Source of the DNA: a virus | Lineage: Duplodnaviria; Caudoviricetes | Strand: one strand, 5' to 3' | Length of the DNA stretch: 64,000 nucleotides | IMG/VR virus record: IMGVR_UViG_3300013121_000022 | Coordinates: 96,001 to 160,000 of that record | Shown: positions 1-64,000 of the stretch, one piece after another | Numbering within the stretch: the first letter of the stretch is position 1 | Layout of the letters: every line of letters starts with the position of its first letter | Notes under the pieces: model-generated | The model's database searches: none | Told to the model about the DNA's origin: nothing | The model's input: the letters and a program-made list of their open reading frames with translations, nothing else | Program-made: the position numbers and the translations under genes

Positions 1-90
1 GAATCGATGTCGTTTAGCGATAAAGATTTGGACGAATCAATGACTGAGGTTTTGAACGACTTCAAAAAAGATTTTACGGAAGTGTGGTAA

Positions 91-435
91 ATGTCGCGAA
101 ATGCCGTTGGGTTTATGTACAATGCAGAAGCGTATACTCTTTCGTTTAGAGATTCGGGCGGACGACTTCTATCTACAGGTGTCTCGGAATTTAGATGCCA
201 TTTTTTGCCGATCTCAAATTCGGTATCTCGAACTCCATTTGGCGGCGCAAGTTCATATCAGGCTTATTGCGATGGGCGTTTAGGAATTCGAGCGGGAGAT
301 TTTTTTGTTCTTACTAAGTGGTACGGATCGGGAATCAATCCTCCCCGTCGATTTAGAGTGGATGGTATGGGCGAGTATCCGCATCCCATTCTCAGTCATT
401 TGACACTAGCTCTTTCGGAACACGTTCAAGAATAA
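91..435 (+). CDS. putative head-closure/head-tail adaptor protein
   Basis: 114 aa; first of four small genes preceding the major tail protein; assigned by synteny. Confidence 0.55.
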   Translation: MSRNAVGFMYNAEAYTLSFRDSGGRLLSTGVSEFRCHFLPISNSVSRTPFGGASSYQAYCDGRLGIRAGDFFVLTKWYGSGINPPRRFRVDGMGEYPHPILSHLTLALSEHVQE

Positions 436-875
436 TGATTACTCTATCGTTAACCGTAGATGGTATTGAATCGACCATTGAAAAAGCAAAGAAGTTCAAT
501 ACGTTCTTTCAGACCTATGAATTTGTAGAGGATTTATCTCAAGCATCTGTAAGAGTATTCGAGTCAAACTTCAAGCCTAATGGTATTGGTCGAATTGATT
601 ACCGACTTAAGTCGGACGATAAAGGTGTATCATCCGAAATATTTGTCAAGTCGGAATTTAAGTATCTGTTCTTTGTTGACAGGGGAACTCCGGCGCACGT
701 CATCAACGGTAAACCCATTCTGACGTGGATTGATAAACAAAGCGAAAAAAGACTGTTTGCAACAAAAGTAAATCACCCGGGAATTCAAGCAACTCACTGG
801 ATCGATAAGGGTGGTCAGAGAATTGCACAAACATTTGTAGCAATGACTCAGGAAGCGCTATCTGAACTCAGATGA
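435..875 (+). CDS. putative neck protein (HK97 gp10-like)
   Basis: FVDRGTPAHVI...KVNHPGIQATHW motif typical of gp10-like neck proteins; synteny. Confidence 0.65.
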   Translation: MITLSLTVDGIESTIEKAKKFNTFFQTYEFVEDLSQASVRVFESNFKPNGIGRIDYRLKSDDKGVSSEIFVKSEFKYLFFVDRGTPAHVINGKPILTWIDKQSEKRLFATKVNHPGIQATHWIDKGGQRIAQTFVAMTQEALSELR

Positions 876-1333
876 ATCAATACAAAAATGTCAAAGTAGC
901 TTTGCGAAACTTTCTGATGGAAAAGTTGAGCTTGACTGGCGAACAAGTTTTTCGTGCTCCACCTAAGCCTACCAGTATCACTCACTATCCGGCAATTATT
1001 ATTAGATCGGCGCAGACTCAAAAAATAAACGAAGACGGGCCAATCAAGAACGATCATCGAATTTTGCTTGGAATCATGACTCGCGGACGTGATCCCACTG
1101 TCGTATCAGATGAATTAGATGACCTACTTCAATCGTTGGATAATGCTGTTTCTCAATATGGGGCTAGGGGACTGGACGCAAATTTGGCCGAAAACAGTCG
1201 TTGGACAGAGTTCACACGCGCCAATGAACCCACTGACTTCAACAATGTGGTTCAGGACGATGTGGGATATGTCGTGTATGGTGTCACAGCCGGAATTCGC
1301 ATTCGAGAGGTGCTTCCAACCGATCTTGGATAA
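872..1333 (+). CDS. putative tail terminator protein
   Basis: YPAIII motif, 153 aa, directly upstream of major tail gene. Confidence 0.6.
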   Translation: MNQYKNVKVALRNFLMEKLSLTGEQVFRAPPKPTSITHYPAIIIRSAQTQKINEDGPIKNDHRILLGIMTRGRDPTVVSDELDDLLQSLDNAVSQYGARGLDANLAENSRWTEFTRANEPTDFNNVVQDDVGYVVYGVTAGIRIREVLPTDLG

Positions 1334-1373
1334 CATCATGGTACAATCATTACATCTATAACCCGTAACGCCG

Positions 1374-1421
1374 AATGCCCGGTGAGGGAGAATATCTATT
1401 CTCTTTCATTGGGCATTTTTT
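1374..1421 (+). terminator. long hairpin followed by U-tract
   Basis: AATGCCCGGTGAGGGAGAAT-atct-ATTCTCTTTCATTGGGCATT-TTTT. Confidence 0.55.
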
Positions 1422-1438
1422 CTTAAGGAGATTCAATA

Positions 1439-1936
1439 ATGGCAACAGTAACAGTAGCCAACATCATAATTGGAGCGGCAACCCTTAAACTTGACGGTGT
1501 GGACGTTGGCGCAATTTCGGGAGGTCTTTCTATTACAAAATCGACTGACGTTTACAACGTCGAAGTTGATAATGTTCGTGCGGCAGTTAAGTACGTTCCT
1601 GTAAAAGAAAACTTCTCAATCAAGACCAACTTGGCCGAAGCAACCCTCAATAACATTCGTTTGGTCTGGAACATTCCATCGAATAAATTGACCACAGGTG
1701 TTTTGCAACTAGGCTTGTCAACCGGATTGGTTGAACACACGCTGGAAGTTACAGGTATTGCTCCAAACGGTTTGACTCGTGTCTATCGAGCATTCCGCGC
1801 AATTTCTGTTCGTCCATCTGAACACGCATATTTGCGAACAAAGGAAACATTGATTCCGGTTGAATTCGACATTTTGCCAGATTTGACTCAGGCAATTGGA
1901 ACTGAACTCGGAACAATCACAGATTACAACTTCTAA
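1439..1936 (+). CDS. major tail (tube) protein
   Basis: NIIIGAA..DVGAISGG pattern of siphovirus tail tube proteins; AAGGAG RBS; upstream of chaperone and tape measure. Confidence 0.8.
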   Translation: MATVTVANIIIGAATLKLDGVDVGAISGGLSITKSTDVYNVEVDNVRAAVKYVPVKENFSIKTNLAEATLNNIRLVWNIPSNKLTTGVLQLGLSTGLVEHTLEVTGIAPNGLTRVYRAFRAISVRPSEHAYLRTKETLIPVEFDILPDLTQAIGTELGTITDYNF

Positions 1937-1992
1937 AGTCACCATCTGAATAATTCCGGTGACACCTTAAAGACAGGAGAAACGCCGAACAC

Positions 1993-2463
1993 ATGAGTAC
2001 AAAAAGAGATCGATCAAGATTTATCCCTGAACCAGTATCAGTTTGGTTGGGACAGGGAGAATACGTCAAAGAATATAAAGTCGTACCAGCGGCATGGTCG
2101 TCGCTGTATTCTTTGAAGTCTGTTTTACGATCATTACTAGAGGACGTTACCGCACTTTGGAATTCCGAAATTCTAACGAGTGTCAAGGCGGCGGTATCTG
2201 ATTCGAGTGACGAAAACGGATCGAAAATGCTTCAATCCATTTTGGTCAATGATGGATTGTGGGCTTTGGTGGATAAGATCATTGAAAAGCCATACGAGAT
2301 TTTTTCGTTGGCTATTCCTGATTTGGACTCCAATTTATTTTCTCAAGACAATCCTAATGGGGCAACCATTCCGCAAGTTTGGGAAACCTTCAAGGTTATT
2401 GCCGAAGTCAATCAGTTGGAGATAGCAAAAAACCTGCTAACGGGCAAGGGTCTGACGAACTAG
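1993..2463 (+). CDS. tail assembly chaperone (gpG-like)
   Basis: between tube and tape measure; in-frame A-AAA-AAC slippery site at 2427-2433. Confidence 0.8.
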   Translation: MSTKRDRSRFIPEPVSVWLGQGEYVKEYKVVPAAWSSLYSLKSVLRSLLEDVTALWNSEILTSVKAAVSDSSDENGSKMLQSILVNDGLWALVDKIIEKPYEIFSLAIPDLDSNLFSQDNPNGATIPQVWETFKVIAEVNQLEIAKNLLTGKGLTN

Positions 2464-2708
2464 AGATAGATAGTCTCATTGCCCGTTTGATCCTAATTAC
2501 TCATCTCTCTCCAGAGATCGTCTTGAAGATGACACCTGCACAAAGTGAAATCATCATTCAAGAGTATGTGCAAATGAATAGTTCAGAAAATGATGTACGC
2601 GAAGTTCCGCTTTCTGACATCACTAGCACTCCAGTTCAAACAGCAACGCTGGACGCCGAATCTACAGCACGATTAAAGGCTGAGATGGCTAAACTCAAGA
2701 ATCCATGA
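2427..2708 (+). CDS. -1 frameshift extension of tail chaperone (gpGT-like)
   Basis: open -1 frame (ORF 2379..2708) entered at the slippery heptamer. Confidence 0.75.
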   Translation, partial: KKPANGQGSDELEIDSLIARLILITHLSPEIVLKMTPAQSEIIIQEYVQMNSSENDVREVPLSDITSTPVQTATLDAESTARLKAEMAKLKNP

Positions 2709-5700
2709 ACACAACTGTAGGCGACATCATCCTTAAGATTGGCGCAACATTCGACTCATCCGGTACGAAGTCTTTGCAAAGCGAGATTGCAAAGACTCGT
2801 ACTGGTATCGACAGCTTGCGTCAGTCTTTAGCGCAACTCAACCAAATAAAACTTGATAATGCTCAAATCATTCAACGCCTACAATCGATTGTAAATGGCG
2901 TAATTCGATTCCGAGAGGTCATGGAATCAGTGATTGGTGTTGCATCTCGATTTGGAGCGGGTGTTGCAAATTCGCTTGGGGGGGGTATCAACAACTTTAT
3001 TGCGCGTGTCTCGCAAGCCATTAATCCAGTCAACGCTTTGCGCGGAGCGATTAGCGGTTTGCGTCGCGTATTTGATATTGCACTAGGAATTGCTCTATTC
3101 AATTCACTTCAACAGTTGACCAGTCAAGCTTTGTCAATGATCAATCAGTTGTCGCCATTGACAACGGGTGTATTGGCGGGACAAATTGATACATCGTTCA
3201 AAGCCCTGTCGATTACAGCGGCAAACGCAGGAATCACATTTGACTCTGTTCGCGATTCAGTAAATGTTCTAAGGGCATCTGGCATCAAGGCAGAGGAAGC
3301 GATTAAAGCCTTAACTCAGGGCTTGCAGATCGGACTTAAGCCCGATCAAATCAAGCAGTTGGCAGGCGCGGCTCAGAATCTTGCCGTTGTCATTGGAACG
3401 GATTCATCCGAAGCGTTCAATCGACTGTTTCAGGCGGTGGTGCGCGGCGATTCGCAAATGTTGCGATTTGCTGGCATCATGAAAACAACCGATCAAATTA
3501 TTCAAGAGTTTGCTCGTTCACATGGAAAGACAGCGGCAGAAGTTCGCGCTAATACCCTATTAATGCGTCAGGCATTTGTGGAGGGTATTCTTGGAGAGGC
3601 ATCTAAGTTTGCGGGTGTATACGAAGCATCTCTAACCGAACTTCAAAAACGTATCGGTTCATTTAGTCGAACCTTTCAAGATTTACAAATCGGCATTGGT
3701 GGAATTTTTACCCCATTACTGGCAGGTGGATTGGGTGGAGTTGAAGAACTTACCGAACGTATTTCGCGACTGTTTTTTGTTACAAAGAAACAGGCCGGAG
3801 AAAATTACGGCAAGATTCTAGCCGATCAACTCAATCAAGCCACTGCCGAACAAATCAAACTAACTGGTAGCACCGAAAGTTACACACAGGTTCAAGCCCT
3901 TACGCAAAAACAAGTATTCTCGCTTGGGGCGGCATTTGACGCTTATCGTACCGCATCAACTACAGGTGGGGACAAAGCAGTTAAAGCGCAAGAGGAATTG
4001 AATGCAGTTTTGATCAAAGTCTCGAAATCCACTGGAGCGAGTATTGATCAACTCAAGAAGCTTGGTGAAACCGGAAAATTATCCTTTGACACCATTGTAA
4101 AGGAAGGTAAGGCGTTTGATCCGTCCAATTTGGCTGTAGGTCTATATTCTCTCAATAAAGCCCTTGCAGGCTTGTTTGAGGACGGTATGAAGGCAGCTCT
4201 TGGAAATGCCTTCAAACAAGTCAAATTGGATTCGCCAGAGGGTATTGAACAAGCCATTGACTGGGGCATCAACTTGGTCGCTGGATTCTCCAATGGTTTA
4301 TTACAGGGTATCAACAATACGCTTGTTCCCGCGCTCGTTTCGGTAGCACAAACCGTTGTTAGTTTCTTGGGTATATTTAGTCCGGCAGAGCAAGGGCCAC
4401 TTGCTCAGGATATGTCCAAGTGGGGATCAAATCTTGGTGAGTCGTTTGCCGATGGTATTACAGAGGGAACTCCAGCGGTTGCTAATGCATCCGAAGAAAT
4501 GGCGCAAACAGTTGCCGACAACCTGAATCCAGAGGAATCGCCAATTCTATCTGCAATTCAAGAGTATGGTCGTACAATATCTCGTGCTCTTTTGACTGGT
4601 CTTAAAATTCAAGATTTCAGTGAACTCAATTTCTTGGGCGGAATCGCTCAAAGTTTACTTGGTGGAGGCCAACAGGACTCGCAGGGACTTCAAAATTCAG
4701 AACGCGCCAGAGAATTAATTGCTCAGGCGTTGAATGATATTCGCTCAGGCGGATCGGTAGCACAAGGTACATTGTCGAGTTTACAAGGCTTGCTTGGCAA
4801 CGCCTTTCAGGATTACGCCAAATACTTTGATTTACTAAGTCAAGTTACAGATGAGGAAGAATTTCAAGCCGAAAGCGAAAAGAAGTTGGCGCAAGCGAAA
4901 GATGAAATTGCATCCGCCACAGATCGTGTTCGTGAAGCAACTGAACGACTTCGCCAATTTGAGCAGGATACCGCCGATATTCCAGAACGTTACACTCGTG
5001 GGCGCAGACGCCAGTTGCAGGAAGAATTAGATGCCGCTCGTCAAGAGGAAGAAAAGCGACGACTGGCCGCACAGCAACTATCTGAGGATATTCAAAAGAA
5101 AGAAGACGCCAACAAAAAGATTCGGGAACAAATCGCGCTTCAACGTGCTTTGATTCAAGAACTTGCCAGACAAGCGGCGGCACAAGCGCAGATCAACAAA
5201 CTGACTCAGCAAACACCACAACCCAATCCAGTGGACGTGGCCGCAGTTACCAGTCGTTTAGAAGAATTGGCCGGAAAATTACCGGACAAGATTCGAGAGA
5301 AGTTGATTAGGGCATTTGCGCCAGTACGCGAAGAATTCGACAAGCTGCTTGCTTTTATTAATGGTGCTCTTGGTAAAGAGTTGAACTTACCATCTAACTT
5401 TGCTAATTTATCTCAAGAAGAACAACGAGATATTTTGCAGAGTCTTACTCCATCTTATGCGGCTGGAAAAGATTTTGCCAAAGCGTTAGGTGGAATTGGC
5501 GGATCGCTCAAAGGTGCGTTTGATGGCGTCTTGGCGTTTTTCAATAGTCCAAACGTTCAAAGCGGACTCAAACTAATCAAAGATATTTTGAGCACCGACA
5601 CTGGTAAAAGTGTAATCACCTTTGCTATTGGTGGTTTGTTGTTGAACAGTTTGTCGGGCGGATTGTTAAGTGGAATTGCTCGATTCTTGTTTAGCACAAC

Positions 5701-7111
5701 CGTTGGTCAGGCCGCGTTACTTGGAGTCCCAATTACTGCCGCGATTTTGTTTACACTGAATGCAATCACCGAAGGCGATCTTGCTAGGGATTTCATGAAG
5801 TGGTTTGAACCCGGAACAATTGAACAAGCAAAAATCTTGCTGTCGGTTTTACTGACTGATGATTCGATTTCGGCAACTGATAAGGTTGCGTTAGTCTTCA
5901 AGGAAATCTTGGGATATTTGTCTACCACTAACGATAAACTCGTTGGATTTTTGACAACCATCAATATCCCATTGGTTATTGCAAAATCAATTGCCTCTGA
6001 AACCTACAGACTCATTACGAGTGTTGAAGTAGTTTTAGGCAGAGTGTTGGGAGTAAAAATTCCACAGCCATTGATTGACTTTGCAGAATTGATCCGACAA
6101 TATGCCAATATCGGACTTGATTTTGCTCCAACAAAGCCCAACCAACAGGTTGCCGATGAATCTCAGACTCCGCCTAACCAAAAGCCATTACTGGATCAAG
6201 TAACCGATTCGGCGGCGGCGACTTTGACGGAAGTCTTTAGAATTATCAGTGAAAAGGGATCGGCAATTTCTCAGTCAGTCTATGACTTGATTACCGCTCC
6301 ATCTTTGCAACACTTTATTGATTTGGCAAACGAACTTGTCTGGAACTCCGTTGTACCGGATATGATTGACGAGATTATCGGTCAGTTCTCAAGAGGCGCA
6401 TCGTCCATTGGAACTATATCGTCAATTATTACCAGACTGGTGTTGAGTGCATTTGGAGCAATGGCGTCGGGCGTTGCCCGTATTGTTCAGGGCTTATTGA
6501 ACTTCGCGGTTGGCGCGTTTACGGCATTGTTACGAACAATCTCGAATTTTACATTTTCATCGTCATCGCTGATCAACTTGTTCGTTTCAAACTTGAGTCG
6601 ATCTGTAACAAGTATTTCAAGCATCTTGATTCGTATTCAAGGACTATTCTTTAGTGCTTCCAGTGTCATTACGCAAACTTGGACTCAGATGATTTTGACG
6701 TTGAATTTCTTGAACAATATGATGGTTACAAACGTTACCAACATGATCACTAGAGTCATCAATGGATTTAAGGCGCTATACGATACATTGGTTGGAAATT
6801 CAATTGTTCCAGATTTGGCGGATGAAATTGTTGCCAACTTCGCCGGATTGACTCCGCGCACTGGCCGAGAAGTCTCTGGATTTAAGTCGATGGTTGAAGA
6901 TCAATTAAGCGCAATTGATGGTCAAATGAACATCAAGACACCTGCTAGAGTCGCTGGCGCAAGTCAATCAACCAAGATTGTAGTCGATCAATCGGGTTGG
7001 GTGTTCCCCGCCAACATGGACGCGGCGCAACAAGCAACCATCAAGCGTATTGCTCGTGAAGAATCCTACAACGGAATCATTTCTGTATTTGAAAAGGCAA
7101 AACCAGTCTAA
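2705..7111 (+). CDS. tail tape measure protein
   Basis: 1468 aa, Ala/Gly/Leu-rich helical, coiled-coil centre, LVGNSIVPD motifs; synteny. Confidence 0.92.
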   Translation: MNTTVGDIILKIGATFDSSGTKSLQSEIAKTRTGIDSLRQSLAQLNQIKLDNAQIIQRLQSIVNGVIRFREVMESVIGVASRFGAGVANSLGGGINNFIARVSQAINPVNALRGAISGLRRVFDIALGIALFNSLQQLTSQALSMINQLSPLTTGVLAGQIDTSFKALSITAANAGITFDSVRDSVNVLRASGIKAEEAIKALTQGLQIGLKPDQIKQLAGAAQNLAVVIGTDSSEAFNRLFQAVVRGDSQMLRFAGIMKTTDQIIQEFARSHGKTAAEVRANTLLMRQAFVEGILGEASKFAGVYEASLTELQKRIGSFSRTFQDLQIGIGGIFTPLLAGGLGGVEELTERISRLFFVTKKQAGENYGKILADQLNQATAEQIKLTGSTESYTQVQALTQKQVFSLGAAFDAYRTASTTGGDKAVKAQEELNAVLIKVSKSTGASIDQLKKLGETGKLSFDTIVKEGKAFDPSNLAVGLYSLNKALAGLFEDGMKAALGNAFKQVKLDSPEGIEQAIDWGINLVAGFSNGLLQGINNTLVPALVSVAQTVVSFLGIFSPAEQGPLAQDMSKWGSNLGESFADGITEGTPAVANASEEMAQTVADNLNPEESPILSAIQEYGRTISRALLTGLKIQDFSELNFLGGIAQSLLGGGQQDSQGLQNSERARELIAQALNDIRSGGSVAQGTLSSLQGLLGNAFQDYAKYFDLLSQVTDEEEFQAESEKKLAQAKDEIASATDRVREATERLRQFEQDTADIPERYTRGRRRQLQEELDAARQEEEKRRLAAQQLSEDIQKKEDANKKIREQIALQRALIQELARQAAAQAQINKLTQQTPQPNPVDVAAVTSRLEELAGKLPDKIREKLIRAFAPVREEFDKLLAFINGALGKELNLPSNFANLSQEEQRDILQSLTPSYAAGKDFAKALGGIGGSLKGAFDGVLAFFNSPNVQSGLKLIKDILSTDTGKSVITFAIGGLLLNSLSGGLLSGIARFLFSTTVGQAALLGVPITAAILFTLNAITEGDLARDFMKWFEPGTIEQAKILLSVLLTDDSISATDKVALVFKEILGYLSTTNDKLVGFLTTINIPLVIAKSIASETYRLITSVEVVLGRVLGVKIPQPLIDFAELIRQYANIGLDFAPTKPNQQVADESQTPPNQKPLLDQVTDSAAATLTEVFRIISEKGSAISQSVYDLITAPSLQHFIDLANELVWNSVVPDMIDEIIGQFSRGASSIGTISSIITRLVLSAFGAMASGVARIVQGLLNFAVGAFTALLRTISNFTFSSSSLINLFVSNLSRSVTSISSILIRIQGLFFSASSVITQTWTQMILTLNFLNNMMVTNVTNMITRVINGFKALYDTLVGNSIVPDLADEIVANFAGLTPRTGREVSGFKSMVEDQLSAIDGQMNIKTPARVAGASQSTKIVVDQSGWVFPANMDAAQQATIKRIAREESYNGIISVFEKAKPV

Positions 7112-7512
7112 TGGCTAATCAACAGGGTTTAGGCGGAAATTATGCACTTGGATTTACTAATCCTCCAACTCCACTTGAGTCGGTTGGTATTGTCGATCCA
7201 TTTCCGGGAGAGCTTCAACCGTTCTCCGAAGTTTTGGGCGTAGCCGGATCGGGTAAGCAAGTCCGTTTGGGATTACCAATTGCTAAATGGACTTGGGGAA
7301 TGCTTGATCAAACACAATTTGGTTATTTTATGCAGTTCATCTCTGGAGGGGATTCGCGGGTGTATATTAAAACTCGCGTTCCGTCTGGAACGGTTATGAC
7401 ATATCATACGTTTCAGGCAACTATGCATTACCCTTCTAAGGCAACTCCTGTAGCGGGTGGATTATGGCGAGATGTTGAAATAGTGTTTACTCACTTAGTC
7501 AACGCTCCATAA
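7111..7512 (+). CDS. putative distal tail protein
   Basis: 133 aa immediately after tape measure. Confidence 0.55.
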   Translation: MANQQGLGGNYALGFTNPPTPLESVGIVDPFPGELQPFSEVLGVAGSGKQVRLGLPIAKWTWGMLDQTQFGYFMQFISGGDSRVYIKTRVPSGTVMTYHTFQATMHYPSKATPVAGGLWRDVEIVFTHLVNAP

Positions 7513-7514
7513 TA

Positions 7515-7528
7515 GATCGGCGCAGATC
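7515..7528 (+). repeat. dispersed 14-bp motif GATCGGCGCAGATC (representative copy)
   Basis: perfect copies at 7515, 19009(-), 29192, 38380, 45400, 46558; 13/14 at 29561, 50361; 12/14 at 1005, 33497(-), 43998. Confidence 0.9.
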
Positions 7529-7531
7529 AAT

Positions 7532-10500
7532 ATGGCGTTTACAGCTTCACAACTTGAAATTCTTCGCAGAAAGCTTCAATACCAGCAAGTTTATCTTGCT
7601 ATCGAATCTCCTATTACCGTTTGGACAGGTCGAGTTGCGGGTTCTCCCAATCCCGGTGCAAACGTCATTACTTTTTCAAACGAAAATGTCATTGCCACTC
7701 CGGTCAACTCATACACTTTACTGGTAGGTTCGACTGCCGGAGCGAGAGATAAGGGTGTTGTTCGTTTTCGATCCAAGTCGGGCAGTACATTAACTCTTGG
7801 CTACAACCATATTGATTGGGATAATGGCGATTACTTGACTATTGTTCGTCAGGTACGACCCTGGGCTTTATTTCCATCGGTGGATGGATCAAAAGAAGAT
7901 CAAGACATTACCTATTCAAACCAAAATAGTCAGGTCGATCCAATCGCGAGAATCGGATCAAGTGCGGCCTGTGCTTTTCGAGATCAAGATGGCTATGCGC
8001 GAGTCAAGTTTTATAGCAACTCTGAAGCAGTATCCGGTAGCTTATCGTCTCATGCATGGACATTTGAAGGCGGACTTCCCGCATCATCAAGTTCGGCGGG
8101 ATCGGTTGGGACTCCCATTGAGGTTTTATTCTCAGGACTTGGACAACATTGGGTGACATATACCGTCACGGATACCAATGGAAAATCCAGCACACGCTAC
8201 TGTATCGTATATGTGTTTGATCGCGACGGAGTGGGTGCGCCACTGGTTCAAGACAATACCAACTATGGACTATCTGCCTTTGAAGTTACGAGCTTGACTG
8301 GAAATTACGAAGATGGTGGTTGGTCACTGGAGTTCAACTCTGAATATCTAAGATCGAATTGGTTGGAGGGTTCTCAGGTAGTTGTATTCGCAGATCAATA
8401 CTGGACAGGCGAACAAACCAATATTGGACTTGGCTGGAGTTATCGAGAAAACATTTTGTTTTCGGGTTGGATCAAAAGCAGTCGAACCAACGAAACTGCC
8501 GACAAATCGTACACCACGTTTTCCTGCTATGGGCCTGTAGGCTGGCTGAAAGAAGCAGAAGCATGGCCTGCTAATTTGACATACGCAAGTAGCGGCTGGC
8601 ATGGACTTGGGGCGAGTATGACTCCAGATCGGGCATCCCTACATTTATTGCGCGAACATTCAAATTTAGACTTGCTATGTGACATTACCCTAACGGGTGT
8701 TTCGTCGTCATTGTTGTACGTAGATTGTGCAGAGGACAGACTTTATAACCAAATCAACAATCAAATTTTGTCGAGTATTAGTGCCCGTCTCTTATCAGAT
8801 CGTCTTGGTCGCTTGATTGCTGAACAAAATCAGCAACTTATTCCTGTAGCGTCTCGATCCGCAGATACGCTTATGATCTTTACATCAGAGGATTGGCGAG
8901 ATGAAATAAGTTTGGGTGATGAATTTGACTTCACCCAAGTCAGTCAAATTGACTTTGCAGGTTTCTATTACTCTGGTGCTGATCCTAAAAAATACTATTC
9001 ACTTGCTCCTGGACGCGAGCTTTCCACTGGATCAATCGAGCAAATTACCGGAGTTCGCGCTGATACGCAAGAAGCTACTAATATTTTGGCAGGCTTGTAT
9101 TTGGCATGGCGCAATAACAAATTTCAGGATGTCCGTTTACCCCTTGCCGGATTTATGCCTATGGATATTGTTCCGCAACAACGAATATCGATTACCTTAG
9201 CGGCAAGCGATACAACGCGTCAATTGGTTTGGTCGGCTAAATCGTTCTGGATTCGATCCGTTGTTCATGATTTGACACGCGGATCGATTGCGACTGACAT
9301 AACTGCTGAGGCCGAATCGGACGGGCCACCCGGAGTAACCAATATTATTCCTGATGACGCTCCGCCTGCATATCCAGATTATGCGGGATCGTTTGATATA
9401 CCCGAAATTACTCCTACTGATGTACCCGAAGCTACTGTAGAAGCGGGTGATGGAAATACGATGTTCGGAATTAGTTATAACAATTCCTACATTGTTCGCA
9501 CGTTTGACTTTTTGGCGGTATCTCCGACATGGACAGATATTACAGGTGCGTGTACCGGAACAAAGTATGTCTTTCGCCTTGATCCGTTTGATCCTGCAAA
9601 TAAAGCCACTTGTTTGACTTCAACGGGAGTCTGGTATTCAACAAACATTCGCGATACTTCGCCAACGTGGACACAAAGTATTTCTAATACCCAACTGGCA
9701 ACCTTATGCGGAAAAACACTGTCTTATGATTTTCAGCTGTGCCACATGAGTCATACAATTGTGTCGGAAGGAAAATTGTATGTCATGATTTTGAATGCCA
9801 CTGATTCGGCTGGCAACTATTATGAGTCGGTGTTATTCAAGACATCCAATTATGCATCTGGATCGTCGGGATGGTCTGCCATTGTCAATAAAATTTGGGG
9901 ATATAAGGCTTTATCTCCGAACGCAGAAGCATTGGCGATTAGCCAACGCAATCCTGGTTATATATTTGCATCAGTTGGAATGTATAGTTACCCAAACGTA
10001 GCTGGGCAACTATGCAAATCAACGGACGATGGAGTAACATGGACTTATCATGTCATTAGCGGAACTGATCCGCAAAACGGATGTCATTTGTTTATTCCAT
10101 ATACTGGCAACAACGATCAAATCATTTATGCTGGTCATCCTACACACTCAGGAAGTCATTCTGGCAAATTTGTTAAATCGACTAATGGTGGAGCTTCATG
10201 GTCTGGTATAACGACAGGCGGATTGATGTGGACTCCCGAATCCATGACGGAATCGCCTATTGTTACAGGCGGAACAGCGACATGGGTCATTATTGATGAT
10301 ACACTGTATATTTATGACGGTACAACTCTTACGGGCATAGGAGCAAGTCCCGGATCAACTAGCTTGGCAGGTAATGCGGCCAAAGGTGGTTTCGGCGGAT
10401 GGCCTTTTGATAACAACATTATTCGTTTGTCGTATCGTGACGGATCGGGTTACTGTCGGGTGTATCGATCTACAGATGGCGGATTGAATTGGACAGACTG

Positions 10501-10576
10501 CACTGGTAACATATCATCTATTTTCACAGGTACACACTTGGTTTATCTTGTTCCAATTTGGGTTGCATATTCATGA
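7532..10576 (+). CDS. baseplate hub/tail-tip protein with PKD-like and BNR/Asp-box beta-propeller regions
   Basis: 1014 aa; WTFEGG and YTVTDTNG (PKD-like); repeated STDDGVTW/STNGGASW/STDGGLNW Asp-boxes. Confidence 0.7.
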   Translation: MAFTASQLEILRRKLQYQQVYLAIESPITVWTGRVAGSPNPGANVITFSNENVIATPVNSYTLLVGSTAGARDKGVVRFRSKSGSTLTLGYNHIDWDNGDYLTIVRQVRPWALFPSVDGSKEDQDITYSNQNSQVDPIARIGSSAACAFRDQDGYARVKFYSNSEAVSGSLSSHAWTFEGGLPASSSSAGSVGTPIEVLFSGLGQHWVTYTVTDTNGKSSTRYCIVYVFDRDGVGAPLVQDNTNYGLSAFEVTSLTGNYEDGGWSLEFNSEYLRSNWLEGSQVVVFADQYWTGEQTNIGLGWSYRENILFSGWIKSSRTNETADKSYTTFSCYGPVGWLKEAEAWPANLTYASSGWHGLGASMTPDRASLHLLREHSNLDLLCDITLTGVSSSLLYVDCAEDRLYNQINNQILSSISARLLSDRLGRLIAEQNQQLIPVASRSADTLMIFTSEDWRDEISLGDEFDFTQVSQIDFAGFYYSGADPKKYYSLAPGRELSTGSIEQITGVRADTQEATNILAGLYLAWRNNKFQDVRLPLAGFMPMDIVPQQRISITLAASDTTRQLVWSAKSFWIRSVVHDLTRGSIATDITAEAESDGPPGVTNIIPDDAPPAYPDYAGSFDIPEITPTDVPEATVEAGDGNTMFGISYNNSYIVRTFDFLAVSPTWTDITGACTGTKYVFRLDPFDPANKATCLTSTGVWYSTNIRDTSPTWTQSISNTQLATLCGKTLSYDFQLCHMSHTIVSEGKLYVMILNATDSAGNYYESVLFKTSNYASGSSGWSAIVNKIWGYKALSPNAEALAISQRNPGYIFASVGMYSYPNVAGQLCKSTDDGVTWTYHVISGTDPQNGCHLFIPYTGNNDQIIYAGHPTHSGSHSGKFVKSTNGGASWSGITTGGLMWTPESMTESPIVTGGTATWVIIDDTLYIYDGTTLTGIGASPGSTSLAGNAAKGGFGGWPFDNNIIRLSYRDGSGYCRVYRSTDGGLNWTDCTGNISSIFTGTHLVYLVPIWVAYS

Positions 10577-11922
10577 CTACTTTAGATGAGGCACGAGCTG
10601 TAATTGATCGTTTTTCTGGACGATTCAAACCTAAGCAAACTCAACTGTTTGGCGTGTTGGGCAATGGTTCTGGAATTGTTACTGGAACACGATCTAATAA
10701 CGTTTTTGTCAGAATTGGATCATCTCCGCCTGTAGAAATATTCAACATGCGTGTGCCTCCTATCAACGACTTGCCCGTTGCGATTGGCTACGATCAAAAC
10801 CCAAGCTTGATGGAAGTTTTGGATGTTGATAAGACCAGAGTTACTGATTGGTTGAATTATGCTTATGTTCCGCCACACGCACACTCGCATACATATGGAG
10901 ATGAGGCGAGTGGATACCCTGACATTATCTATTTACAAAAGCGTCAATTTATTCCGTTGATGTGTATTCCGACAACCCCGCCAAGTATGGTTGTCAAAGT
11001 CTTGTCGGATTATTATCCATATGGAGTGTCTTGGAAATACTTTTCCGGTGCAAACTCTGCCAATCTTTCGTCATATCGACCCGGAACTGGCAATGCTCGA
11101 TTTGTGACAATTTACATTGATGCAACTTCAAACACACTCGGATATATTTCAGGATCGGCGTATTCATTGGCATTCCCGCCAGATGAAGTTAGAGATTACA
11201 TTCCTGTTCCGCCAGAGGGATCAATTCCGGTTGCGGCCATTTTGCTAACCGGATCGGGCGAGTCTCGTATTGTTGAAAGCGACATTTATGATGTTCGACT
11301 GATTTATAACTCTCTTGGTGGAACGTCAACTCCAACGTATGCCAGTTCGTCACTTAATCCCGAAACACTTGATCCAACTCGGAGTGCTCAACCGGGAACG
11401 TCTAGTTATCCAGCTCGCTTAGATCATCGTCATGCGATCAATCTGTATGGATCGGGTATTCCATCCGGTATTGCTTATGGGCCTCGTAAAGGTATCTCGC
11501 CCTGGGCGGCTCGTGAAGATCATACTCATCATTTAACATCGGGTATTATTCCGACATGGGCGATTGCCGATCAAGCTATCACATCGGCAAAAATTGCTAC
11601 CGAAGCGATCTATCCCTATCACATTGGTTCGGGTGTGATCAAGCAATATCATCTAGACTCATCGATTAGTCTTGGATCGTCCTCTGGAACATCATCGGCA
11701 GGCGGACACTTACATGGTCTGGCTCGATGGAGTGTATATTCTGGTTTGGCAACTGTTGATTTGCCAGATTATGCAGAATATCTGGAAAGCATATCAAACT
11801 TGGGGTATGAACTTGATCCGATTAATTTCGTTTTAACTGCATCCGGTGATAAAATTCAGTTTAATCCACCGTTTTCTGGAAGTGGTATTGTTGTTGCACA
11901 TTACGTAATAGCTCAACTATGA
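10573..11922 (+). CDS. minor tail/fibre protein
   Basis: ARLDHRH/AREDHTH and AITSAKIA fibre-type repeats. Confidence 0.6.
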   Translation: MTTLDEARAVIDRFSGRFKPKQTQLFGVLGNGSGIVTGTRSNNVFVRIGSSPPVEIFNMRVPPINDLPVAIGYDQNPSLMEVLDVDKTRVTDWLNYAYVPPHAHSHTYGDEASGYPDIIYLQKRQFIPLMCIPTTPPSMVVKVLSDYYPYGVSWKYFSGANSANLSSYRPGTGNARFVTIYIDATSNTLGYISGSAYSLAFPPDEVRDYIPVPPEGSIPVAAILLTGSGESRIVESDIYDVRLIYNSLGGTSTPTYASSSLNPETLDPTRSAQPGTSSYPARLDHRHAINLYGSGIPSGIAYGPRKGISPWAAREDHTHHLTSGIIPTWAIADQAITSAKIATEAIYPYHIGSGVIKQYHLDSSISLGSSSGTSSAGGHLHGLARWSVYSGLATVDLPDYAEYLESISNLGYELDPINFVLTASGDKIQFNPPFSGSGIVVAHYVIAQL

Positions 11923-12626
11923 CATTTTATCTTTTTAATCCGACTACTAATAGCCCAATTGCCGTTGTAGATTTGACGTTAGTCAATGGTCAAATTGTAT
12001 TACGCCCAAATGAACTGGTACTGAATTCATCGGTAACTCCAAGCGCCTATTCAAGTAATCAAGACAACTTATCTATTACTGGATTGAATACGGCAACAAC
12101 TATTCGAATGTCATCAACTGGTACAATCAACATTACAGGATTGGCGAATGGGAGTGATGGAAAAACACTGTTTATTCATAATGTTGGCGTAAATAACATT
12201 TTGTTTTTGTCAGAAGACAGCGGTAGTTTAGCGGCTAATAGATTTGCCTTACCAGATACAGTCACCCTGAGCGCCAATTCAATTATCATTGTTCAATATG
12301 ATGGTACAAGTCAACGTTGGAGAATTTTGTATGCAGGTTCTGGAGGGGTTGGATCGCCCGGAACGTGGTATGAAACTGAAATCGATTTTGGCTCAACCCC
12401 GGTGTTTGATGCTCAATTTACAATAGTCGATGTTACTGTTGGGGCAACTGACAAAATTATTGTTGTTTCAAGCGGTAATGCTCCAACTGGACTGGCAGTC
12501 GGAGAAGGTCAATTCGACAATATTGGATATACCGCAAAAGCGGCATCAGGCAGTTTTACACTATGGGCAATTGCTGTCCCTGGGCCAGTTATGGGTAAGC
12601 GAAAAATCTTTTATCAAATAGGTTAA
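11919..12626 (+). CDS. putative tail fibre-associated structural protein
   Basis: SLAANRF..QYDGTSQRWR motif seen in fibre shaft domains; synteny. Confidence 0.5.
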   Translation: MTFYLFNPTTNSPIAVVDLTLVNGQIVLRPNELVLNSSVTPSAYSSNQDNLSITGLNTATTIRMSSTGTINITGLANGSDGKTLFIHNVGVNNILFLSEDSGSLAANRFALPDTVTLSANSIIIVQYDGTSQRWRILYAGSGGVGSPGTWYETEIDFGSTPVFDAQFTIVDVTVGATDKIIVVSSGNAPTGLAVGEGQFDNIGYTAKAASGSFTLWAIAVPGPVMGKRKIFYQIG

Positions 12627-12632
12627 AACATT

Positions 12633-14156
12633 ATGGCAAACATTCAAGGTGGTTCAGATACCGCCAATATTCAAAACGTAGATGCAAATTACAATGGACA
12701 GGTCAATCTTCCATATACAACTCCAGCGGGTGTCGATCAGGGTGGAGGATTATCAAAGGCGGGTTTTGCGTCTGTGGCCGCCGAATCCGATCCGGGTGAA
12801 ATCACTGGTACGCGACTGATTCGGCAAATTGAGGCATCCGAAGACTTTAGAGTCCGCGCAGGACTTGATTCTTTATTGTTCCATCATTCATTTGAAGGAA
12901 CAAACATCGCAAGAGATCGTATTCAGCAAAACGATACCACAGCAACTGCGGCTCAGGCTACTGGAATTTTGACTATCAATAGCGGTGCAAGCGTCACCTC
13001 TGGTCAGGGTTGTAACATTCGCACCTATAGAACATTTCCGGTTTTCGGATCATATCCGACTTATATTGATATGTGGTTGCGTGAAACTAATCCATCAGCA
13101 ACCAATGCGGTTAGCGAATGGGGGCTTGGTTATGTTTCTGGTGTTACCGTTCAAGTAGTGGACGGTATATTTTTCCGACGATTGTCGGGAGGTCAGTTAC
13201 GAGCAGTCATGGTGTTCAACAGCGTAGATGTGGCTACTGTTGATATTAACACTGCGAACGTACCTTCCCGTGATGGTTCAGGATCGTTTGACGAGGCTGA
13301 AATCAATCATTATCTAATCACTTTCCATGCCGATGTTGCTAATTTCTGGATCAATGATGTTCTGGTCGCGTCCATTAAATCTTTGTCTACTCAGGGATCG
13401 CCAACCTATGCAGTAACCCAACCAATTTTTGCTCGTGTTTACAATTCAGCTGGAGCGTCGGCGGCTCGACAACTTGGTATTGCGCTTTTGTCGGCATCGC
13501 TTGGCGACATGCATTCTGGTAAGCCCTATGGTCATCAAGTGGCAGGTTTTGGTGGTGGTTCATATCAGATTCAACCCGGAACTGCATCAGGGCCAACTGT
13601 TACACGTGGTACAGGCGCAAACGGATGGCCTACTTCTGCAACCGCTCGTGCCGCTGGTACATGGACAGCAACTTCAGCTCCGGCGCTAAATTCACTTGGT
13701 GGAAACTGGCTAAGTCCGGCAATATCTACACTAACATCCGAAGCAGATTATCCGGTTTTTGCTTATCTTAATCCAGCGGGTGCTGTAGGTGTACCCGGAA
13801 AGACCTTGTATATTACTCAAGTCAAATGGGGTAAAACAATTGCAACCGTTGCAGCTGCAACCAACTCCATTATTTTGAACTACATATTGGGAGTGGGATC
13901 GACTGGTTCTGGTACGGCAGTGGCAGAAGCGGCGGCAGCTGTTGCAGCTCGCGGAATTGTATTGGATAACATTCCATTCAAATCAACTGCCGCTATTGGT
14001 GATTATGTTGAAGGTGGTCAAATGGATTTCTCGCAAGCTCCATTGGTTGTTCCTCCGGGATGCTATCTTCACTTTATTGTTCGTCCATTCGGAACTGTCG
14101 CGTCTAATACTTTGGTTGTCGCAAGTTCAGTTGCGTTTGCTGGATATTTTGAATAA
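12633..14156 (+). CDS. putative virion structural/receptor-binding protein
   Basis: 507 aa Gly/Ala/Thr-rich beta protein in the tail operon. Confidence 0.5.
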   Translation: MANIQGGSDTANIQNVDANYNGQVNLPYTTPAGVDQGGGLSKAGFASVAAESDPGEITGTRLIRQIEASEDFRVRAGLDSLLFHHSFEGTNIARDRIQQNDTTATAAQATGILTINSGASVTSGQGCNIRTYRTFPVFGSYPTYIDMWLRETNPSATNAVSEWGLGYVSGVTVQVVDGIFFRRLSGGQLRAVMVFNSVDVATVDINTANVPSRDGSGSFDEAEINHYLITFHADVANFWINDVLVASIKSLSTQGSPTYAVTQPIFARVYNSAGASAARQLGIALLSASLGDMHSGKPYGHQVAGFGGGSYQIQPGTASGPTVTRGTGANGWPTSATARAAGTWTATSAPALNSLGGNWLSPAISTLTSEADYPVFAYLNPAGAVGVPGKTLYITQVKWGKTIATVAAATNSIILNYILGVGSTGSGTAVAEAAAAVAARGIVLDNIPFKSTAAIGDYVEGGQMDFSQAPLVVPPGCYLHFIVRPFGTVASNTLVVASSVAFAGYFE

Positions 14157-14168
14157 GACATATATCTA

Positions 14169-15005
14169 ATGCCAAATACAGCACTCAATAGAACAATTGC
14201 ATTGGTATTGACAAATAAAAGCGGCGGCAGTGTCGTACAGGGCGATGTCGTGATTGTTGGGTCGGCTACTGCTTCATCTTTTGTTACCAACTCTACTTTA
14301 GCTTTAGTGACAGACGTAATTGGGGTTGTTATTGAACCCAATGGAATTGCGAATAATTACGATGGACTGATTGCGATTCAAGGTTATGTTCCAAAAATAA
14401 ACTTGTCGTCATCCGCTTCTTTGGGTGATACATTTCATTTGGATTCAGTCGCCAAACAAGCCGTTCCACACTCGGATCGGAGATCGTCTGATTTTGGTCA
14501 GGTTTTGACTACCGGATCGACTCCACGAGCTTATTTGTTTGGGCAAAATAAAATTCCATCATACGCAAAACTCAGCGACGTTAAATCGGCTGGAACAAAT
14601 GGTGGAACATTCACATCTGGATCGTGGCAAACTAGAACACTGAATACGGAAGACACAGATGACGATGGTATCGTGTCTTTGTCATCAAATCAGTTTACTT
14701 TACAGGCCGGAACATATCGAATTTGTGCATCAACTCCTGCTTATTATATTGCGGCTCATAAAGCCAAACTATACAATATTACTGCGGCGGTTGATGTAAT
14801 TCTCGGAACAACCGAGATGTCGTATACGGACGGATCAATTACTACCAGATCGATGGTCGTTGGACAATTTACAATATCGTCTGCCAGTGTTTTTGAAATA
14901 CAACATCGATGCGAAATCACTAGAGCAACCGATGGACTTGGATACCGATCAAACTTCGGAGTTGCAGAAGTCTATACCGTTGTTGAACTCTGGAAATTGT
15001 ACTAA
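14169..15005 (+). CDS. virion decoration/fibre paralog 1
   Basis: N-terminal capsid-cement-like beta domain plus C-terminal C1q-like domain (TSGSWQTRTLNT..FTLQAGTY). Confidence 0.55.
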   Translation: MPNTALNRTIALVLTNKSGGSVVQGDVVIVGSATASSFVTNSTLALVTDVIGVVIEPNGIANNYDGLIAIQGYVPKINLSSSASLGDTFHLDSVAKQAVPHSDRRSSDFGQVLTTGSTPRAYLFGQNKIPSYAKLSDVKSAGTNGGTFTSGSWQTRTLNTEDTDDDGIVSLSSNQFTLQAGTYRICASTPAYYIAAHKAKLYNITAAVDVILGTTEMSYTDGSITTRSMVVGQFTISSASVFEIQHRCEITRATDGLGYRSNFGVAEVYTVVELWKLY

Positions 15006-15007
15006 CT

Positions 15008-15835
15008 ATGCCAACAGCTCTTAATCGATCTATTGTTGTTTTTTTGACCAATAAAAGCGGATTGCAAGTTAGTTATGGATCGGTGGTTGTCCTAAATGCT
15101 GTTTCGAGTAGCTTTACCTTGAATACTACCGAAGGCTTGATCAACAATTCGGTGGGTGTCGTGGCCGAACCTACAGGCATTTCTAACGACGCTCAAGGTG
15201 CGGTAATTATTGGCGGTTATGTTCCTCAGATCAACTTGGATTCCGGATGTACGATTCTTGATTTTATTAAGACATCCAGCACAAGCGGAAAAGGAAAACC
15301 ATTTACCCCTAAAGGCAGGGGCGCATTTGGACAAGCTCTTACCGCATCTGTCAATCCAGAAGCAATCCTGTTTGGATCGATTTTATCGGTTGAATCGTAT
15401 GCACTGTTTGTTGATCAAAAATCGGCTGGAACGGGTGGCGGGACATCTACATCTGGATCGTGGCAAACTAGAACACTGAATACGGTAATTAGCAATAGCG
15501 ATAATATTGCATCGTTATCGTCAAACCAACTTACATTACAAGCAGGAACATATCGACTTAGAGCTAGAGCGCCTGCCTACTTTACCGATAGAACTCAAGC
15601 ACGTTGGCGCAATGTGACTGATGGCACAACAACACTGGTTGGTAGCACAATTTACCTAACGGCTGGCGCTTACGATGGCGCGAATTGGGTTGAAGGGGAA
15701 TTTACGATTATCGCAGCTAAAACTTTTGAATTACAGCAACGCGTCACTGTAACGTCGGCTACATATGGATTCGGCGTTAACCCAAGTTTCGATGAAAACG
15801 CGATATATGCTACGGTTGAACTCTGGAAATTATGA
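15008..15835 (+). CDS. virion decoration/fibre paralog 2
   Basis: colinear with paralog 1. Confidence 0.55.
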   Translation: MPTALNRSIVVFLTNKSGLQVSYGSVVVLNAVSSSFTLNTTEGLINNSVGVVAEPTGISNDAQGAVIIGGYVPQINLDSGCTILDFIKTSSTSGKGKPFTPKGRGAFGQALTASVNPEAILFGSILSVESYALFVDQKSAGTGGGTSTSGSWQTRTLNTVISNSDNIASLSSNQLTLQAGTYRLRARAPAYFTDRTQARWRNVTDGTTTLVGSTIYLTAGAYDGANWVEGEFTIIAAKTFELQQRVTVTSATYGFGVNPSFDENAIYATVELWKL

Positions 15836-16665
15836 CAAACACAGCTTTACAACGCACAATTGCAAGTCTTCTTTTGAACTCATCAGGCGGAAATGTAAGT
15901 AAGGGCGATGTAGTGATAGTCGGATCGTCGGTTGCGTCTTCCTTTACTACAACAACGACAGTTGGTTTACAAAGCGATCTGATTGGTGTTGCACTTGAAG
16001 ATATTCCTTCTGGATCGCAAGGCATGGTTGCGGTTCAGGGCTATGTGCCGAAAATCAATTTGTCAGCGTCCGCGTCGTTGGGCGATACATTTTGTACGCA
16101 TTCGGTTGCCAAACAAGCCGTTCCTCATTCATTGAGGCAAATTGGTGACTTTGGTCAGGTTTTGACTACCGGATCAACCCCCGAAGCAATTTTATTTACA
16201 GTTGTTGATCGACCAGCAATAGCTGTTCTTAGAGACGAAAAAGCTGCTAACACACAAGGTGGAGCAAGTACAAGCGGATCGTGGTTGACTCGTGATTTGA
16301 ATACCGAAGTATACGATCCATATGGCATTGTATCGCTTTCGGCCAATCAATTTACTCTACAAGCCGGAACTTACAAAATCAGAGTCACATCTCCATTTAT
16401 GACAGCTTCTGGCGCACGAATTAGACTAAGGAACATAACCGATTCAACTACAACTTGCGTGGGTACAAGTGCTTACAATCAGACTCCCGATCTTGTAGAA
16501 TGTATTAGCACGATTGACGATGTGTTTACAATTTCGGCGGCGAAAGTGTTTGAAATTCAATATCGAGTTGTATTGTCCAGAGCAACCAACGGATTGGGTG
16601 TAAGCGGTGGCGATTTAGGCGAAGTCGAAGTATATACCAGAGTCTTTATTGAGAAGATCGACTAA
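15832..16665 (+). CDS. virion decoration/fibre paralog 3
   Basis: colinear with paralogs 1 and 2. Confidence 0.55.
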   Translation: MTNTALQRTIASLLLNSSGGNVSKGDVVIVGSSVASSFTTTTTVGLQSDLIGVALEDIPSGSQGMVAVQGYVPKINLSASASLGDTFCTHSVAKQAVPHSLRQIGDFGQVLTTGSTPEAILFTVVDRPAIAVLRDEKAANTQGGASTSGSWLTRDLNTEVYDPYGIVSLSANQFTLQAGTYKIRVTSPFMTASGARIRLRNITDSTTTCVGTSAYNQTPDLVECISTIDDVFTISAAKVFEIQYRVVLSRATNGLGVSGGDLGEVEVYTRVFIEKID

Positions 16666-16741
16666 AATTTTAATATTGACGGATTAGCAATCTTGCCTTA
16701 CCATTTATCATCCGCAATTGTAGAGAAAGGCTTGACAAATT

Positions 16742-17515
16742 ATGCTGGTTTATGTTTCTGGAAAATACTCCGCCGATCCAGATTCGACGGATGACGCAGA
16801 TTCTCAGGTTCTTGAAAATATCAAATTGGCCGGACGAGTTGCCGGAGAATTATGGGACAAAGGACATGCTGTTTTGTGTCCACACACCAACACTAATCAT
16901 TTCCTTGTGCCAGTCAAAAATACCACATGGGAAGATTACATGCGCGGCGATTACATGATGATCGCTCGATGTGATGCTGTGGTAATGCTTCCGAATTGGG
17001 AAACCAGTCGGGGGGCGCGAGCTGAATTGGCTTATGCGGAAGGCTTAAAAATTCCGATCTACTATTATCCACAACTACCTGAATTGCATCCTACCGAAGT
17101 GTTATCACCAGTGCAATGCAAGCGTTTTGCAGAAACACTTGGACAAATGTATCGAACACATCTTTCCAAGAATCACGATTATAGTCCGGCCAATATTCTT
17201 GGCATGGGTGAAGTTGGAGGCGTGGTTCGCTTGTGGGATAAAGCAATTCGACTGGCAAATTTGAATGGTATTCAACTTCATCTTAATGACGTATATTTCA
17301 GTAATCAGTCGGATGAATTCAAGCCTTTGATTTGGTCGTTGCTGGTCAATACTTTAAGTCTAGTAAACAAGCTGGGCTTTAGATTCAAAATCACAAAAAT
17401 TATGGTTGGTAAAACAAAATCCGCAAAGAACGAATCGATTGATGATACCTTGATCGATTTATCGGTTTATGCGATTATTCAGCGCCTGCTAATGGCGGGA
17501 GAGTGGGGTAGATAA
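16742..17515 (+). CDS. nucleoside deoxyribosyltransferase-like (DUF4406) fused to DUF1599-like nucleotide-modification domain
   Basis: VYVSGKY..CDAVVMLPNWETSRGARAE; C-terminal KNHDY..RLWDK..ESIDDTLIDLSVYAII. Confidence 0.7.
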   Translation: MLVYVSGKYSADPDSTDDADSQVLENIKLAGRVAGELWDKGHAVLCPHTNTNHFLVPVKNTTWEDYMRGDYMMIARCDAVVMLPNWETSRGARAELAYAEGLKIPIYYYPQLPELHPTEVLSPVQCKRFAETLGQMYRTHLSKNHDYSPANILGMGEVGGVVRLWDKAIRLANLNGIQLHLNDVYFSNQSDEFKPLIWSLLVNTLSLVNKLGFRFKITKIMVGKTKSAKNESIDDTLIDLSVYAIIQRLLMAGEWGR

Positions 17516-17516
17516 C

Positions 17517-18266
17517 ATGAGAGGTTTAGAATTTGAAAAGAAATCGGGAGGGGCGGCAATTTTCTTGGCGTTGCTTGGTTTGGTTACAATTATGATTGCG
17601 TTGTTCTTTTTGTATCTGAACAATCAGTTTTCGGCTTTTGGATTTGTTGAAGCGACGGGTGGAGAAGTATTGTCAGTCAAAAACAACATCTGGACAATCG
17701 GAGTTGATGTGAAGTCGGGCGGTTCGTTTGGTATGTTGGCGGGATGGGCTGGTTCAATTTTAGTCACTGTTATTCAATTGATCTTTTGGGTTCACGATCC
17801 TAACGTAATTTTCAGGACAACAGATAAGTTGTTTCGACAGCTTATGTACTTGCTGATTGTCTATGATTTCTTATCAACCGTCTATTACTTGACAAGTTTG
17901 GGCATCGAGACTTTTCCACTCGAATTGCCTTTTGCAATGGCGACGTGGCATGTCTTTACGCTGAATGGACTTATTCAGTTTGGACTGATCTTGTTTATTT
18001 CGTTTGCCTTTTTGTCGGTAGGATCGGAGTTCTGGTTGGCTCTTGGATGGACTTTATTCTCGTTGCACATTGTCGAAGCAATATCAGTAGTTCAAAACTG
18101 GCTTGACAATGCTCAGGAATCTTTTGAGCGTTCGAGATTAAATAAAGTTGATAGGCGCATCGATCAAATGAAACAGCAATCCCAAACCAATCAGGCGCGG
18201 CCTGCTCAAAACTTCAATCGGCCAAATCAGCCACAGCGCACATATCAGCCACAATCACAAACTTAA
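17517..18266 (+). CDS. multi-pass membrane protein
   Basis: about four hydrophobic segments, Gln-rich tail. Confidence 0.7.
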   Translation: MRGLEFEKKSGGAAIFLALLGLVTIMIALFFLYLNNQFSAFGFVEATGGEVLSVKNNIWTIGVDVKSGGSFGMLAGWAGSILVTVIQLIFWVHDPNVIFRTTDKLFRQLMYLLIVYDFLSTVYYLTSLGIETFPLELPFAMATWHVFTLNGLIQFGLILFISFAFLSVGSEFWLALGWTLFSLHIVEAISVVQNWLDNAQESFERSRLNKVDRRIDQMKQQSQTNQARPAQNFNRPNQPQRTYQPQSQT

Positions 18267-18270
18267 ACAA

Positions 18271-18307
18271 AAAAAGAGACATCATCGCAATGATGTCTCT
18301 TTTTTTA
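18271..18307. terminator. bidirectional intrinsic terminator
   Basis: AAAAAGAGACATCA-tcgcaa-TGATGTCTCTTTTTTT between convergent genes. Confidence 0.85.
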
Positions 18308-18313
18308 TTCAAC

Positions 18314-18829
18314 CTACAACTCAATGTACTTGCGCCATTCTTCCTTGATCTCTCCACCAAACCGAGAAATTACAAAGGTGTTGCCTCTTGGCGTCTTTGG
18401 TTCACTCAGCAACTTCATGCCTGCCTCATTGGGCGTCCTGCTTCCCTTTTTGGTATTGCATTTCTTGCAGGAGCAAACCGTGTTACCCCAAGTGTTTAAT
18501 CCCCCTTTGGACTTGGGAATAATGTGATCAACAGTGGGAGCTTTCCATTTGTTACTCTTGTCGGTTGTGATACCGCAGTATTGACAAATGTGGTTGTCAC
18601 GCTTGAACACGCCTTGACCACTCCACACAGCGCCACGTCGGGGTACATTGATGTATCGCTTCAACACAATTACACTTGGAATTTCAAATACAATCGACTG
18701 AGATCGAACGTGCTTGCCAGTTCCCTCTACAAAATTGGCGCGTTCATTCAAAATCAAATTGATTGCTCGTTTGTCGCTCATAGTTGCATGAGGCGATCCG
18801 TCTGCGTTCAATACCAGAACTTGAGTCAT
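18314..18829 (-). CDS. HNH endonuclease (McrA/HNH_5-like)
   Basis: VLVLNAD..RDNHICQYCG..TVDHIIPKSKGG..WGNTVCSCKKCNTKKG. Confidence 0.92.
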   Translation of the reverse strand: MTQVLVLNADGSPHATMSDKRAINLILNERANFVEGTGKHVRSQSIVFEIPSVIVLKRYINVPRRGAVWSGQGVFKRDNHICQYCGITTDKSNKWKAPTVDHIIPKSKGGLNTWGNTVCSCKKCNTKKGSRTPNEAGMKLLSEPKTPRGNTFVISRFGGEIKEEWRKYIEL

Positions 18830-18853
18830 GTTTGTAATTCCTTTCTTGAAGTG

Positions 18854-18927
18854 TACTCCCGACAGGACTTGAACCTGCAACCTTGAGATTAAAAGTCTCT
18901 TGCTCTACTCTATTGAGCTACGGGAGC
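18854..18927 (-). tRNA. tRNA-Lys(UUU)
   Basis: cloverleaf on minus strand, loop CTTTTAA. Confidence 0.9.
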
Positions 18928-18932
18928 ATAGG

Positions 18933-19005
18933 TGCATCCGGTGGGACTTGAACCCACAACCTTGAAATTAAGAGTTTCCTGCTCTGCCAATTGAGCTACG
19001 GATAC
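18933..19005 (-). tRNA. tRNA-Lys(CUU)
   Basis: cloverleaf on minus strand, loop CTCTTAA. Confidence 0.9.
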
Positions 19006-19153
19006 ATCGATCTGCGCCGATCATAACACATTGGTCGGTTAGTTGTCAATCAACAACTGGAGTGGAATACACTAACACAACGCCCAAAGTTGGTTGAACT
19101 TCTTTGCAATACACTGCCGAGATCGACAGTTACGATAAACAACACTTCCTGAT

Positions 19154-19633
19154 TCATGTTTCATCCTCCATTTCGATTTCACCACTTTCCAGTGTTGTAA
19201 ATTTTACACCTTGCGCGTAATACTTTACAACTCCCGCATGGCGTTGTAGTTGAACCATGCCGCCATACTCTTTGTAATAGAATGCAACCAGTTCGGTTGC
19301 TAACTGATTGTGTTCTTGGAATTTACATTCATAAAATTTTCCGTCCGGCATCATCCAACCATTAACTTCTTTTTTGAATGGTGTTGGCGTGGGCGGAAAA
19401 TCATTGTAAAACTGAACATACACCGACTCGTATTCATTATTGTACATTGTGTATGTATTAAGAACCTGCAAAGTCGCAGGTTTGATTGTGTAACTCGATC
19501 CAACTCCCCAATACATTCGAGATGGAAACATGGACTTGAAATGAACCAAGTATGGGCCAACTTCACAAGGTGGACATTCTGGATTGGCGTATGTTTCGAT
19601 AAACTTCACAGCATAAATGGTTTCTGTTTTCAT
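19154..19633 (-). CDS. hypothetical protein (leaderless)
   Basis: ATG 7 nt after a TTGACA-17-TATGAT promoter. Confidence 0.65.
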   Translation of the reverse strand: MKTETIYAVKFIETYANPECPPCEVGPYLVHFKSMFPSRMYWGVGSSYTIKPATLQVLNTYTMYNNEYESVYVQFYNDFPPTPTPFKKEVNGWMMPDGKFYECKFQEHNQLATELVAFYYKEYGGMVQLQRHAGVVKYYAQGVKFTTLESGEIEMEDET

Positions 19634-19639
19634 GCGGTT

Positions 19640-19701
19640 ATCATAGATCAAAAAAGTATTTGTGTCAAGTGTTTGACAAACCCAAAAAATTCAAGTATCA
19701 T
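19640..19701. promoter_or_regulatory. back-to-back divergent sigma70-type promoters
   Basis: minus TTGACA(19668-63)/TATGAT; plus TTGACA(19673-78)/TATCAT; both 17-nt spacing. Confidence 0.75.
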
Positions 19702-19708
19702 TGCCGCC

Positions 19709-20017
19709 ATGAGACAAGTGAGCATCGTATTTATCAAGACGGGAGATCAAAACTCTGACATCCGCCGACTCAAATTGATTTTGGCACAGTCCAAAAAGGG
19801 GCAAGGCGCTGATGGACTGTCTATTGATTTTCGAGAATCGTTCAACGACACATCGGGTGTTGTGGTTGATTTTGAAAATGTTTCGATTGGTGTAGACACA
19901 ATCGATGTATGGCGCAAACGCGGATACTCGGTTTCAGAAGATCAGGTACAAGAAATTCAACCAGAAATATTGACGGACGCGAAACCTGAAACACGAATAG
20001 ATTATAATGATTTTTAG
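19709..20017 (+). CDS. hypothetical protein (leaderless)
   Basis: 3' part of ORF 19310..20017; ATG at the predicted +1. Confidence 0.6.
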   Translation: MRQVSIVFIKTGDQNSDIRRLKLILAQSKKGQGADGLSIDFRESFNDTSGVVVDFENVSIGVDTIDVWRKRGYSVSEDQVQEIQPEILTDAKPETRIDYNDF

Positions 20018-20021
20018 AAAT

Positions 20022-20094
20022 GCGCCTGTGGTGTAATGGTCAACATGACACTCTTATAAGGTGTGGATTGAAGGTTCGAGTCCTTTCGGGCGTA
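20022..20094 (+). tRNA. tRNA-Ile(UAU)
   Basis: stem ACACT/GGTGT, loop CTTATAA. Confidence 0.85.
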
Positions 20095-20098
20095 CAAT

Positions 20099-20170
20099 GG
20101 CGAGGTAGCTAAGCGGTTAAGGCAACTGTCTGCAAAACAGTGATGAAGGGTTCGACTCCCTTTCTCGCCT
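20099..20170 (+). tRNA. tRNA-Cys(GCA)
   Basis: loop CTGCAAA, U73. Confidence 0.92.
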
Positions 20171-20172
20171 CT

Positions 20173-20244
20173 GCTTCCGTAGTTCAAAGGATAGAATACC
20201 AGTTTCCTAAACTGCCAATCTCGGTTCGAGTCCGAGCGGAAGCA
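20173..20244 (+). tRNA. tRNA-Arg(CCU)
   Basis: loop TTCCTAA. Confidence 0.9.
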
Positions 20245-20262
20245 CAAGAAAGAGAACTATTA

Positions 20263-21357
20263 ATGAAAATCAAAACCGATGTATTACTCTCCGCACTATC
20301 TGATACACTCAAAGCAACAAAAGAAAACGCAACAAACCCAACGCTGGCCTACATCAAAATAGAAAAAGACACAGACTCAAATCGCTGTTCGTTAGTTGGA
20401 ACGAACATGGAGTTTACCGTTGGCCGAACTATCGATGTTGAGGGAAATGAATCTGTTTCGCTGTTGATTGATGGCAGAAAAATTCACGACATCATTTCAT
20501 CTGTGCCTGACGAGTACATCACCGTTACTATTCTATCTCAAAAAATTAAAGTGTCGAGTTCGATTAGCGAACTTACTCTATCAACTTTGGTTGCTGATGA
20601 TTTTCCAAAAGTTGACAACGGTGGAGAACGTGCCGCACTGGTAAGCTCAGATTCTTTGGCGCTTTGGAGAGAGGCGATGTGGTGTACATCTTCTGATGTC
20701 CATGATACCTTTAAGAATGGTGTCAACCTAACGTTTGATAAGTCGGGTAAATCCATTCATGTTGAAACAGGGAATGGATTTAGATGCTCTATTCTGAAAT
20801 GTCCGGCGCAAGAGGTTTATGGCAACTTCAATGCTCTTGTTCCAGTAAACAACTTGATCAAAATGATGTCATTGGCAGTTGAAGACGTATTTGGCATTTT
20901 TGTCTCTAGCTCTTATATTGTCTTTCAATCCAAAAATGGTTTTACTCGATCTGCGCTGATCGAAGCAAAGTTTCCAGAATGGTTGTCAAAAATCAAAAAG
21001 ACTACTTTGGTCGGAATCAAAGTTGACCGAGATTCAACCCTGCAATCTCTCAAGTCGGCCTTGATTGTTGCTAAGGATTCAGCGAACAAGGTGATCTTGA
21101 CGTGGGACAATACTCAAATTCATATTCACGCCGAATCGGAAACCGGAAACGTAGATTTGCATGTTCCGCACAAAGGCTTGATTGGAGATCAGAAAGTCTC
21201 TTTCAAGATTGGTTTTGACTGTATATCGTTGCGCGATGCGCTGACGTTCGGCGGAGATGTTACTATGTGGTTGACTTCTAGTGATCTGTATGCTCGTTTT
21301 AGTCGAGAAAAAGATGATTGGATTGGAGTAGTTATGCCACGAAAGGTGTCACAATGA
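20263..21357 (+). CDS. dnaN: DNA polymerase III beta sliding clamp
   Basis: ~364 aa; P.LAYIKIE, GTNME, DDFP, TGNGFR, SALIEAKFPEW, C-terminal VVMP. Confidence 0.85.
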   Translation: MKIKTDVLLSALSDTLKATKENATNPTLAYIKIEKDTDSNRCSLVGTNMEFTVGRTIDVEGNESVSLLIDGRKIHDIISSVPDEYITVTILSQKIKVSSSISELTLSTLVADDFPKVDNGGERAALVSSDSLALWREAMWCTSSDVHDTFKNGVNLTFDKSGKSIHVETGNGFRCSILKCPAQEVYGNFNALVPVNNLIKMMSLAVEDVFGIFVSSSYIVFQSKNGFTRSALIEAKFPEWLSKIKKTTLVGIKVDRDSTLQSLKSALIVAKDSANKVILTWDNTQIHIHAESETGNVDLHVPHKGLIGDQKVSFKIGFDCISLRDALTFGGDVTMWLTSSDLYARFSREKDDWIGVVMPRKVSQ

Positions 21358-21971
21358 ACAATACTACTTTGGTTGTTACTTTGCTGGATGAATCTGGATC
21401 GATGCTTGAACAAGACAAATCAGAAGTGGCAGTTCTAGCCTTCAATCAATTTGTCAAGGATCAAAACAATATTCCCGGATGCTATTTTTCGTTACATGTG
21501 TTTTCAGATCGCCAGAAGATCGCGGGTACTCCGCGCACCATTCCCCATCTTCGGACTATATTTGAAAATGTTCCGTCAAATATAGTCAAATTCACACGCG
21601 ATCAGTATGATCCAGAGGGTTCTACTCCATTGTACGATGCGTTATCGGATTTGATTGATTTGATTGGTATGCGATTGTCTCTGTTGCCAGAATATGATCG
21701 TCCTTCTAAAGTTATTTTTGTGGTTATCACAGACGGTCAGGAAAATTCCAGTAAGCATACAAAGTATGCGGACTTGATGGAAAAAATTAAACATCAACAA
21801 GAAAAGTATTCTTGGGAGTTTGTTTTTGCGATGTCTGGTGTTACATATAACGAATTTCAAAGCGTCGCTAATTTCTCGACAACATTTTCTGCGTCTGACT
21901 CCAAAACGGTTGAAGCGAGTTATGCGAGTTCATCGCGATATGTCACCAGTTCAAGAACCGATAAACACTAA
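21354..21971 (+). CDS. von Willebrand factor A domain protein
   Basis: LLDESGSM (MIDAS), GSTPLYDA, VITDGQENSS. Confidence 0.9.
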   Translation: MNNTTLVVTLLDESGSMLEQDKSEVAVLAFNQFVKDQNNIPGCYFSLHVFSDRQKIAGTPRTIPHLRTIFENVPSNIVKFTRDQYDPEGSTPLYDALSDLIDLIGMRLSLLPEYDRPSKVIFVVITDGQENSSKHTKYADLMEKIKHQQEKYSWEFVFAMSGVTYNEFQSVANFSTTFSASDSKTVEASYASSSRYVTSSRTDKH

Positions 21972-21972
21972 A

Positions 21973-22554
21973 ATGCGATCTCGGCGAATTGTTTTTACGT
22001 CCGATCAACATTTCGGGCACGCGAATATCATCAAGTATCAACATCGTCCATATAAAAATGTGGACGAGATGGATTCTGCCTTAATTGAATCGTGGAACGC
22101 AAAAGTCGATCACGATGATATTGTGTTTCATCTTGGAGATTTTACACTTGGCGATGAACGACAGGCCGCAAGATATTTCTCTCGACTGAACGGGGCGATT
22201 GGCGTTGTACGCGGCTCGCACGATGACAGATGGTATAAAAATTCGGTTTACTATCGATCTCGATCTGGAATTCCAGTAAAGTTACTCGGAGATCGTTTCG
22301 ACTATTCATCTGCGATGATCGGTGAGGACGGGCGTAATCTGTTGATCGTGATGTCTCATTATGCAATGGCGCGATGGCCGATTTCGCATTATGGATCGCT
22401 ACATGTATTTGGACACTCACATGGAAACTTTGAAGGCATCGGAAAATCAGTTGATGTTGGGGTTGACGTTTATCCAAACCTATTGTATATTGAGGAAGTA
22501 GTCGAAATCTTGGCGAAAAAATCATCACCTGAGAACCATCTGAGAAAGAGTTGA
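21973..22554 (+). CDS. calcineurin-like metallophosphoesterase
   Basis: SDQHFGH, HLGDF, GSHD, SHY, GHSH motifs. Confidence 0.92.
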   Translation: MRSRRIVFTSDQHFGHANIIKYQHRPYKNVDEMDSALIESWNAKVDHDDIVFHLGDFTLGDERQAARYFSRLNGAIGVVRGSHDDRWYKNSVYYRSRSGIPVKLLGDRFDYSSAMIGEDGRNLLIVMSHYAMARWPISHYGSLHVFGHSHGNFEGIGKSVDVGVDVYPNLLYIEEVVEILAKKSSPENHLRKS

Positions 22555-22556
22555 AA

Positions 22557-23126
22557 ATGGGACAGCGATATTACTTTCCGAACGTCAAAAACTGGCAAGA
22601 TGCCTTGAATAGCTTGGATTTGGGGTTACAACATTTTGGGTTTACCATGAAGTTGTCCGGCGTCATGTTTCAGGGTATGGGCAAGACGGTTGTGCTTGTG
22701 TTGCCTTCCTCTGAACTTCCTCATGCCGCAGTTGAAGTTGTCGAACTTGATGCCGAGCAAGCGGCGGCATTGGTCAAGCAAACCGATCAACCCGAAGTGT
22801 TGGCTGGACACGATGGACAAGACAAGGTATGGGTTCGTAAACTTCAATATGAAGTGTCGGGTCATACACAACAACAAGTTTGGTGGGCGGATCACTTTAC
22901 CTGCCAGTATTGTGGACGTGGATTGCCGGAAGTTCAGTTGACCATCGATCATTTTCATCCGCTGGACTTGGGCGGAGTAAACGATTCGAGCAACTATCTG
23001 ACAGCTTGCAAGAAATGCAATAAGAATAAGGGCAATACGCCTGCTTTGAAGTGGTGCGCCGACAATCATCTGGATTACAATTTGCTGGTTGATTATTTGC
23101 GCCAGAGAAAATTAACTCGTAAGTGA
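22557..23126 (+). CDS. HNH endonuclease
   Basis: CQYCG..TIDHFHP..GG..NYLTACKKCNKNKG. Confidence 0.88.
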   Translation: MGQRYYFPNVKNWQDALNSLDLGLQHFGFTMKLSGVMFQGMGKTVVLVLPSSELPHAAVEVVELDAEQAAALVKQTDQPEVLAGHDGQDKVWVRKLQYEVSGHTQQQVWWADHFTCQYCGRGLPEVQLTIDHFHPLDLGGVNDSSNYLTACKKCNKNKGNTPALKWCADNHLDYNLLVDYLRQRKLTRK

Positions 23127-23140
23127 TACAATAGCGAGAT

Positions 23141-23213
23141 GCCGCTATAGTTCAGTTGGCAGAACGTCATCTTGGTAAGATGAAGGTGGTGGGTTCGATC
23201 CCCACTGGCGGCT
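23141..23213 (+). tRNA. tRNA-Thr(GGU)
   Basis: TCATC-TTGGTAA-GATGA. Confidence 0.92.
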
Positions 23214-23227
23214 CTTTGGAGTATCTA

Positions 23228-23440
23228 ATGGACGTTATCAATTTAGCAACCGGACAATGTGTAAGCTATAGTTTATCCGAAAAACAGGCTTTGATTGCGG
23301 CAGTTCAACAGTTTGATCGTAAAAACTGGCAGACTTGGAACTATCCAACTCCAGATCAAGTTGTATTTATTGAGGGACAACATACAATCGCATTGGGCGA
23401 TTGGTGTGTACTCAAAACAGAAAGAGAGACAGCATGTTAG
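23228..23440 (+). CDS. hypothetical protein
   Basis: GGAG RBS before ATG. Confidence 0.55.
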   Translation: MDVINLATGQCVSYSLSEKQALIAAVQQFDRKNWQTWNYPTPDQVVFIEGQHTIALGDWCVLKTERETAC

Positions 23441-23682
23441 TTTATCGAGTATCAGTCAAGGCAGTGGTCACAGAAGAAAACGAAAAGAATACCGATCAGG
23501 TCAAGATAAAATTTGTGGACATCGGCATTTACGATGTTCAGGCCAACGACTATAATGCGGCGGCTGAAAAAGCTTATGAGGTTGCGAAAGACAATCCAAC
23601 TTACAAAGAAATTACAGCTGACGTTGAAGTTGAAGTGGTCGCAACCAATATCAAACTTCTGTCAAAGCCAGATGAATTGTAG
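23434..23682 (+). CDS. hypothetical protein
   Basis: overlaps the preceding gene; plausible composition. Confidence 0.55.
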   Translation: MLVYRVSVKAVVTEENEKNTDQVKIKFVDIGIYDVQANDYNAAAEKAYEVAKDNPTYKEITADVEVEVVATNIKLLSKPDEL

Positions 23683-23811
23683 TTCTTGACAGATTGAATT
23701 TTTGAGATTAGAATGTAAATATCTTTGCTATCAACGTTTCTAGGTCATCAGGACTTAGCGCATAAACGAAACGGACGAGTGATAGTGAGCGTACTCACTC
23801 AAAACTTGAAC

Positions 23812-24231
23812 ATGAAAAATAACTTGAAAACTCCATGCAGATACTGTCCGTTTAGATCGTCGTCTTTACCGAGATGGTTGGGCGGTATTGAACCCGAACA
23901 ATTTATCAATGATGCATTGAGCGAGTCTGGAAATGCATGTCACATTGATCTCGAACATCAACGTGAATTTTGGCAGAACGAGCAGGACAGTGGTCAACTT
24001 AACAATGTGGATGACAGTATTATCGATGAGTTGATCGAATCTGATGTTGAACAATGCGCTGGAGCACTAGCTTTTGGTTCGATTATGGGCAAGGTATATC
24101 GAAATAAAAACAAAGAAGCGCAACGCAGGATGGTCGGAAACGTTGACGGTATAATGAACTATAAAGAATTTTTAGTTCATCATGCCAGTACAGATAATTT
24201 CAGGCGCAAGTCTGATGGAAAAAGATTTTGA
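23812..24231 (+). CDS. Cys/His-rich hypothetical protein
   Basis: PCRYCPFR..ACH..QCAGAL motif. Confidence 0.6.
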   Translation: MKNNLKTPCRYCPFRSSSLPRWLGGIEPEQFINDALSESGNACHIDLEHQREFWQNEQDSGQLNNVDDSIIDELIESDVEQCAGALAFGSIMGKVYRNKNKEAQRRMVGNVDGIMNYKEFLVHHASTDNFRRKSDGKRF

Positions 24232-24264
24232 CAAAAACCATCCGTAAAATATTGCGATGGTTAT

Positions 24265-24351
24265 GCAATCGTGGTGGAACTGGTATACACGCAAGCCTAA
24301 GAAGCTTGTTCCCGTTATAAAGGATTGGAGGTTCAAATCCTCTCGATTGCA
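24265..24351 (+). tRNA. tRNA-Leu(AAG)
   Basis: class II, CAAGC-CTAAGAA-GCTTG. Confidence 0.85.
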
Positions 24352-24429
24352 CAAAGGTGTTGACTAGATATATATAGTCGCCTTGCTGTTGAGGCCAGAT
24401 TCCGAAAACACTGGAACAACAGTATACCC

Positions 24430-24515
24430 GCATGAGTGGCGAAATGGTAGACGCGCAATGCTCAGAACGTTGTGACCTTAAATAAGTCGTAAGGGTTCGA
24501 GTCCCTTTTCATGCA
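24430..24515 (+). tRNA. tRNA-Leu(CAG)
   Basis: class II, loop CTCAGAA. Confidence 0.9.
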
Positions 24516-24572
24516 CAGACTTATGTACCACGCGTACAAAAAGTTACAGAGTCCCGCAATGGACTCCGGTTA

Positions 24573-24655
24573 GCCGATATGGTGGAATGCAGACACACTA
24601 CGTTTAGAGCGTAGCGATCTAAAAAATCGTGCAGGTTCAAATCCTGTTATCGGCA
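24573..24655 (+). tRNA. tRNA-Leu(UAG)
   Basis: class II, CTACG-TTTAGAG-CGTAG. Confidence 0.9.
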
Positions 24656-24738
24656 CAAGACTGATGTTCAAATAATCCGTATCCAGATTCTTTTGAACTG
24701 AGTCACCGATGCAATCGGCGGATAACGGTTGCATCAAC

Positions 24739-24822
24739 GCCTGATTGGTGGAATGGTAGACACACGACACTTAAAATGTCGCGATCTCAACAATCGTAAG
24801 AGTTCGAGTCTCTTATCAGGCA
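24739..24822 (+). tRNA. tRNA-Leu(UAA)
   Basis: class II, CGACA-CTTAAAA-TGTCG. Confidence 0.9.
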
Positions 24823-24840
24823 CACGAAAGGTTTATAAAT

Positions 24841-25434
24841 ATGACAATCAAAGCAATCGTCTTTGATCTTGATGGGGTTTTGGTGGATACGCCTGAACTT
24901 CACTATGAAGCTCTCAACCAAGCGTTGGGGCTTTTTGGTTTTAATATCTCTCGACAAGATCACGATTCAAAATTCAATGGCCTGCCAACTCGGACTAAAC
25001 TGGAAATGCTAAACGTTGATCCGGCGATTCGCGGATTGGTAATGGAACTAAAACAACAATATACTCGGCAGGCAATTTCCAAAATTCAACCAAACTATCA
25101 AAAGATTATGATGCTGAGAAGTCTATCGTGGCGCTATCATCTTGGAGTTGCTTCTAACGCACTCCAAGACACCTGTTATTCGATATTGGAAGCAGCTCGA
25201 CTGGATTCGTATTTTACAACTGTGTGGGGCGGAGATGGGGTGAAAAAAACAAAGCCCGATCCAGAGATATATAGGAAGATTATCAAAAAACTTGAAGTAC
25301 AACCAGATCAATGCTTGGTTCTGGAAGACACTCAATACGGTGTTCAGGCCGCACTAGGTGCTGGTGCTCAATGCATTCAAGTAACCTATCCTCAAGTTCA
25401 TAGTGGATTATTCGTGCGAAAGGGCTTATTATGA
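24841..25434 (+). CDS. HAD-family phosphatase
   Basis: FDLDGVL, ASN, KPDPEIY, LEDT..G. Confidence 0.92.
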   Translation: MTIKAIVFDLDGVLVDTPELHYEALNQALGLFGFNISRQDHDSKFNGLPTRTKLEMLNVDPAIRGLVMELKQQYTRQAISKIQPNYQKIMMLRSLSWRYHLGVASNALQDTCYSILEAARLDSYFTTVWGGDGVKKTKPDPEIYRKIIKKLEVQPDQCLVLEDTQYGVQAALGAGAQCIQVTYPQVHSGLFVRKGLL

Positions 25435-26183
25435 ATATAGTGATTCCCATGTCGGGCGCGGGAAAAAGATTTTTGGATGCAGGCTATACCGATCCAAAAC
25501 CATTCATTTTAGTCGATGGTCAACCCATGATTATGCGTGTGACCAACAACGTCTCGGTTAGATCATCCAAAAATCATAACAACATAGTTTGGCTGGTTAG
25601 AACTGAACACCTTGATCGCGCTCAAGATATTCAGCAGGAAATGCGAGATCGCAATATCATTCCCAATGCAACCTACAACATCATAAAAGTTTCCGGCCTC
25701 ACACAAGGCGCGGCGTGTACTGTATTAATGGCCTCTGGTATTATCAATAACGATCAACCTTTAATTATTGCTAACTCCGATCAACTGACCGATTCTTCGG
25801 TTGATGGATTTGTTGAGTATTGTCAAAAGAACAACGCGGATGGCGGTATTATCACGTTTCGATCAAGCGCCGACAAATGGAGTTATGTTCGTTTGGATAA
25901 GCAAGGAATATTGGTTGATGAAGTTGCTGAAAAAGTTGTCATTTCAAATCTTGCCACTCTTGGAATTTACTATTTTCGGCGTGGTTCTGATTTTTGTTCA
26001 GCGGCTGTGAAATCTATCAGGTATAACATGCGGCATCGCAATGAATTCTATGTTGCACCTGTATTCAATGAAATGATTTTGCTTGGCAAGCGAATTTATC
26101 ACTACGAAATTCCAGATTATTGTGCACATGGACTTGGAACTCCCGAAGACCTTGAAAGGTATTTACTGCATGGACGCCAATAA
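25431..26183 (+). CDS. sugar nucleotidyltransferase/GT-A protein
   Basis: IPMSGAGKRF..PKPFI, ANSDQ, EK..S, GLGTPEDL. Confidence 0.9.
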   Translation: MNIVIPMSGAGKRFLDAGYTDPKPFILVDGQPMIMRVTNNVSVRSSKNHNNIVWLVRTEHLDRAQDIQQEMRDRNIIPNATYNIIKVSGLTQGAACTVLMASGIINNDQPLIIANSDQLTDSSVDGFVEYCQKNNADGGIITFRSSADKWSYVRLDKQGILVDEVAEKVVISNLATLGIYYFRRGSDFCSAAVKSIRYNMRHRNEFYVAPVFNEMILLGKRIYHYEIPDYCAHGLGTPEDLERYLLHGRQ

Positions 26184-26898
26184 CTCATATACACAAATGC
26201 AGAAAAAATATTACGAAGAAAACGCGACGATAATGGCAGTGGAGGATCATCGCGGCCACAATAACAATCCAGATTATTACGGAATTCTATTATCAGACAT
26301 CACAACCAATCCAGAATACTGGACTGGTAAAACCGCCCTAGACTTTGGTTGTGGAACTGGACGAAATATTGCCAATCTGTATCGTTTAGCAAAGTGGAAA
26401 TTTGTCGATGGTTGCGACATTGCGCGAAACAACTTGTATGAAGCACATCGTTTATTGACGGAACGTGGTGTTTCCGGTTTTACACTTTACCCCGTCTCAG
26501 GCGTTGATCTTGGTGGTATCCCAAGTAAAAAATATGACTTTGTAATGTCAACCATTGTTCTTCAACACATCGCCGTGTGGTCAATTCGACTGAGTATTTT
26601 AACTGACATCTTTCGAGTGATGAAATCGGGCGGATTATTCTCGTTTCAAGTTGTTAAATATCCGTTGCCGCGAGATCGATATAATATCGCTGACTATCAT
26701 GAAGACAAATGGGATGCGCCAAATACAAATGGAGGGTACGATTTTAGCGTAGATAACGAACAAGATTTGATAAATGACTTGACACGCATTGGGTTTGAAG
26801 TGATTGAAACAATAAGCAGACCTGAATGGGAATATATCAATCAAGAATACGCTCACAATAACAATCGTTGGGTATTTGTTAAGGCGCGTAAACCATGA
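26170..26898 (+). CDS. class I SAM-dependent methyltransferase
   Basis: LDFGCGTGR, YDFVMSTIVLQH, K.GG. Confidence 0.9.
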   Translation: MDANNSYTQMQKKYYEENATIMAVEDHRGHNNNPDYYGILLSDITTNPEYWTGKTALDFGCGTGRNIANLYRLAKWKFVDGCDIARNNLYEAHRLLTERGVSGFTLYPVSGVDLGGIPSKKYDFVMSTIVLQHIAVWSIRLSILTDIFRVMKSGGLFSFQVVKYPLPRDRYNIADYHEDKWDAPNTNGGYDFSVDNEQDLINDLTRIGFEVIETISRPEWEYINQEYAHNNNRWVFVKARKP

Positions 26899-27653
26899 TA
26901 AATGGTACGTATATCTTTCATGTTTTTGAAACACTCACGATTTCAAATTTGTATTCGGCTATCGATAGCATAGTAAGTCAGACGTTCGATAGCAATCAGT
27001 TTGACTTCGTGTTGTACAATTCGTCGCGTTATTGGGAAAATTCCGAGAGATTGCTCGATGGAATTCAGTCTCGGTTGCATGGCATGTTTCGGAGTTTTAG
27101 ATTTATCAATCCAGACGTTCCTACCGACTCGACTCTAGCTGATTTACAGTGGCAAATCAGCAACATTGATGGATCGGACTTCTATTTCACACATAAGGCC
27201 GATTTTGTGTTAGGAGATAAAACTATCCAGAGAGTTGCGAATTTATTTGAGAACGTACATCAGCCTCTTTATGTTAGTTTTTGCAAGTTCGATGTCAGAG
27301 AAGATGTCAACGATCTTGAAACTTATATACTCTCAGGTAGATCGTTTGACAGAATTTTAGATCGTGCGGATGCGTGGGATGTAACTGCTTGCCTTCCAAA
27401 AGATTGGGAAACCCACGACTACAGGTTTCTTGGCTATCGGGGATGGGATGGAACAATGCATTGCTACAACGAACAAGCTAGACGAAATATACAACTTACT
27501 GACTTTTGCAGCTTGGACACTGTGCAATCAAATCGAACAAACGGCATCGACTGGATTTTTGGTGATACTCGATTTTGGGCGCTTCATAAGTTTCATGCCT
27601 TACCTAACGGCAGGGGCGATGCCCGTAAAGATTTAGATGGAAAACGATTCTAA
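26895..27653 (+). CDS. putative glycosyltransferase-like protein
   Basis: AIDSIVSQT, KADF, H.FH motifs; operon context. Confidence 0.5.
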   Translation: MINGTYIFHVFETLTISNLYSAIDSIVSQTFDSNQFDFVLYNSSRYWENSERLLDGIQSRLHGMFRSFRFINPDVPTDSTLADLQWQISNIDGSDFYFTHKADFVLGDKTIQRVANLFENVHQPLYVSFCKFDVREDVNDLETYILSGRSFDRILDRADAWDVTACLPKDWETHDYRFLGYRGWDGTMHCYNEQARRNIQLTDFCSLDTVQSNRTNGIDWIFGDTRFWALHKFHALPNGRGDARKDLDGKRF

Positions 27654-28282
27654 TGAACACCCTCATTGTCATCGCGCATCACAATGGATCGCGGTACATT
27701 CCGGCTTTGCTGGATAGCTTGAAGTGGCATGATCGGAAAGATATTGTCGTTATAGATACTGGCTCAACGTCCAACGAACTCGATCTATTGCCACAAGATA
27801 TACAGGTCGATGAAATTTATGGTGGATATTGTGTTGGCGCATATAAATGGGCATATCGATGGTATCCTGATTACGACTCGTATTTTTTTATGCACGACTC
27901 CATGAGGGCAAAAACAAATTTTCTTCCGGCCTTTCAGTCAAAAGGCGATGTTGTTGCATGGATCGATTTTCCAATGGATTATGGTGAACAAGAACGCGAG
28001 TACATTGAATCGCAGTACGGGAAGGATAATCATTCGCCCAACGCAATCTTTGGGCCAATTTTTTACGCCACTCATCAGGCAATGCAGGGTCTGGCGAACA
28101 ACAATAAATTTCCGCGCAACCCTAAAAATCGAGCGGAACTTTGCGCCTCTGAACGTGCTTTTGCCATAGCTTTTCATCAGTGTGGATTTCGAGTCGATCA
28201 TCTTGAAGAATATGACAACCAGCGTTTGGACATTAGTCGAGATTACGTGTTGTTTGATAAGTTCAGACCAAATCGAGTATAA
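27653..28282 (+). CDS. glycosyltransferase family 2-like protein
   Basis: VIAHHNG..LLDSL..VIDTGS..FMHDS..ERAF. Confidence 0.7.
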   Translation: MNTLIVIAHHNGSRYIPALLDSLKWHDRKDIVVIDTGSTSNELDLLPQDIQVDEIYGGYCVGAYKWAYRWYPDYDSYFFMHDSMRAKTNFLPAFQSKGDVVAWIDFPMDYGEQEREYIESQYGKDNHSPNAIFGPIFYATHQAMQGLANNNKFPRNPKNRAELCASERAFAIAFHQCGFRVDHLEEYDNQRLDISRDYVLFDKFRPNRV

Positions 28283-28284
28283 AT

Positions 28285-28527
28285 ATGTTCAATAAGTATG
28301 TGTATGAAATTTTGAAGACAAGCATTGTGTGGTATCCGATCATTGGCTTGGTTTTTGCGACAGGAGTAATGATTCGGATGATTCTAGATGATCCGCTATG
28401 GTTTATTAGGCACATAAATCAACAGCGTGAACGACATATGTGGTTTGCGATGATATTGATGTCTGCCTGCCTTTGGCCTTATTTTCTTGGTAGACTGATT
28501 TGGAGTAGTGTTCAAAAACTTTTATAG
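28285..28527 (+). CDS. small membrane protein
   Basis: two hydrophobic helices. Confidence 0.55.
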   Translation: MFNKYVYEILKTSIVWYPIIGLVFATGVMIRMILDDPLWFIRHINQQRERHMWFAMILMSACLWPYFLGRLIWSSVQKLL

Positions 28528-28537
28528 GACAACTAAC

Positions 28538-28747
28538 ATGCCATACCGAAATGTTCGTAATGATGCAAGAAATTCCGATCCAAACGTTACTTTGCAAGAA
28601 TTAATGCAAATGTTGAGCACTGTAATAAGTTGTGGAGGATGTGCCAACTTGACATCTGTTGCCTCACAACATACTTGCAAGACATGTGGCCGGACTCTGT
28701 GTGGCGAATGCGGTAATCTCTGTAAAGATCATCGAAAGGTTTCGTGA
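28538..28747 (+). CDS. small zinc-finger protein
   Basis: CxxC..CxxC..CxxC..CxxH. Confidence 0.55.
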   Translation: MPYRNVRNDARNSDPNVTLQELMQMLSTVISCGGCANLTSVASQHTCKTCGRTLCGECGNLCKDHRKVS

Positions 28748-29196
28748 TGTTCATGAATGAAACTGGTATTTCCATAGGATTTGATACGGTAATTCCACCA
28801 AACGATTTTTGCGTTTTTGTTGTACCCATATTTGATATCAAGTAGTCATTCGTTTTCACCGAGCAAACCGCCTGAACTTAGATGCTGTAGAGTTGCTAAC
28901 ACAGACCTGAGTGTTGTAGTTGAATCAATTAATTTCCGCTCACGTAACGAAAATTTTTTTGGAGCTGTTTTTGCTCTGTATGCTCTAACCGCAGGATCGT
29001 TATCCAAAATTATTACATTGGAAAAACCTCAAGTCTGCTTCTCTGTTCTATCACAATCTAATTCAGGTCGTTCAAATCACCGATTGGCGGTTGAGGCATT
29101 ATACTGCGACAAACCCATTGTGTTTGCATATGTAGATCGACATCGAAAGACATTCCTTGACTTAGTTGCTGAACTAGGGTAATATCAACGTGATCG

Positions 29197-29570
29197 GCGC
29201 AGATCAAGTTGTCGAGCTCGAAAGAGTTAGGAACTTCCCGACGATACAGGAGCAATCCTGAAAACCCTCCACATGAAAACAGCAAGTGTGGACAGTTCGA
29301 CTGAACTGATGTCAACGGCAACAGAGAACATTCCGCTCGAAAGAGTAACGGGTGAAAAGGACGGTGATACCCGTCCGGCATGTCAAGGTAACTTGCTTGC
29401 ATAGGCGACAGGACAGGGGATCGCAAGGTGGCGCAAGATAGGCTACGGTTTATCTTGTAGAACCGCAGTATAAACGGTACGACAGAATAACACTCAGTCG
29501 CACTAGGATATACCATCAACCCGATGAGAAAGATGACAACCTAAACAGAATCGGGGGTATGATCGGCGCA
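29197..29570 (+). ncRNA. rnpB: RNase P RNA (phage-encoded)
   Basis: AGGAACTTCCCGAC pairs with AAACAGAATCGGGGGTAT (P4, bulged U); GCAACAGAGAAC..CCGC; GGGTGAAAAGG; GCAAGG; P2 GTTGTC/GACAAC; GAAA-capped P3. Confidence 0.88.
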
Positions 29571-29649
29571 GATTGGTTCTTGACAAAAAAATATAACCGA
29601 TCCATAATAATCTCAACTTCCACTATCTCACAGAAAGAGGATACCGAAC

Positions 29650-29826
29650 ATGGAACTCAAAATTGTTTCTGCAAAAGCTGGTGATCAGTACGTGAATCTG
29701 GTGGGTCAAACATTTCCGGTGGTTCGTGAACTGGAAACAATCTACGTGATTGAAGTTGAGGGCAAAAGCGTCTATGTTCGTGAGGACGACTGCGAAGTAA
29801 AAATCATTGAACCAGTTGCGGCCTAA
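29650..29826 (+). CDS. 58-aa hypothetical protein (not in ORF track)
   Basis: TTGACA promoter at 29580, AAGAGGA RBS; MELKIVSAK...EPVAA. Confidence 0.7.
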   Translation: MELKIVSAKAGDQYVNLVGQTFPVVRELETIYVIEVEGKSVYVREDDCEVKIIEPVAA

Positions 29827-29886
29827 ATAATTATTCTACTTGACAGGCTTTATCAAGTCAGGTAGAATAATTTGCGTGAGGGTCAT

Positions 29887-30120
29887 ATGAAATATACCGA
29901 TAAGTTTGAAGTGGACACTAACGGTAAAATCATTGGTGCTGAAACGCATCCGAATGCGCCCGTAATTGTAAATTTTTATCGTGTTGTCAACGGCAAGAAG
30001 CGATACAATAAACTTGCGAAGCGGTTACATTTTTTTACCGAACAACACTTTCAGAGCAACACCGATTTCTTGAATCGAATGAGCGCACGTAAAGATCGGG
30101 TATATTATCGGGCAAACTAA
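29887..30120 (+). CDS. hypothetical protein
   Basis: promoter TTGACA at 29840; GAGG RBS. Confidence 0.55.
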   Translation: MKYTDKFEVDTNGKIIGAETHPNAPVIVNFYRVVNGKKRYNKLAKRLHFFTEQHFQSNTDFLNRMSARKDRVYYRAN

Positions 30121-30127
30121 ATAACAA

Positions 30128-30198
30128 GCGGGTATAGTATAACGGTATTATAAAAGCCTTCCAAGTTTAAGACGCGGGTTCGACTCCCGCTATCCGCT
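30128..30198 (+). tRNA. tRNA-Gly(UCC)
   Basis: loop CTTCCAA. Confidence 0.9.
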
Positions 30199-30339
30199 CA
30201 GAGAATAGCACGAGTGACTAACGTTGCGAAATGGTTGAATACAGAGTCCTGACGTTGATCTATACTGCTTAGGCACACATGGATCATGAGGTCAAAAAAC
30301 TAATCCTCAACACATCCGGCATTATGCTAATTTTGCCAT

Positions 30340-30412
30340 GCGGTTGTAATTCAGTTGGTAGAATATCTCTTTGCCAAAGAGAATGTCGTGGGTTCGAGTC
30401 CCATCAGCCGCT
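30340..30412 (+). tRNA. tRNA-Gly(GCC)
   Basis: TCTCT-TTGCCAA-AGAGA. Confidence 0.92.
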
Positions 30413-30483
30413 CTTGTTATAAAGTCCTAAACTGAAATAGACCATAGTTCCGACAACATGTATCAACCTTACGCCACGATTAA

Positions 30484-30555
30484 GCCGATGTAGCTCAATG
30501 GTAGAGCAACTTCCTTGTAAGAAGAAGGTTAAGGGTTCAAGTCCCTTCATTGGCT
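30484..30555 (+). tRNA. tRNA-Thr(UGU)
   Basis: loop CTTGTAA. Confidence 0.92.
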
Positions 30556-30622
30556 CAGTGTCCCATCAACAATTTATAGCAGGAGTCTTATCCTACTATG
30601 GACAGGGAATATGGGACAATCT

Positions 30623-30695
30623 GCCGGATTAGCTCAGTTGGTAGAGTATCTTTTTCGTAAAAAGAGGGTCACGAGTTCGATTCTCGTATCCGGCT
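30623..30695 (+). tRNA. tRNA-Thr(CGU)
   Basis: TCTTT-TTCGTAA-AAAGA. Confidence 0.92.
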
Positions 30696-30775
30696 CAGGT
30701 TCGTTTCATTGTGTCTCATTTAGGAATGAGACAAAGCCTCTTGACAAAGAGGCTTTTTTGATCTATATTTGTCTC

Positions 30776-30982
30776 ATGACATCTAAAACCGATAAGCCAA
30801 AGAAAATTGAAGCAGGACGCTATTTGTATCGTGGTGTAATTATTCGTCGCAATCCATCAGTCGCGTCGGGTTGGTATGGATCGTGGTTATTCAACGACAG
30901 CGGAGCAGATAGTTTGAATGATGCCTGCCAACAAATCGATTCTCGAATTGAGGCCAGAAAAAATGAAACTATCAATCGCTAA
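30776..30982 (+). CDS. hypothetical protein (leaderless)
   Basis: TTGACA(30741)-17-TATATT, ATG 7 nt later. Confidence 0.65.
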   Translation: MTSKTDKPKKIEAGRYLYRGVIIRRNPSVASGWYGSWLFNDSGADSLNDACQQIDSRIEARKNETINR

Positions 30983-31310
30983 TCTCCGAAAAAGCGAAAT
31001 TCCTTCCGAAGTAAAGAATCGTGTTTTAGATTTGATCAAAACCCATCGTACTCGTGCTTTGTCTTTGGAATATCGAGACAATCTTTATCTTGACGAAGGA
31101 TCGGACTATACGTTTTATTTGAACGGTGAACAAAAATCTGTTTCCATGATGTCCGCCGAAGGGTTTCATGCTGGTGGTCAGCCGATTGAATATAAGGTTG
31201 GCGCAACCCTGCCTCTGCCATTTGGTGTGTGGGTCGTGGAAAGGAAATTGTTTTTGGGTAAATATCTTATTCGCATTATTCACAACAACGGACAAAAGGA
31301 GCTGAAATGA
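30963..31310 (+). CDS. hypothetical protein
   Basis: GAGG RBS; operon packing. Confidence 0.6.
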   Translation: MKLSIANLRKSEIPSEVKNRVLDLIKTHRTRALSLEYRDNLYLDEGSDYTFYLNGEQKSVSMMSAEGFHAGGQPIEYKVGATLPLPFGVWVVERKLFLGKYLIRIIHNNGQKELK

Positions 31311-31507
31311 AGTTCTATTATGTGGCCTATACATGGGTAGATAACACATCAAACGGAGTCGGTAATGCATACATTACTTCTACAGGGCTAGACAACAAAA
31401 CCGCAATTGAACTCGTCAAACAAAACATTATCGATTTGCTGGCTAAAGAAAGAGATAATCCTAACGTTGTGATTACAAACTTGATTGAATTAAGGAGTCT
31501 CGACTAA
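31307..31507 (+). CDS. hypothetical protein
   Basis: AAGGAG RBS, ATGA overlap. Confidence 0.6.
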   Translation: MKFYYVAYTWVDNTSNGVGNAYITSTGLDNKTAIELVKQNIIDLLAKERDNPNVVITNLIELRSLD

Positions 31508-31508
31508 T

Positions 31509-31745
31509 ATGAAACGCCAATACTATCTCACTTACGTTAAGCTCCCGCCCGAAGACGAATTTGATGAATGGACGCAAATCGCCAAAACAAAAACTTTATC
31601 ACAAGCGTCTCAGGCAGCTGTCGATGCAGGTGCTGAGGCAGTGATTTATTTCGTTACTGATACGCTGGCAGGTCGTCATTGGTATCGCAATTCTGTTTGC
31701 ATCAATGACTTGGTTCACTACAACAAAATTGTTTTTGCGGCATAA
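31509..31745 (+). CDS. hypothetical protein
   Basis: AAGGAG RBS. Confidence 0.6.
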   Translation: MKRQYYLTYVKLPPEDEFDEWTQIAKTKTLSQASQAAVDAGAEAVIYFVTDTLAGRHWYRNSVCINDLVHYNKIVFAA

Positions 31746-31757
31746 AGGATTCATAAC

Positions 31758-32651
31758 ATGGGATACGCACACATCGAAAATCTTTACAAGCCACATGTAA
31801 AAGAACTTCTCTTTATGTTTCGGGAAGTCTATGCACTCGAAAAGATACATGGATGCTCCGCCGAAATTAAGTTTACCGCCGAGATTGGAACTGGCAAAGT
31901 TGATGTTAGTTTTGACGGTGGGCTATTGTCGCCAGAACAATTCTCAAACATTATCGACAAGTCTATTGTAGAAAAGTTCGTGGAACTGAACAAGCAATAC
32001 AACAACGAAAGCATGTCTGTGTTTGGTGAGCTCTACGGTGGATCGATCAACCATATGAGCAAGGTGTATGGAGAGGAAAAACGCTTTGTTGTTTTTGATG
32101 TCAAGGTTGGCGATGTTTTCTTGTCTGTGCCACAGGCCGAAGACACAGCGAATCGACTTGGACTGGAATTCGTATCTTACAAGCGCATTCCGGTAACGAT
32201 TGAAGCCATTGATGCTGAACGGGACGCCGAATCGGTTCAGGCTATCCGCGTCGGAATGGGTTCTGGCAAATATCGCGAAGGTGTGGTTTTGCGTCCGTTG
32301 TTTGAAGCACGACTGAATAACGGCGAGCGAATTGTAGCCAAACACAAGCGTCCAGAACATTCTGAAACAAAGACTCCGCGAACTCTGAATGAGGATGAAC
32401 TGAAAGTCCTGTCCGATGCCAATGAAGTTGCAGAGGAATGGGTTACGGAAACCAGACTCCAGCATGTCTTGGACAAGATTACCGGAACACGAGATATGAA
32501 GTTGATGGGAACGGTAATAAAGGCCATGACTGAGGATGTGTACCGAGAGGCGCATGGCGAAATCGTGGAATCCAAAGCTATTCAAGGCGCAATCAGCAAG
32601 AAAACGGTTGCGCTTTACAAGAACTACCTTGAAACCGACAGCGTTCAATAA
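31758..32651 (+). CDS. RNA ligase, Rnl2-like
   Basis: motif I EKIHG, FGELYG, FVVFDV, EGVVLRP, AKHK. Confidence 0.85.
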   Translation: MGYAHIENLYKPHVKELLFMFREVYALEKIHGCSAEIKFTAEIGTGKVDVSFDGGLLSPEQFSNIIDKSIVEKFVELNKQYNNESMSVFGELYGGSINHMSKVYGEEKRFVVFDVKVGDVFLSVPQAEDTANRLGLEFVSYKRIPVTIEAIDAERDAESVQAIRVGMGSGKYREGVVLRPLFEARLNNGERIVAKHKRPEHSETKTPRTLNEDELKVLSDANEVAEEWVTETRLQHVLDKITGTRDMKLMGTVIKAMTEDVYREAHGEIVESKAIQGAISKKTVALYKNYLETDSVQ

Positions 32652-32888
32652 CAAAATTGAAGCACTGCTAGTCGATTTACATCGATGGGGAGTGCTTCAA
32701 TGTATTATCCGACAAGATCAAATGTTTTGCACTCCACCTGTAGCCGGACGTCCATCAATTGTTGATATGTTTGAAGTTGAATGGAGCGTTCATTCAGTCA
32801 AAGACGTTCCAGAGATCGTCTTGTACGTGACGGACACTACAGCCTACACGCGATTGCACAAATGGAATCAGAAAGAAAGCTTACTGAC

Positions 32889-33614
32889 ATGGACAATCTA
32901 AAAGAGATTGGGCAAACATGGATTGTTGAATTTCCAAGAACAAAACATCTTCCATTTCGCCCTAACGCCACTCGTGATGACCTAATTGCTACCCAAGTTC
33001 AGGCAAGCATTATTTTTGATCCGGCAGTTGTCGTATCAACAACTGAAAAAGTAGACGGGGCACAATTGGGAGTTGGAATTGTTGATGGTAATCTTTGTAT
33101 CCGCAACCGAAATCACGTGCTCAATAAAGGTTATCTCAGTCGCGGGGCGGCAGGCCGACAATTTGCGCCAACATGGACGTATTTTTACAAGCGAATTGAA
33201 GCACTAAAGGCAATGGAAAAGTTCGCAGGTGAGCCTTTGGTAATTTACGGAGAGTGGTTGTATGCGGTTCATTCAATTGTTTATGACACTTTAACTGTTC
33301 CGTTTTTGAGTTATGATATTTATTTGCCGGAACAAAAGATATTTATTAAAGGTGCTCTGGCTAGATCGCTACTAGAAAACTTTGGATGGTCAGTTGTTGA
33401 ACAACTTGAAAACAAGGGATCGTATGAAGAATTGTCGAAGTTGTGTCACCAAAAATCGGCCTATGGATCGACTAAGCGAGAGGGTGTTTATCTGTCGGTC
33501 TGCGCCGATAAAAAATCAGTCACACATCGATTCAAAATGGTACGTTCAGATTTCATTACTGGTGAACACTGGTCTAAGCGATCTATTATCAAGCAACCTA
33601 TGGTGAGGTTTTAA
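32889..33614 (+). CDS. RNA ligase-family nucleotidyltransferase
   Basis: FPRTKHL, EKVDG, YGEWL..HSI.Y, EGVY, KMVR. Confidence 0.85.
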   Translation: MDNLKEIGQTWIVEFPRTKHLPFRPNATRDDLIATQVQASIIFDPAVVVSTTEKVDGAQLGVGIVDGNLCIRNRNHVLNKGYLSRGAAGRQFAPTWTYFYKRIEALKAMEKFAGEPLVIYGEWLYAVHSIVYDTLTVPFLSYDIYLPEQKIFIKGALARSLLENFGWSVVEQLENKGSYEELSKLCHQKSAYGSTKREGVYLSVCADKKSVTHRFKMVRSDFITGEHWSKRSIIKQPMVRF

Positions 33615-33859
33615 TGATTCACTTAACACAAAAATCAAAAGATGATCACACCCATATTGACAAGGGCGATGTCGTTGTTACGCTTTGCGAACAACATGTT
33701 CCGTTTACGACAGCACAGGCAGATTGTGTGAGACATGCTATCAATCTTCTGGCGGTTGCCAATCAAAACATTTAATCTAGTTCCATTTGATGATGGAATA
33801 TACAGCACTTGACAATTTGGATTTATTATTATAATATGGTCGCACAGGAGTAAATACTT

Positions 33860-34195
33860 ATGCCAAGTTCTGATTTGCGAATTGTTCAAAAATTTCATAA
33901 TCGATATTCCGCCGAAGACTTGCAAAATCTGAGTCGTGCTAGTTACCATCGTTGTGCATACCTAGATAGCTTTGGCGGAACATGTGTATATGAAATTTTA
34001 GGAGCAACCGAACAACATAAGCCGATTTGCTATTATGTTGTCGAAGTGGCTGACGCTTATAAGCATCGTGGATCGATTAGAAACGGAGATATTGTGGCGG
34101 TAGTGTATTTTCCTGATGATCCAGATGGAAAGGAACGCAACAAAGAGTTTCGCAAGCACATTGATACTGTAAAGGTCGATCTTCGACTAGAATGA
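33860..34195 (+). CDS. hypothetical protein
   Basis: TTGACA/TATAAT promoter, AGGAG RBS. Confidence 0.65.
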   Translation: MPSSDLRIVQKFHNRYSAEDLQNLSRASYHRCAYLDSFGGTCVYEILGATEQHKPICYYVVEVADAYKHRGSIRNGDIVAVVYFPDDPDGKERNKEFRKHIDTVKVDLRLE

Positions 34196-34290
34196 GGTTT
34201 GGTAGCCAGACAAATATAACAAGTTGGCCGCACTCAATTTTTTAAGTTTTACCTATTGACATTTAGTTCATAAGCGTCTATACTGTCTTC

Positions 34291-34463
34291 TGTAAGTGAG
34301 AGAGAGATTGAGAGAGACGGGCGCAAGTCCGGCGAGTACGCAAGTTCTGATATACCACTCAGCCAGCCAGATAGAACGGTGGAGCGAACAATGGAGTGGC
34401 AACCCGATAAGCAGGGTTGGCAAGCGCACTGATAGTAGGAACGCTGTCAGGCTCAATCTTACA
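34291..34463 (+). ncRNA. candidate structured ncRNA (~170 nt)
   Basis: own promoter TTGACA(34256)-17-TATACT; ends pair TGTAAG/CTTACA and GATTGAG/CTCAATC; GCAA-capped hairpins. Confidence 0.65.
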
Positions 34464-34492
34464 AAAAACACAACCGAAAGGATAACGCGGCA

Positions 34493-34684
34493 ATGTCAAA
34501 ACTCAATTTGGGCGACACGGTGTATGTAAAGGGTTTTCGGAATCAAGGGACAACGACCATTGCTCGGTTTATGATCAATAAAAAGGGCGGAGTTGTATTG
34601 AACAATCCGATTAACGGTTTGTGGTGCTGGAATGTGAAGGATTTGGTTAAGATCAAATTACCAAAGGTGTTTAATGGAAATTAG
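34493..34684 (+). CDS. hypothetical protein
   Basis: AAGGA RBS. Confidence 0.55.
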   Translation: MSKLNLGDTVYVKGFRNQGTTTIARFMINKKGGVVLNNPINGLWCWNVKDLVKIKLPKVFNGN

Positions 34685-34859
34685 CGTGGGATTGAAAGTC
34701 ACATGGAATGACAACGGATTAACCCGATGGGATTATTTTGAACTTGTCATTCGCAACGGGCAGGAATTAGTTTTGTCGGGTTTTGGAAAAACCGTTCACA
34801 TCAAGGTTGAGGACTTGAAATATATCGAACCATTTGGAAAGTTACCAGAAAACGGTTGA
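34674..34859 (+). CDS. hypothetical protein
   Basis: AAGGTG RBS, overlap. Confidence 0.5.
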   Translation: MEISVGLKVTWNDNGLTRWDYFELVIRNGQELVLSGFGKTVHIKVEDLKYIEPFGKLPENG

Positions 34860-35073
34860 TGCCATTTGTATACTCTGTGATGTAGAAATCCAGCATACCG
34901 CGTTCGCGGAGGCATAAGAATGGGTGCAACCTGTGGTCTTGTCTGAGTAGGCAAAGGTCATGAACTTTGTTTGAATGGCATCATCCGTTTTCTGATAAAT
35001 TCGGTGGTACGATAACGCAAGTAATCTTGAAATTGATCCTTGACAGGATAGCAAAAGCGACTATAATTTTTTT

Positions 35074-36078
35074 CTGTTGGCCTGAACTTTACAAAAATTA
35101 CTGAGGGCGCTAATGGAGTTCAACTCTCCATCAGTAACATATCCAAATTGGAGTGGGGTAGTGCATACCCAAATCAAGGGAGGAAGCAAGCGAAAGCAAG
35201 CTGAAACCTGAGATTGAAACTCTAAGGCGGAGGGAACATCTAGTTCCCTTAGATAAAACCCGTAAGGGTAATAAAGGCGGATACCAATGGTCTGCCGGAT
35301 GCAAATCTCAACTAGACGAACTATCTTCGCTTGTGTTGGTGTAGGTGGTCGGCAAGAAATTGCAGGCTACTGAACAGCTAAGCCCACTGAAAAGGTGGTG
35401 AGTCCGAAAGACAAAACAATAAGATAGAGGGTAACAAGTTCGTTCGCAAGACGGGCGCTTACAAGACAATCGGCATCACTCCTAGCGGAACTTGCCAGAA
35501 AGTTAAGCGGTTACTGACAGCAAATCAGTGGCGGCAAAATGTGTGGTGTGGTAAAGGGATGCGTAAAAGTGTCTACAACCCGACAGGATACATCACGCAC
35601 AATTGGAAAAACTCTGCCTGAAGCTCAGGCTTGGCCTCTTAAGCAAATGCAATCGCAAAAATAAAGTCCTGTAGGTGTACGAGATTTACAGATACCCCTT
35701 CATTACCGTAACCAATCGGTGAATCAAGGCCACGAGCTTTGATATGTGCAACGAGTGAAGGATGTTCGGCGGCTTGCAACCGTTGGGCATCAGGCGCGGC
35801 GAGTGCATAGAAGATTTCGTAAACCTGAGTGGGTTGGGCTAAACCCACAAAAAGAAACTAAGCGACATCGTAAGCACAACGATACGCAAGGATAGCGGGG
35901 TAAAGTGTAGGATGATTGGGGTAACTCGATCTTGGAACAGAGCGGACACTGTGACGAACAGAACTGCTTGACTCTACACTAAAAAACGGAATGTGGCCTG
36001 AACCGTTTCTTGAAACGACTACCCTCTGGACTATATAGTCGAATGGACATATAATTCAGAGAGTGGTCATTTTTGTTT
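35074..36078 (+). ncRNA. large (~1 kb) structured ncRNA, possibly GOLLD-like
   Basis: no ORF of 60 aa or more on +; promoter TTGACA(35040)/TATAAT(35062); about 20 helices with GNRA loops; terminator-like hairpin at 36017-36078. Confidence 0.8.
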
Positions 36079-36101
36079 AACCGAAAGATGGAAAATTTTA
36101 C

Positions 36102-36698
36102 ATGAAGATGAATGCTGTTATGGTCGGAGATGTACACGGCAAGTGGGATCAATTCAAGTCGATTGCTGAAAAGGCAACGATGCCTGTGTTTCAGGTCGGT
36201 GACTTTGGATTTGGACTACGGAATCGTAAGCCCAACATCAAAGGCGATTGGCGTTTCATTCGCGGCAATCATGACGATCCAAGTTTAGCTAAAAAGGACA
36301 GTCATTATGCTGGCGACTTTGGCGTTTGGAACGGAGTGTTCTTTGTTTCGGGCGCAGCTTCAATTGATGTTGGTCAGCGTACTACTGGTGTTGACTGGTG
36401 GCCGGATGAACAATTGAATTACACGCAAATGCAAGAGGCATACAATCTGTATGTAAGATTTAAGCCAAAAATTGTTATCACTCATGATTGTCCAGATCAT
36501 TTCAAGTCGCATTTTATGACCTATGTCATCAAGCGATCCTCGACCGGAGTTTTATTGAATGCACTATATGAATTTCATGAGCCAGAGTTGTGGGTTTTTG
36601 GTCATCACCACAAAAGTCAGCAAACTCGATTCGGAAAAACAATGTTTGTTGGCCTTAGAGAACTTGAAACCCAAGAAATTGAATGGACGATTCCATAA
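36102..36698 (+). CDS. metallophosphoesterase
   Basis: GDVHG, VGDFG, RGNHD, THDCP, FGHHH. Confidence 0.92.
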   Translation: MKMNAVMVGDVHGKWDQFKSIAEKATMPVFQVGDFGFGLRNRKPNIKGDWRFIRGNHDDPSLAKKDSHYAGDFGVWNGVFFVSGAASIDVGQRTTGVDWWPDEQLNYTQMQEAYNLYVRFKPKIVITHDCPDHFKSHFMTYVIKRSSTGVLLNALYEFHEPELWVFGHHHKSQQTRFGKTMFVGLRELETQEIEWTIP

Positions 36699-36718
36699 TA
36701 TAGTCAAAAGAGAAGATC

Positions 36719-37360
36719 ATGACAACCTGTAAATGCTGTGGATCAATTATTACCAATGGAAACTCTCGTACATGGGATGAAATTCCGAGTTGCTTCAACT
36801 GGAGTCGTCGGGCGGTTGAAGTTGCTTTAGTTCAAAACTCCCCTATTGTGTTTTATGGCAATGTATGGGCATCGATCATAGCAGAGGCAACCAAGATTCT
36901 TGATAAGGAACTGGCGGTTTATCATGTCAAACCTTGTCCTTGCGGCAACTTCCGAAGCGCAGTTGCTTCGTGTACATGTTCGGTTAGACAAATTCAGTCG
37001 TGGGAGCGTAAACGCGATTTTCAAAGAGCATTGAGTGTGTATCATTTATGGATTGAAATTCATGATGCTGATGGACGACTAGATATTCATCAAAACAGGA
37101 CAGAAAAGATCGCTGATATTGTCAGTCGATCTAAAAGAGCACGAGATAAATTATCTAAGATCGATTCAAATCTCATTGAGGATTCGGGACAATCTCTATT
37201 ACAGGCATGGGACAGACAATCTCATATGTCGTATCGTTTACCAGCAATCAAGCATGTTGCAACCAGTATTGCATCTCTCTCGGCTTTATACTCAAGCGTC
37301 AACCATCTTTCGGCGGTACATATCGCTGAATCCATCCAATATCAGCGCAAAAATTGGTAA
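36719..37360 (+). CDS. degenerate ComM/YifB (Mg-chelatase-like) protein
   Basis: RRAVEVA, PCPCGNF..CTCS..QI and HIAESIQY motifs, but no Walker A/B. Confidence 0.6.
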   Translation: MTTCKCCGSIITNGNSRTWDEIPSCFNWSRRAVEVALVQNSPIVFYGNVWASIIAEATKILDKELAVYHVKPCPCGNFRSAVASCTCSVRQIQSWERKRDFQRALSVYHLWIEIHDADGRLDIHQNRTEKIADIVSRSKRARDKLSKIDSNLIEDSGQSLLQAWDRQSHMSYRLPAIKHVATSIASLSALYSSVNHLSAVHIAESIQYQRKNW

Positions 37361-37395
37361 TTGACAAATATATCATTTTGATCCACAATAACTGC

Positions 37396-37824
37396 ATGAA
37401 CACTACAAAATACATTCCTCGGCCTGACGCAACTTATCCAGAAATTCTGAAAACTCTCAAACATACCGCTACATATTTCAATGAATTGGTGGCGGCTATG
37501 GGACACAAGATCAAGTTTTTGGTTGCCGATGGAGAAATTGTTGTATCGGCAGATGGAATATACGAAGTATGTCGGATTGCTTTTTCTCGTGTTGAACAGA
37601 AATCGTTTGTGAAGAACACTACAACTCCGAAGTGGGAAGTGTATGCCTTGAAAACACTGCGGAGCACTCATTGGGATGAACCCGATGACGTTGATGCAGT
37701 TGAACTTGGTGAAACCAACAACTTTTGGGAACTCCTACCGCTGGTCGTTGGCATATTTTACAAAATTCAAACCGAACAATGGTTGGAAAACAAGGCTGAA
37801 CAAGAAAGCGATAAGGATTTATGA
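37396..37824 (+). CDS. hypothetical protein (leaderless)
   Basis: TTGACA(37361)-17-CACAAT, ATG 7 nt later. Confidence 0.6.
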   Translation: MNTTKYIPRPDATYPEILKTLKHTATYFNELVAAMGHKIKFLVADGEIVVSADGIYEVCRIAFSRVEQKSFVKNTTTPKWEVYALKTLRSTHWDEPDDVDAVELGETNNFWELLPLVVGIFYKIQTEQWLENKAEQESDKDL

Positions 37825-37988
37825 GCGACCACATTGCCCGTACTCAAAAGATCGTCAACCGCCGACACACTGACACTACAAAAATCTGCTACGGTTCGCC
37901 AACCGCTCACCAAAACGGCAAAGATCGAGCTTCACGCCGAACACGCCGCATCGTCAAAGCATTTCTTCGCAATCAAAATTTTGAATAA
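37821..37988 (+). CDS. 55-aa Arg-rich protein (not in ORF track)
   Basis: AAGGA RBS, ATGA overlap; ...KDRASRRTRRIVKAFLRN. Confidence 0.55.
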   Translation: MSDHIARTQKIVNRRHTDTTKICYGSPTAHQNGKDRASRRTRRIVKAFLRNQNFE

Positions 37989-38003
37989 AGAAAGCAGGTA
38001 GAC

Positions 38004-38222
38004 ATGGTAAATTTTCTTTTGGGCGTTGTTATGGTTTCAATCATTAACGTAATAGCAAGCATTATTTACACTGTGGCCTATACATCTGTCGAATCGAAAT
38101 ACGATTTTTTTGTTGCTTTGAGTGTCCGCGTTGCGCTATCTGTCTTCTGGCCTATCACCGTATTCTTTTGGGTTTTAGCGGACATCATTCGGTTCTGGCA
38201 GAAGCGTTACATTGAAAATTAG
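38004..38222 (+). CDS. small membrane protein
   Basis: two TM helices. Confidence 0.6.
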   Translation: MVNFLLGVVMVSIINVIASIIYTVAYTSVESKYDFFVALSVRVALSVFWPITVFFWVLADIIRFWQKRYIEN

Positions 38223-38262
38223 TTCTTGACAAAATACGGTCAAATGAGTATAACAAGCCAAG

Positions 38263-38394
38263 CGATCTGCGTGTTTTTGATAAGTTGAAATCGATGGAAG
38301 ATACAATACCCTGTCTCATCGGGCGAATCAAGAACCAACCAGAAACGGGATGCGATTTCAAGAGTAAAGGGATTTGAGAGATCGGCGCAGATCG
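38263..38394 (+). ncRNA. candidate structured ncRNA (~130 nt)
   Basis: promoter at 38226; CGATCTGCG/CGCAGATCG and TTGAAATCG/CGATTTCAA nested stems. Confidence 0.55.
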
Positions 38395-38406
38395 AGATTT
38401 ATATCT

Positions 38407-38760
38407 ATGAAAAATAAATTCAAAGTTGCCGCTCCATACGGACTAAAAACTGCTTATAGGTGGATTGTTGCGCCTAATGGAACTCCAGTGCTTGGAGTAT
38501 CAACCGGAGAATACTTGCAACGTATCGGCAATTTACGCGAGTCGGTTGTATATGTATTGAAAAGATCGGACAATCCAAAGCGCAAATGGGAAAACGATGT
38601 ATCGCGCTGTTTGTATTGTGATTATGGCGGCATTATCAGAAAGATTATCCATTATCTTCATCGAACTCGCACTTTTGAAAAATGGGAACTTGACGACATG
38701 GGTGATGAAATGCTAGATCACCTGAACGAATTGAGAAAAAGATACTTGACATCAGAGTAA
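38407..38760 (+). CDS. hypothetical protein
   Basis: ORF track, second Met. Confidence 0.5.
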   Translation: MKNKFKVAAPYGLKTAYRWIVAPNGTPVLGVSTGEYLQRIGNLRESVVYVLKRSDNPKRKWENDVSRCLYCDYGGIIRKIIHYLHRTRTFEKWELDDMGDEMLDHLNELRKRYLTSE

Positions 38761-38784
38761 AGCCTGCTATAATCGTTGAGGTTC

Positions 38785-38857
38785 GGGCAATTAGCGTAGT
38801 TGGGAACGCATCTCAATGGCATTGAGAAGATCATGGGTTCGAGTCCCATATTGTCCA
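38785..38857 (+). tRNA. tRNA-Ala(GGC)
   Basis: G3:U70; TCTCA-ATGGCAT-TGAGA. Confidence 0.92.
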
Positions 38858-38877
38858 CAGGAAAGAAATAATAACAC

Positions 38878-39174
38878 ATGAAAGCATTGTTACTCAAGGC
38901 TGATAGATCGGAGCGGATGGTTGAACCAATCAACGGGAGATTTGACTTGAATCAAATCTACTCTCTGATTGGGTGTGAAGTTTTTCAACCCATTCAACTC
39001 AATGACAACCGGAAAGTTTTATTGGTCGATGAAGACGGAAAACTAAAAAAACTACCAATCAATCAAAGGGCAACAAAGCTTTTTCATCAAGCAGGCGGAG
39101 CGGAATTTGATTTTGTAGTTGGTGATGTGTTGGTTGTTGTTAACAGCGGAAGTCAGTACGTTGGGTATTTGTAG
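38878..39174 (+). CDS. DUF3846-like protein
   Basis: VDEDGKLKKLPINQRAT..VVGDV. Confidence 0.75.
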   Translation: MKALLLKADRSERMVEPINGRFDLNQIYSLIGCEVFQPIQLNDNRKVLLVDEDGKLKKLPINQRATKLFHQAGGAEFDFVVGDVLVVVNSGSQYVGYL

Positions 39175-39179
39175 TTTTT

Positions 39180-39252
39180 GGGCAGGCATGTTCTAAGGGA
39201 GCGAGGAATACTTGCAATATTCCTGTTGTGGGTTCGATTCCCATTCTGTCCA
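39180..39252 (+). tRNA. tRNA-Ala(UGC), atypical D-arm
   Basis: G3:U70; GAATA-CTTGCAA-TATTC. Confidence 0.8.
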
Positions 39253-39254
39253 CT

Positions 39255-39590
39255 ATGATGCAACGTAAAGATAGTGATTGCATCATTATTAATAATATCT
39301 GTGTCCTATCTGTCTGGTCTGGTTTGGTCAGAGAAAAACATCGGAACACTAGGCGAAGATTTTCGAGCAGATTTCATAAATTGGTTTATGCGCGATGGGC
39401 TTGTCAGTCCAATGACAATCGCGTTGAAGGGTGCGCCTCTGTAACCGCACTCCCATAACATGAGGCAAAGCTTGTAAGAGACAAGTGGAAGTAGGGTTTT
39501 CAAGTCTGCTATCTAATAACCACACTCCGTCACTAGGGAAGCGTGAGCCGAAACGATGTGGCGCAGAGGAAAAACTTGCAGACATGCACA
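39255..39590 (+). ncRNA. candidate structured ncRNA
   Basis: ATGATGCAA/TTGCATCAT hairpin; TGTCTG/CAGACA long-range pair; several hairpins. Confidence 0.5.
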
Positions 39591-39591
39591 T

Positions 39592-39942
39592 TTCAAATTC
39601 TATATTCTGTTGTTCAGGGCGAGTGATTGACTGATCATCAACATTCGTTATAATCATCGCGTAAAAACTGTTGCCATAACAGTAGCGCACTAGACTATAC
39701 ACTTTCGCTGGTCTAGGTTGAACAATACCAATGACATAGAGCATCACAAGTGGGAGATACGAGCGAATGCTTTGAAGCAGTAATGCTTCTTAACCCACGT
39801 GAGTCGTCCCGAATCTTACAGCTAGTGGTCGGTGGCGTGAAGGAAAAATCCTTTCACAGAAATGTGTCGCTTAATAATTTAGTTGGTATGTCTTATCGGC
39901 TTTGCAACCGATTGATTTGAACAACAGAACATAGAATTTGAA
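39592..39942 (+). ncRNA. candidate ncRNA closed by a 25-bp inverted repeat
   Basis: 39592-39616 is complementary to 39918-39942 with one mismatch. Confidence 0.6.
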
Positions 39943-39948
39943 GTTTTT

Positions 39949-40021
39949 GGGCGATTAGCTTAGTTGGGAGAGCATTTCGTTCGCAACGAAAAGGTCGCGG
40001 GTTCAACTCCCGTATCGTCCA
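39949..40021 (+). tRNA. tRNA-Ala(CGC)
   Basis: TTTCG-TTCGCAA-CGAAA. Confidence 0.92.
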
Positions 40022-40036
40022 CAGAAAGAAAACAAT

Positions 40037-40357
40037 ATGACACCAGATATGGCGGCACAGAAGTGGCAATCCGTTCTCAAAAAACAAGATCAACAGCGTC
40101 AGCAAATTGAAGGGATGCTCACTATTGAGTTTGACCAAAAAGTTTTTCGCGCTGATACAGTCAAACCAAAACCACGTGCATGTGTTGCATCAGTACACGT
40201 ACAAACCATTTTCAATTTATGGTCATCCGCGTCTCAAGACAATCTTATTATGACCATCGATGAAATTTTGGAAGTTGTTTCAAATCACTATCAGAGTTTG
40301 GGATGGCTAACCGAAGTATCAGAAGAACGAGTTAGAATTTTATATCCAGAACAATAA
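40037..40357 (+). CDS. hypothetical protein
   Basis: ORF fills the gap between tRNAs. Confidence 0.55.
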   Translation: MTPDMAAQKWQSVLKKQDQQRQQIEGMLTIEFDQKVFRADTVKPKPRACVASVHVQTIFNLWSSASQDNLIMTIDEILEVVSNHYQSLGWLTEVSEERVRILYPEQ

Positions 40358-40358
40358 T

Positions 40359-40430
40359 CAGGGTGTACGTCAGCGGCAGACTACTACGTTTGGATCGTAG
40401 GGGACACTGGTTCGAGTCCAGTCATCCTGA
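40359..40430 (+). tRNA. tRNA-Pro(UGG)
   Basis: CTACG-TTTGGAT-CGTAG. Confidence 0.85.
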
Positions 40431-40441
40431 CAAAAAAAAGA

Positions 40442-40696
40442 ATGACACATTTTCTCAATCGCCAGTTTCAGTATATTCATCACTCAGATCATTTTTGTGA
40501 TCTCCGGCCAAATTGTACGCATCGAGACTTTTGGATGGCAGGCGATAAATTCGAGTGGGTGTTGAAGCAAAATCATCTGAATGGGCAACTCGATGTTTTG
40601 TATAATTCAAAAAGCGATCTTGAAACACTAAAATGGTGTCCCAATTGCGGGGGTAATATCGAATCAGTTATTCAATTTGTGATACAATTTTGTTAA
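40442..40696 (+). CDS. hypothetical protein with CPNCG motif
   Basis: ORF between tRNAs. Confidence 0.5.
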   Translation: MTHFLNRQFQYIHHSDHFCDLRPNCTHRDFWMAGDKFEWVLKQNHLNGQLDVLYNSKSDLETLKWCPNCGGNIESVIQFVIQFC

Positions 40697-40697
40697 T

Positions 40698-40771
40698 CGG
40701 GATGTAGCGCAGTTCGGTAGCGCACTTGCATGGGGTGCAAGGGGTCGCTGGTTCAAATCCAGTCATTCCGA
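40698..40771 (+). tRNA. tRNA-Pro(GGG)
   Basis: CTTGC-ATGGGGT-GCAAG. Confidence 0.92.
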
Positions 40772-40775
40772 CTAT

Positions 40776-40848
40776 ACAGGTGTACCTCAGCGGTTAGAGC
40801 GCCTTTCTTACAAAAAGGAAGTCGGGGGTTCGAGTCCCTCCACCTGTA
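40776..40848 (+). tRNA. tRNA-Val(UAC)
   Basis: CCTTT-CTTACAA-AAAGG. Confidence 0.9.
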
Positions 40849-40850
40849 CT

Positions 40851-40880
40851 AAAGCAACTCACGACTGAGTTGCTTTTTTA
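40851..40880 (+). terminator. intrinsic terminator
   Basis: AAAGCAACTCA-cgac-TGAGTTGCTTTTTT. Confidence 0.85.
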
Positions 40881-41023
40881 TTACAGGCACAAGTGTCTAC
40901 AACGAGACAGCGCCGGAAAAACTGTAAACCAAGCACAGCACAAGACCAGCAATAAATAGATACCGCACACAACAACGGGCACAATCCAACTCAAAAATTT
41001 TTTCTTCATAGGTGGATTTTAAC

Positions 41024-41326
41024 ATGGATTACACTGAAATGAAATCACAGATCGATACCTTGATGCACGAGAAAGAAAAAATAGATTCGCAGATTTCGTC
41101 CATTAAACGACAGTACATTCAAGAACACTGTCCCTATAAAGTTGGGCAGAAAATTATTCGTGCGGGTTATGAATATGAGATTCGATCTATCTACTTGGAT
41201 TTGACTGAGGAAAATACTTACATTTTAGGATGCATCAGGATTGGCGCAACGGGTCGTAGAGCATTCAGGGAATTGACATTTAGACCAAGTAAGTCTCAGG
41301 TCGAGTTTGACAACTCAAATGTGTAG
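41024..41326 (+). CDS. hypothetical protein
   Basis: GGTGGA RBS; CPYKVGQK motif. Confidence 0.6.
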   Translation: MDYTEMKSQIDTLMHEKEKIDSQISSIKRQYIQEHCPYKVGQKIIRAGYEYEIRSIYLDLTEENTYILGCIRIGATGRRAFRELTFRPSKSQVEFDNSNV

Positions 41327-41356
41327 TGTTATTATGTTTGCAATAGAAAGGTTGAT

Positions 41357-41623
41357 ATGTCTAAATTAAAGTCTGCTCTATCATGGGTGTTTTGGTTGCT
41401 TGTTCGGGTTATAGCCTTCCCGTTTCGACTGCTGGTTCAGTTTTCGTGGAAAATTCGGATGGCATGGTCGTACAATAAAGCGAACATCCAAAAATCAATC
41501 AGGGCTTTTTTTGTTGTCTGGATTTTAATACTGGCTTTGATCGTGTGTTTTTTCTTGGCCGGAGCTTTGATTGGCCTGCTGGTTGCAGGGTATCACATTG
41601 CATTGGGGTTGTTCGGGGTATAA
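41357..41623 (+). CDS. membrane protein
   Basis: AAAGG RBS; hydrophobic. Confidence 0.6.
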   Translation: MSKLKSALSWVFWLLVRVIAFPFRLLVQFSWKIRMAWSYNKANIQKSIRAFFVVWILILALIVCFFLAGALIGLLVAGYHIALGLFGV

Positions 41624-41631
41624 TAATTCAT

Positions 41632-41705
41632 CGGGATGTGATCGAGCATGGCAAGACTCTCCACTCGGACTGGAGGAATCGTTGGTTCAAATCCAACCAT
41701 CCCGA
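41632..41705 (+). tRNA. tRNA-Pro(CGG)
   Basis: CTCCA-CTCGGAC-TGGAG. Confidence 0.8.
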
Positions 41706-41711
41706 CACTTT

Positions 41712-42080
41712 ATGAACTTCATTGCCCTAGCAATCATTGCCCACTTGAGTTGGTACAATCCGGCCTTGTGCTATACAAGACCAATCAACTGTTTCGATCC
41801 CGATCACTGGTGGGTCATGGCGGCAGGATCGGACGCCAGAGAATGGTACAACAAATCTCTGGCGTGTCCCGAAACATATCCAATTGGATCGAAATGGATT
41901 ATCACTAACTCACGCAATCAATTGGCCGATGGACAATATCTATGCATGGATCGGGGCGGCATGATTGTTCAGAACGAAGATAGTTCAGTCGTCTTGGATT
42001 TGTTACGCAAAACCCCCATTTGGCACGAAGTGGTTCAGGTATTTGTTTTAGTTCCCAATCCCCTAGATAAACGACGATAG
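41712..42080 (+). CDS. RlpA/3D-domain-like secreted protein
   Basis: MAAG..SLACP..PIGS..CMDRGGMI..LDL double-psi barrel pattern. Confidence 0.5.
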   Translation: MNFIALAIIAHLSWYNPALCYTRPINCFDPDHWWVMAAGSDAREWYNKSLACPETYPIGSKWIITNSRNQLADGQYLCMDRGGMIVQNEDSSVVLDLLRKTPIWHEVVQVFVLVPNPLDKRR

Positions 42081-42092
42081 AAAGACAAACAC

Positions 42093-42359
42093 ATGATTGT
42101 CACGAAAGAATTTTTAAACGAGAGAGCTAAACGTTCAGTCGAAGCAGGATACCCAAAGCAAAAGTGGATTGAGTTTTGCGAAATGCTATTGAATATCGAC
42201 TGCGGCTTTGAACTCCACTTGAAAGAGGCCAAGACAACTGTTTCCAACAATCCGCAACAGGGAGTCAATCGACTAAACACCAAAGTACGTGGGCTTACAT
42301 CCCAAGACGGTGGTCGAAAAATCCACCTTGACTTTAGACACACTCGGCAAGTTCTATAG
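42093..42359 (+). CDS. hypothetical protein
   Basis: ORF track. Confidence 0.45.
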   Translation: MIVTKEFLNERAKRSVEAGYPKQKWIEFCEMLLNIDCGFELHLKEAKTTVSNNPQQGVNRLNTKVRGLTSQDGGRKIHLDFRHTRQVL

Positions 42360-42399
42360 GGCTTGACGATTTGTTTTGCGGCGAGAGATAATTATTTAT

Positions 42400-42475
42400 G
42401 GAGTTGTCAGCATAACAGGCCATGCGTCCCGACTTCGCCTAAAGAAGATATGAGTTCGAGTCTCATACAGCTCCC
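42400..42475 (+). tRNA. tRNA-like gene with aberrant anticodon arm
   Basis: acceptor GGAGTTG/CAGCTCC and T-arm ATGAG-TTCGAGT-CTCAT intact; no canonical anticodon stem. Confidence 0.65.
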
Positions 42476-42480
42476 AAATA

Positions 42481-42785
42481 ACCTGAACAACACAAAGCCG
42501 ACTTAGTTCATTGGATTGGACTGAGAGGGAGATTATAAAAGAGTGTTGTTGATTTACAAACAGGGAAGTCCAATTTAATCTGACTTGGACATTACTGGAT
42601 ATGAGAATGTTGTAAAGTAATAGATTGCGGTATCTGTTTACATAGGTCAGGAACTTCCCATTCAAGCCCTGCTGGTCGGCATTGCGCCGATTAGTGGAGC
42701 ATGGTACTCAGCGGGTGCGGGAACACCCTTAAGATAGAGTATCAGCAACGCCACAAACGTTGATAAAACCGTCTGACCGTATTTG
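42481..42785 (+). ncRNA. candidate structured ncRNA (~300 nt)
   Basis: AACAACAC/GTGTTGTT, AAACAG/CTGTTT, GGGAAGT/ACTTCCC and GGTCAG/CTGACC pairings. Confidence 0.55.
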
Positions 42786-42828
42786 TTACTTGACAACATT
42801 CTCGTATCCAGTATAATCAGAAACACAT

Positions 42829-42901
42829 GCCGATGTAACTCAACGGTTAGAGTATCATTCTGATAAGATGAAGGTTGGAGGTTCGATTCCTCTCATCGGT
42901 A
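42829..42901 (+). tRNA. tRNA-Ile(GAU)
   Basis: loop CTGATAA; promoter TTGACA/TATAAT at 42790. Confidence 0.92.
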
Positions 42902-43116
42902 CACGAGACTGTTCGCACTTCATAGGACGCGTAATTGCATAGAAGTGAACGTTCATAAAGATTAGACTTGTCGTTTTTATGAACCGTAAGTTACCGCATA
43001 GACTTAAGGGAATGCGGCGGGAACAAGTCACCATGCAACCAACCGACAGAGGTTCAAGGAATTATCGACTGTTTGCCAATAGCATAGAATCTTAGAGTTC
43101 ATAGAAATTGGATTAT

Positions 43117-43190
43117 CTAGGTATAGCTGAGTTCGGTAAAGCACTACGTTTGGAGCGTAGGGATCGAAAGTTCAAATCTTTCTACCTAGA
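43117..43190 (+). tRNA. tRNA-Pro(UGG), second copy
   Basis: CTACG-TTTGGAG-CGTAG. Confidence 0.88.
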
Positions 43191-43412
43191 CCTGCTTAAT
43201 GATGGGTAGCGTCCATCCGAAATCCGAACGTTATCGGAATGTTGATGGCATAGTATCTTTATGTGTTCACCGAGAATTGCGCGATCAACTTATGGTCAGC
43301 CATAAAGAGACACCTGCTGATGCTGACGTTGCATATTGGTCGGGCAGAAACCCGAATAACCAACGCAACCGAGTCGAGTGGTGTGACTTCCCCGTAGAGA
43401 GTAACGGTGCTT

Positions 43413-43487
43413 GCAACTATAGCTCAGTTGGTTAGAGCGTTTCGTTGACATCGAAAAGGTTCACAGGTTCGAGTCCTGTTAGTTGCA
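43413..43487 (+). tRNA. tRNA-Val(GAC)
   Basis: TTTCG-TTGACAT-CGAAA. Confidence 0.92.
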
Positions 43488-43578
43488 CAAACGTTTTGCT
43501 TCATGGGCAAGACGGGTCAAGCGGAACGGTGGGTTCAATTCCCTGCAACGACAAACGTGCATTCGCTTGACTAGAAAC

Positions 43579-43737
43579 GCTTTCAAAGAAATCCTCTGGC
43601 CTTGCCATTGCAGGGTAGTCCTGAAAAATTTTCCTTAGCGGGAAGAAAGAGCAAGGCGGCGAATCACGAAATGGCCGAAGTAACGGGTCGGCTAAACGCT
43701 AAGAGAAAGTGTCCGGCACATTGATTTCTTTGAAAGC
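43579..43737 (+). ncRNA. candidate ncRNA closed by a 15-bp stem
   Basis: GCTTTCAAAGAAATC/GATTTCTTTGAAAGC; inner CTTAGCG/CGCTAAG. Confidence 0.55.
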
Positions 43738-43768
43738 ATTTCTATAAACTCTCGAAAGGAACTTGAAC

Positions 43769-44260
43769 ATGAAAACTATCGCTGGAATTTTACAGTTGGC
43801 TTTGTGGGTGATTGGTCTGCCAAGTCTGATTGTTATCGGATTGATTGAGGCCGGACTTAAAATTACCACAAAGATCGTTACGTTGGTGTTATTGATTTTG
43901 TTTTTGTTTGTAACACCATTTGCGCTATTGTTTGCGGGAGTGGCAGGCATGACTCCGGCTGAAATGTGGAAAGTCTTGAAGGTAATTCTTCGGGCAAACT
44001 CGGCGCAGATCATTGGTCATAAGATTTACGAGATTGGCGCAGAACACGCCGAAGACTCCAGCAAGGATCACAAAACGGATGGGGTTGTAGTTGAAATTTT
44101 GGCAACTCGACAGGATTTTGAAAACATTCGCGATCAGGCCAACGAACAATTGCTTTGGTTTTCCAACATGACGTTTCGTTCATTGGGAACGACTGAGAAA
44201 TTCATCTACAGCTTTTATCTGGTCAACCTGCAACTTGACAAGTGGAAGCGACGCAAGTAA
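43769..44260 (+). CDS. membrane protein
   Basis: AAAGGA RBS; N-terminal TM helices. Confidence 0.65.
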   Translation: MKTIAGILQLALWVIGLPSLIVIGLIEAGLKITTKIVTLVLLILFLFVTPFALLFAGVAGMTPAEMWKVLKVILRANSAQIIGHKIYEIGAEHAEDSSKDHKTDGVVVEILATRQDFENIRDQANEQLLWFSNMTFRSLGTTEKFIYSFYLVNLQLDKWKRRK

Positions 44261-44267
44261 AATATAA

Positions 44268-44465
44268 CCGTTGCCGACTTGATTGAAACTTCTACGGAAG
44301 TGGACGGGCAACGCTGAAATCAGCGATGGATCGATAGGTGATCTAACAACTCAGAAAGAGCATGGTGTTCCGAAGCTCCCTTATCCGTCAGTCAATGAGT
44401 CGCTCGATGCCTACACCGGAGGCGAATAGCGAACAAGAAGCTTAGCAAAGCATAAGCCACAACGG
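44268..44465 (+). ncRNA. candidate multi-branched ncRNA (~200 nt)
   Basis: CCGTTG/CAACGG closure; GACTTGATTGA/TCAGTCAATGAGTC; hairpins ACTTC-TACG-GAAGT and CGCTG-AAAT-CAGCG. Confidence 0.55.
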
Positions 44466-44559
44466 ACATCGCTAAAAAAAGTGGTATAAGGCGACATAAT
44501 TTGAACCACCAAACAGATTGTTTATGCAATCTTACCCAATCAATTGCTGTCGCATATTT

Positions 44560-44630
44560 GGCCTGCTCCGCTAATGGTAGGCGTACTCATTCTCAATGAG
44601 TCAACCAGAGTTCGATTCTCTGGCAGGTCA
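44560..44630 (+). tRNA. tRNA-Glu(CUC)
   Basis: ACTCA-TTCTCAA-TGAGT. Confidence 0.85.
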
Positions 44631-44663
44631 CAAGATAATAGTTGGAAAGTGTTTTACAATCAT

Positions 44664-44734
44664 GGCCTATTCCTCTATCGGCAGGAGCACTCACTTTCAA
44701 TGAGAGAAGACGGGTTCGACTCCCGTATAGGTCA
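44664..44734 (+). tRNA. tRNA-Glu(UUC)
   Basis: loop CTTTCAA. Confidence 0.85.
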
Positions 44735-44937
44735 CAGCGCACGATACGGTTTCATTCAATGTATCGGGCAAGTCACAGCGGACTTGAAAAACGCAGCTTA
44801 TCGGTGATGCCAATGTTACAAAAAACGAGATGCCTGAACGAAGAAAAGCTACAGGTAGCAGTAACTTCTCAGGCTATGGTTTGTCGTCTTCTGTGTGATG
44901 GGAACTGATTGAACGGGCGAAGACGACAAACCATCAT

Positions 44938-45009
44938 TGACGGTTATCACAATGGTAGTGAAACTTACTGTTAATAAGTGCTATGGACGTTCGACTCGTC
45001 TACCGTCAG
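44938..45009 (+). tRNA. tRNA-Asn(GUU)
   Basis: ACTTA-CTGTTAA-TAAGT. Confidence 0.8.
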
Positions 45010-45010
45010 C

Positions 45011-45304
45011 ATGTTTACTCAAGCGATAAAAGACTTACAAGCAAAGAAAACCGTTCAGGTTCGTCCACGTGGCAATTCAATGACTGGACGCATAAACAGT
45101 GGTCAACTGGTCACAATTCGTCCCTGTGAACCTTCTAAGGTCAGCAAAGGGCAAGTTGTACTGGTTCGGGTAGGGCGGAACATGTATTTGCATTTGGTGG
45201 TAGATACAAAACCGGACAGTGTATTGATCGGCAACAATCACGGCAAGATCAATGGTTGGGTGTTCCGAGAAAAAGTGTACGGGATAGTCGAGAAAGTTGA
45301 ATGA
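45011..45304 (+). CDS. standalone S24/S26 peptidase-like domain
   Basis: RGNSM.G.I.SG..GQVVLVRV..YLHLV. Confidence 0.7.
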   Translation: MFTQAIKDLQAKKTVQVRPRGNSMTGRINSGQLVTIRPCEPSKVSKGQVVLVRVGRNMYLHLVVDTKPDSVLIGNNHGKINGWVFREKVYGIVEKVE

Positions 45305-45431
45305 ACTATAAACGCAAGCGATGCCGCCGACAAGTACGATGCAATTTATGCACTGATAACCGAATTGGTAATTCAGCCAAGAACGGGATCAAAAAAGCAG
45401 ATCGGCGCAGATCATCTCGTAAAAACAACAT

Positions 45432-45503
45432 TGGCCTCTAGCTCAATGGCAGAGCATCCGGCTGTTAACCGGAGGGTTGCTGGTTCGAGTCCAGCGAGGT
45501 CAG
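45432..45503 (+). tRNA. tRNA-Asn(GUU), second copy
   Basis: TCCGG-CTGTTAA-CCGGA. Confidence 0.92.
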
Positions 45504-45507
45504 CATA

Positions 45508-45677
45508 GCAGGTGAGTAGAAAACGACGACTGGATTATTCCAGCGTTATCTAGTGTGGTTCTAAATGGTAGCACTAGGAACATAAATCCGGCCAACCGAC
45601 ATAGGAGTAACAGACTCGCCCTCTTACCGTATTTGTGTTCTGGCAGAAACCAATGTCGAAAAACCATACTCACCTGT
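45508..45677 (+). ncRNA. candidate multi-branched ncRNA (~170 nt)
   Basis: GCAGGTGAGTA/TACTCACCTGT closure followed by U-tract; three inner stems. Confidence 0.55.
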
Positions 45678-45806
45678 TTTTTATTGTATCACCCTAAACG
45701 GAAGCTTTGGCCGATCTGTGTGCGCTTCGGAAGCTAGACTACGATACTCACAGGAAGATGAACGGAGAAGTAATTACTCTCAAAAATCGGGAAGTGGTAC
45801 AATTAT

Positions 45807-45878
45807 GCCATTGTAGCTCATTGGTAGAGCATCTATCTGAAGAATAGAGGGTTGTGGGTTCGATTCCCACTGATGGCA
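45807..45878 (+). tRNA. tRNA-Phe(GAA)
   Basis: TCTAT-CTGAAGA-ATAGA. Confidence 0.92.
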
Positions 45879-45882
45879 CTAT

Positions 45883-45962
45883 GCGTTGGAGCGGTGATGG
45901 GTGACACCAACTGACTGTAAATCAGCCGATTCGTCTTGCAGGTTCAAATCCTGTCCAACGCA
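45883..45962 (+). tRNA. tRNA-Tyr(GUA)
   Basis: loop CTGTAAA, longer variable arm. Confidence 0.85.
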
Positions 45963-45988
45963 CTGATAATTTCTTGAAAGGAACTTGA

Positions 45989-46183
45989 ATGGAGATCAAA
46001 AAGGGTCACACACTGGTTTACTCGATTGAATTAATTCGAGTTGCATCAGACAAAAACAAGGCATGGCCGAAGTATAAATACCTGATTATCGACGGAAAAA
46101 AAGTTCGATTTGAATTTGAATCGACATCCTATGCCAGTAGTTATTTTGTCGTTGCCAAGTACAAAAGAGAAATCACTTATTAG
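45989..46183 (+). CDS. hypothetical protein
   Basis: AAAGGA RBS. Confidence 0.55.
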   Translation: MEIKKGHTLVYSIELIRVASDKNKAWPKYKYLIIDGKKVRFEFESTSYASSYFVVAKYKREITY

Positions 46184-46186
46184 TTT

Positions 46187-46257
46187 GCATCTATGGCGTA
46201 ACGGTAGCGCAGTAGCCTTTTAAGCTTTTGGTCAGGGTTCGACTCCCTGTAGATGCA
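46187..46257 (+). tRNA. tRNA-Lys(UUU)
   Basis: loop CTTTTAA. Confidence 0.85.
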
Positions 46258-46260
46258 CAT

Positions 46261-46334
46261 GCGCTTGAAGCTGAGTCTGGAACAGCAAGAGACTCTTAAT
46301 CTCAAGGAAGTGGGTTCGATGCCCATCAAGCGCA
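46261..46334 (+). tRNA. tRNA-Lys(CUU)
   Basis: loop CTCTTAA. Confidence 0.85.
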
Positions 46335-46719
46335 CACACAACACGAGTTGTTGATCATCGTGCAAGGAACAGTAAGCATTGTGGATGGATGTATTACAGG
46401 TAGATGGACATTTGCAAAGCGTGGTCAAAATTACGATGTCAAGTTAGTAAAACAATGTGTACTCAATCGGGTCTAGGCAATGTCTCAGATAGGAGCTCCA
46501 CTTCATTTGAGTAAGTCCGACAGTCGAAAGCGATCTAATAAGGCTGGAGCTGAAAAAGATCGGCGCAGATCAACTTTATCACACTACAGGAAGCGATTCC
46601 ACCTAAGAAGCAATACGAGTTTGGTAGGCGACTGAATGGACTTGATTCGCGGCAAGGTCTAAACAGTGAACGTACAATGAACGAAAACATCAAACGCCTT
46701 GTGTGATAAAATCTCTGCA

Positions 46720-47322
46720 ATGAGACGTATCCGACACGGAACTTCAATCAAATTCGCCTTAAATAAATTTTCGCCCATGCAACACAAAGATGAATTCTTA
46801 TGGTTATGGGATCATCTGCCTCCACTTGAAACAGTTTTGGAAATTGGCATGGGTTATGGCGCAACAGCGGCGTTGTTTGCTTTTTCGGGCGCACAGGTTA
46901 CAACGATTGATCCAAAAGTAAAAACCGAATTGTATCAAGAGGTTGATGAAAACGAAGAATACACATTTGACTCACCGGAGTTCAAAAAGTTAGCGTGGTG
47001 GGCAAAGCCAGTTCGCTGGATAAGAAAATCAAGTCTTGACAAAACAGTAATTAGTGATGTAGAATTACCAAGCAATCAGAAATACGATTTACTACACATT
47101 GACGGAGATCATTCGCCAGAGGTATGTAGATCGGATTGGGAAACGTTCTCTCCAATGGCAAAGATAGTTGCCATTCATGATATTTATGGATGGGACAATG
47201 ATATGCACTGGAAGGATGGGCCAAGAGGTTTGTGGAGTGAACTTCGGGAAAGTAAGCAGTATAAAATGCAAGAGTGTTGTTTGCATGAAAGCGGCGGAAT
47301 GGGATTGATATGGATGTCATAA
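46720..47322 (+). CDS. class I SAM methyltransferase (Methyltransf_24-like)
   Basis: LEIGMGYG, DLLHIDGDH, VAIHD. Confidence 0.88.
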   Translation: MRRIRHGTSIKFALNKFSPMQHKDEFLWLWDHLPPLETVLEIGMGYGATAALFAFSGAQVTTIDPKVKTELYQEVDENEEYTFDSPEFKKLAWWAKPVRWIRKSSLDKTVISDVELPSNQKYDLLHIDGDHSPEVCRSDWETFSPMAKIVAIHDIYGWDNDMHWKDGPRGLWSELRESKQYKMQECCLHESGGMGLIWMS

Positions 47323-47573
47323 CTGCGGAATATACGATTAGGCCAGCACGATATGCCAAAAAAATGTTTGCAGTAGAAACCGTTCCAAATGGAACGGGAT
47401 GGAAAACAAAAGCAGATCGGGCGGCAGAGGCCGCACAAGGAAAAACAGTTCGTTACTCACATCGCGAAAAGTCGTACATTTTATCGGCTAGACAAGTCGA
47501 AAAATTCAAAGCTTTGATGTCAAGTAACAACAATATTTTCACTAAAGAATTGCTCGCGAGGACTAACGGCTAG
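47310..47573 (+). CDS. hypothetical protein
   Basis: ORF track; 3' end overlaps tRNA-Asp. Confidence 0.55.
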   Translation: MDVITAEYTIRPARYAKKMFAVETVPNGTGWKTKADRAAEAAQGKTVRYSHREKSYILSARQVEKFKALMSSNNNIFTKELLARTNG

Positions 47574-47626
47574 GTCGTTTCTCTGTCAAAGAAACAGTCA
47601 AGCGGGTTCGACTCCCGTCGTGGGCG
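47552..47626 (+). tRNA. tRNA-Asp(GUC)
   Basis: TTTCT-CTGTCAA-AGAAA, G73. Confidence 0.88.
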
Positions 47627-47632
47627 CACGTT

Positions 47633-47825
47633 GTTGTTAGCATTGAGAGTGTAGCACATTTTTGATTGACGCCGACTTGTTGCGTCGGACGTGCTATCAC
47701 ACGACAATCAAAAGTCCCTCACAAGGGATAAGTTGTCAGGCAACCATTGATAGATGTGACAATGAAAGGGCTACCGGAACTTATCCGGTTTCGATCTTGA
47801 TCGAAACCCTCTCAATGCTAACAAC
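47633..47825 (+). ncRNA. candidate pseudoknotted ncRNA closed by a 17-bp stem
   Basis: GTTGTTAGCATTGAGAG/CTCTCAATGCTAACAAC. Confidence 0.6.
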
Positions 47826-47959
47826 TAATTTACAAGTAGTAGCATATAACATACGATAGCATAAGGCTGACTACTTTGAGGCTGAAGCTTGGTTGCAAAC
47901 AATTAGTAAGCCGGAACAGCTCTGACTACGCGAAGTTGTATGCTGTTGCTTGTAAATTA
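47826..47959 (+). ncRNA. candidate ncRNA closed by a 25-bp stem containing G-U pairs
   Basis: 47826-47850 pairs with 47935-47959. Confidence 0.6.
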
Positions 47960-47963
47960 ATCT

Positions 47964-48035
47964 GCCGCTGTAGGCTAATGGATAAACCGCTAGTCTTCGG
48001 AACTAGCTTTCAGGGTTCGAGTCCCTGTGGCGGCG
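47964..48035 (+). tRNA. tRNA-Arg(UCG)
   Basis: CTAGT-CTTCGGA-ACTAG. Confidence 0.88.
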
Positions 48036-48148
48036 CTGAGTTATCTGGTTGCTTGCACGAGATGGATCGATACGTTGACGTGAGTTATTCTCAATAAAAT
48101 TTATGTATTGGCGTGAAGAACCAAACATAGAAATAACCAGACGTTTAT

Positions 48149-48367
48149 ATGACCGAACTTGTTCGCGAACTAATCAATAAACTGCTAGACGGAAAGCGGA
48201 TTTATCTTCCTAACGGACAAGTAATCGGCATGGGAGAAGATTTTTCAATCGGTTATATGTATATGACTCAGAGTGGCGAATGGTTCGTTGGTGCAATAAC
48301 CATTGACTTGACTGGTCTGGTTCAGGTAATAGAAAAATACAATCTCTCTCTTGATAATGTTCGCTAA
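48149..48367 (+). CDS. hypothetical protein
   Basis: ORF track. Confidence 0.5.
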   Translation: MTELVRELINKLLDGKRIYLPNGQVIGMGEDFSIGYMYMTQSGEWFVGAITIDLTGLVQVIEKYNLSLDNVR

Positions 48368-48369
48368 AT

Positions 48370-48441
48370 GCTCTCGTTCGTTAATGGATAAACGACAAAG
48401 CTTCTAACTTTCCCCTGTGGGTTCGACTCCCGCCGAGAGTA
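48370..48441 (+). tRNA. tRNA-Arg(UCU)
   Basis: loop CTTCTAA. Confidence 0.85.
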
Positions 48442-48446
48442 CACTT

Positions 48447-48653
48447 ATGATCAAAAAACAAAAAGTCAATCCTAACGCCATTGCGTATCCCGAAGTTACT
48501 GGATGGACGTGGATCGGAAATTCAAGTAAAGAAACCGCCGATGAAGCAGTACGTGGATACCAAGTGGCATTTCCAGAATACAAGAAATTACGGGCAGTTA
48601 AGTTTGTTGTGCCAGATACAAAAATCAAGTTTGCGGTATATATGAAGGCTTAA
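48447..48653 (+). CDS. hypothetical protein
   Basis: ORF after tRNA. Confidence 0.5.
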   Translation: MIKKQKVNPNAIAYPEVTGWTWIGNSSKETADEAVRGYQVAFPEYKKLRAVKFVVPDTKIKFAVYMKA

Positions 48654-48655
48654 AC

Positions 48656-49537
48656 ATGAACACAAAAATGACTCGAACCTACAAACCCTATAAGTCTCTG
48701 GAAAATACATTTGCTGAACATGGACTGAAACTTAAGGTTGTATCTGATCCAATTACTGGACGCGGAAACAAAAATCAGGCGCAGATCGATATTACGGGCA
48801 ATCATTTTCGTTTGTACGCTGGCAAGAATCCTGAAACCAAAATTGCTGTGCAACACGCCGATGGCAAACACATTTTGCTGATGGTGAACGAACCAGAGAC
48901 GACATTCAAAACCGAAGTCACTCACCCAATCAAACGAGACAAGATCATCAAGGTTGTTCCTAAACAATCAAAATGGTCAACTGAAAAATATCTAATTGAA
49001 CGTATTTTACCAGCAGGTGTACGGCACTTTTTGATGGGTCAAGACGAGCGCGGCTTGTTTATTTCAACTGTAGCCAACGTCACGACTGTTCAAAGCGCAT
49101 TGAATTCATTGAAACGCAAGCCAATTGTTGAGGCCGAGAAAAAGGTCAAGGTCGTTCGTCAAGGTGAATGGTTCTTTGTTCCGGCGACCAAAGAGGAAGT
49201 ACACTCGATTGAACTGAGTGGCATAACACATCGCAATCATTCAATTGGTGATGCAACCAAAGTTCGCAGTGGCAAGCCTCATGTTGCACAAGAATTGGTG
49301 GTTGCCGAAATTTATCCGCTTGGACATTTCTTGCCGGAAGTCGAATTGGGTTATAACCTAACACGCTACAACAACGATCCGGTTGTGAACAACATGAACA
49401 CTCCTTATTATTTTGCGGTGTTTGTTCGCGGTAAAGTTGCACATGAAGATCATAAGTCGGTTCAGTTCAGTTGCTGGATGAAGGTCATCAAGAATAACGA
49501 ACGTCCTAATGTTACGGGCGGAAAGTGGTTTGATTAA
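48656..49537 (+). CDS. conserved phage hypothetical protein
   Basis: 293 aa, RQGEWFFVP..H..HEDH motif. Confidence 0.7.
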   Translation: MNTKMTRTYKPYKSLENTFAEHGLKLKVVSDPITGRGNKNQAQIDITGNHFRLYAGKNPETKIAVQHADGKHILLMVNEPETTFKTEVTHPIKRDKIIKVVPKQSKWSTEKYLIERILPAGVRHFLMGQDERGLFISTVANVTTVQSALNSLKRKPIVEAEKKVKVVRQGEWFFVPATKEEVHSIELSGITHRNHSIGDATKVRSGKPHVAQELVVAEIYPLGHFLPEVELGYNLTRYNNDPVVNNMNTPYYFAVFVRGKVAHEDHKSVQFSCWMKVIKNNERPNVTGGKWFD

Positions 49538-49706
49538 TTCTTGACAGTATCAGAACTTGTGATACAATTCCGTTCATCATTGCAGAGCACACTTAGAAAG
49601 TTGAAAAAATACTTTCAGCACCTGTGTTTCTTTCGTGAAGTTGCCGAGTGGTAAAACCTAACTTCAAGCCGAACGCTTATTGCTGTGCGATAACAGCAAT
49701 GACAAT

Positions 49707-49792
49707 GGCCTTGTGGTGGAACTAGGTAGACACAGCAGACTCAAAATCTGCCGCCCTAAAAAAGCGTGAAGGTTCGACTCCTTTCAAGGCCA
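49707..49792 (+). tRNA. tRNA-Leu(CAA)
   Basis: GCAGA-CTCAAAA-TCTGC, class II. Confidence 0.92.
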
Positions 49793-49894
49793 CACGTTGG
49801 TTTGCGGAATAGGCGACAGCAAACATCTGGATCGGCATTACGCGGAGTCTTCCCTGCCGATGAATAAATGAAGACCTTGACCTATTCAAATTGA

Positions 49895-49966
49895 CGCGGG
49901 GTAGAGCAGTGGTAGCTCGCTTGGCTCATAACCAAGAGATCGCAAGTTCGAGTCTTGCTCCCGCTA
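49895..49966 (+). tRNA. tRNA-Met(CAU), initiator-like
   Basis: CGCGGGG 5' end with C1:U72 mismatch; loop CTCATAA. Confidence 0.88.
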
Positions 49967-49970
49967 CTTT

Positions 49971-50043
49971 GGCTAGTTTCGTTAATTGGATAAACGGGTA
50001 GTCTCCAAAACTATTCCTGAGAGTTCGAGTCTCTCACTGGCCG
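49971..50043 (+). tRNA. tRNA-Trp(CCA)
   Basis: GTAGT-CTCCAAA-ACTAT. Confidence 0.88.
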
Positions 50044-50045
50044 CA

Positions 50046-50276
50046 ATGCGAATTCATTTCGACAGAACAAAATTTGATCTTGTATTATTCGGTGCTCGTT
50101 CGCAAGGGTGTCAGTTTGTTTTTCAAGATCGAACCTATAAATTCATAGGCAACAAGAAGTACGCAGATGTTGCCAACAAAATCTTTCATGGATGGGTTAT
50201 GGATTACACAATGGAAGACGCCAAACGTTATACTCGTTGGGCGAAAGAAGTATGTCAGCGTAGTTCAGATGGATAG
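50046..50276 (+). CDS. hypothetical protein
   Basis: ORF; 3' end overlaps tRNA-Arg. Confidence 0.45.
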   Translation: MRIHFDRTKFDLVLFGARSQGCQFVFQDRTYKFIGNKKYADVANKIFHGWVMDYTMEDAKRYTRWAKEVCQRSSDG

Positions 50277-50327
50277 AACGCATTCCTGCGAAGAATGAGG
50301 TCGTGAGTTCGAGTCTCGCCGTTGACA
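50254..50327 (+). tRNA. tRNA-Arg(GCG)
   Basis: CATTC-CTGCGAA-GAATG. Confidence 0.88.
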
Positions 50328-50328
50328 C

Positions 50329-50358
50329 AAGCACTCATTATCATGGGTGCTTTTTTTA
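50329..50358 (+). terminator. intrinsic terminator
   Basis: AAGCACTCAT-tatc-ATGGGTGCTTTTTTT. Confidence 0.85.
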
Positions 50359-50434
50359 TTGATCGGCGCAGAGCGCGCCTTTAATATTGACACTTGAAAT
50401 CAACTAAGGGACAATTAAGAAAAGGAAAACATTC

Positions 50435-51496
50435 ATGGCAAAAAAATCAATCAATCAAGAACTTGAAACAGTGCTATCGAATATCGATAAGAAATACGGA
50501 GAGGGCGCAATTGTCAAAGTATCCGAAACCGAGATCAAGCATATCCCCGTTGTATCAACAGGATCGTTGAGTCTCAATCATGCGCTAGGCGTCGGCGGAT
50601 ACCCACTGAACCGTATCACTGAAATTTATGGGCCAGAATCGTCCGGCAAAACAACACTCTGTATTCACGCAATTGTTGAAGGTCAAAAGAAGTTTCCAGA
50701 TCGACAGGTTGCCTTTGTGGATATGGAACATGCTTTGGATATTGCATATACCGAAGCACTTGGAGCGGACTTGGATCGCTTGTATGTGTCACAGCCCGAT
50801 ACTGGCGAACAAGCACTAGAGATTACAGAAGCATTAGTTCGATCTGGTCAGTTTTCAGTCGTGGTTGTCGATTCGGTTGCAGCTCTTGTCCCTAAAGCCG
50901 AAATTGAAGGCGAAATGGGCGATGCTCAGGTTGGGCGACAAGCTCGATTGATGAGTCAGGCTATGCGTAAAATTTCTCCGGCGCTCAAGTCGAACGATAT
51001 TGATCGATCATGCGCCTTGATTTTTACTAATCAAATTCGGATGAAAATTGGCGTTATGTTTGGCAATCCAGAGACGACTAGCGGCGGCAACGCCTTGAAA
51101 TTTTATTCCAGTATCCGGCTAGATGTTCGCAAAACTGCGACAGTCAAAGATGCGGAAAAAGTCTCTTTATCAAATACAACTCGCGTCAAGGTGGTGAAGA
51201 ACAAGGTTGCTCCGCCATTCCGTGAGGCGATCTTGGATATTGAATTCGGCAAAGGTATCGATTTGGCGTCTGAACTGATTACACTTGGACTTGAATACAA
51301 TATTTTGGTCAAGCGTGGTGCGTTTTTCTCGTATAACGATAATCGTCTTGGTCAGGGAGCGGTAAACACCAAAAAATATATTTCCGAACACCCTGAGTTG
51401 GCATCTGAACTTACAGAGAAAATCGAGCAGGCTATTGCATCGGGTGTTGAAAAGCAAGTGGTTATCAAATCAGACACTGACTTAAGTGAAGAATAG
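50435..51496 (+). CDS. recA: recombinase RecA
   Basis: [53 protein letters not shown]. Confidence 0.98.
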
Positions 51497-51533
51497 TCTT
51501 GACAAAGATTGATATTTAGTTTATTATGCCGCT

Positions 51534-51758
51534 ATGCTGATTTACAAATTCCCAAACGATCCAGAGTTCAGTGAGGCATTGAAGAGTCTTGTAAACGGCA
51601 TAGCGGTAAACTTGAAAATCAGCATTCAGGTTCATGTAGCGGATAATAAAGTTGAAATCATAAGTAGTGATGTGGTAGACTTAGATGGTACACGCTATCC
51701 GGCTGAAATGGTTATCAAGCAATCGATTGATATGGTTGTCAAAACACTAAGAAAGTAA
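51534..51758 (+). CDS. hypothetical protein (leaderless)
   Basis: TTGACA(51499)-17-TATTAT, ATG 7 nt later. Confidence 0.6.
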   Translation: MLIYKFPNDPEFSEALKSLVNGIAVNLKISIQVHVADNKVEIISSDVVDLDGTRYPAEMVIKQSIDMVVKTLRK

Positions 51759-51760
51759 AT

Positions 51761-51853
51761 GGAGTAGAGGCGAATACTGGTTTGTCGCGTTTGTTTGCTA
51801 AACAAATCCACGATGTAAATCTGGTGTGGGTTCAATTCCTGCCTACTCCGCCA
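51761..51853 (+). tRNA. tRNA-Ser(GCU)
   Basis: TTTGT-TTGCTAA-ACAAA, class II, encoded CCA. Confidence 0.88.
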
Positions 51854-51857
51854 AAAC

Positions 51858-52151
51858 ATGGCTAAAACAATTCGTAATTACGAAGATTTTAAAAAATCGT
51901 CTTTACCAAAAAGCAGAACAAGAAGTTTACAGAGATTTATTGATGGAGTGCGAATCACAGGCGCACTAGGACGAGCATTAATGTCTAACCCATCGACTGT
52001 GCCAGTTGGCCTTAGAAGCAAAGGACGATCATTTGAATCGTTTGGGTTGTTTAATGTTGTTCGAGATTCAAGACCTCCGTTCCATGTACTGTCATGGAGT
52101 CTGACCGAGAAGGGAAAGCAAATCAAGCAACGATTGATGGAACTTGACTAA
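51858..52151 (+). CDS. hypothetical basic protein (possible winged helix)
   Basis: WSLTEKGK motif. Confidence 0.5.
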   Translation: MAKTIRNYEDFKKSSLPKSRTRSLQRFIDGVRITGALGRALMSNPSTVPVGLRSKGRSFESFGLFNVVRDSRPPFHVLSWSLTEKGKQIKQRLMELD

Positions 52152-52154
52152 CAT

Positions 52155-52227
52155 GGTGGCTATTGTGTAGTGGTCTGCACGAAGTGCTGTGAACACTTAG
52201 GTAAGGGTTCGATCCCCTTTAGTCACC
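52155..52227 (+). tRNA. tRNA-His(GUG)
   Basis: G-1/C73; AAGTG-CTGTGAA-CACTT. Confidence 0.9.
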
Positions 52228-52255
52228 CACGAAATAAACAGAAAGAGAGAAAGAT

Positions 52256-52468
52256 ATGTTAAATGACGAGCAGATAAAATCTTTGAAGGAAGACGGAATT
52301 CAACTCAACCACACTGAAAACAACTTGAGCTGGATTGCTACAATTGGTTATCTACCTTTTCCGCGTGGCATTGGTGATACCAAAGAATCGGCATTGTATA
52401 ACCTGTTGATCGATGTTGGTCTATTGAAAATTGAGAATAGGATTAATCCGATCTTGTTGTGGCGGTAA
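52256..52468 (+). CDS. hypothetical protein
   Basis: ORF track. Confidence 0.5.
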   Translation: MLNDEQIKSLKEDGIQLNHTENNLSWIATIGYLPFPRGIGDTKESALYNLLIDVGLLKIENRINPILLWR

Positions 52469-52500
52469 GTCCAACTCTGTCAAAATTTAGAAAGATTATC

Positions 52501-52755
52501 ATGCCATTTCAAACAATCCGAGAAGCTATTGCCGATGTTGAGAATTTGCCTGAGTTCATGAAAGAATTTCCAAGTATCATCGAGCTGCCCAACGGAAAGT
52601 TCGACTGGTTCTGCCTCAAGGGTAGTAAGGCCGGATACTACAACGACAGCAACTTATTTGTTCCTCTCAAGCATTACACGATTGTCCGAGAGTGGAGCGG
52701 TAGTAAATGGATTGAAGTTGGTATTCCGGTCATTGTAGAACGCGTAAGATGGTGA
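52501..52755 (+). CDS. hypothetical protein
   Basis: ORF track, second Met. Confidence 0.5.
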   Translation: MPFQTIREAIADVENLPEFMKEFPSIIELPNGKFDWFCLKGSKAGYYNDSNLFVPLKHYTIVREWSGSKWIEVGIPVIVERVRW

Positions 52756-52770
52756 TGTAATGTCACCAAT

Positions 52771-52865
52771 GGGTAGGTGGCAGAGTTCGGCTGATTGCGC
52801 TAGTCTTGAAAACTAGAAATCTTGCTAACAAGCAAGGTTCGTGGGTTCAAATCCCACCTTACCCG
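52771..52865 (+). tRNA. tRNA-Ser(UGA)
   Basis: CTAGT-CTTGAAA-ACTAG, class II. Confidence 0.92.
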
Positions 52866-52896
52866 CTAGTAACATATAACTTGAAAGAGAGAGAAT

Positions 52897-54141
52897 ATGC
52901 AGATCAATTTTTGGATTCCCGTTGTTGTAGTTGCCGTGATTACGGGGTTGGCGGCAATCTTCTTTCATCCGAAAGAGACGGTACGTAGGTCGGGCTATTA
53001 TCGTAAGTTTTCTCAATCACCATCAGTGACATGGTATGAGGCACTTGCGGTATTTTGCGCGGCCTTTTTTATTCAATGGCTTGGATGGAATATAGCCATT
53101 CGTCAGCAGGCCAGTGCGGTTGAGTTTTTAAATGGACACATCGCGGCCAAAGGATCGACTGACTGGCAGTTTGATGTATGCGATAGTTATTCCACAGATA
53201 AGGACGGTAATCGAACTTGCACAAGTCATCATACGGAGTATCGAACCAACTATTGGGCGAACACCAATTATGTTGAATTCTTTCCATCAGAAGGACACTT
53301 GAATTACGGAGATGTGAAACGAAACGATCCGCCTCCCCAACGATGGGCTTTAGCGCAAGTTGGCGATCCGGTTACGACATTGCACACTTACACCAATAAT
53401 GTCAAAGGTGCTGGACGACTCAACCAGATGTTTCCTAACTCGCCTTTGACACAAACCTTGCGCGATCAAAATGCATTTCCGCCATTACCTACTTCCCTTC
53501 ACTCGTTCGATTATGCACCAAAGGTGTTTTATATTGGTGGAACTCCCCAAAACGGAGAGACTTATAGCGATGTAACAGTCAAGTTTCGCGACGGGAAAAT
53601 CAATAGCGTCCATGTATATACCCTGAACGAATCATCTCGCGAAATGAACAAGATCAACGATCCGCTAGGCAACTCCAAGCAGGCGAATACCCAAGTCTTT
53701 TTTGTTGTGGGTCAACCAATTGAATACGCCAATGCTTACATGGATTATGCCGAAGGCGGGGGCAAGAATGATGTCAATGTCTTTGTCGGCCTGTCAGACG
53801 ATGGTCAGACAGTTGTATGGGCAACAGTACGATTTGGGCTGGTGGGATTTGATCAAACCGACGAATCGAACGGTGGATCAAACGCCATGCTGGACATCAA
53901 ATTAGGCCGCGAGCTGCGGCACAAGACACTGACTGAACTTGGCGGCTACACTGGTGTGGTCAAGTTGTCCGGCGAATACGTCAATCTGTATTTTGATCGT
54001 GTGCCAAACAAACAATTCAAGTTTTTGGAAGCAGAGTTTGAACCGCGTGGTGGTTGGGCGGTATTCGTGAACTTCACAACGTATATAGTGGCGCTCGTGT
54101 TGTTGGTTGTGGCGTTTATCGTAAACGTAGAAGAAATTTAA
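52897..54141 (+). CDS. membrane-anchored protein with large extracytoplasmic domain
   Basis: two N-terminal TMs, CDSY..CTSH loop, GGKNDV motif, C-terminal TM. Confidence 0.7.
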   Translation: MQINFWIPVVVVAVITGLAAIFFHPKETVRRSGYYRKFSQSPSVTWYEALAVFCAAFFIQWLGWNIAIRQQASAVEFLNGHIAAKGSTDWQFDVCDSYSTDKDGNRTCTSHHTEYRTNYWANTNYVEFFPSEGHLNYGDVKRNDPPPQRWALAQVGDPVTTLHTYTNNVKGAGRLNQMFPNSPLTQTLRDQNAFPPLPTSLHSFDYAPKVFYIGGTPQNGETYSDVTVKFRDGKINSVHVYTLNESSREMNKINDPLGNSKQANTQVFFVVGQPIEYANAYMDYAEGGGKNDVNVFVGLSDDGQTVVWATVRFGLVGFDQTDESNGGSNAMLDIKLGRELRHKTLTELGGYTGVVKLSGEYVNLYFDRVPNKQFKFLEAEFEPRGGWAVFVNFTTYIVALVLLVVAFIVNVEEI

Positions 54142-54167
54142 TCATAACGAAAGAGAGAAAACGACAA

Positions 54168-54836
54168 ATGAATACATCGAGTTATATCAAATATGGAGTC
54201 ATGGCTTTTCTGATCAGTGCCGTGTTACTTGGCCTGATTGCAGTGAACGGTTGGATTGGTGTTCAGAATGCATCCGCTGATTATGAGGCCGAAATTCCGG
54301 CGCAAATGTCGATTTGTGCTACTAAAGTTGACGCTGGTTATCAAACGATTCAGTTACAATATCAGATCAATCAATCACAGGGCGATACCATCAAGGGTTA
54401 TCTGGCGATGATGTTTCAGTCGGCGGTTGATCCCAATGGTCAAGAAACCTTTGCTCAATCTCAGAACAATTTGATTACCGCTGTAATGCAGTATTCTGTT
54501 TTGGGAAATACTGATTTGAATGCGCTTGCCCTGAATGTTCAAGATACCGTTGCGACAGTGTTTTCTGAATTTTCTTCTTGTTTAGGTCGGGCAAATGCAT
54601 TGAAGGCTGAATACAAAAAGGCACTTACGCGTTGGCCGAATAGTATCTTTGCCGATCAACTCAACTTGCCGAATAAGTTCAATGGAGAAGGCGCTAATAT
54701 GCCCAAGCGAGATATTGACGGAGACGGTTATTTGACTGTGTTTGATTATCAAACGACCATTGTCTCTAGCCTCACAGCAGGTACATTTGATACGGGACAA
54801 CTGCCGCAATTGGTGTTACCAACACAAGCTCCGTAA
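54168..54836 (+). CDS. LemA-like membrane protein
   Basis: N-terminal TM, helical body, Y..LTRWPNSIFA motif. Confidence 0.55.
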   Translation: MNTSSYIKYGVMAFLISAVLLGLIAVNGWIGVQNASADYEAEIPAQMSICATKVDAGYQTIQLQYQINQSQGDTIKGYLAMMFQSAVDPNGQETFAQSQNNLITAVMQYSVLGNTDLNALALNVQDTVATVFSEFSSCLGRANALKAEYKKALTRWPNSIFADQLNLPNKFNGEGANMPKRDIDGDGYLTVFDYQTTIVSSLTAGTFDTGQLPQLVLPTQAP

Positions 54837-54862
54837 ATAAATTAATAGTAGGACAGAATTTC

Positions 54863-54891
54863 AACTCCACTGGCAACAGTGGAGTTTTTTT
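54863..54891 (+). terminator. intrinsic terminator
   Basis: AACTCCACTG-gcaa-CAGTGGAGTTTTTTT. Confidence 0.85.
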
Positions 54892-54933
54892 GATTTCCGA
54901 ATGGTATAATATCTTTATTCATGGAGAAAAAAT

Positions 54934-56811
54934 ATGACTCTTAAATTGGGCGCACACTGTTTAACTGGCACATCGGATGCCATACGTTTGGCGCAAGCCG
55001 GAATGAAAATATTCAAGGTTATCGACAACGCTGGTATGGCGGACGATATTTTGAAAATTGTTCCAGACGCAACTATCATTGGATTGATTAGCACCGACTA
55101 TCGTCCGGTGGAAGATTACGACAAACTTACACCTAAACAGGCCGCAAACAAATTCTTCAACAACATCGTTGGAGGAATGCGATCTGCGAAGTCAGTCAAA
55201 ATGTGGGAAGGGCCAAACGAACCGTTGTGCGATACGATGGAACGCATGGATTTTTTCAATGCTTTTACTATTGAAATGATCGATCTCATGGCCGCAGAAG
55301 GCTGGAAATATGTGGTGGGTGGTTTTTCGGTTGGACAACCCCGTTTAGATATACCAGTATGGGAACATTATTTGCCTGCTATTCGCTACGGAATGCAACA
55401 TGGTGCGTGGTTGGGCTTGCATGAATATTCGTGGCCGGATATGCGATGGATGTATGGTCATAACCAGATTGATCCTAATGAAGACGCCGGAGATGAAGGT
55501 TGGGTTACACTTCGCTATCGCAAGGTCTATAGACAATTTTTAATTCCAAACAACTTGGTAATCCCGCTAATTATGACTGAGGCGGGAATTGATTCGGGCG
55601 TCAACCCGAAACCATTTGACGGTGGGGGTAATTTCCGCGATCAGGGTTATCGCGACGGAATCGATCAATGGAACAATGCGGTTCAAGAACCGAATGCTTA
55701 TTACGCTCGAAACTTGATGTGGTATGAATCGGAACTCGCCAAAGACGACTATGTTGTGGGCGCAACAGTTTTTACCATTGGAAGCACAGCTCGCTGGACG
55801 GATTTTGATATTGCAGGCACTGGTGTTATCGATGAACTAATAAAATATTTCAATGGCACTAAAAAGTTCGAGCCTTATCCGTCGGCCTACAAGCCTCTCA
55901 ACAATCAGTTAGTCAATCCATCATTTGAGGGCGGCTATTACAAACACAACGGAATCACTGAACTGCCCGTACCGGATGGCTGGAAATTTTGGTATCAAAC
56001 TGACACCAGTTTACGACTTCCTAATCAACAGTTTCAGTTTTATCCGCCAGAAAACGTTGTATGGAATTACATTCAGGCTAATCGACGCGATCAAATTGCA
56101 TTTTTCCGATCCGGCAAACGCATTCTAAAATGCTTCAAGGGTTGGGGAGCAATCTGGTTCAAGTTCAGTCAAAAGGCAAAAACAGTTGTTGGGCACACTT
56201 ACAGGTTTTCGGTAGATGTATATCCAGATTTAGTTGCTGATTACGATAAATTCGGCAACAAAGTTTTTGCCACTGATCCGATCTGCGGTGAGCATCGCGT
56301 TACTCTGGACGATGGTTGGTTTGATTGGCAGGATGGACGCAAACACCGATTTGGTGAATGGAGTACATTATCGGCCTCATTTGTTGCTACTCAATCAGAA
56401 CATGAAGTTGGATTTGAAATTAGAGGTCGTTACGGACTCAAAAACAATGGCTGGTTTATTGACAATGCGATCTTAGAAGACACAAGTATAAACGTTCCGC
56501 CTGTGGTCACTCCACCTGTGGTCGTTCCGCCCGTTGTTACTCCACCTGTAGTGACTCCGCCTCCAGTAGTTGTTTCTCCAGAAACAACATTATCTGTTTT
56601 GGATCGAGTAAAAGTAAATTCGCTGATCGGATTGAGAGTTCGGGAGACTCCAAGTATTACAGGAAAAATTTTAGCCGTTGAATCTTATGGCGCAAAGGGT
56701 TATGTCATGCGCGATAAAGTTGTCAAAGATGGAGTGACTTGGTATAAAGTTTTGTACGACAACGATATATACGGTTGGTCATCAATGGCCTATTTGGAGA
56801 AAACGTCATGA
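54934..56811 (+). CDS. glycoside hydrolase (GH-A-like) + CBM-like + Pro/Val linker + SH3 protein; candidate endolysin
   Basis: WEGPNEP, GLHEY, MTEAG; NPSFEGG; PPVVT repeats; GLRVRETPS..WY..GW. Confidence 0.7.
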   Translation: MTLKLGAHCLTGTSDAIRLAQAGMKIFKVIDNAGMADDILKIVPDATIIGLISTDYRPVEDYDKLTPKQAANKFFNNIVGGMRSAKSVKMWEGPNEPLCDTMERMDFFNAFTIEMIDLMAAEGWKYVVGGFSVGQPRLDIPVWEHYLPAIRYGMQHGAWLGLHEYSWPDMRWMYGHNQIDPNEDAGDEGWVTLRYRKVYRQFLIPNNLVIPLIMTEAGIDSGVNPKPFDGGGNFRDQGYRDGIDQWNNAVQEPNAYYARNLMWYESELAKDDYVVGATVFTIGSTARWTDFDIAGTGVIDELIKYFNGTKKFEPYPSAYKPLNNQLVNPSFEGGYYKHNGITELPVPDGWKFWYQTDTSLRLPNQQFQFYPPENVVWNYIQANRRDQIAFFRSGKRILKCFKGWGAIWFKFSQKAKTVVGHTYRFSVDVYPDLVADYDKFGNKVFATDPICGEHRVTLDDGWFDWQDGRKHRFGEWSTLSASFVATQSEHEVGFEIRGRYGLKNNGWFIDNAILEDTSINVPPVVTPPVVVPPVVTPPVVTPPPVVVSPETTLSVLDRVKVNSLIGLRVRETPSITGKILAVESYGAKGYVMRDKVVKDGVTWYKVLYDNDIYGWSSMAYLEKTS

Positions 56812-57290
56812 AATTGTATGCGCGAGTATTAACAGTTTTTGTTACATCGATTGTAACGATGATTGGACTTGTAGGTTTTAGTTTGCTGGCAACTCCATTT
56901 GCTTTATCGGCGGTTGCAACTCCTACTGCTCCGTTTCTATGTTTTGATAGCGTGGGTGAACCATATATTCTCGTGCCTCTCAAAACTCAATTAGCTTTGA
57001 CTGAAATCGCATTAACTCCAACATCAACCCCAACGCGATTTCCAACACCAACTAACCTGCCAGAAAAACCGTGTTCAATAGGAACTGCGACGGTGGTTAC
57101 TTCTGTTTTGAATGTAAGATCGGGTGCTGGCACAACGTTTTCTCTTGTCGGTGCTTCTCTGAAAAAAGGTGATACGTTTGACATCGCAGAGGTTAAAGGT
57201 ACATGGTTACGCCTGTGCGATTCAACGCAAAAATGGGTCAACTCTAAACTCGAAAACGGCACAGTCTTAGTAACCTACAAACTAAAATAA
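56808..57290 (+). CDS. secreted SH3b-domain protein with Pro/Thr linker
   Basis: signal/TM, TPTSTPTRFPTPT, LNVRSGAGT. Confidence 0.8.
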   Translation: MKLYARVLTVFVTSIVTMIGLVGFSLLATPFALSAVATPTAPFLCFDSVGEPYILVPLKTQLALTEIALTPTSTPTRFPTPTNLPEKPCSIGTATVVTSVLNVRSGAGTTFSLVGASLKKGDTFDIAEVKGTWLRLCDSTQKWVNSKLENGTVLVTYKLK

Positions 57291-57293
57291 CCG

Positions 57294-57322
57294 AACTCCA
57301 ACCGAAAGGTTGGAGTTTTTTT
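57294..57322 (+). terminator. intrinsic terminator
   Basis: AACTCCAACC-gaaa-GGTTGGAGTTTTTTT. Confidence 0.9.
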
Positions 57323-57360
57323 GTCTTGACATTTTTCTATACTTGAATTATAATGCCCTC

Positions 57361-59358
57361 ATGACATACTATTCTATTTCGGGCATCCTCAAGATGTGGC
57401 GCGATCTCGTTGAAGTGTATTCGCCGGACGACAATCTCAACAACTTTTTTAGTGAGTTGCGGGATTACGACAATCAAATCAGCCTTGCCTTAGAATTAGA
57501 CGATACCAATCTTACGGCAATATTGATTCTGGACAATGTACTTAAGCAGTATCTTGAAAATAAAAGCATCAATCTAAGCGAAATCGCCGGATCGAGAAGT
57601 AATGTTCTGAAATTCTTGGTTGAATATCAGAACTTAAATGACGCTTTACACGCGCCAGAGATTGAATCTTTGGTCAAGGATTTTCAAGATGGTATTGCAA
57701 CATCACTAAATAACGTTCAATGTTTGACACCCTCTGTTGCTGAACTAATCAGCAATCGTTTCATGTTGGCCGAAATACGCTTGGCCGCACTGAAATCAAA
57801 CCGCGATCTCAAGGTATTCAAGTTTTCATCCGGCAACAACGACGCCACTGACTTTGTGTTTTTCAAAGAAGTGCGCCAATACTTTGATGTCAATATTTTG
57901 TTGCAACTCGCCGCAAATCCGCATTTTCCAAATAGCATTAGTCTTCACTTGATTCGAGATGTTGTCAATGAAGAATTCTCGTATTTTGTCTTTTTGATAA
58001 AGAACGGTGACAATGTTTATTTGGTTGCCGACAACCCCGATTTACCTTCACCTGACTACAAGAACAGAGGCCGATCTCGATCTATTTCGCGCAAGTTTAG
58101 TGCTCGAATCGACGCTCATTATTTTCCGTATAGTTTTATGAACGTTGAGTTCAACAAAAAAACAGCTCTGTACGAAATCAAAAATTTTTACTCAACCGAT
58201 CTCGTGCCTGCCGATCAATCGAATATCGTTGGTCGCTTAAATGAAATGGATGCCGAAAGCATTGTGTGGGTGTATATGTTGTTTTGGTTATTTAAGCAAA
58301 AGTTCTTTGCCGATGAACCGATTCAACTTGAGCAATCCTATACAGGTGCGATGATTAGGACTGGAATTGAGTCTCCGAAAGTTTCAAACGCCATTATCAA
58401 GGCGTATCCAGCATTAAATGTTCAATCACTAACAACATCCTTGTTGACTAATTCAAATCCAGAGATTGTCAAACAGTGGAAATATGAACCTACGCATCAA
58501 AATCAATGGATGGAAGATCGCTATGCTGATAAAATCAAAAACACAGATCGGATATTGAATTACGTTGAAGTTCCGGCCTTGCCAGACGACTATAACGTTA
58601 AGACCGGAAACATAATTCAACATCACAAAAAAGATACTGACAGTTTTTTTGGTCAAGATAAACTAGAGGTTGCAATTCCGCTCAGAGGCGTATCTGTTAC
58701 CGATATGGGATCGGCGCAAACTTTGGAGCAAAACAGAATATTTTTTGCCCGTCTTTCTCAAGCTCGATCAATTCAGGTTTTGGCACAACAAGAGTTCAAC
58801 GCAACTCGTAAATCTGTTTTTGCATGGTATTTTTCACAAGTTGTACAAAACATCTCAGAACTTAAACGCGCCATTGCGACTGAAACGTTTATGTGTAATG
58901 TCTCAGTGCATAATTCTTATTCTCCAGATCGTCCTAGCATGGCGGATTCGTTTGACAGTCACATGGAATTGAGAAACATTTTTGTTCTTTTGCCGATTGA
59001 AAAAAGGCGGGGATGGTACGATGACGAGCAGGTGGTGTTGTTAGGTGGCGGAGATAGATTTAGACAATGCTACTTCACTAATGGTCAGGCGTCGTATGTC
59101 GCTAAATTCTATGTACGCGACAGCGATTCAATCGCCAGAGTGTGTAATTTATCGGTATCTGATTTACCTGATGTATTACAACACGTTCGGGGTGTTGATC
59201 GCTATATTGGAAATTCAATACTGTCTCGTATCGATCCATTGGATAATTTGAAAAATCCCTGGAACAAACTTGACTATAGCATTGAAATTGCATTATCCAA
59301 GCGAGCTCTGAATGCCATTCGCAAAGAATACGGGATCAAGAAAGAAAATCAGTCATGA
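57361..59358 (+). CDS. large hypothetical protein (leaderless)
   Basis: TTGACA(57326)-17-TATAAT(57349), ATG 7 nt later; 665 aa. Confidence 0.75.
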   Translation: MTYYSISGILKMWRDLVEVYSPDDNLNNFFSELRDYDNQISLALELDDTNLTAILILDNVLKQYLENKSINLSEIAGSRSNVLKFLVEYQNLNDALHAPEIESLVKDFQDGIATSLNNVQCLTPSVAELISNRFMLAEIRLAALKSNRDLKVFKFSSGNNDATDFVFFKEVRQYFDVNILLQLAANPHFPNSISLHLIRDVVNEEFSYFVFLIKNGDNVYLVADNPDLPSPDYKNRGRSRSISRKFSARIDAHYFPYSFMNVEFNKKTALYEIKNFYSTDLVPADQSNIVGRLNEMDAESIVWVYMLFWLFKQKFFADEPIQLEQSYTGAMIRTGIESPKVSNAIIKAYPALNVQSLTTSLLTNSNPEIVKQWKYEPTHQNQWMEDRYADKIKNTDRILNYVEVPALPDDYNVKTGNIIQHHKKDTDSFFGQDKLEVAIPLRGVSVTDMGSAQTLEQNRIFFARLSQARSIQVLAQQEFNATRKSVFAWYFSQVVQNISELKRAIATETFMCNVSVHNSYSPDRPSMADSFDSHMELRNIFVLLPIEKRRGWYDDEQVVLLGGGDRFRQCYFTNGQASYVAKFYVRDSDSIARVCNLSVSDLPDVLQHVRGVDRYIGNSILSRIDPLDNLKNPWNKLDYSIEIALSKRALNAIRKEYGIKKENQS

Positions 59359-59861
59359 AAATTTTAACTCCACAGGCTCAACAAGATCGCGAAAATTTTA
59401 TCAACGCCGATCTGTCGGCCTGCACATGCAATACAGGACATCCACCATGTTCTTTTTGTACTCACCCTGGAAACCCAATCAATCAGGACTTGAAATATAG
59501 TCCTGATTGCTGGATGGATGTTCATACTACCGACTCTATTCGAGCAGAACTAAACACCGAGACACGATTTTACTTGTTGGCTATAAGAAGCATTTGTCAA
59601 AAGGGATTTGACGCAATCGCAAAGCCATACTTGGACAAGAACGGATTTCATTTTGTGGTTGATGAGGAACATTGGTGTATATACGACTCAAATATGCGCT
59701 TTATGATTATCGATTCGTTTGACGGACGACATGACGGGCGCGATATTGAACATATTGAACTAAGCAACATTGTCCAGTTTTTACAAATCAGCATCGATGG
59801 CAAATACACCATCGGTATGATGTGTGAAAACTATAGTTCCAAAGCCAAATCGAGGTCTTGA
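59355..59861 (+). CDS. hypothetical protein with CTC..PPCSFCTHP motif
   Basis: ATGA overlap. Confidence 0.6.
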   Translation: MKILTPQAQQDRENFINADLSACTCNTGHPPCSFCTHPGNPINQDLKYSPDCWMDVHTTDSIRAELNTETRFYLLAIRSICQKGFDAIAKPYLDKNGFHFVVDEEHWCIYDSNMRFMIIDSFDGRHDGRDIEHIELSNIVQFLQISIDGKYTIGMMCENYSSKAKSRS

Positions 59862-59891
59862 CTAATTTGAATTATGAGATATAATTTATAC

Positions 59892-60035
59892 ACTAATTGC
59901 TTGCGTAGAATAGCAGGGAGTAGGCAACCTTAATTTGTTCAGTAAATAAAATCTGACCTGAACTGGTTGTTGACTAGGAAGCTCAACCCCTGGGTTGGGT
60001 GGAGTCGCAAATGAAATACCTGCCTAGCAGTTAGT
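59892..60035 (+). ncRNA. candidate structured ncRNA (~145 nt)
   Basis: promoter TTGACT/TATAAT upstream; ACTAATTGCT/AGCAGTTAGT and GCAGG/CCTGC closure. Confidence 0.55.
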
Positions 60036-60037
60036 AT

Positions 60038-60134
60038 GGATAGGCGGCAATGGTTGGCGCAAGCAGACCGCTTGGAAAGCGGTTAGTCGTGATAGTGATA
60101 TTGCGGCTTATGGGTTCGATCCCCATCCTATCCT
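60038..60134 (+). tRNA. tRNA-Ser(GGA)
   Basis: ACCGC-TTGGAAA-GCGGT, long variable arm, atypical D-arm. Confidence 0.8.
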
Positions 60135-60139
60135 CAATA

Positions 60140-60664
60140 ATGTTCAACGGAGTTTACGTGCAAAAGAAATTTTATCAACTCGGTGATTTTGGTCAAGCGA
60201 CAAACGAAAAGCTACCAACACCACGATTGGAATTGAGATGTGGATTAGACGTGGATTTGGCAAGTTGGCAATGGATATATCGATTGGTATTTAATGACGT
60301 TAACGGAAATGAATCTGCTATCGATATTGCTACTGAACACACGTACGAGAATCCGGTTGCCTCTGATGGTTTGTATTTGCCCGAAGGACTTGATAACATG
60401 ATTTCCAGCGACTCACTGGAATTGGGTATTCGGGCATTTGGAGTTTATGGCGCAAGAATTTTTCAAATTGGATTTGCGCCCGTAACAAACGCGTATCAGA
60501 TTTTAGAAAAGGCTGAGTGTCTATCCTGTATAAGCGCGGGACGTGATCAGTCCTTAATGGTTGGCGTAACCGATTATGGATTGCAGGTGTGGTGTAAGAA
60601 CTGCGATAAAAATGTTTTGCATATAGATTTTCAAGGTCGGCGTCATCCTGTTGTGTTTGGATAA
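60140..60664 (+). CDS. hypothetical protein
   Basis: C-terminal G.T..GLQVWC....NV.HIDF motif. Confidence 0.6.
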   Translation: MFNGVYVQKKFYQLGDFGQATNEKLPTPRLELRCGLDVDLASWQWIYRLVFNDVNGNESAIDIATEHTYENPVASDGLYLPEGLDNMISSDSLELGIRAFGVYGARIFQIGFAPVTNAYQILEKAECLSCISAGRDQSLMVGVTDYGLQVWCKNCDKNVLHIDFQGRRHPVVFG

Positions 60665-60666
60665 TT

Positions 60667-60753
60667 GGAGTTGCCCATAGGCGCGGTTAGCTATCTCGAA
60701 CATAGTGAAGTCGATTAATTATCGGCGTGAGAGTTCGACTCTCTCCAACTCCG
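60667..60753 (+). tRNA. tRNA-Ser(CGA), reduced D-arm
   Basis: GCTAT-CTCGAAC-ATAGT, class II. Confidence 0.75.
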
Positions 60754-60758
60754 CACTT

Positions 60759-60929
60759 ATGAATACTGTAATAGAGCAATTCAAAATGAATCTTCCTGTA
60801 TGTGAATGTTGTTTTTCGTATCTTGTCACTCTGCATTATTTGTACGACTACAAAAATAGATACTGCGAGTTTTATCGTTGCTGGTCATGCGATCATGAAT
60901 GGTGGAAGCATAAAAGACGTGAAACTTAA
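60759..60929 (+). CDS. small zinc-ribbon protein
   Basis: CECC..CWSCDHEW. Confidence 0.5.
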   Translation: MNTVIEQFKMNLPVCECCFSYLVTLHYLYDYKNRYCEFYRCWSCDHEWWKHKRRET

Positions 60930-61818
60930 ATTCTTGAACTTGGGAATTGCACTTGGAATTTTTTGCGCCATTGCTTTACAGTGGCAAGGTGGGTTTGACT
61001 GCCTGTGGTTCTTTTGTCGTCCGTATCATTCTGGTACGACAATTCCGGCGTTTGGACACATATTGCTATTCCCTCTTACATTTCTATCTTTTCCGTACTC
61101 ATGGATGATGGTGGTTTTTATAACCCTATCATCCATTTTTTTTGTTCATACTGTGCTTCGTCTGTCGGATTGGTATTTAACGGTTGCATTGCTATCTCCA
61201 ATAACATGGATGGAGCTATGGTTAGGCCAAATTGAATTTTTATATATGCTTGGCGTAGCCTTGATTGTATTGGATGAAGAAAAAAGAAAATCGGATTGGT
61301 GGACGGGAGTTGCGATCTTGCTGTTATCAGTCAAGCCTCAAATGTCGTGGTTGCTACTCGTATTCGTGGTCTGGTGGATTTATAAAGATGGTCGAAACGT
61401 GGGTGTTGTGTTTATTCCGTTGGTGCTGGCCGGACTGCTTTCGTTTTGTTTTTATGGCTGGTGGATACCAGACTGGTTGAGGGCGATTCCAAATGTGTAT
61501 GGTTGGTCGGCAATATACCCTTATGGATTTTTAGCATTGCCGCTTGCATGGTTGCCTACCAATAGACGAAATAAAATTTTTCTGACGCTACTGGTATCAT
61601 TGGTGGTTAATCCGCACGTCCTGATGTATCACTCGGTTTTGATCGCTCTATTTATTCCGTTTGGGCACGTGGTATCTCTGATGCTTTTTGTGTTCAAGGC
61701 ATTGGACTTGAGCATTATTATTCCCTTAGCTTGTTTGTTGGTGTTTGGAATAATCTGCCTAAAAACGCCTTATCTCTTGAATATTGCTCATAAGTTAGGT
61801 ATTGACATTTATAAATAG
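60919..61818 (+). CDS. GT87-like (GT-C) membrane glycosyltransferase
   Basis: multi-TM; LWLGQIE and LSVKPQ motifs. Confidence 0.75.
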   Translation: MKLKFLNLGIALGIFCAIALQWQGGFDCLWFFCRPYHSGTTIPAFGHILLFPLTFLSFPYSWMMVVFITLSSIFFVHTVLRLSDWYLTVALLSPITWMELWLGQIEFLYMLGVALIVLDEEKRKSDWWTGVAILLLSVKPQMSWLLLVFVVWWIYKDGRNVGVVFIPLVLAGLLSFCFYGWWIPDWLRAIPNVYGWSAIYPYGFLALPLAWLPTNRRNKIFLTLLVSLVVNPHVLMYHSVLIALFIPFGHVVSLMLFVFKALDLSIIIPLACLLVFGIICLKTPYLLNIAHKLGIDIYK

Positions 61819-61871
61819 TTGTCATATAATTCTCTCAACCTAAATACTATTCTTGAAGAAAGAGGATTTCA

Positions 61872-62219
61872 ATGTACGACACACTTTCACTAACCGAAAA
61901 GTTGGAGTTGTGGGGCAAACTTAAAGTTGAACTCGCGGCTCTTGAAAACGAGATCGAACCGCAAATTTTGTCGCTTGGGAATTCTCAAATTGTCGGCAAG
62001 GTTTCGGCAAAAATTTCAGAACCCCGCGATTCGTTTGACTACCAAAAAGCAGCTGCCAAGATCAAAGCCCCGTTTGCGGTAATTAAGCAACACACTACAC
62101 CAGTTACAGACTGGAAAGCGGTATGTGAGGCAGTGGGTCTACCAGACAGCGTAAAAGAGATGTTCCGCATCCCAAGCAAGAACGGCAAGCGCAAGGTCAA
62201 CTTCTCTCTGCTGGACTAA
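61872..62219 (+). CDS. hypothetical protein
   Basis: TTGACA/TATAAT promoter, AGAGGA RBS. Confidence 0.7.
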   Translation: MYDTLSLTEKLELWGKLKVELAALENEIEPQILSLGNSQIVGKVSAKISEPRDSFDYQKAAAKIKAPFAVIKQHTTPVTDWKAVCEAVGLPDSVKEMFRIPSKNGKRKVNFSLLD

Positions 62220-62225
62220 TCAAAC

Positions 62226-62254
62226 AAAAAGACTTCCAATTGGAAGTCTTTTTT
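62226..62254. terminator. bidirectional terminator
   Basis: AAAAAGACTTCC-aatt-GGAAGTCTTTTT. Confidence 0.85.
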
Positions 62255-62256
62255 AT

Positions 62257-62595
62257 TTAACGTCCGATCAATTCAATCGGTGGTCGCTCTCTGCCCATGA
62301 CGTTATGCCGAACGTATCTAACGTCTTTTACAACTCCATCACCGATGGGTTGAAAATCACCGAACTCCAATGGCTTGATTGTTGGCGTGGGCTTGATCAA
62401 ATACAGTCGAATGGTATCGGACACGATAACAGACACATTGTAGACAAGGGGCAAGACAAAGGGAAGGACAAACACCCATATCAATGAGACAAAGACATCT
62501 AAGGCGTTGTCCGTTGTCACGCTATATGCCGCAACACCCAACATTGCAATAAAGACACATTCCAGTGTGCATCTCCAAACAGTATTTAGTTTCAT
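62257..62595 (-). CDS. membrane protein
   Basis: two TMs. Confidence 0.6.
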   Translation of the reverse strand: MKLNTVWRCTLECVFIAMLGVAAYSVTTDNALDVFVSLIWVFVLPFVLPLVYNVSVIVSDTIRLYLIKPTPTIKPLEFGDFQPIGDGVVKDVRYVRHNVMGRERPPIELIGR

Positions 62596-63356
62596 AATTT
62601 ATTCTCCCGTAATTCTGCAACAAAACGATCTATTGATCGGGGTGTCAAGTTTAGATCAACGGCGGCTTGACGTTTGCTAAATGTCTCGCCCTGAGACTCT
62701 ATCCAAGACAAATATGCCTTGAAACCAGACAAGCCACGTTGAAATGTCGGGACTTGTCGGCCAACTGTCTGTCCGTCCGATGCAAATACAGTTTTTGAAG
62801 TGTCTCGAATTGTCGGACTCGGAGTCTGGCCTGCTTCTAGGCGCATTTTGGTTGTCTTGAGCTTTGTCTCGTTGTAATCGCGTCGCGCCTGCTCACTGTC
62901 GATCCAGTCTTGACGATCTTTGCTCCATCTGTCAATCCGTTCTTGATATTTTCGATACTCTCCACCAAAGGCAAAAGAAAGAGTTACGATAGCAAAGATT
63001 GGCCCTAACGCCAACACACTAATCATTGTAATGTTGTTGATTCCATTGCGTTCGCCAATCGTGCTTGCTTGAATGAAATTATAGGTCAACGAAATTCCAA
63101 GCGATACGATCAGGGCAATAACCGCTAATCTATTTCGACTGGAAATTGCCGAGAACGCTTCTGCTAACATACCGCCCTCAACGACAAGCGCCGCTAAGAA
63201 AGATTGTTGCGGACTCATAACGGATGAAAAGGCTGAATATGCCGAGACAAATAAAGTCAATAGTCCGGCGACCAACAATCCGCCATACAAATAAAGCACT
63301 GGCGGAAACGATGGCTTAGGAATCGTGTATTCATTGCTGTTCTGCAAGTTGTCCAT
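62592..63356 (-). CDS. four-TM protein with coiled coil and C-terminal HTH
   Basis: TM bundle; SKRQAAVDLNLTPRSIDR. Confidence 0.65.
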   Translation of the reverse strand: MDNLQNSNEYTIPKPSFPPVLYLYGGLLVAGLLTLFVSAYSAFSSVMSPQQSFLAALVVEGGMLAEAFSAISSRNRLAVIALIVSLGISLTYNFIQASTIGERNGINNITMISVLALGPIFAIVTLSFAFGGEYRKYQERIDRWSKDRQDWIDSEQARRDYNETKLKTTKMRLEAGQTPSPTIRDTSKTVFASDGQTVGRQVPTFQRGLSGFKAYLSWIESQGETFSKRQAAVDLNLTPRSIDRFVAELRENKL

Positions 63357-63525
63357 AGCGTTGCTTAATCCATTCGTCTAAAGTAGATTGATGTACTCGC
63401 CATTGCCCACCAATTTTGAAACCGGGCAACTCTTTGGATCGAAAGAACCGCTTGACTGTCCATTCGTCCAATCTCAATATCTCTGCAACTTCGGTAGGAG
63501 TTAAAATTTTATCGTGCTTGTCCAT
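63331..63525 (-). CDS. excisionase-family HTH_17 DNA-binding protein
   Basis: LTPTEVAEILRL..ELPGFKIGGQWRV..LDEWI. Confidence 0.9.
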   Translation of the reverse strand: MDKHDKILTPTEVAEILRLDEWTVKRFFRSKELPGFKIGGQWRVHQSTLDEWIKQRYGQLAEQQ

Positions 63526-63609
63526 ATCTTAATTATGCACAATATGTAAAAATCTTGCAAATTTTCAAAATTGCTTGACGACTGTGGATCGGCGTGGTAT
63601 ATTCTTGCC

Positions 63610-63939
63610 ATGACAACTACTTATCCAAAACCAAACTTTTTAGCGGTCTGTTCCTGTGGTAAACGCGCAATTATTTATTACGATCATGAGACGGATGATT
63701 TTGTGCCTTCCGATTCTTCGTGGTTGTTTGTGTATCAGAGTGAAGTTGAGCCTTATGATACTCGTGGTTGGAACTGTGGTCAGGCCGGACATACATCGCA
63801 TTACATCAACCATAGTCAACACGAATTGGATGCCGAGATAGACCTTGCCACAGCAACAAAAACGCCACAACCAGCACCCATCAAAAAACAAAAACCGAAG
63901 ACAAAAACAGAAACCGACGATAAATATAGCCTGTTTTAA
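63610..63939 (+). CDS. hypothetical protein (leaderless)
   Basis: TTGACG(63575)-17-TATATT, ATG 7 nt later. Confidence 0.6.
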   Translation: MTTTYPKPNFLAVCSCGKRAIIYYDHETDDFVPSDSSWLFVYQSEVEPYDTRGWNCGQAGHTSHYINHSQHELDAEIDLATATKTPQPAPIKKQKPKTKTETDDKYSLF

Positions 63940-64000
63940 TCCAAATATATCGCAAGGCTGAATTTGGGATATTTGACATTTTATTTGTTTTGATCTATAA

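What the first reader, a model, noticed from the sequence alone, without database searches (positions are those of the whole stretch)
35074..36078. ~1-kb giant structured non-coding RNA with its own promoter and terminator
Seen: 1 kb with no sizeable + strand ORF in a gene-dense genome. It is bounded by TTGACA(35040)/TATAAT(35062) and a long hairpin plus U-tract (36017-36078). It is packed with helices: AGGGAAC/GTTCCCT, ACCC-GTAA-GGGT, CTATCTT/AAGATAG, CCAC/GTGG around GAAA, GTGTGGTGT/ACATCACGC, CCTTCATT/AGTGAAGG, GTGGGTT/AACCCAC, AGTGTAG/CTACACT. Known: GOLLD and ROOL are giant phage- and tRNA-associated RNAs of unclear function. Inference: a divergent GOLLD-like RNA or a new giant RNA class.
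Basis: partly seen in the sequence, partly recalled or inferred. Interest (0 to 1): 0.9.

Follow-up and report, generated by a model that had tools for sequence, protein, structure and literature searches.

The report
New giant phage RNA in tRNA island
The gene-free kilobase is a real gene for a roughly 1,000-base folded non-coding RNA that matches no catalogued RNA family; an otherwise unrelated phage keeps it among its tRNA genes with base changes that preserve the fold, which adds a rare new class to the few giant phage RNAs known.

Summary
Window 35074-36078 (+) is the core of the largest ORF-free gap in a complete 172.5-kb phage genome. It has no coding signal, a perfect sigma-70 promoter and a long hairpin followed by a U-tract. 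It folds far better than shuffled sequence on the + strand only (z -4.7, against -2.1 on the - strand).

It is not GOLLD, ROOL, OLE, HEARO or an intron. Rfam gave nothing below E=3, although the same search picks up this phage's divergent RNase P RNA.

A covariance model built from one domain found one homologue, in an otherwise unrelated 150-kb phage that shares only 9 ORFs with this one. That copy also sits inside a ~45-tRNA array, has its own promoter and is about 1 kb long. Sequence identity is about 51%, but block order and spacing are kept over about 900 nt. In the 3' half, 34 of 84 modelled pairs changed on both sides and stayed paired; slid controls gave 0-2.

Both copies carry a tRNA-like acceptor/T-arm minihelix near the 5' end. 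Both also have a hairpin loop whose 6-nt palindrome is kept by a compensatory change, which makes it a candidate kissing loop.

Only two members were found, there are no expression data, and the function is inferred. The scan has noted other giant phage RNAs on other DNA, but none resembles this one in sequence.

The parts
35040..35067 (+). Sigma-70 promoter, TTGACA-16-TATAAT. The inferred transcription start is near 35074.
   Evidence: 12/12 match. It is one of 11 perfect sites in the genome against about 0.06 expected, and several of the others drive tRNAs. The homologue has TTGACA-17-TACAAT.
35074..35097 (+). A-rich 5' leader, conserved as CU(G/C)AAC(U/C)UUA(C/A)AAAAAU just upstream of the minihelix.
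   Evidence: Alignment with the homologue.
35098..35138 (+). tRNA-like minihelix. A 7-bp acceptor-like stem (35098-35104 / 35131-35137) stacks on a 5-bp T-arm-like stem (35114-35118 / 35126-35130) with T-loop UUCAACU. A 9-nt GG-containing linker replaces the D and anticodon arms, and there is a discriminator-like C at 35138.
   Evidence: Read directly from the sequence. It is one of the few T-arm-like hairpins outside tRNA genes in the window. The homologue has GAAUGUG/CACAUUC and GCGG-UUCGAUU-CCGC at the same place: the acceptor stem is 7/7 paired with 6 double changes, and the T stem has 2 double changes.
35148..35225 (+). Domain A, closed by UUGGAGU/ACUCUAA. It contains a hairpin at 35156-35170 whose loop AGUGCA is conserved.
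   Evidence: The closing helix is 7/7 paired in the homologue with 6 double changes. The AGUGCA block is identical in both. Support is weaker than for the 3' half.
35231..35307 (+). Row of hairpins: AGGGAAC/GUUCCCU; ACCC-GUAA-GGGU; GGCGGAU/GUCUGCC; GAU-GCAA-AUC.
   Evidence: Pair probabilities 0.81-0.95. The homologue keeps 6/7, 4/4 (GUCC-GAAA-GGAC) and 6/7 pairs. The ATAAAGG block is identical.
35321..35427 (+). Domain B, a multi-hairpin domain closed by CUAUCUU/AAGAUAG, with GNRA-type hairpins inside.
   Evidence: The closing helix covaries (UGUAUGC/GCAUACG in the homologue, 6 double changes). A single-sequence model built on the MFE fold of this domain did not find the homologue, so the internal fold is uncertain.
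35540..35599 (+). Domain C, a long 10-11-bp helix (UGUGUGGUGUG/UACAUCACGCA) capped by an inner hairpin.
   Evidence: Pair probability 0.96. 10/10 to 11/11 paired in the homologue with 5-6 double changes.
35674..35825 (+). Domain D, a 152-nt four-way domain with 52 pairs. This is the part that found the homologue.
   Evidence: Model R1 hits the homologue at 30.6 bits, E 1.3e-4 per genome, over the full model length. 97% of cells are paired and 21 pairs changed on both sides, against 1-2 in slid controls.
35773..35779 (+). Heptaloop C-UUGCAA on the 12-bp helix of domain D. The 6-nt self-complementary sequence is a candidate intermolecular kissing loop.
   Evidence: The homologue's loop is C-UAGCUA, also a 6-nt palindrome, kept by a compensatory U/A swap. 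Two co-located 6-nt palindromes were seen where about 0.18 are expected (my estimate from the counts).
35829..35887 (+). Two hairpins: GUGGGUU/AACCCAC and GCG-AUCGU...ACGAU-CGC.
   Evidence: 7/7 and 5/5 paired in the homologue with 4 and 3 double changes.
35905..35981 (+). Domain E, a three-way junction closed by AGUGUAG/CUACACU. It holds the most conserved sequence of the RNA: GGUAACUCG....UGGA......CGGACACUGUGA.GA.CAG.ACUG (35920-35966).
   Evidence: Identical blocks of 9 and 12 nt. Helices are 7/7, 7/7, 6/6 and 4/4 paired in the homologue. The MAFFT-based count for 35826-35990 gives 32 pairs, 100% paired, 13 changed on both sides, against 0-2 in slid controls.
35986..36012 (+). Last conserved hairpin (AACGG-loop-CCGUU) followed by UUUC. 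This is the likely 3' edge of the conserved core.
   Evidence: Alignment. In the homologue the same ...ACCCAUUUC is followed directly by the first base of a tRNA-Gly gene.
36017..36078 (+). Intrinsic-terminator-like long hairpin plus U-tract. It is not shared with the homologue.
   Evidence: Pair probabilities of 0.98 or more. z is about -4 on both strands. Promoter-like sites for the downstream phosphatase gene overlap it.

Best explanation
This is a stand-alone gene for a roughly 0.93-1.0-kb, multi-domain, structured non-coding RNA. It belongs to a previously uncatalogued family, carried inside the tRNA islands of large phages that encode much of their own tRNA supply and tRNA-handling machinery.

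Shown:
- The stretch is non-coding and folds strongly on one strand only.
- It has its own consensus promoter and a hairpin/U-tract end.
- An otherwise unrelated phage has a collinear homologue with extensive compensatory base-pair changes.
- The 3' half (domains D and E) is the conserved core; the 5' half is looser.

Inferred:
(a) Host RNA polymerase transcribes it strongly, like the neighbouring tRNA units.
(b) The tRNA-processing machinery defines its ends. RNase P would act at the 5' tRNA-like minihelix in both phages, and at the tRNA that abuts the 3' end in the homologue, in the way RNase P cutting at the tRNA-like mascRNA makes the 3' end of MALAT1.
(c) It works as an architectural RNA of the GOLLD/ROOL type. 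It would self-associate through the palindromic loop of domain D and act within the phage's tRNA economy, for example by holding, shielding or decoying tRNA-directed factors.

My odds: a real conserved structured RNA gene of a new family, about 0.85. tRNA-type end processing, about 0.5. Self-assembly into a dimer or multimer, about 0.3.
For: Non-coding.

Promoter and terminator.

Strand-specific fold: z -4.73 against -2.11, and 16% G-U pairs.

Homologue:
- The single-sequence model R1 hit G021 over its full length, E 1.3e-4 per genome.
- An independent BLAST block lies exactly 118 nt downstream in both phages.
- Fourteen anchors keep their spacing to within 10 nt or less over 890 nt.
- Domain D has 21 of 52 pairs changed on both sides; the 3' region has 13 of 32.
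- This phage's confident helices are kept 173/188 against 157 +/- 3 in shuffles.
- The homologue itself folds at z -6.7.

Context: both copies lie in arrays of 43-46 tRNAs, in the same orientation as the tRNAs. Both phages carry an RNase P-like RNA, RtcB, a CCA-adding enzyme and a metallophosphatase, yet share only 9 ORFs.

Minihelix.

The homologue's RNA ends one base before a tRNA-Gly.

Palindromic loop kept by a compensatory change.

For comparison, GOLLD and ROOL are phage RNAs near tRNA islands that assemble through kissing loops, and GOLLD has a conserved 3' region and a variable 5' region (PMC12286853).
Against: - Only two members, so covariation rests on one pairwise comparison. Part of it is on an alignment fitted to the model.
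- The MFE-based model of domain B did not find the homologue, so the 5' half is less secure and the full secondary structure is not settled.
- The minihelix is 12 stacked pairs here but only about 10 in the homologue. T-loops also occur as plain structural modules, so RNase P processing is not shown.
- The palindromic-loop argument rests on one loop (p about 0.01-0.05).
- No conserved protein neighbour gives a functional handle.
Confidence: 0.72

Rival explanations
1. It is a highly divergent member of GOLLD or ROOL that the Rfam models cannot recognise.
For: It has the same niche (phage tRNA island) and size class, and a conserved 3' part with a variable 5' part, as in GOLLD.
Against: GOLLD (RF02032) gave no match at E of 10 or less in either genome. 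ROOL (RF03087) gave only an 8-bit chance hit elsewhere in the genome. The sensitive Rfam scans of both loci were empty, while the same scan recovers this phage's divergent RNase P RNA at E 2e-17.
Confidence: 0.06
2. It is not one RNA but a string of independent small RNAs, or decayed tRNA genes, transcribed together and cut apart.
For: The conserved helices found so far are local or domain-level (span of 142 nt or less). No conserved helix ties the two ends together. A tRNA-like fragment sits at the 5' end.
Against: Two phages with almost no other shared DNA keep all the domains in the same order and spacing over about 900 nt. Each copy has one promoter and one end. Relaxed ARAGORN finds no further tRNA remnants down to 80% of its default thresholds. 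The region has no internal repeats and no paralogues in the genome.
Confidence: 0.12
3. It is a long structured 5' leader (cis-regulator or attenuator) of the downstream metallophosphatase operon.
For: It lies directly upstream of the phosphatase gene on the same strand, and the terminator-like hairpin could act as an attenuator.
Against: In the homologue the RNA is followed by a tRNA and a terminator, and the phosphatase lies about 97 kb away. Phosphatase genes in other phages have no such leader. Separate promoter-like sites for the phosphatase overlap the hairpin.
Confidence: 0.04
4. It is protein-coding after all: small proteins, a recoded gene or a pseudogene.
For: A 32-codon ORF at 35113 has a GAGGG five bases upstream.
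Against: There is no coding signal, no family match, no recoding and no conserved ORF. The only tblastn similarity to the homologue covers the conserved nucleotide block in several frames on both strands.
Confidence: 0.02
5. It is a DNA-level element, such as a replication origin or packaging site.
For: Large non-coding gaps in phages are sometimes origins.
Against: It has no iterons or repeats and is not A+T-rich: about 46% G+C against 43% for the genome. The fold signal is strand-specific with many G-U pairs. Compensatory changes preserve RNA pairing.
Confidence: 0.02

Closest known systems
GOLLD RNA (Rfam RF02032)
   Same: Giant (over 800 nt) phage or prophage RNA, often in or beside tRNA islands. 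The 3' region is conserved and the 5' region variable. tRNAs are sometimes embedded or adjacent. Function is unknown. It assembles through kissing loops (PMC12286853).
   Different: There is no detectable sequence or structure match. Here a tRNA-like minihelix sits at the 5' end. Multimer formation is only suggested by one palindromic loop.
ROOL RNA (Rfam RF03087)
   Same: Large ornate phage or prophage RNA near tRNA islands, with no known protein partner. It forms a nanocage held by kissing loops and A-minor contacts.
   Different: No match to the model in this region. This RNA is almost twice as long. The family appears far rarer, with 2 records found.
MALAT1-mascRNA and tRNA-punctuated transcripts; stable RNAs of the T4 tRNA cluster (from my own knowledge, not checked here)
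   Same: A long or stable non-coding RNA whose end is set by RNase P or RNase Z acting on an adjoining tRNA or tRNA-like structure. The homologue's RNA abuts a tRNA-Gly, and both copies carry a tRNA-like minihelix.
   Different: Processing has not been shown here. The tRNA-like unit lacks D and anticodon arms and lies at the 5' side.
Other giant phage RNAs noted by this scan on other genomes (e1-5610703, e1-3429191, e1-5362877)
   Same: 0.6-1.0-kb uncatalogued structured RNAs beside phage tRNA genes, several with tRNA-like elements.
   Different: No sequence look-alike to either copy is in the scan's index. Whether any is the same family could not be tested.

Membership tests
GOLLD (RF02032) | Match to the curated covariance model of the conserved 3' region (gathering score 150 bits). 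| tested here: not met
   No match at E of 10 or less in the whole genome of either phage. Nothing in the region-only scans.
GOLLD (RF02032) | Phage or prophage location near a tRNA island. | tested here: met
   Both copies lie inside arrays of 43-46 tRNAs. This is a shared habit, not a defining structure.
ROOL (RF03087) | Match to the curated covariance model (gathering score 99.1 bits). | tested here: not met
   Only an 8.2-bit hit, E 4.5, at an unrelated place in the genome.
OLE, HEARO, raiA, group I and group II introns, tmRNA, RNase P, rRNA (all of Rfam 15) | Any match to the family model in the region. | tested here: not met
   The best E-values are 3.4-5.7, to unrelated short families. 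The same holds for the homologue. As a positive control, this phage's RNase P RNA scores E 2e-17 in the same mode.
tRNA (RF00005), for the 5' minihelix only | Full cloverleaf with D and anticodon arms. | tested here: not met
   ARAGORN and Rfam call no tRNA here. Only the acceptor-like stem and the T arm are present.
tRNA-like minihelix (RNase P / CCA-enzyme substrate type) | An acceptor-like stem of about 7 bp stacked coaxially on a T stem with a UUCRANY T-loop. | tested here: met
   7+5 bp with UUCAACU here; about 10 bp with UUCGAUU in the homologue; both stems covary. Cleavage itself cannot be tested with these tools.
Self-assembling ornate RNAs (functional class of GOLLD, ROOL, OLE) | Evolutionarily conserved intermolecular contacts, such as kissing loops. 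| tested here: inconclusive
   One loop keeps a 6-nt palindrome through a compensatory change. That is two sequences only, with no structure.

The most novel reading that the evidence does not exclude
This is a third, independent class of giant self-assembling phage RNA. A transcript of about 1 kb would be cut to size by the tRNA-processing machinery, possibly including the phage's own RNase P RNA. It would then dimerise or multimerise through the palindromic loop of domain D and act as an RNA-only compartment or decoy within a phage-encoded tRNA supply-and-repair programme.
Probability: 0.22. Interest if true: 0.88.

Novelty: new variant of a known kind. Interest (0 to 1): 0.72.

Why it matters
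Very few bacterial or phage RNAs approach 1 kb without being rRNA or introns. GOLLD, ROOL and OLE were recently shown to build RNA-only cages and dimers, but their function is still unknown (PMC12286853).

This RNA is unrelated in sequence and occupies the same niche, phage tRNA islands. Its two carriers both encode tRNAs, an RNase P-like RNA, RtcB and a CCA-adding enzyme. That strengthens the link between giant RNAs and phage tRNA biology.

It also gives a new cryo-EM and biochemistry target with testable handles: a tRNA-like module, a candidate kissing loop, and a 3' end defined by a tRNA.

It shows as well that such RNAs can be too rare for standard comparative discovery. Only two records were found across IMG/VR, JGI metagenomes, GTDB genomes and GenBank phages.

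Tried and rejected
- Rfam at gathering and E-value thresholds on the window, the region and the homologue: only tRNAs and RNase P-like RNAs.
- blastn of both copies against GenBank phages: no match.
- Synteny through the downstream phosphatase: homologues are 48% identical or less, and their contigs have no 1-kb gap.
- Relatives through TerL and RNA ligase: this phage is an orphan. The best TerL relative is 58% identical on a 12-kb fragment.
- BLAST of the RNA against 50 phosphatase-bearing IMG/VR genomes: only short chance hits, one of which later proved collinear.
- Model R2 (3' region) on those 50 genomes, on 50 RtcB-bearing genomes and on 5 relatives of the homologue's TerL: nothing beyond the homologue itself.
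- Exact-pattern scans with the conserved blocks:
  - IMG/VR found only the homologue.
  - JGI metagenomes found only an identical copy of the homologue, ERZ761584.
  - GTDB genomes found nothing, twice.
- RtcB relatives of the homologue in the 5.8-billion-protein set: the one 65% relative lies on 7-kb contigs without the RNA.
- Single-sequence model of domain B: no hit in the homologue.
- My greedy 'consensus helix' search was too permissive (z only 2.4) and is not used as evidence.
- GNRA-hairpin enrichment was not significant: 4 against 1.6 +/- 1.3.
- The 10-nt direct repeat TGGCCTGAAC at both ends is expected by chance about 0.5 times and is not kept as a repeat in the homologue.
- The predicted 5'/3' closing pairings (35091-35101 with the U-tract; 35081-35092 with 35900-35911) are not conserved.
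- mafft-qinsi was unavailable.

Full report
WHAT THE WINDOW IS. The window is bases 96,001-160,000 of a complete 172,504-bp virus record with direct terminal repeats. It carries 43 tRNA genes covering nearly all amino acids, with no suppressor. Its tail-tape-measure, terminase and portal genes mark it as a tailed phage. It is an orphan. The closest terminase is 58% identical on a 12-kb fragment and the rest are 30% or below. The phosphatase next to the finding has no relative above 48% among 5.8 billion proteins.

- No ORF of 80 aa or more exists on either strand from 34196 to 36101, the largest such gap in the genome.
- A codon-usage log-odds trained on the phage's own long ORFs is positive in one frame over each flanking gene and never positive from 34200 to 36000.
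- Reading any stop codon as sense opens no convincing frame, and the longest stop-to-stop frames match no Pfam or PHROG family.
- TTGACA-16-TATAAT at 35040-35067 is a 12/12 match. The genome has 11 such perfect sites where about 0.06 are expected, and some sit directly in front of tRNA genes (38746 before tRNA-Ala, 42790 before tRNA-Ile). These are therefore the phage's strong promoters for stable RNAs and early genes.
- The 3' hairpin at 36017-36068 has 21 pairs with probabilities of 0.98 or more and is followed by AUUUUUGUUU.
- Individual 7-bp helices mean little in 1 kb. The whole + strand, however, folds at -322.6 kcal/mol, z = -4.73 against dinucleotide shuffles, while the - strand reaches only z = -2.11.
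- 200-nt windows show the same asymmetry, and 31 of 196 confident pairs are G-U.
- The strand is purine-rich: A 32%, G 26%.

IT IS NOT A KNOWN FAMILY. Rfam 15 gives nothing at gathering thresholds and nothing better than E = 3.4 in a sensitive scan of 34700-36300. The GOLLD model (RF02032) finds nothing at E of 10 or less anywhere in the genome. ROOL (RF03087) gives only an 8-bit chance hit elsewhere. This negative result carries weight: the same sensitive mode recovers a full-length but sub-threshold RNase P RNA at 29196-29574 (58.9 bits, E 2e-17). Divergent RNAs of this orphan phage are therefore still visible to Rfam.

A HOMOLOGUE. Sequence searches found nothing. I then built a covariance model from the predicted fold of one domain alone (35674-35825, model R1) and searched 46 phage genomes reached through the phosphatase family.
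- One genome answered over the full model: G021 = IMGVR_UViG_3300005683_000050, 149,668 bp, 100% complete, at 30.6 bits and E 1.3e-4 per genome. The alignment is full of compensated pairs.
- An earlier weak BLAST block (query 876-899) lies in the same genome, on the same strand, exactly 118 nt downstream of that domain in both phages.
- A full-length alignment shows about 51% identity, with nine identical blocks of 6-12 nt.
- Fourteen anchors keep their spacing to within 10 nt or less over 890 nt.
- The G021 copy runs from a TTGACA-17-TACAAT promoter to the base before a tRNA-Gly(GCC) gene (G021 124,698 to 123,688, - strand; about 1,011 nt). A tRNA-Leu lies just upstream and a terminator follows the tRNA-Gly.
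- It folds at z = -6.7 and matches no Rfam family.

COVARIATION.
- On the model-guided alignment of domain D, 97% of cells pair and 21 of 52 pairs changed on both sides. When the 3' partners are slid by 1-3 columns, 1-2 pairs do so.
- On a plain MAFFT alignment of 35826-35990, RNAalifold finds 32 pairs. All are paired in both sequences and 13 changed on both sides, against 0-2 when slid.
- I took this phage's confident MFE helices and asked whether the homologue pairs at the anchored positions (+/-6 nt). The answer is 173 of 188 pairs, against 157 +/- 3 for block-shuffled sequence (z 5.4) and at most 167 for shifted mappings.
- Long helices are kept whole: the acceptor-like stem (7/7), 35540-35549/35590-35599 (10/10), 35829-35835 (7/7), 35905-35911 (7/7) and 35914-35920 (7/7).

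CAVEATS ON THE COVARIATION. There are only two sequences, and one alignment was fitted to the model. A model of domain B based on the MFE fold did not find the homologue. The 5' half is therefore looser, or its fold is mis-predicted. tblastn between the two loci shows similarity only over the conserved nucleotide block, in several frames on both strands, so the conservation is not protein-coding.

ANATOMY. The order is promoter, 24-nt A-rich leader, tRNA-like minihelix, domains A-E, last hairpin, terminator.
- The minihelix (35098-35138) has a 7-bp acceptor-like stem stacked on a 5-bp stem with the T-loop UUCAACU. A GG-containing 9-nt linker replaces the D and anticodon arms.
- It is one of very few T-arm-like hairpins in the window that lie outside tRNA genes.
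- The homologue has GAAUGUG/CACAUUC and GCGG-UUCGAUU-CCGC at the same place, so both stems covary, although about 10 rather than 12 pairs stack there.
- The strongest sequence conservation is in domain E (GGUAACUCG....UGGA......CGGACACUGUGA.GA.CAG.ACUG).
- The heptaloop on the 12-bp helix of domain D reads C-UUGCAA here and C-UAGCUA in the homologue. Both are 6-nt palindromes, related by a compensatory U/A swap. From the palindrome counts, about 0.18 co-located pairs are expected and two are seen (p about 0.01-0.05).
- The homologue has an extra 110-nt 5' domain and ends at a tRNA instead of a terminator.

CONTEXT AND LIKELY MODE OF ACTION. The two phages share only 9 ORFs at 23-47% identity. 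Those include RtcB (45%), the metallophosphatase (42%) and a CCA-adding enzyme. Both also carry about 45 tRNAs and an RNase P-like RNA. The RNA therefore travels with a phage-encoded tRNA supply-and-repair toolkit rather than with phage lineage.

I infer three things:
- strong transcription by the host polymerase;
- ends set by tRNA-processing enzymes, at the 5' minihelix in both copies and at the abutting tRNA in the homologue;
- an architectural role of the GOLLD/ROOL type, possibly with self-association through the palindromic loop.

GOLLD and ROOL are likewise phage RNAs near tRNA islands. GOLLD has a conserved 3' and a variable 5' region, and both assemble through kissing loops (PMC12286853). 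These are likenesses of behaviour only; membership was tested and failed.

RIVALS.
- A cis-acting leader of the phosphatase gene is unlikely. The homologue is followed by a tRNA and a terminator, and its phosphatase is about 97 kb away.
- A string of separate small RNAs cannot be excluded, because no conserved end-to-end helix was found. The preserved order and spacing in otherwise unrelated genomes, and the single promoter, argue for one gene.
- Coding, recoding and DNA-element readings have no support.

RARITY. Exact-pattern scans with the conserved blocks found only the homologue in IMG/VR, an identical copy of it in JGI/ENA metagenomes, and nothing in 185,579 species genomes. Model searches of 105 further phage records were empty.

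EARLIER NOTES OF THE SCAN. The scan's notes describe other uncatalogued giant phage RNAs with tRNA-like parts on other genomes. None shares sequence words with either copy.

VERDICT. This is a real, conserved, structured non-coding RNA gene of a new and rare family, in the known category of giant phage RNAs of tRNA islands. Its function is unknown, and the processing and assembly ideas are testable inferences.

Noticed in passing
window 29196-29574 (+): A full-length (model 1-367/367) but sub-threshold match to bacterial RNase P class A RNA: 58.9 bits against a gathering score of 100, E 2e-17. The phage seems to encode its own divergent RNase P RNA at the head of the tRNA array.
   Followed up: partly
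L188 16467-16662 (-) = G021 116,467-116,662: The second phage carries a 196-nt RNase P-like RNA. Its best hit is the archaeal RNase P model (51.5 bits, E 1e-11, whole model), and it lies right beside its RtcB gene. It may be a miniaturised phage RNase P RNA.
   Followed up: no
window 34855-34996 (+): A 14-bp long-range stem (CGGUUGAUGCCAUU / AAUGGCAUCAUCCG) encloses about 110 nt and is followed by UUUUCUG, just upstream of the promoter (z about -4 on both strands). A similar closed element (AAAAACAGCUUUCGG...CCGAAAGCUGUUUUUUU) follows the tRNA-Gly in the homologue (L180 about 1232-1095, - strand). These may be complex terminators or small RNAs.
   Followed up: partly
window 34196-34860 (+): Three tiled small ORFs (77, 63 and 61 aa) lie behind an 11/12 promoter at 34256. 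None shows a positive codon-usage signal, so this stretch may also be non-coding.
   Followed up: no
window 42400-42478 (+) and about 60040-60135 (+): T-arm-like hairpins with acceptor-like pairing (for example GGAGUUG...CAGCUCC around UAUGAG-UUCGAGU-CUCAUA) that ARAGORN and Rfam do not call. These may be unusual tRNAs or tRNA-like RNAs; no tRNA-Gln was called in the window.
   Followed up: no
whole genome (G000): Eleven perfect TTGACA-16/17-TATAAT promoters against about 0.06 expected, clustered in the tRNA/early region. Several lie directly upstream of tRNA genes.
   Followed up: partly
L007:15246-16484 (-), L006:14793-16490 (+), L006:5175-7202 (+), window 31758-33614 (+): A rich RNA toolkit: RtcB ligase, a CCA-adding-type nucleotidyltransferase with an HD domain, a protein with a RelA/SpoT domain, and two Rnl2-like RNA ligases in tandem just upstream of the giant RNA.
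   Followed up: partly
L188:102-2492 (-) in G021: The homologue's large terminase ORF is 796 aa. The terminase match covers only residues about 415-790, and the N-terminal 400 residues resemble primase/helicase-type ATPases. This could be a fusion or an unrecognised insertion.
   Followed up: no

What the first reader, a model, noticed from the sequence alone, without database searches (positions are those of the whole stretch)
35098..35137. tRNA minihelix (acceptor + T-arm only) at the 5' end of the giant RNA
Seen: TTACTGA-(GGGCGCTAA)-TGGAG-TTCAACT-CTCCA-TCAGTAA. This is a perfect 7-bp acceptor-like stem and a 5-bp T-stem with a TTCRANT loop, with the D and anticodon arms replaced by 9 nt. 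Known: this top-half shape is the minimal RNase P/RNase Z substrate. Inference: a dedicated processing tag that sets the mature 5' end of the giant RNA, linking it to the phage RNase P.
Basis: partly seen in the sequence, partly recalled or inferred. Interest (0 to 1): 0.78.

Follow-up and report, generated by a model that had tools for sequence, protein, structure and literature searches.

The report
tRNA top-half mimic before giant RNA
A 40-base copy of only the top half of a tRNA sits between a perfect promoter and an about 0.8-kb folded RNA in an uncultured, tRNA-rich phage, and most likely tells tRNA-trimming enzymes where to cut that RNA free.

Summary
Positions 35098-35137 form a perfect 7-bp stem, a 9-nt linker, and a 5-bp stem with loop TTCAACT that abuts the 3' strand. 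It is the only such element in the 172.5-kb phage genome; shuffles predict about 0.08 per genome.

It lies about 24 nt behind a 12/12 sigma-70 promoter and about 10 nt before the first helix of an ORF-free structured RNA. Metatranscriptome contigs from soil, wetland and sediment, 85-97% identical to that RNA, all stop at 35151-35162. None carries a 5' extension, so the mature RNA appears to begin just after the minihelix.

One register in, its flanks (AU|...|ACA) match a flank pattern shared by most of the phage's 46 tRNA genes. The phage also has a divergent RNase P RNA, a tmRNA and a CCA-adding enzyme gene.

The processing-tag reading is therefore plausible, but it is not proven. No DNA homologue of the locus was found in any collection, so conservation could not be tested, and no cleavage data exist for this phage. 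The acceptor stem is AU-rich and only marginally stable.

Earlier unchecked notes of this scan report similar anticodon-less tRNA mimics in other phages. Verdict: a real tRNA-derived element, a new variant of the t-element/mascRNA kind, of moderate interest.

The parts
35040..35067 (+). Sigma-70-type promoter TTGACA-16-TATAAT; transcription start inferred at about 35074-35076
   Evidence: 12 of 12 matches. It is one of about ten perfect promoters in the genome, several of them in front of RNA genes.
35074..35097 (+). 5' leader of about 24 nt, A-rich at its end, containing a weak boxA-like CTTTACAAAAA
   Evidence: The 8-mer CTTTACAA occurs 12 times in the genome, so the boxA resemblance is weak.
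35098..35137 (+). tRNA top-half minihelix: acceptor 5' strand 35098-35104, 9-nt linker 35105-35113, T-stem 35114-35118/35126-35130, T-loop 35119-35125, acceptor 3' strand 35131-35137
35138..35147 (+). Short AU-rich spacer CAUAUCCAAA. Together with A35137 it reads A73-C74-A75 as in the phage's tRNA genes. It holds an AA|AUU RNase E-like site (inference)
   Evidence: (flank pattern).
35148..35958 (+). Core of the large structured RNA; first helix 35148-35154/35219-35225
   Evidence: Fold z -5.6. Metatranscriptome contigs of relatives cover 35151-35958. Three double compensatory and 11 wobble-conserving changes in relative X5. No Rfam family at E<=10.
35959..36078 (+). 3' trailer with hairpins and a long stem followed by a T-run, probably the terminator
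   Evidence: Read. The simple scan did not call it. No RNA contig covers it.
29196..29574 (+). Divergent class A RNase P RNA-like gene with its own promoter: the candidate phage enzyme for the 5' cut
   Evidence: RF00010, 58.9 bits, E 3.2e-17, model positions 1-367 of 367, below the gathering score of 100.

Best explanation
The element is a tRNA-derived top half, with acceptor stem and T arm but no D or anticodon arm. It is kept in the leader of the primary transcript of an about 0.8-kb structured RNA as a cis-acting handle for the tRNA end-processing machinery.

Proposed mechanism:
1. Transcription starts at about 35074 from the consensus promoter.
2. RNase P (host enzyme, or the phage RNase P RNA with the host protein) cuts at the 5' edge of the 12-bp stack. 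The site is 35097/98 by the helix-length rule, or 35098/99 by the phage's AU|N flank pattern.
3. A 3' tRNA-processing nuclease (RNase Z, or RNase E in the AU-rich spacer) cuts between 35137 and about 35147.
4. This releases a roughly 40-nt minihelix and leaves the large RNA with a defined monophosphate 5' end at the foot of its first helix.

Shown: the geometry, its uniqueness, its position, the tRNA-type flanks, and the 5' limit of RNA contigs of relatives. Inferred: every cleavage step and the enzymes involved.
For: - Exact tRNA top-half geometry with all T-arm identity bases.
- Unique in the genome, with 0.08 expected by chance. The roughly 70-nt leader is a tiny fraction of the 345 kb searched.
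- It lies between a 12/12 promoter and the first helix of the RNA.
- RNA contigs from three independent studies stop at 35151, 35154 and 35162 with no unaligned 5' extension. One ends in an Illumina adapter. An exact-match contig starts at 35145.
- The phage's 46 tRNA genes share a flank pattern: A at -2 in 30, U at -1 in 38, A73 in 29, C74 in 45 and A75 in 30. The tmRNA gene carries U(-1), A73 and C74. The minihelix reads AU|UACUGA...UCAGUA|ACA one register in.
- The same layout recurs in this genome. A tRNA-like element at 42400-42475 is followed by a structured RNA (z -7.7). tRNA-Asp is followed by a structured spacer (z -7.6) and then tRNA-Arg.
- The phage has an RNase P RNA-like gene and a CCA-adding enzyme family gene.
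- Established knowledge: top-half minihelices are substrates of RNase P, RNase Z and CCA-adding enzymes. RNase P also cuts tRNA-like non-tRNA substrates such as tmRNA, OLE RNA, phage P1/P7 C4 RNA, MALAT1 and plant t-elements (PMC4919922).
Against: - No homologous DNA locus was found, so neither conservation nor covariation of the minihelix is known.
- The RNA contigs come from relatives, not from this phage, and contigs cannot define true ends.
- The acceptor stem has only 2 G-C pairs. It is absent from the MFE of longer contexts, with pair probability as low as 0.05.
- In the 7-bp register the flanks are atypical for this phage's tRNAs: A at -1 (4 of 46), C73 (1 of 46) and A74 (0 of 46). In the flank-matching register the stack is 11 bp.
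- No CCA is encoded.
- No tRNA-like element marks the 3' end of the RNA.
Confidence: 0.45

Rival explanations
1. It is an inert relic. A tRNA gene once sat between this promoter and the large RNA. GOLLD RNAs often follow a tRNA, and promoters sit directly in front of tRNAs elsewhere in this phage. That gene lost its D and anticodon arms by an internal deletion, and what remains has no function of its own.
For: The flank pattern of the phage's own tRNA genes is retained. Promoter-then-tRNA is the usual layout here. GOLLD env-38 lies downstream of a Met-tRNA, and some GOLLDs carry linked tRNAs. No conservation data argue for selection.
Against: All 24 paired bases, the five T-loop identity bases, G53:C61 and the flanking bases are intact, which a decaying pseudogene would not keep for long. 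The deletion leaves exactly the continuous 12-bp stack, which is the functional unit. Even a relic of this shape would still be cut by RNase P, so 'inert' is hard to sustain.
Confidence: 0.22
2. It is a tRNA-like handle that stays covalently attached to the large RNA, like the tRNAs linked to some GOLLD RNAs. It would recruit tRNA-binding factors such as the CCA-adding enzyme, TruB/TrmA or EF-Tu, rather than being cut off.
For: The GOLLD precedent. The phage encodes many tRNA-handling functions.
Against: None of the four contigs laid on the region extends upstream of 35145, and none has a loose 5' end apart from an adapter. An internal minihelix cannot receive CCA without a 3' cut.
Confidence: 0.1
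3. It is a generic leader hairpin, either a 5' stabiliser or a nut-like antitermination site (boxA-like CUUUACAAAAA followed by a hairpin) for a long untranslated transcript. Its tRNA likeness would be coincidental.
For: A boxA-like motif directly precedes the hairpin. The phage tmRNA leader carries a much better boxA, GTTCTTTAACAATTT. Long untranslated RNAs need protection from Rho.
Against: CTTTACAA occurs 12 times in the genome, so the motif is weak. A TTCRANN loop on a 5-bp stem with G53:C61, stacked without a spacer on a 7-bp stem, is expected 0.08 times per genome or less. The tRNA-type flanks add to this.
Confidence: 0.1

Closest known systems
Plant mitochondrial t-elements (the tRNA punctuation principle)
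   Same: Acceptor-stem plus T-arm mimics that lack an anticodon arm. They are placed next to the end of another RNA and are cut by RNase P and RNase Z to define that end (PMC4919922).
   Different: Here the element is in a bacteriophage, behind a bacterial promoter, at the 5' side of a large non-coding RNA rather than an mRNA. Cleavage has not been shown.
MALAT1/MEN-beta tRNA-like elements (mascRNA, menRNA; Rfam RF01684)
   Same: A long non-coding RNA is co-transcribed with a tRNA-like element whose cleavage by RNase P and RNase Z sets an end of the long RNA and releases a small tRNA-like RNA.
   Different: mascRNA is a full cloverleaf at the 3' end of a eukaryotic RNA. This element is a 40-nt top half at the 5' side. 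RF01684 gave no match here.
Synthetic acceptor/T-arm minihelix substrates, and natural non-tRNA RNase P substrates of phages (P1/P7 C4 antisense RNA; phage T4 species 1 and 2 RNAs in the tRNA cluster)
   Same: A 12-bp coaxial stack with a T loop is the minimal unit recognised by RNase P. Phage regulatory and stable RNAs are matured this way (and my own knowledge for T4 rnaC/rnaD and the minihelix substrates).
   Different: Those substrates usually carry 3' NCCA or belong to the functional RNA itself. This one lacks CCA and appears to be a removable tag.
GOLLD and ROOL RNAs of phage tRNA islands
   Same: The downstream RNA is a large, ornate, phage-encoded RNA near a tRNA array. Some GOLLDs have covalently linked tRNAs.
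   Different: No Rfam family matched the region at E<=10, and ROOL searched directly had no match in it. The linked element is a top half, not a full tRNA.

Membership tests
tRNA (Rfam RF00005 / ARAGORN) | Cloverleaf with a D arm and an anticodon arm | tested here: not met
   Only 9 nt lie between the acceptor and T stems. ARAGORN did not call it and Rfam did not call it at E<=10.
tRNA top-half minihelix (minimal RNase P / RNase Z / CCA-enzyme substrate) | 7-bp acceptor stem stacked without a spacer on a 5-bp T stem, giving a 12-bp stack that ends at an unpaired -1/73 | tested here: met
   12 Watson-Crick pairs, with A(-1) opposite C73 unpaired. Caveat: by the phage's flank pattern, the outermost U:A pair may correspond to -1:73.
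tRNA top-half minihelix (minimal RNase P / RNase Z / CCA-enzyme substrate) | 7-nt T loop with T54 T55 C56 R57 A58 and a G53:C61 closing pair | tested here: met
   The loop is TTCAACT, closed by G35118:C35126. The same loop occurs in the phage's tRNA-Ala(cgc).
tRNA top-half minihelix (minimal RNase P / RNase Z / CCA-enzyme substrate) | 3' NCCA end | tested here: not met
   The stem is followed by CATATCC. Almost none of the phage's tRNA genes encodes CCA either; they read N73-C74-A/T75.
tRNA top-half minihelix (minimal RNase P / RNase Z / CCA-enzyme substrate) | Actual cleavage by RNase P and RNase Z | not testable with these tools
   This needs an in vitro assay or end mapping.
t-element / mascRNA-type end-defining signal | The mature end of the neighbouring RNA coincides with the edge of the tRNA-like element | tested here: inconclusive
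   RNA contigs of relatives end at 35151-35162 and an exact contig ends at 35145, which is 8-25 nt after the element. Contigs cannot fix true ends, and they are not from this phage.
t-element / mascRNA-type end-defining signal | Conservation of the element with the RNA in related loci | tested here: inconclusive
   No related DNA locus was found in the phage records, IMG/VR, JGI metagenomes or GTDB genomes.
tmRNA tRNA-like domain | Acceptor strands at the two ends of the RNA, enclosing the mRNA-like domain, with a 3' ACCA end | tested here: not met
   The stem closes over 26 nt only. The phage's real tmRNA lies elsewhere, at genome 163325-163638.
GOLLD / ROOL (for the downstream RNA) | Match to the Rfam covariance model | tested here: not met
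   No family matched at E<=10 in 34500-36300. ROOL gave no match in the region.

The most novel reading that the evidence does not exclude
Phages have evolved a dedicated 40-nt 'mini-tRNA' cassette that hands non-tRNA transcripts to the tRNA-processing machinery, here possibly the phage's own RNase P RNA. In this phage it would give an abundant, environmentally widespread and undescribed 0.8-kb RNA a precise monophosphate 5' end. The released minihelix would be a stable small RNA in its own right, a bacterial counterpart of mascRNA.
Probability: 0.3. Interest if true: 0.7.

Novelty: new variant of a known kind. Interest (0 to 1): 0.5.

Why it matters
If the minihelix is a working processing tag, tRNA punctuation would extend to the maturation of large phage non-coding RNAs. 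That principle is so far known from organelles and from MALAT1-type RNAs. It would also give a concrete handle on an undescribed, strongly conserved 0.8-kb RNA that turns up in soil, wetland and sediment metatranscriptomes: where it starts, which enzymes mature it, and how to express it correctly for structural work. Finally, it offers a natural substrate for testing whether the phage's divergent RNase P RNA is active.

Tried and rejected
- Known RNA families: Rfam at gathering threshold over the whole window and at E<=10 on 34500-36300 gave only chance hits (snoRNA, a CRISPR repeat, PreQ1 at 15 bits). ROOL did not match the region. One search used a wrong accession (a group II intron domain) and says nothing about GOLLD.
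- DNA homologues by blastn against GenBank phages, for the RNA and for the minihelix: none beyond chance.
- DNA homologues by exact words: the 24-mer of the T arm plus acceptor; invariant-block words in IMG/VR, JGI metagenomes and GTDB genomes; and 17-18-mers whose 12 hits were chance.
- Synteny: the neighbouring metallophosphatase has no close relative in IMG/VR, and its best relative among 5.8 billion proteins is 45% identical. A spurious minus-strand ORF across the RNA found only itself.
- Relatives cannot be drawn for a virus record. Look-alike stretches in the scan's index: none.
- Coding reading: rejected. There is no plus-strand ORF over 49 aa. Relative X5 has frame-breaking indels in one small ORF and a 100-nt stretch with no change at all in the other.
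- Adapter evidence: the adapter-flanked contig end at 35154/5 is not a firm 5' end, because X5's changes at 35222/35223 preserve pairing with 35150/35151.
- Parts of the region without contig cover (leader, minihelix, 3' trailer) are not evidence of absence.
- The 10-nt direct repeat TGGCCTGAAC flanking the unit was considered as a target-site duplication. It was set aside, because such a repeat is expected by chance about half the time within 1 kb and the promoter would lie outside the putative insert.
- Literature searches for a described phage RNA of this kind found none.

Full report
**Setting.** The window is bases 96001-160000 of a complete 172.5-kb IMG/VR virus record with direct terminal repeats. 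The phage is unusually rich in RNA genes. It has 46 tRNAs and a tmRNA. It has a full-length but divergent class A RNase P RNA-like gene at 29196-29574 (58.9 bits, E 3e-17, below the gathering score of 100). It also carries further tRNA-like elements that the standard tools miss, two RNA ligase genes at 31758-33614, a metallophosphatase gene at 36102-36698, and a CCA-adding enzyme family gene. It has no RnpA or RNase Z gene.

**The observation.**
- All 12 pairs are Watson-Crick.
- The T-stem 3' strand runs straight into the acceptor 3' strand.
- The loop has T54 T55 C56 R57 A58, and the closing pair is G53:C61.
- A(-1) and C73 cannot extend the helix.

A script that scans both strands of the whole genome for this architecture finds this element and no other. 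One hundred dinucleotide shuffles give 0.08 per genome, or zero when no G-U pair is allowed. With any loop sequence the bare topology is common, 13 observed against 6.8 expected. The T-loop signature is therefore what makes the element non-random. Its position inside a roughly 70-nt leader makes chance negligible.

Thermodynamics are weaker. The stem has 2 G-C pairs of 7. Local z is -2.06. The forced structure is 0.2-2.4 kcal/mol above the MFE, and acceptor pair probabilities range from 0.05 to 0.8 with context.

**Surroundings.** A 12/12 promoter, TTGACA-16-TATAAT, ends at 35067. Transcription should therefore start near 35074, which gives a 24-nt leader before the minihelix. The stretch 34860-36101 has no credible ORF. 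The core 35145-35965 folds with z -5.6, and its first helix is 35148-35154/35219-25. No Rfam family matches at E<=10, and ROOL does not match the region.

**RNA evidence.** One sequencing-run search found five metatranscriptomes (soil, wetland, sediment; three studies) and one activated-sludge run that hold parts of the stretch. Four of these runs were laid on 34700-36300.
- The contigs are 85-97% identical and cover 35151-35958.
- Two variable segments (35325-35422 and 35366-35436) are replaced by other sequence of similar length.
- Long blocks are invariant: 35506-35557 in all three RNA runs, and 35751-35850 in X5.
- The left ends lie at 35151, 35154 and 35162, and at 35145 for the exact-match contig.
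- No contig runs on into unlike sequence. One ends in Illumina adapter.
- Nothing covers the leader, the minihelix or the flanking genes.

Measured against the predicted fold, relative X5 shows three double compensatory changes, 11 wobble-conserving changes and 7 breaks, the breaks mostly in long-range pairs. The large RNA is therefore real, structured, transcribed in nature and conserved. Its family has a 5' end at about 35140-35150, immediately after the minihelix. In this phage the promoter lies about 70 nt further upstream, so the leader and minihelix must be removed to reach that end. This is indirect evidence: the contigs come from relatives, and contigs cannot define true ends.

**tRNA-gene flank pattern.** The 46 tRNA genes share conserved flanks: A at -2 (30 of 46), T at -1 (38 of 46), A73 (29 of 46), C74 (45 of 46) and A75 (30 of 46). 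The tmRNA gene fits this pattern at -1, 73 and 74, and the aberrant tRNA-like elements at 42400 and 60040 fit it too. The minihelix reproduces it one register in: AT|TACTGA...TCAGTA|ACA. In that register its outermost U:A pair corresponds to the U(-1):A73 pair that most of this phage's pre-tRNAs can form. In the 7-bp register the flanks are atypical, with A at position 74 seen in 0 of 46 tRNA genes.

This argues that the element derives from one of the phage's own tRNA genes, or evolves under the same processing constraints. It also leaves the 5' cut ambiguous, between 35097/98 (12-bp ruler) and 35098/99 (flank pattern).

**Parallels within the genome.** Two inter-tRNA spacers are strongly structured. 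One, at 42476-42828 (z -7.7), is preceded by the tRNA-like element at 42400-42475. The other, at 47628-47963 (z -7.6), lies between tRNA-Asp and tRNA-Arg. Rfam knows neither. The order 'tRNA or tRNA-like element, then structured RNA' is thus a recurring layout here. The large RNA has no full tRNA beside it, and has the minihelix instead.

**Mechanism.** Established knowledge supports the proposed route. The acceptor/T-arm stack is the minimal substrate of RNase P, RNase Z and CCA-adding enzymes. RNase P also matures tRNA-like non-tRNA substrates such as tmRNA, OLE RNA, P1/P7 C4 RNA, MALAT1/mascRNA and plant t-elements.

The best reading (0.45) is a removable processing tag. RNase P cuts at the 5' edge. 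RNase Z, or RNase E at the AA|AUU site in the spacer, cuts 3' of it. The large RNA is left with a monophosphate 5' end at the foot of its first helix.

The rivals are:
- an inert tRNA relic (0.22);
- a retained tRNA-like handle, as in GOLLDs with linked tRNAs (0.10);
- a generic leader hairpin or nut-like site with a coincidental T loop (0.10).

The link to the phage's own RNase P RNA is possible but untested.

**What could not be done.** No DNA relative of the RNA, the minihelix or the neighbouring gene was found in GenBank phages, IMG/VR, JGI metagenomes, GTDB genomes or the 5.8-billion-protein collection.

**Comparison and novelty.** The closest known systems are plant mitochondrial t-elements and the MALAT1/mascRNA module. 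It is not a tRNA, a tmRNA domain or an RF01684 member. Earlier notes of this scan (AI notes, not independent evidence) report similar anticodon-less tRNA top halves in other phage genomes, so the kind seems to recur. The new point here is the pairing with a giant conserved RNA, in a phage that also carries an RNase P RNA. I rate it a new variant of a known kind, with interest 0.5.

Noticed in passing
window 35148-35958: Relatives of the large RNA, 85-97% identical, occur in soil, wetland and sediment metatranscriptomes. No DNA or protein relative of the phage closer than 45% was found, so the RNA is far better conserved, or more mobile, than its carrier. Block 35751-35850 has no change against relative X5, and 35506-35557 has none in any of the three RNA runs.
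   Followed up: partly
whole genome (46 tRNA genes; e.g. window 38785-38858): The tRNA genes share a strict flank pattern: A(-2) U(-1) | tRNA | N73 C74 A/U75, with C74 in 45 of 46. Full CCA is almost never encoded. U(-1) can pair with A73 in most precursors.
   Followed up: yes
genome 163325-163638 (about 3.3 kb beyond the window end): Phage tmRNA gene (ARAGORN; tag ends ...GAVIAA) behind a perfect promoter. Its leader holds a near-consensus boxA, GTTCTTTAACAATTT, placed directly before the acceptor stem.
   Followed up: partly
window 29196-29574: Full-length but divergent class A RNase P RNA-like gene (58.9 bits, E 3e-17, gathering score 100) with its own promoter. No RnpA gene is in the phage.
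   Followed up: partly
window 42400-42475: tRNA-like element missed by ARAGORN at default settings and by Rfam. It has an at|G|GAGTTGT...ACAGCTC|C|ca frame like tRNA-His (G-1:C73), a good T arm, a degenerate core and a possible GCCUAAA loop (CUA?). It is followed by a 350-nt spacer, 42476-42828, that is strongly structured (z -7.7).
   Followed up: partly
window 60040-60135: Another aberrant tRNA-like RNA: acceptor GGATAGG/CCTATCC, T arm ATGGG-TTCGATC-CCCAT, and extra arms. ARAGORN calls it Ser(gga) only at a lowered threshold.
   Followed up: partly
window 47628-47963: The 336-nt spacer between tRNA-Asp and tRNA-Arg folds with z -7.6 and matches no Rfam family.
   Followed up: partly
window 34846-34995: A 150-nt element closed by a 21-bp stem (z -4.7), lying between the stop of a 61-aa ORF and the promoter of the large RNA.
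   Followed up: partly
window 35079-35088 and 35995-36004: The 10-nt direct repeat TGGCCTGAAC brackets the minihelix plus the large RNA. It could be chance.
   Followed up: no
window 35823-35867: Weak PreQ1-I aptamer-like match (15.3 bits, E 6.5): a hairpin plus CCCACAAAAAGAAACUAAG tail, lying partly inside the block that shows no change against relative X5.
   Followed up: no
window 31758-33614 and 36102-36698; genome 22505-22834: Two RNA ligase family genes lie upstream of the RNA and a calcineurin-like metallophosphatase gene lies directly downstream. A CCA-adding enzyme family gene lies elsewhere in the genome. Together these look like an RNA repair and maturation toolkit.
   Followed up: partly

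What the first reader, a model, noticed from the sequence alone, without database searches (positions are those of the whole stretch)
49797..49890. Compact double-pseudoknot RNA between tRNA-Leu(CAA) and initiator tRNA
Seen: hairpin GTTTGC(49800)/GCAAAC(49819), whose loop GAATAGG pairs with CCTATTC(49881). A second hairpin ATCGGCA(49831)/TGCCGAT(49855) has loop GTCTTC pairing with GAAGAC(49870). That is four perfect 6-7 bp helices in 90 nt. Known: tRNA-adjacent self-cleaving theta (HDV-like) ribozymes occur in phages, but this topology differs. Inference: candidate new ribozyme or nuclease-resistant fold.
Basis: partly seen in the sequence, partly recalled or inferred. Interest (0 to 1): 0.75.

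Follow-up and report, generated by a model that had tools for sequence, protein, structure and literature searches.

The report
Possible double-pseudoknot in phage tRNA spacer
The 101-base gap between two tRNA genes of an orphan 172-kb phage can pair into four perfect short helices exactly as described, but that count is within chance for a window this size, the fold is no more stable than shuffled sequence, and no relatives exist to test it, so it is most likely an ordinary tRNA spacer.

Summary
Observation confirmed. The four perfect Watson-Crick helices lie at the stated coordinates, between tRNA-Leu(CAA) and an initiator-like tRNA-Met. They sit inside a four-tRNA operon (promoter 49541, terminator 50329) of a complete 172.5-kb phage. 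That phage has 46 tRNAs, its own RNase P RNA and a CCA-adding-type gene.

The interpretation cannot be decided.
- Against: 29% of random 64-kb sequences contain an equally good set of four helices. The whole genome holds two such sets, as chance predicts. The nested fold is no more stable than shuffles (z -0.14), and a crude two-layer estimate gives about -1.3.
- For: such a set falling inside a tRNA-tRNA spacer is expected only about 0.009 times per window. All linkers are long enough for both pseudoknots to form.

No Rfam family matches, even at E 10. An HDV-type descriptor fails: 5 nt sit where P3/L3 belong, and no catalytic C follows P4. No homologue turned up in any collection searched, so covariation is untestable.

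My odds:
- ordinary spacer, closing helix plus hairpin: about 0.5
- genuine non-catalytic double-pseudoknot RNA: about 0.35
- remodelled tRNA: about 0.08
- new ribozyme: about 0.05

This scan has noted the same stretch again in an overlapping window, but never on other DNA.

The parts
49541..49568 (+). Sigma-70-type promoter of the four-tRNA operon (TTGACA, 16 nt, TACAAT, with TG before the -10)
   Evidence: 11 of 12 consensus positions plus an extended -10
49569..49706 (+). Leader with three perfect hairpins; the last ends 6 nt before tRNA-Leu
   Evidence: stems 49596-49601/49611-49616, 49636-49642/49660-49666 and 49679-49686/49693-49700
49707..49793 (+). tRNA-Leu(CAA); no CCA encoded (discriminator A49792 is followed by CAC)
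   Evidence: (53.2 bits) and sequence
49794..49894 (+). 101-nt transcribed spacer holding the candidate fold
49800..49824 (+). H1 hairpin: 6 bp (49800-49805/49819-49824) with a 13-nt loop. It crosses PK1.
   Evidence: under 1% paired in the nested ensemble
49807..49887 (+). PK1: 7-bp long-range closing helix (49807-49813/49881-49887). It encloses 67 nt.
   Evidence: 98.5% paired in the nested ensemble
49831..49861 (+). H2 hairpin: 7 bp (49831-49837/49855-49861) with a 17-nt loop
   Evidence: 98.1% paired in the nested ensemble
49847..49875 (+). PK2: 6-bp pairing of the H2 loop (49847-49852) with the downstream strand (49870-49875)
   Evidence: under 1% paired in the nested ensemble, because it crosses H2
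49895..49967 (+). tRNA-Met(CAT), initiator-like: C1xA72 mismatch and two of the three G-C pairs next to the anticodon loop
   Evidence: 62.7 bits
49971..50044 (+). tRNA-Trp(CCA)
50045..50253 (+). Second spacer of the operon (209 nt), with seven perfect stems of at least 6 bp, some crossing
50254..50328 (+). tRNA-Arg(GCG)
50329..50352 (+). Intrinsic-terminator-like hairpin (10 pairs) followed by a T run; it ends the operon

Best explanation
This is an ordinary transcribed spacer inside a phage tRNA operon: promoter, tRNA-Leu(CAA), 101-nt spacer, initiator-like tRNA-Met, tRNA-Trp, 209-nt spacer, tRNA-Arg(GCG), terminator.

Shown: the operon layout and the four complementarities.

Inferred: on the transcript the spacer folds at least into a 7-bp closing helix (49807-49813/49881-49887) around a 7-bp hairpin (49831-49861). 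That makes it a self-contained module which keeps the flanking tRNAs from mispairing. RNase P cuts 5' of tRNA-Met (the phage carries its own RNase P RNA). An RNase Z-type or exonucleolytic step trims the CCA-less tRNA-Leu (the phage also carries a CCA-adding-type gene). The roughly 100-nt piece is then released and discarded.

On this reading the two crossing helices (H1, PK2) are coincidental or at most marginal additions, and the RNA is not catalytic.
For: Operon context:
- A consensus promoter lies at 49541-49568 and a terminator at 50329-50352.
- The tRNAs are placed as described.

Fold:
- In the nested ensemble the closing helix and H2 are 98% paired, and they form the minimum-free-energy fold.
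- Other spacers of this phage are built from closing stems and hairpins. Five of the 14 have a folding z-score below -2.5. Perfect stems run at twice the expectation across all spacers, 38 against 20.7.

Chance:
- Four compatible perfect helices totalling at least 26 bp occur in 29% of random 64-kb sequences.
- The real genome has two such loci against 0.95 expected.
- With relaxed rules (at least 5 bp, one G-U allowed per helix), the same strand order at 26 bp or more occurs six times on the two strands of the genome, mostly outside tRNA spacers.

Stability:
- The nested z-score is -0.14.
- The two layers sum to -26.7 kcal/mol, against -22.3 +/- 3.3 for shuffles, with no pseudoknot penalty applied.

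No known family matches.

Processing machinery:
- The phage's own RNase P RNA is at 29196-29574 (RF00010, 58.9 bits, E 2e-17, full length).
- A PF01743 CCA-adding-type gene is present.
Against: - A chance set should land anywhere in the window, but this one exactly fills a tRNA-tRNA spacer. Such spacers make up 2.6% of the window, so the chance expectation there is about 0.009.
- The spacer alone reaches this helix count in only 2 of 20,000 shuffles. Given the nested core, two more compatible helices arise in 0.5% of shuffles.
- The strand order is clean: one H-type pseudoknot sits inside loop 3 of another. Among the chance sets this order was 1 of 65 observed, most of them tangled.
- All linkers (1, 5, 6, 9, 2, 8 and 5 nt) satisfy the usual loop-length rules for H-type pseudoknots.
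- The nested core is itself not statistically significant, so even the modest fold is inferred rather than shown.
Confidence: 0.5

Rival explanations
1. It is a genuine, compact, non-catalytic double-pseudoknot RNA of a new and so far single-member class. All four helices form: H1 with PK1, and H2 with PK2 lying inside loop 3 of the first pseudoknot. After RNase P and 3' processing free it, the tight fold with only 7-nt tails slows exonucleases. It then persists as a stable by-product RNA, or it shields the neighbouring tRNA ends during maturation. This would resemble the small stable RNAs processed out of the phage T4 tRNA cluster (own knowledge).
For: - It fills a tRNA-tRNA spacer, where the chance expectation is about 0.009.
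- The helix count is reached by only 2 of 20,000 shuffles of the spacer, and the conditional figure is 0.5%.
- Loop lengths are sterically feasible (read).
- H1 and PK2 use no base of the nested core, and each adds about -10 kcal/mol of stacking.
- The phage is unusually rich in RNA genes: 46 tRNAs, a tmRNA call, RNase P RNA and many structured spacers.
Against: - No homologue exists, so there is no covariation.
- The look-elsewhere probability over the whole window is 29%.
- The fold is not more stable than shuffles.
- With standard pseudoknot penalties of about 9-15 kcal/mol each (own knowledge of the Dirks-Pierce model), the double pseudoknot is no better than the nested fold at -22.8 kcal/mol.
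- A competing stem (49861-49866/49883-49888) exists.
- No similar fold is found in the phage's other spacers.
Confidence: 0.35
2. It is a remodelled or decaying tRNA gene. The 7-bp closing helix would be a former acceptor stem, followed by 2 nt, a 3-bp D-like stem and a 5-7-bp anticodon-like stem. The module is tRNA-sized (81 nt) and occupies a slot that other phages fill with a tRNA.
For: - In 21 viral loci with a tRNA, a gap of about 100 nt and an initiator tRNA, the gap usually holds another complete tRNA.
- The closing helix is 7 bp, is followed by an A, and encloses 67 nt.
- Adjacent tRNAs in this array are otherwise often only 1-4 nt apart.
Against: - ARAGORN finds no tRNA there.
- The Rfam tRNA model gives nothing, even at E 10 on the spacer alone.
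- No T arm can be drawn. There is no U8 and no GG in the D-like loop. The anticodon-like loop is 17-19 nt (read).
- Perfect 7-bp helices are not what decay produces.
Confidence: 0.08
3. It is a self-cleaving ribozyme of a new class that helps free the 3' end of tRNA-Leu or the 5' end of tRNA-Met. Its outer frame resembles HDV or theta ribozymes.
For: - Position: theta ribozymes sit next to phage tRNAs. More than 70% are beside tRNA-Met, suppressor tRNAs or tRNA-Leu, mostly CCA-less ones, and the phages carrying them are enriched for CCA-adding enzymes (PMC10879173).
- This phage has CCA-less tRNAs and a PF01743 gene.
- The order P1, P2, P1', hairpin, P2' matches the HDV frame.
Against: - Only 5 nt (CGACA) lie where the P3/L3 hairpin and the P1.1 partners must be.
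- The first base after the P4-like hairpin is G, not the catalytic C.
- H1 starts 7-8 nt after the tRNA end, whereas theta ribozymes cleave within 5 nt of it.
- An HDV-type descriptor gives 0 hits.
- No ribozyme family in Rfam matches at E up to 10.
- The phage already carries RNase P RNA for 5' processing.
- Nothing positive points to catalysis.
Confidence: 0.05

Closest known systems
HDV-like / theta ribozymes beside phage tRNAs (PMC10879173)
   Same: It lies directly downstream of a CCA-less phage tRNA. The neighbours are tRNA-Leu and tRNA-Met, and the phage has a CCA-adding-type gene. It has the nested double-pseudoknot frame with the order P1, P2, P1', hairpin, P2'.
   Different: It has no P3/L3 hairpin (5 nt only), so P1.1 cannot form. 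There is no cytosine at the start of J4/2. The element starts 7-8 nt from the tRNA end. It has an extra loop-to-junction helix (PK2). There is no model or descriptor match. Theta ribozymes are reported from gut phages of Bacteroidota and Bacillota, whereas this phage's RecA and RNase P RNA point to Chloroflexota.
Structured inter-tRNA spacers of this same phage (for example 30557-30622 and 24657-24738)
   Same: They are non-coding, lie between tRNAs on the same strand, and are built from a closing stem and/or internal hairpins that start and end a few nt from the tRNAs.
   Different: Those spacers are clearly more stable than shuffles (z -2.7 to -4.6) and need no crossing helices. This one has z -0.14 and stands out only through its two crossing helices.
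Small stable RNAs of the phage T4 tRNA cluster (species 1 and 2, rnaD and rnaC; own knowledge, not checked here)
   Same: They are non-tRNA RNAs co-transcribed with phage tRNAs and released by tRNA processing enzymes, with no known function.
   Different: The T4 RNAs are longer (about 120-140 nt) and were detected experimentally. This RNA has not been observed.
Classical H-type pseudoknots (Pleij rules), such as the pseudoknotted acceptor arm of the TYMV tRNA-like structure (own knowledge)
   Same: A hairpin loop pairs with a downstream strand. Loop lengths allow both pseudoknots: 1 nt across the 7-bp stem, and 8-9 nt loops in the second.
   Different: Here the 5' and 3' ends leave from opposite ends of the H1/PK1 stack, so it does not mimic an acceptor arm. 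A 5-nt bulge interrupts coaxial stacking. No CCA end is present.

Membership tests
HDV-like / theta ribozyme | Nested double pseudoknot with the order P1, P2, (P3), P1', (P4), P2' | tested here: inconclusive
   The outer order is present: H1 as P1, PK1 as P2 and H2 as P4. The inner part is missing, as the next rows show.
HDV-like / theta ribozyme | A 3-bp P3 hairpin with L3 between the P2 5' strand and the P1 3' strand, with L3 pairing to J1/4 (P1.1) | tested here: not met
   Only CGACA (49814-49818) lies there. The descriptor scan of 49780-49900 gave 0 hits.
HDV-like / theta ribozyme | Catalytic cytosine at the first position of J4/2 | tested here: not met
   The base after the H2 3' strand is G49862. 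The motif definition is taken from PMC10879173.
HDV-like / theta ribozyme | Cleavage site (first base of P1) within 5 nt of the tRNA 3' end | tested here: not met
   The discriminator is A49792. H1 begins at G49800, so 7 nt intervene.
HDV-like / theta ribozyme | Match to the Rfam HDV-type covariance models | tested here: not met
   No non-tRNA match on this strand at E up to 10 in 49600-50100, and none at all on the spacer alone.
Other catalogued self-cleaving ribozymes (hammerhead, twister, twister-sister, pistol, hatchet, hairpin, glmS) | Match to the family covariance model | tested here: not met
   Searches gave no match at the gathering score or at E up to 10.
tRNA or tRNA pseudogene | Cloverleaf with a T arm and conserved U8, G18G19 and T-loop | tested here: not met
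   ARAGORN and the Rfam tRNA model find nothing. No T stem can be drawn in 49862-49880.
Structured inter-tRNA spacer (processed and discarded) | Lies inside a tRNA transcription unit, is non-coding, and is flanked by tRNAs on the same strand | tested here: met
   Promoter and terminator and tRNAs. The only ORF is a 55-aa antisense frame that overlaps tRNA-Leu.
Structured inter-tRNA spacer (processed and discarded) | A fold more stable than shuffled sequence | tested here: not met
   z -0.14 for this spacer (-0.18), against -2.7 to -4.6 for five of the other 13 spacers tested.
H-type pseudoknot | Loop lengths able to span the grooves: loop 1 of at least 1 nt for a 6-7-bp stem 2, and loop 3 of at least about 3-6 nt for a 6-7-bp stem 1 | tested here: met
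   First pseudoknot: loops of 1, 5 and 56 nt. Second pseudoknot: loops of 9, 2 and 8 nt (from; the rules are own knowledge).
H-type pseudoknot | Covariation or experimental support for both stems | not testable with these tools
   No homologue was found in any collection.
T4-type stable RNAs of tRNA clusters | A discrete stable RNA detected in infected cells | not testable with these tools
   No expression data are available, and the host is uncultured.

The most novel reading that the evidence does not exclude
The 88-nt element is a new class of small self-cleaving or exonuclease-blocking RNA. It keeps the HDV-like P1-P2-P4 nested frame but replaces the P3/L3 core with a second pseudoknot. 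A phage that carries its own RNase P RNA and CCA-adding-type gene would use it to mature CCA-less tRNAs.
Probability: 0.05. Interest if true: 0.85.

Novelty: new member of a known kind. Interest (0 to 1): 0.3.

Why it matters
If all four helices really form, this would be a compact nested double pseudoknot of a type not catalogued. It would sit in a phage that seems to carry a private tRNA-maturation kit, and it would be a candidate for a new processing or nuclease-resistant element.

On present evidence it is one more structured spacer in an RNA-dense phage island. The practical lesson is statistical: counting perfect short helices overstates significance. About three in ten random 64-kb sequences offer an equally good set of four helices. 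Energy-based tests do not single this sequence out.

Tried and rejected
Homologue hunting, all negative:
- An exact 25-mer of the element in viral contigs.
- tRNA-Leu and tRNA-Met anchors with an 80-110-nt gap, and the tRNA-Leu 3' half alone.
- Two linker-only patterns that left the helices free to vary.
- blastn of the spacer and of 2 kb around it against 50,697 phage records. Only tRNA and recA matches, or chance hits at E of about 1, came back.
- The metagenome scan with the tRNA-Leu anchor. It gave two AT-rich contigs with a tRNA-Leu(TAA) and an unrelated spacer.
- Two 25-mers in 185,579 prokaryote genomes.

Relatives sought through proteins:
- RecA: nearest 60% identical, and bacterial.
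- The upstream 293-aa ORF: nearest 35% identical.
- Some of the ORF's distant relatives sit in tRNA arrays of large phages. Neither blastn nor a covariance model of the nested core (20 records) finds the element there.

Other attempts:
- 21 viral loci with a tRNA, a gap of about 100 nt and an initiator tRNA. The gap is usually another tRNA and none resembles the element.
I could not re-find that phage, so it gave no comparison.
- A weak model hit at 53399-53459 on the minus strand (20.7 bits). It lies antisense inside a coding region, shares only AAACATCTGG with the spacer, and was dismissed as chance.
- My two-layer folding heuristic never recovered the proposed fold by itself, so the z of about -1.3 is only rough.
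- A DNA-level reading (operators or attachment sites) was considered and dropped. The repeats are interleaved, lie up to 67 nt apart, and sit inside a tRNA transcript.

Full report
WHAT IS THERE

The window is bases 96001-160000 of a complete 172,504-bp virus record with direct terminal repeats. ARAGORN finds 46 tRNA genes and a tmRNA-like gene in the genome, 43 of the tRNAs inside the window.

The finding lies in a compact tRNA operon. A near-consensus promoter sits at 49541-49568 (TTGACA, 16 nt, TACAAT, with an extended -10). A 138-nt leader with three hairpins follows. Then come tRNA-Leu(CAA) at 49707-49793, a 101-nt spacer, tRNA-Met(CAT) at 49895-49967, tRNA-Trp, a 209-nt spacer, tRNA-Arg(GCG), and a terminator-like hairpin at 50329-50352. 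The tRNA-Met has the C1xA72 mismatch typical of bacterial initiators. None of these tRNAs encodes CCA.

THE OBSERVATION

- H1: 49800-49805 / 49819-49824
- PK1: 49807-49813 / 49881-49887
- H2: 49831-49837 / 49855-49861
- PK2: 49847-49852 / 49870-49875

That makes 26 Watson-Crick pairs and no G-U, so the pairing itself does not say which strand matters. Context says the plus strand. The strand order is a b a' c d c' d' b': one H-type pseudoknot (H2 with PK2) sits inside loop 3 of another (H1 with PK1). The linkers are 1, 5, 6, 9, 2, 8 and 5 nt long, which is enough by the usual groove-spanning rules (own knowledge). A fifth perfect stem, 49861-49866 / 49883-49888, competes with PK1.

IS IT MORE THAN CHANCE?

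The answer depends on the question asked.
- For the spacer alone it looks striking. Only 2 of 20,000 shuffles give four compatible perfect stems of at least 6 bp totalling at least 26 bp. With the two nested helices held fixed, two more compatible helices arise in 0.5% of shuffles.
Of 308 first-order Markov sequences of that length, 89 (29%) hold at least one equally good locus, with a mean of 0.35 per window. The real genome holds two such loci where 0.95 are expected.
- With relaxed rules (helices of at least 5 bp, one G-U each), the same strand order at 26 bp or more occurs six times on the two strands of the genome, mostly outside tRNA spacers.
- Energy tests do not flag the sequence. The nested minimum free energy is -22.8 kcal/mol, z -0.14. 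The two layers add to -26.7 kcal/mol before any pseudoknot penalty, against -22.3 +/- 3.3 for shuffles treated with a crude two-layer heuristic.
- Location favours a real feature. tRNA-tRNA spacers make up 1.69 kb (2.6%) of the window. A chance locus there is therefore expected only about 0.009 times.
- The strand order also favours it. This clean order was just 1 of the 65 orders seen among the chance sets.

Weighing these, I put the odds that all four helices form at a little under even.

WHAT THE NESTED FOLD SAYS

In the pseudoknot-free ensemble the closing helix PK1 and hairpin H2 are each 98% paired. H1 and PK2 are under 1%, because they cross the other two.

A closing stem plus an internal hairpin is the house style of this phage's spacers. 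Five of the 14 spacers fold far better than shuffles, with z from -2.7 to -4.6. Perfect stems across all spacers run at twice the expectation, 38 against 20.7. Crossing pairs are also raised (19 against 7.6), but no more than the doubled stem density would produce.

KNOWN FAMILIES

Rfam 15 finds only tRNAs at the gathering threshold. At E up to 10 it finds nothing else on this strand in 49600-50100, and nothing at all in the spacer searched alone.

I compared the element with HDV-like theta ribozymes. These lie within 5 nt of the 3' end of phage tRNAs. More than 70% are beside tRNA-Met, suppressor tRNAs or tRNA-Leu, and almost all of those tRNAs lack CCA. The phages that carry them are enriched for CCA-adding enzymes (PMC10879173). 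The setting here is similar: the tRNAs lack CCA and the phage has a PF01743 gene.

The catalytic core is absent, though:
- Only CGACA lies where P3, L3 and the P1.1 partners belong.
- The base after the P4-like hairpin is G, not the catalytic C.
- H1 begins 7 nt beyond the discriminator.
- A permissive HDV-type descriptor finds nothing.

The element is therefore not a member of that family.

A tRNA or tRNA-remnant reading was also tested. The closing helix is 7 bp and encloses 67 nt. In other viral loci the roughly 100-nt gap before an initiator tRNA usually holds a whole tRNA. But there is no T arm, no conserved tRNA base, and no ARAGORN or Rfam signal.

HOMOLOGUES

None was found, so covariation cannot be tested.
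- DNA scans: exact and linker-only patterns in viral contigs, blastn against phage records, a metagenome scan and two scans of prokaryote genomes all fail.
- Neighbouring proteins: the phage is an orphan. Among 5.8 billion proteins, RecA has no relative above 60% identity and the upstream 293-aa ORF none above 35%.
- Model searches: a covariance model of the nested core finds nothing in 20 large phage records, nor in 21 loci with the tRNA-gap-initiator layout.

MOST LIKELY MECHANISM

I commit to the ordinary reading at about 0.5. The spacer is a transcribed, self-folding module (closing helix plus hairpin) that keeps the flanking tRNAs from mispairing. It is cut out by RNase P at the 5' end of tRNA-Met and by 3' processing of tRNA-Leu, and then discarded. 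The phage supplies its own RNase P RNA at 29196-29574 (RF00010, 58.9 bits, E 2e-17, full length, below the gathering score). The operon layout and the complementarities are shown. The folding and the processing are inferred.

The rivals are:
- a true non-catalytic double-pseudoknot RNA that persists or shields tRNA ends, at about 0.35
- a remodelled tRNA, at about 0.08
- a new self-cleaving ribozyme, at about 0.05

EARLIER NOTES OF THIS SCAN

Earlier notes gave two leads that I checked. The RNase P RNA was confirmed. The house style of stem-closed spacers was partly confirmed. A third lead, a second phage carrying a homologue of the 1-kb RNA at 35074-36078, I could not reproduce. The same 88-nt stretch was noted again in an overlapping window of this genome. 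That is not independent evidence, and nothing like it has been noted on other DNA.

VERDICT

The ribozyme or nuclease-resistant interpretation can be neither supported nor excluded. The feature is best filed as one more structured tRNA spacer of an RNA-rich orphan phage, with a minority chance of being a new pseudoknotted RNA. Interest 0.3.

Noticed in passing
window 29196-29574 (+): A full-length bacterial class A RNase P RNA. It scores 58.9 bits (E 2e-17), below Rfam's gathering score of 100, so the default scan missed it. The phage therefore carries its own tRNA 5'-processing ribozyme.
   Followed up: partly
genome 22505-22834 (outside the window; locus L111): A PF01743 (PolyA_pol / CCA-adding head domain) match of 98 bits within a 567-aa open frame. 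This fits the fact that the four operon tRNAs lack an encoded CCA.
   Followed up: no
genome 163325-163638 (outside the window): ARAGORN calls a tmRNA with the tag peptide DNTSKEVAQFEAMFAQFASQGAVIAA. The tag is unusually long, and the gene sits beside two tRNA-Gln genes and a second tRNA-Met.
   Followed up: no
window 50045-50253 (+): The next spacer of the same operon (Trp to Arg) has seven perfect stems of at least 6 bp against 3.4 expected. They include an H-type crossing pair, AACAAA/TTTGTT with GATCTTG/CAAGATC. Its nested z-score is only -0.03.
   Followed up: partly
window 42903-43116 (+): The Ile-to-Pro spacer (214 nt) also has seven perfect stems against 3.2 expected, with six crossing pairs.
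   Followed up: no
window 24353-24738 and 30557-30622 (+): The spacers between the Leu tRNAs and between the two Thr tRNAs fold into hairpins far more stable than shuffles, with z from -2.7 to -4.6. Structured spacers are a general trait of this array.
   Followed up: partly
window 50435-51496 (+): A bacterial-type RecA (Pfam RecA, E 2e-115) with its own promoter at 50387-50415. Its best named relatives are Chloroflexota and Anaerolineae proteins at 54-60% identity, which hints at the host lineage.
   Followed up: partly
window 48656-49537 (+): A 293-aa ORF with no Pfam family lies directly upstream of the operon. Its distant relatives (25-35% identity) are in large phage contigs, several beside tRNA arrays. 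It may be a tRNA-island-associated gene of unknown function.
   Followed up: partly
genome 43141-43230 (outside the window): The only other locus in the genome with four compatible perfect stems totalling 26 bp (order aAbcBdDC). It was not examined further and is taken as the chance counterpart.
   Followed up: no
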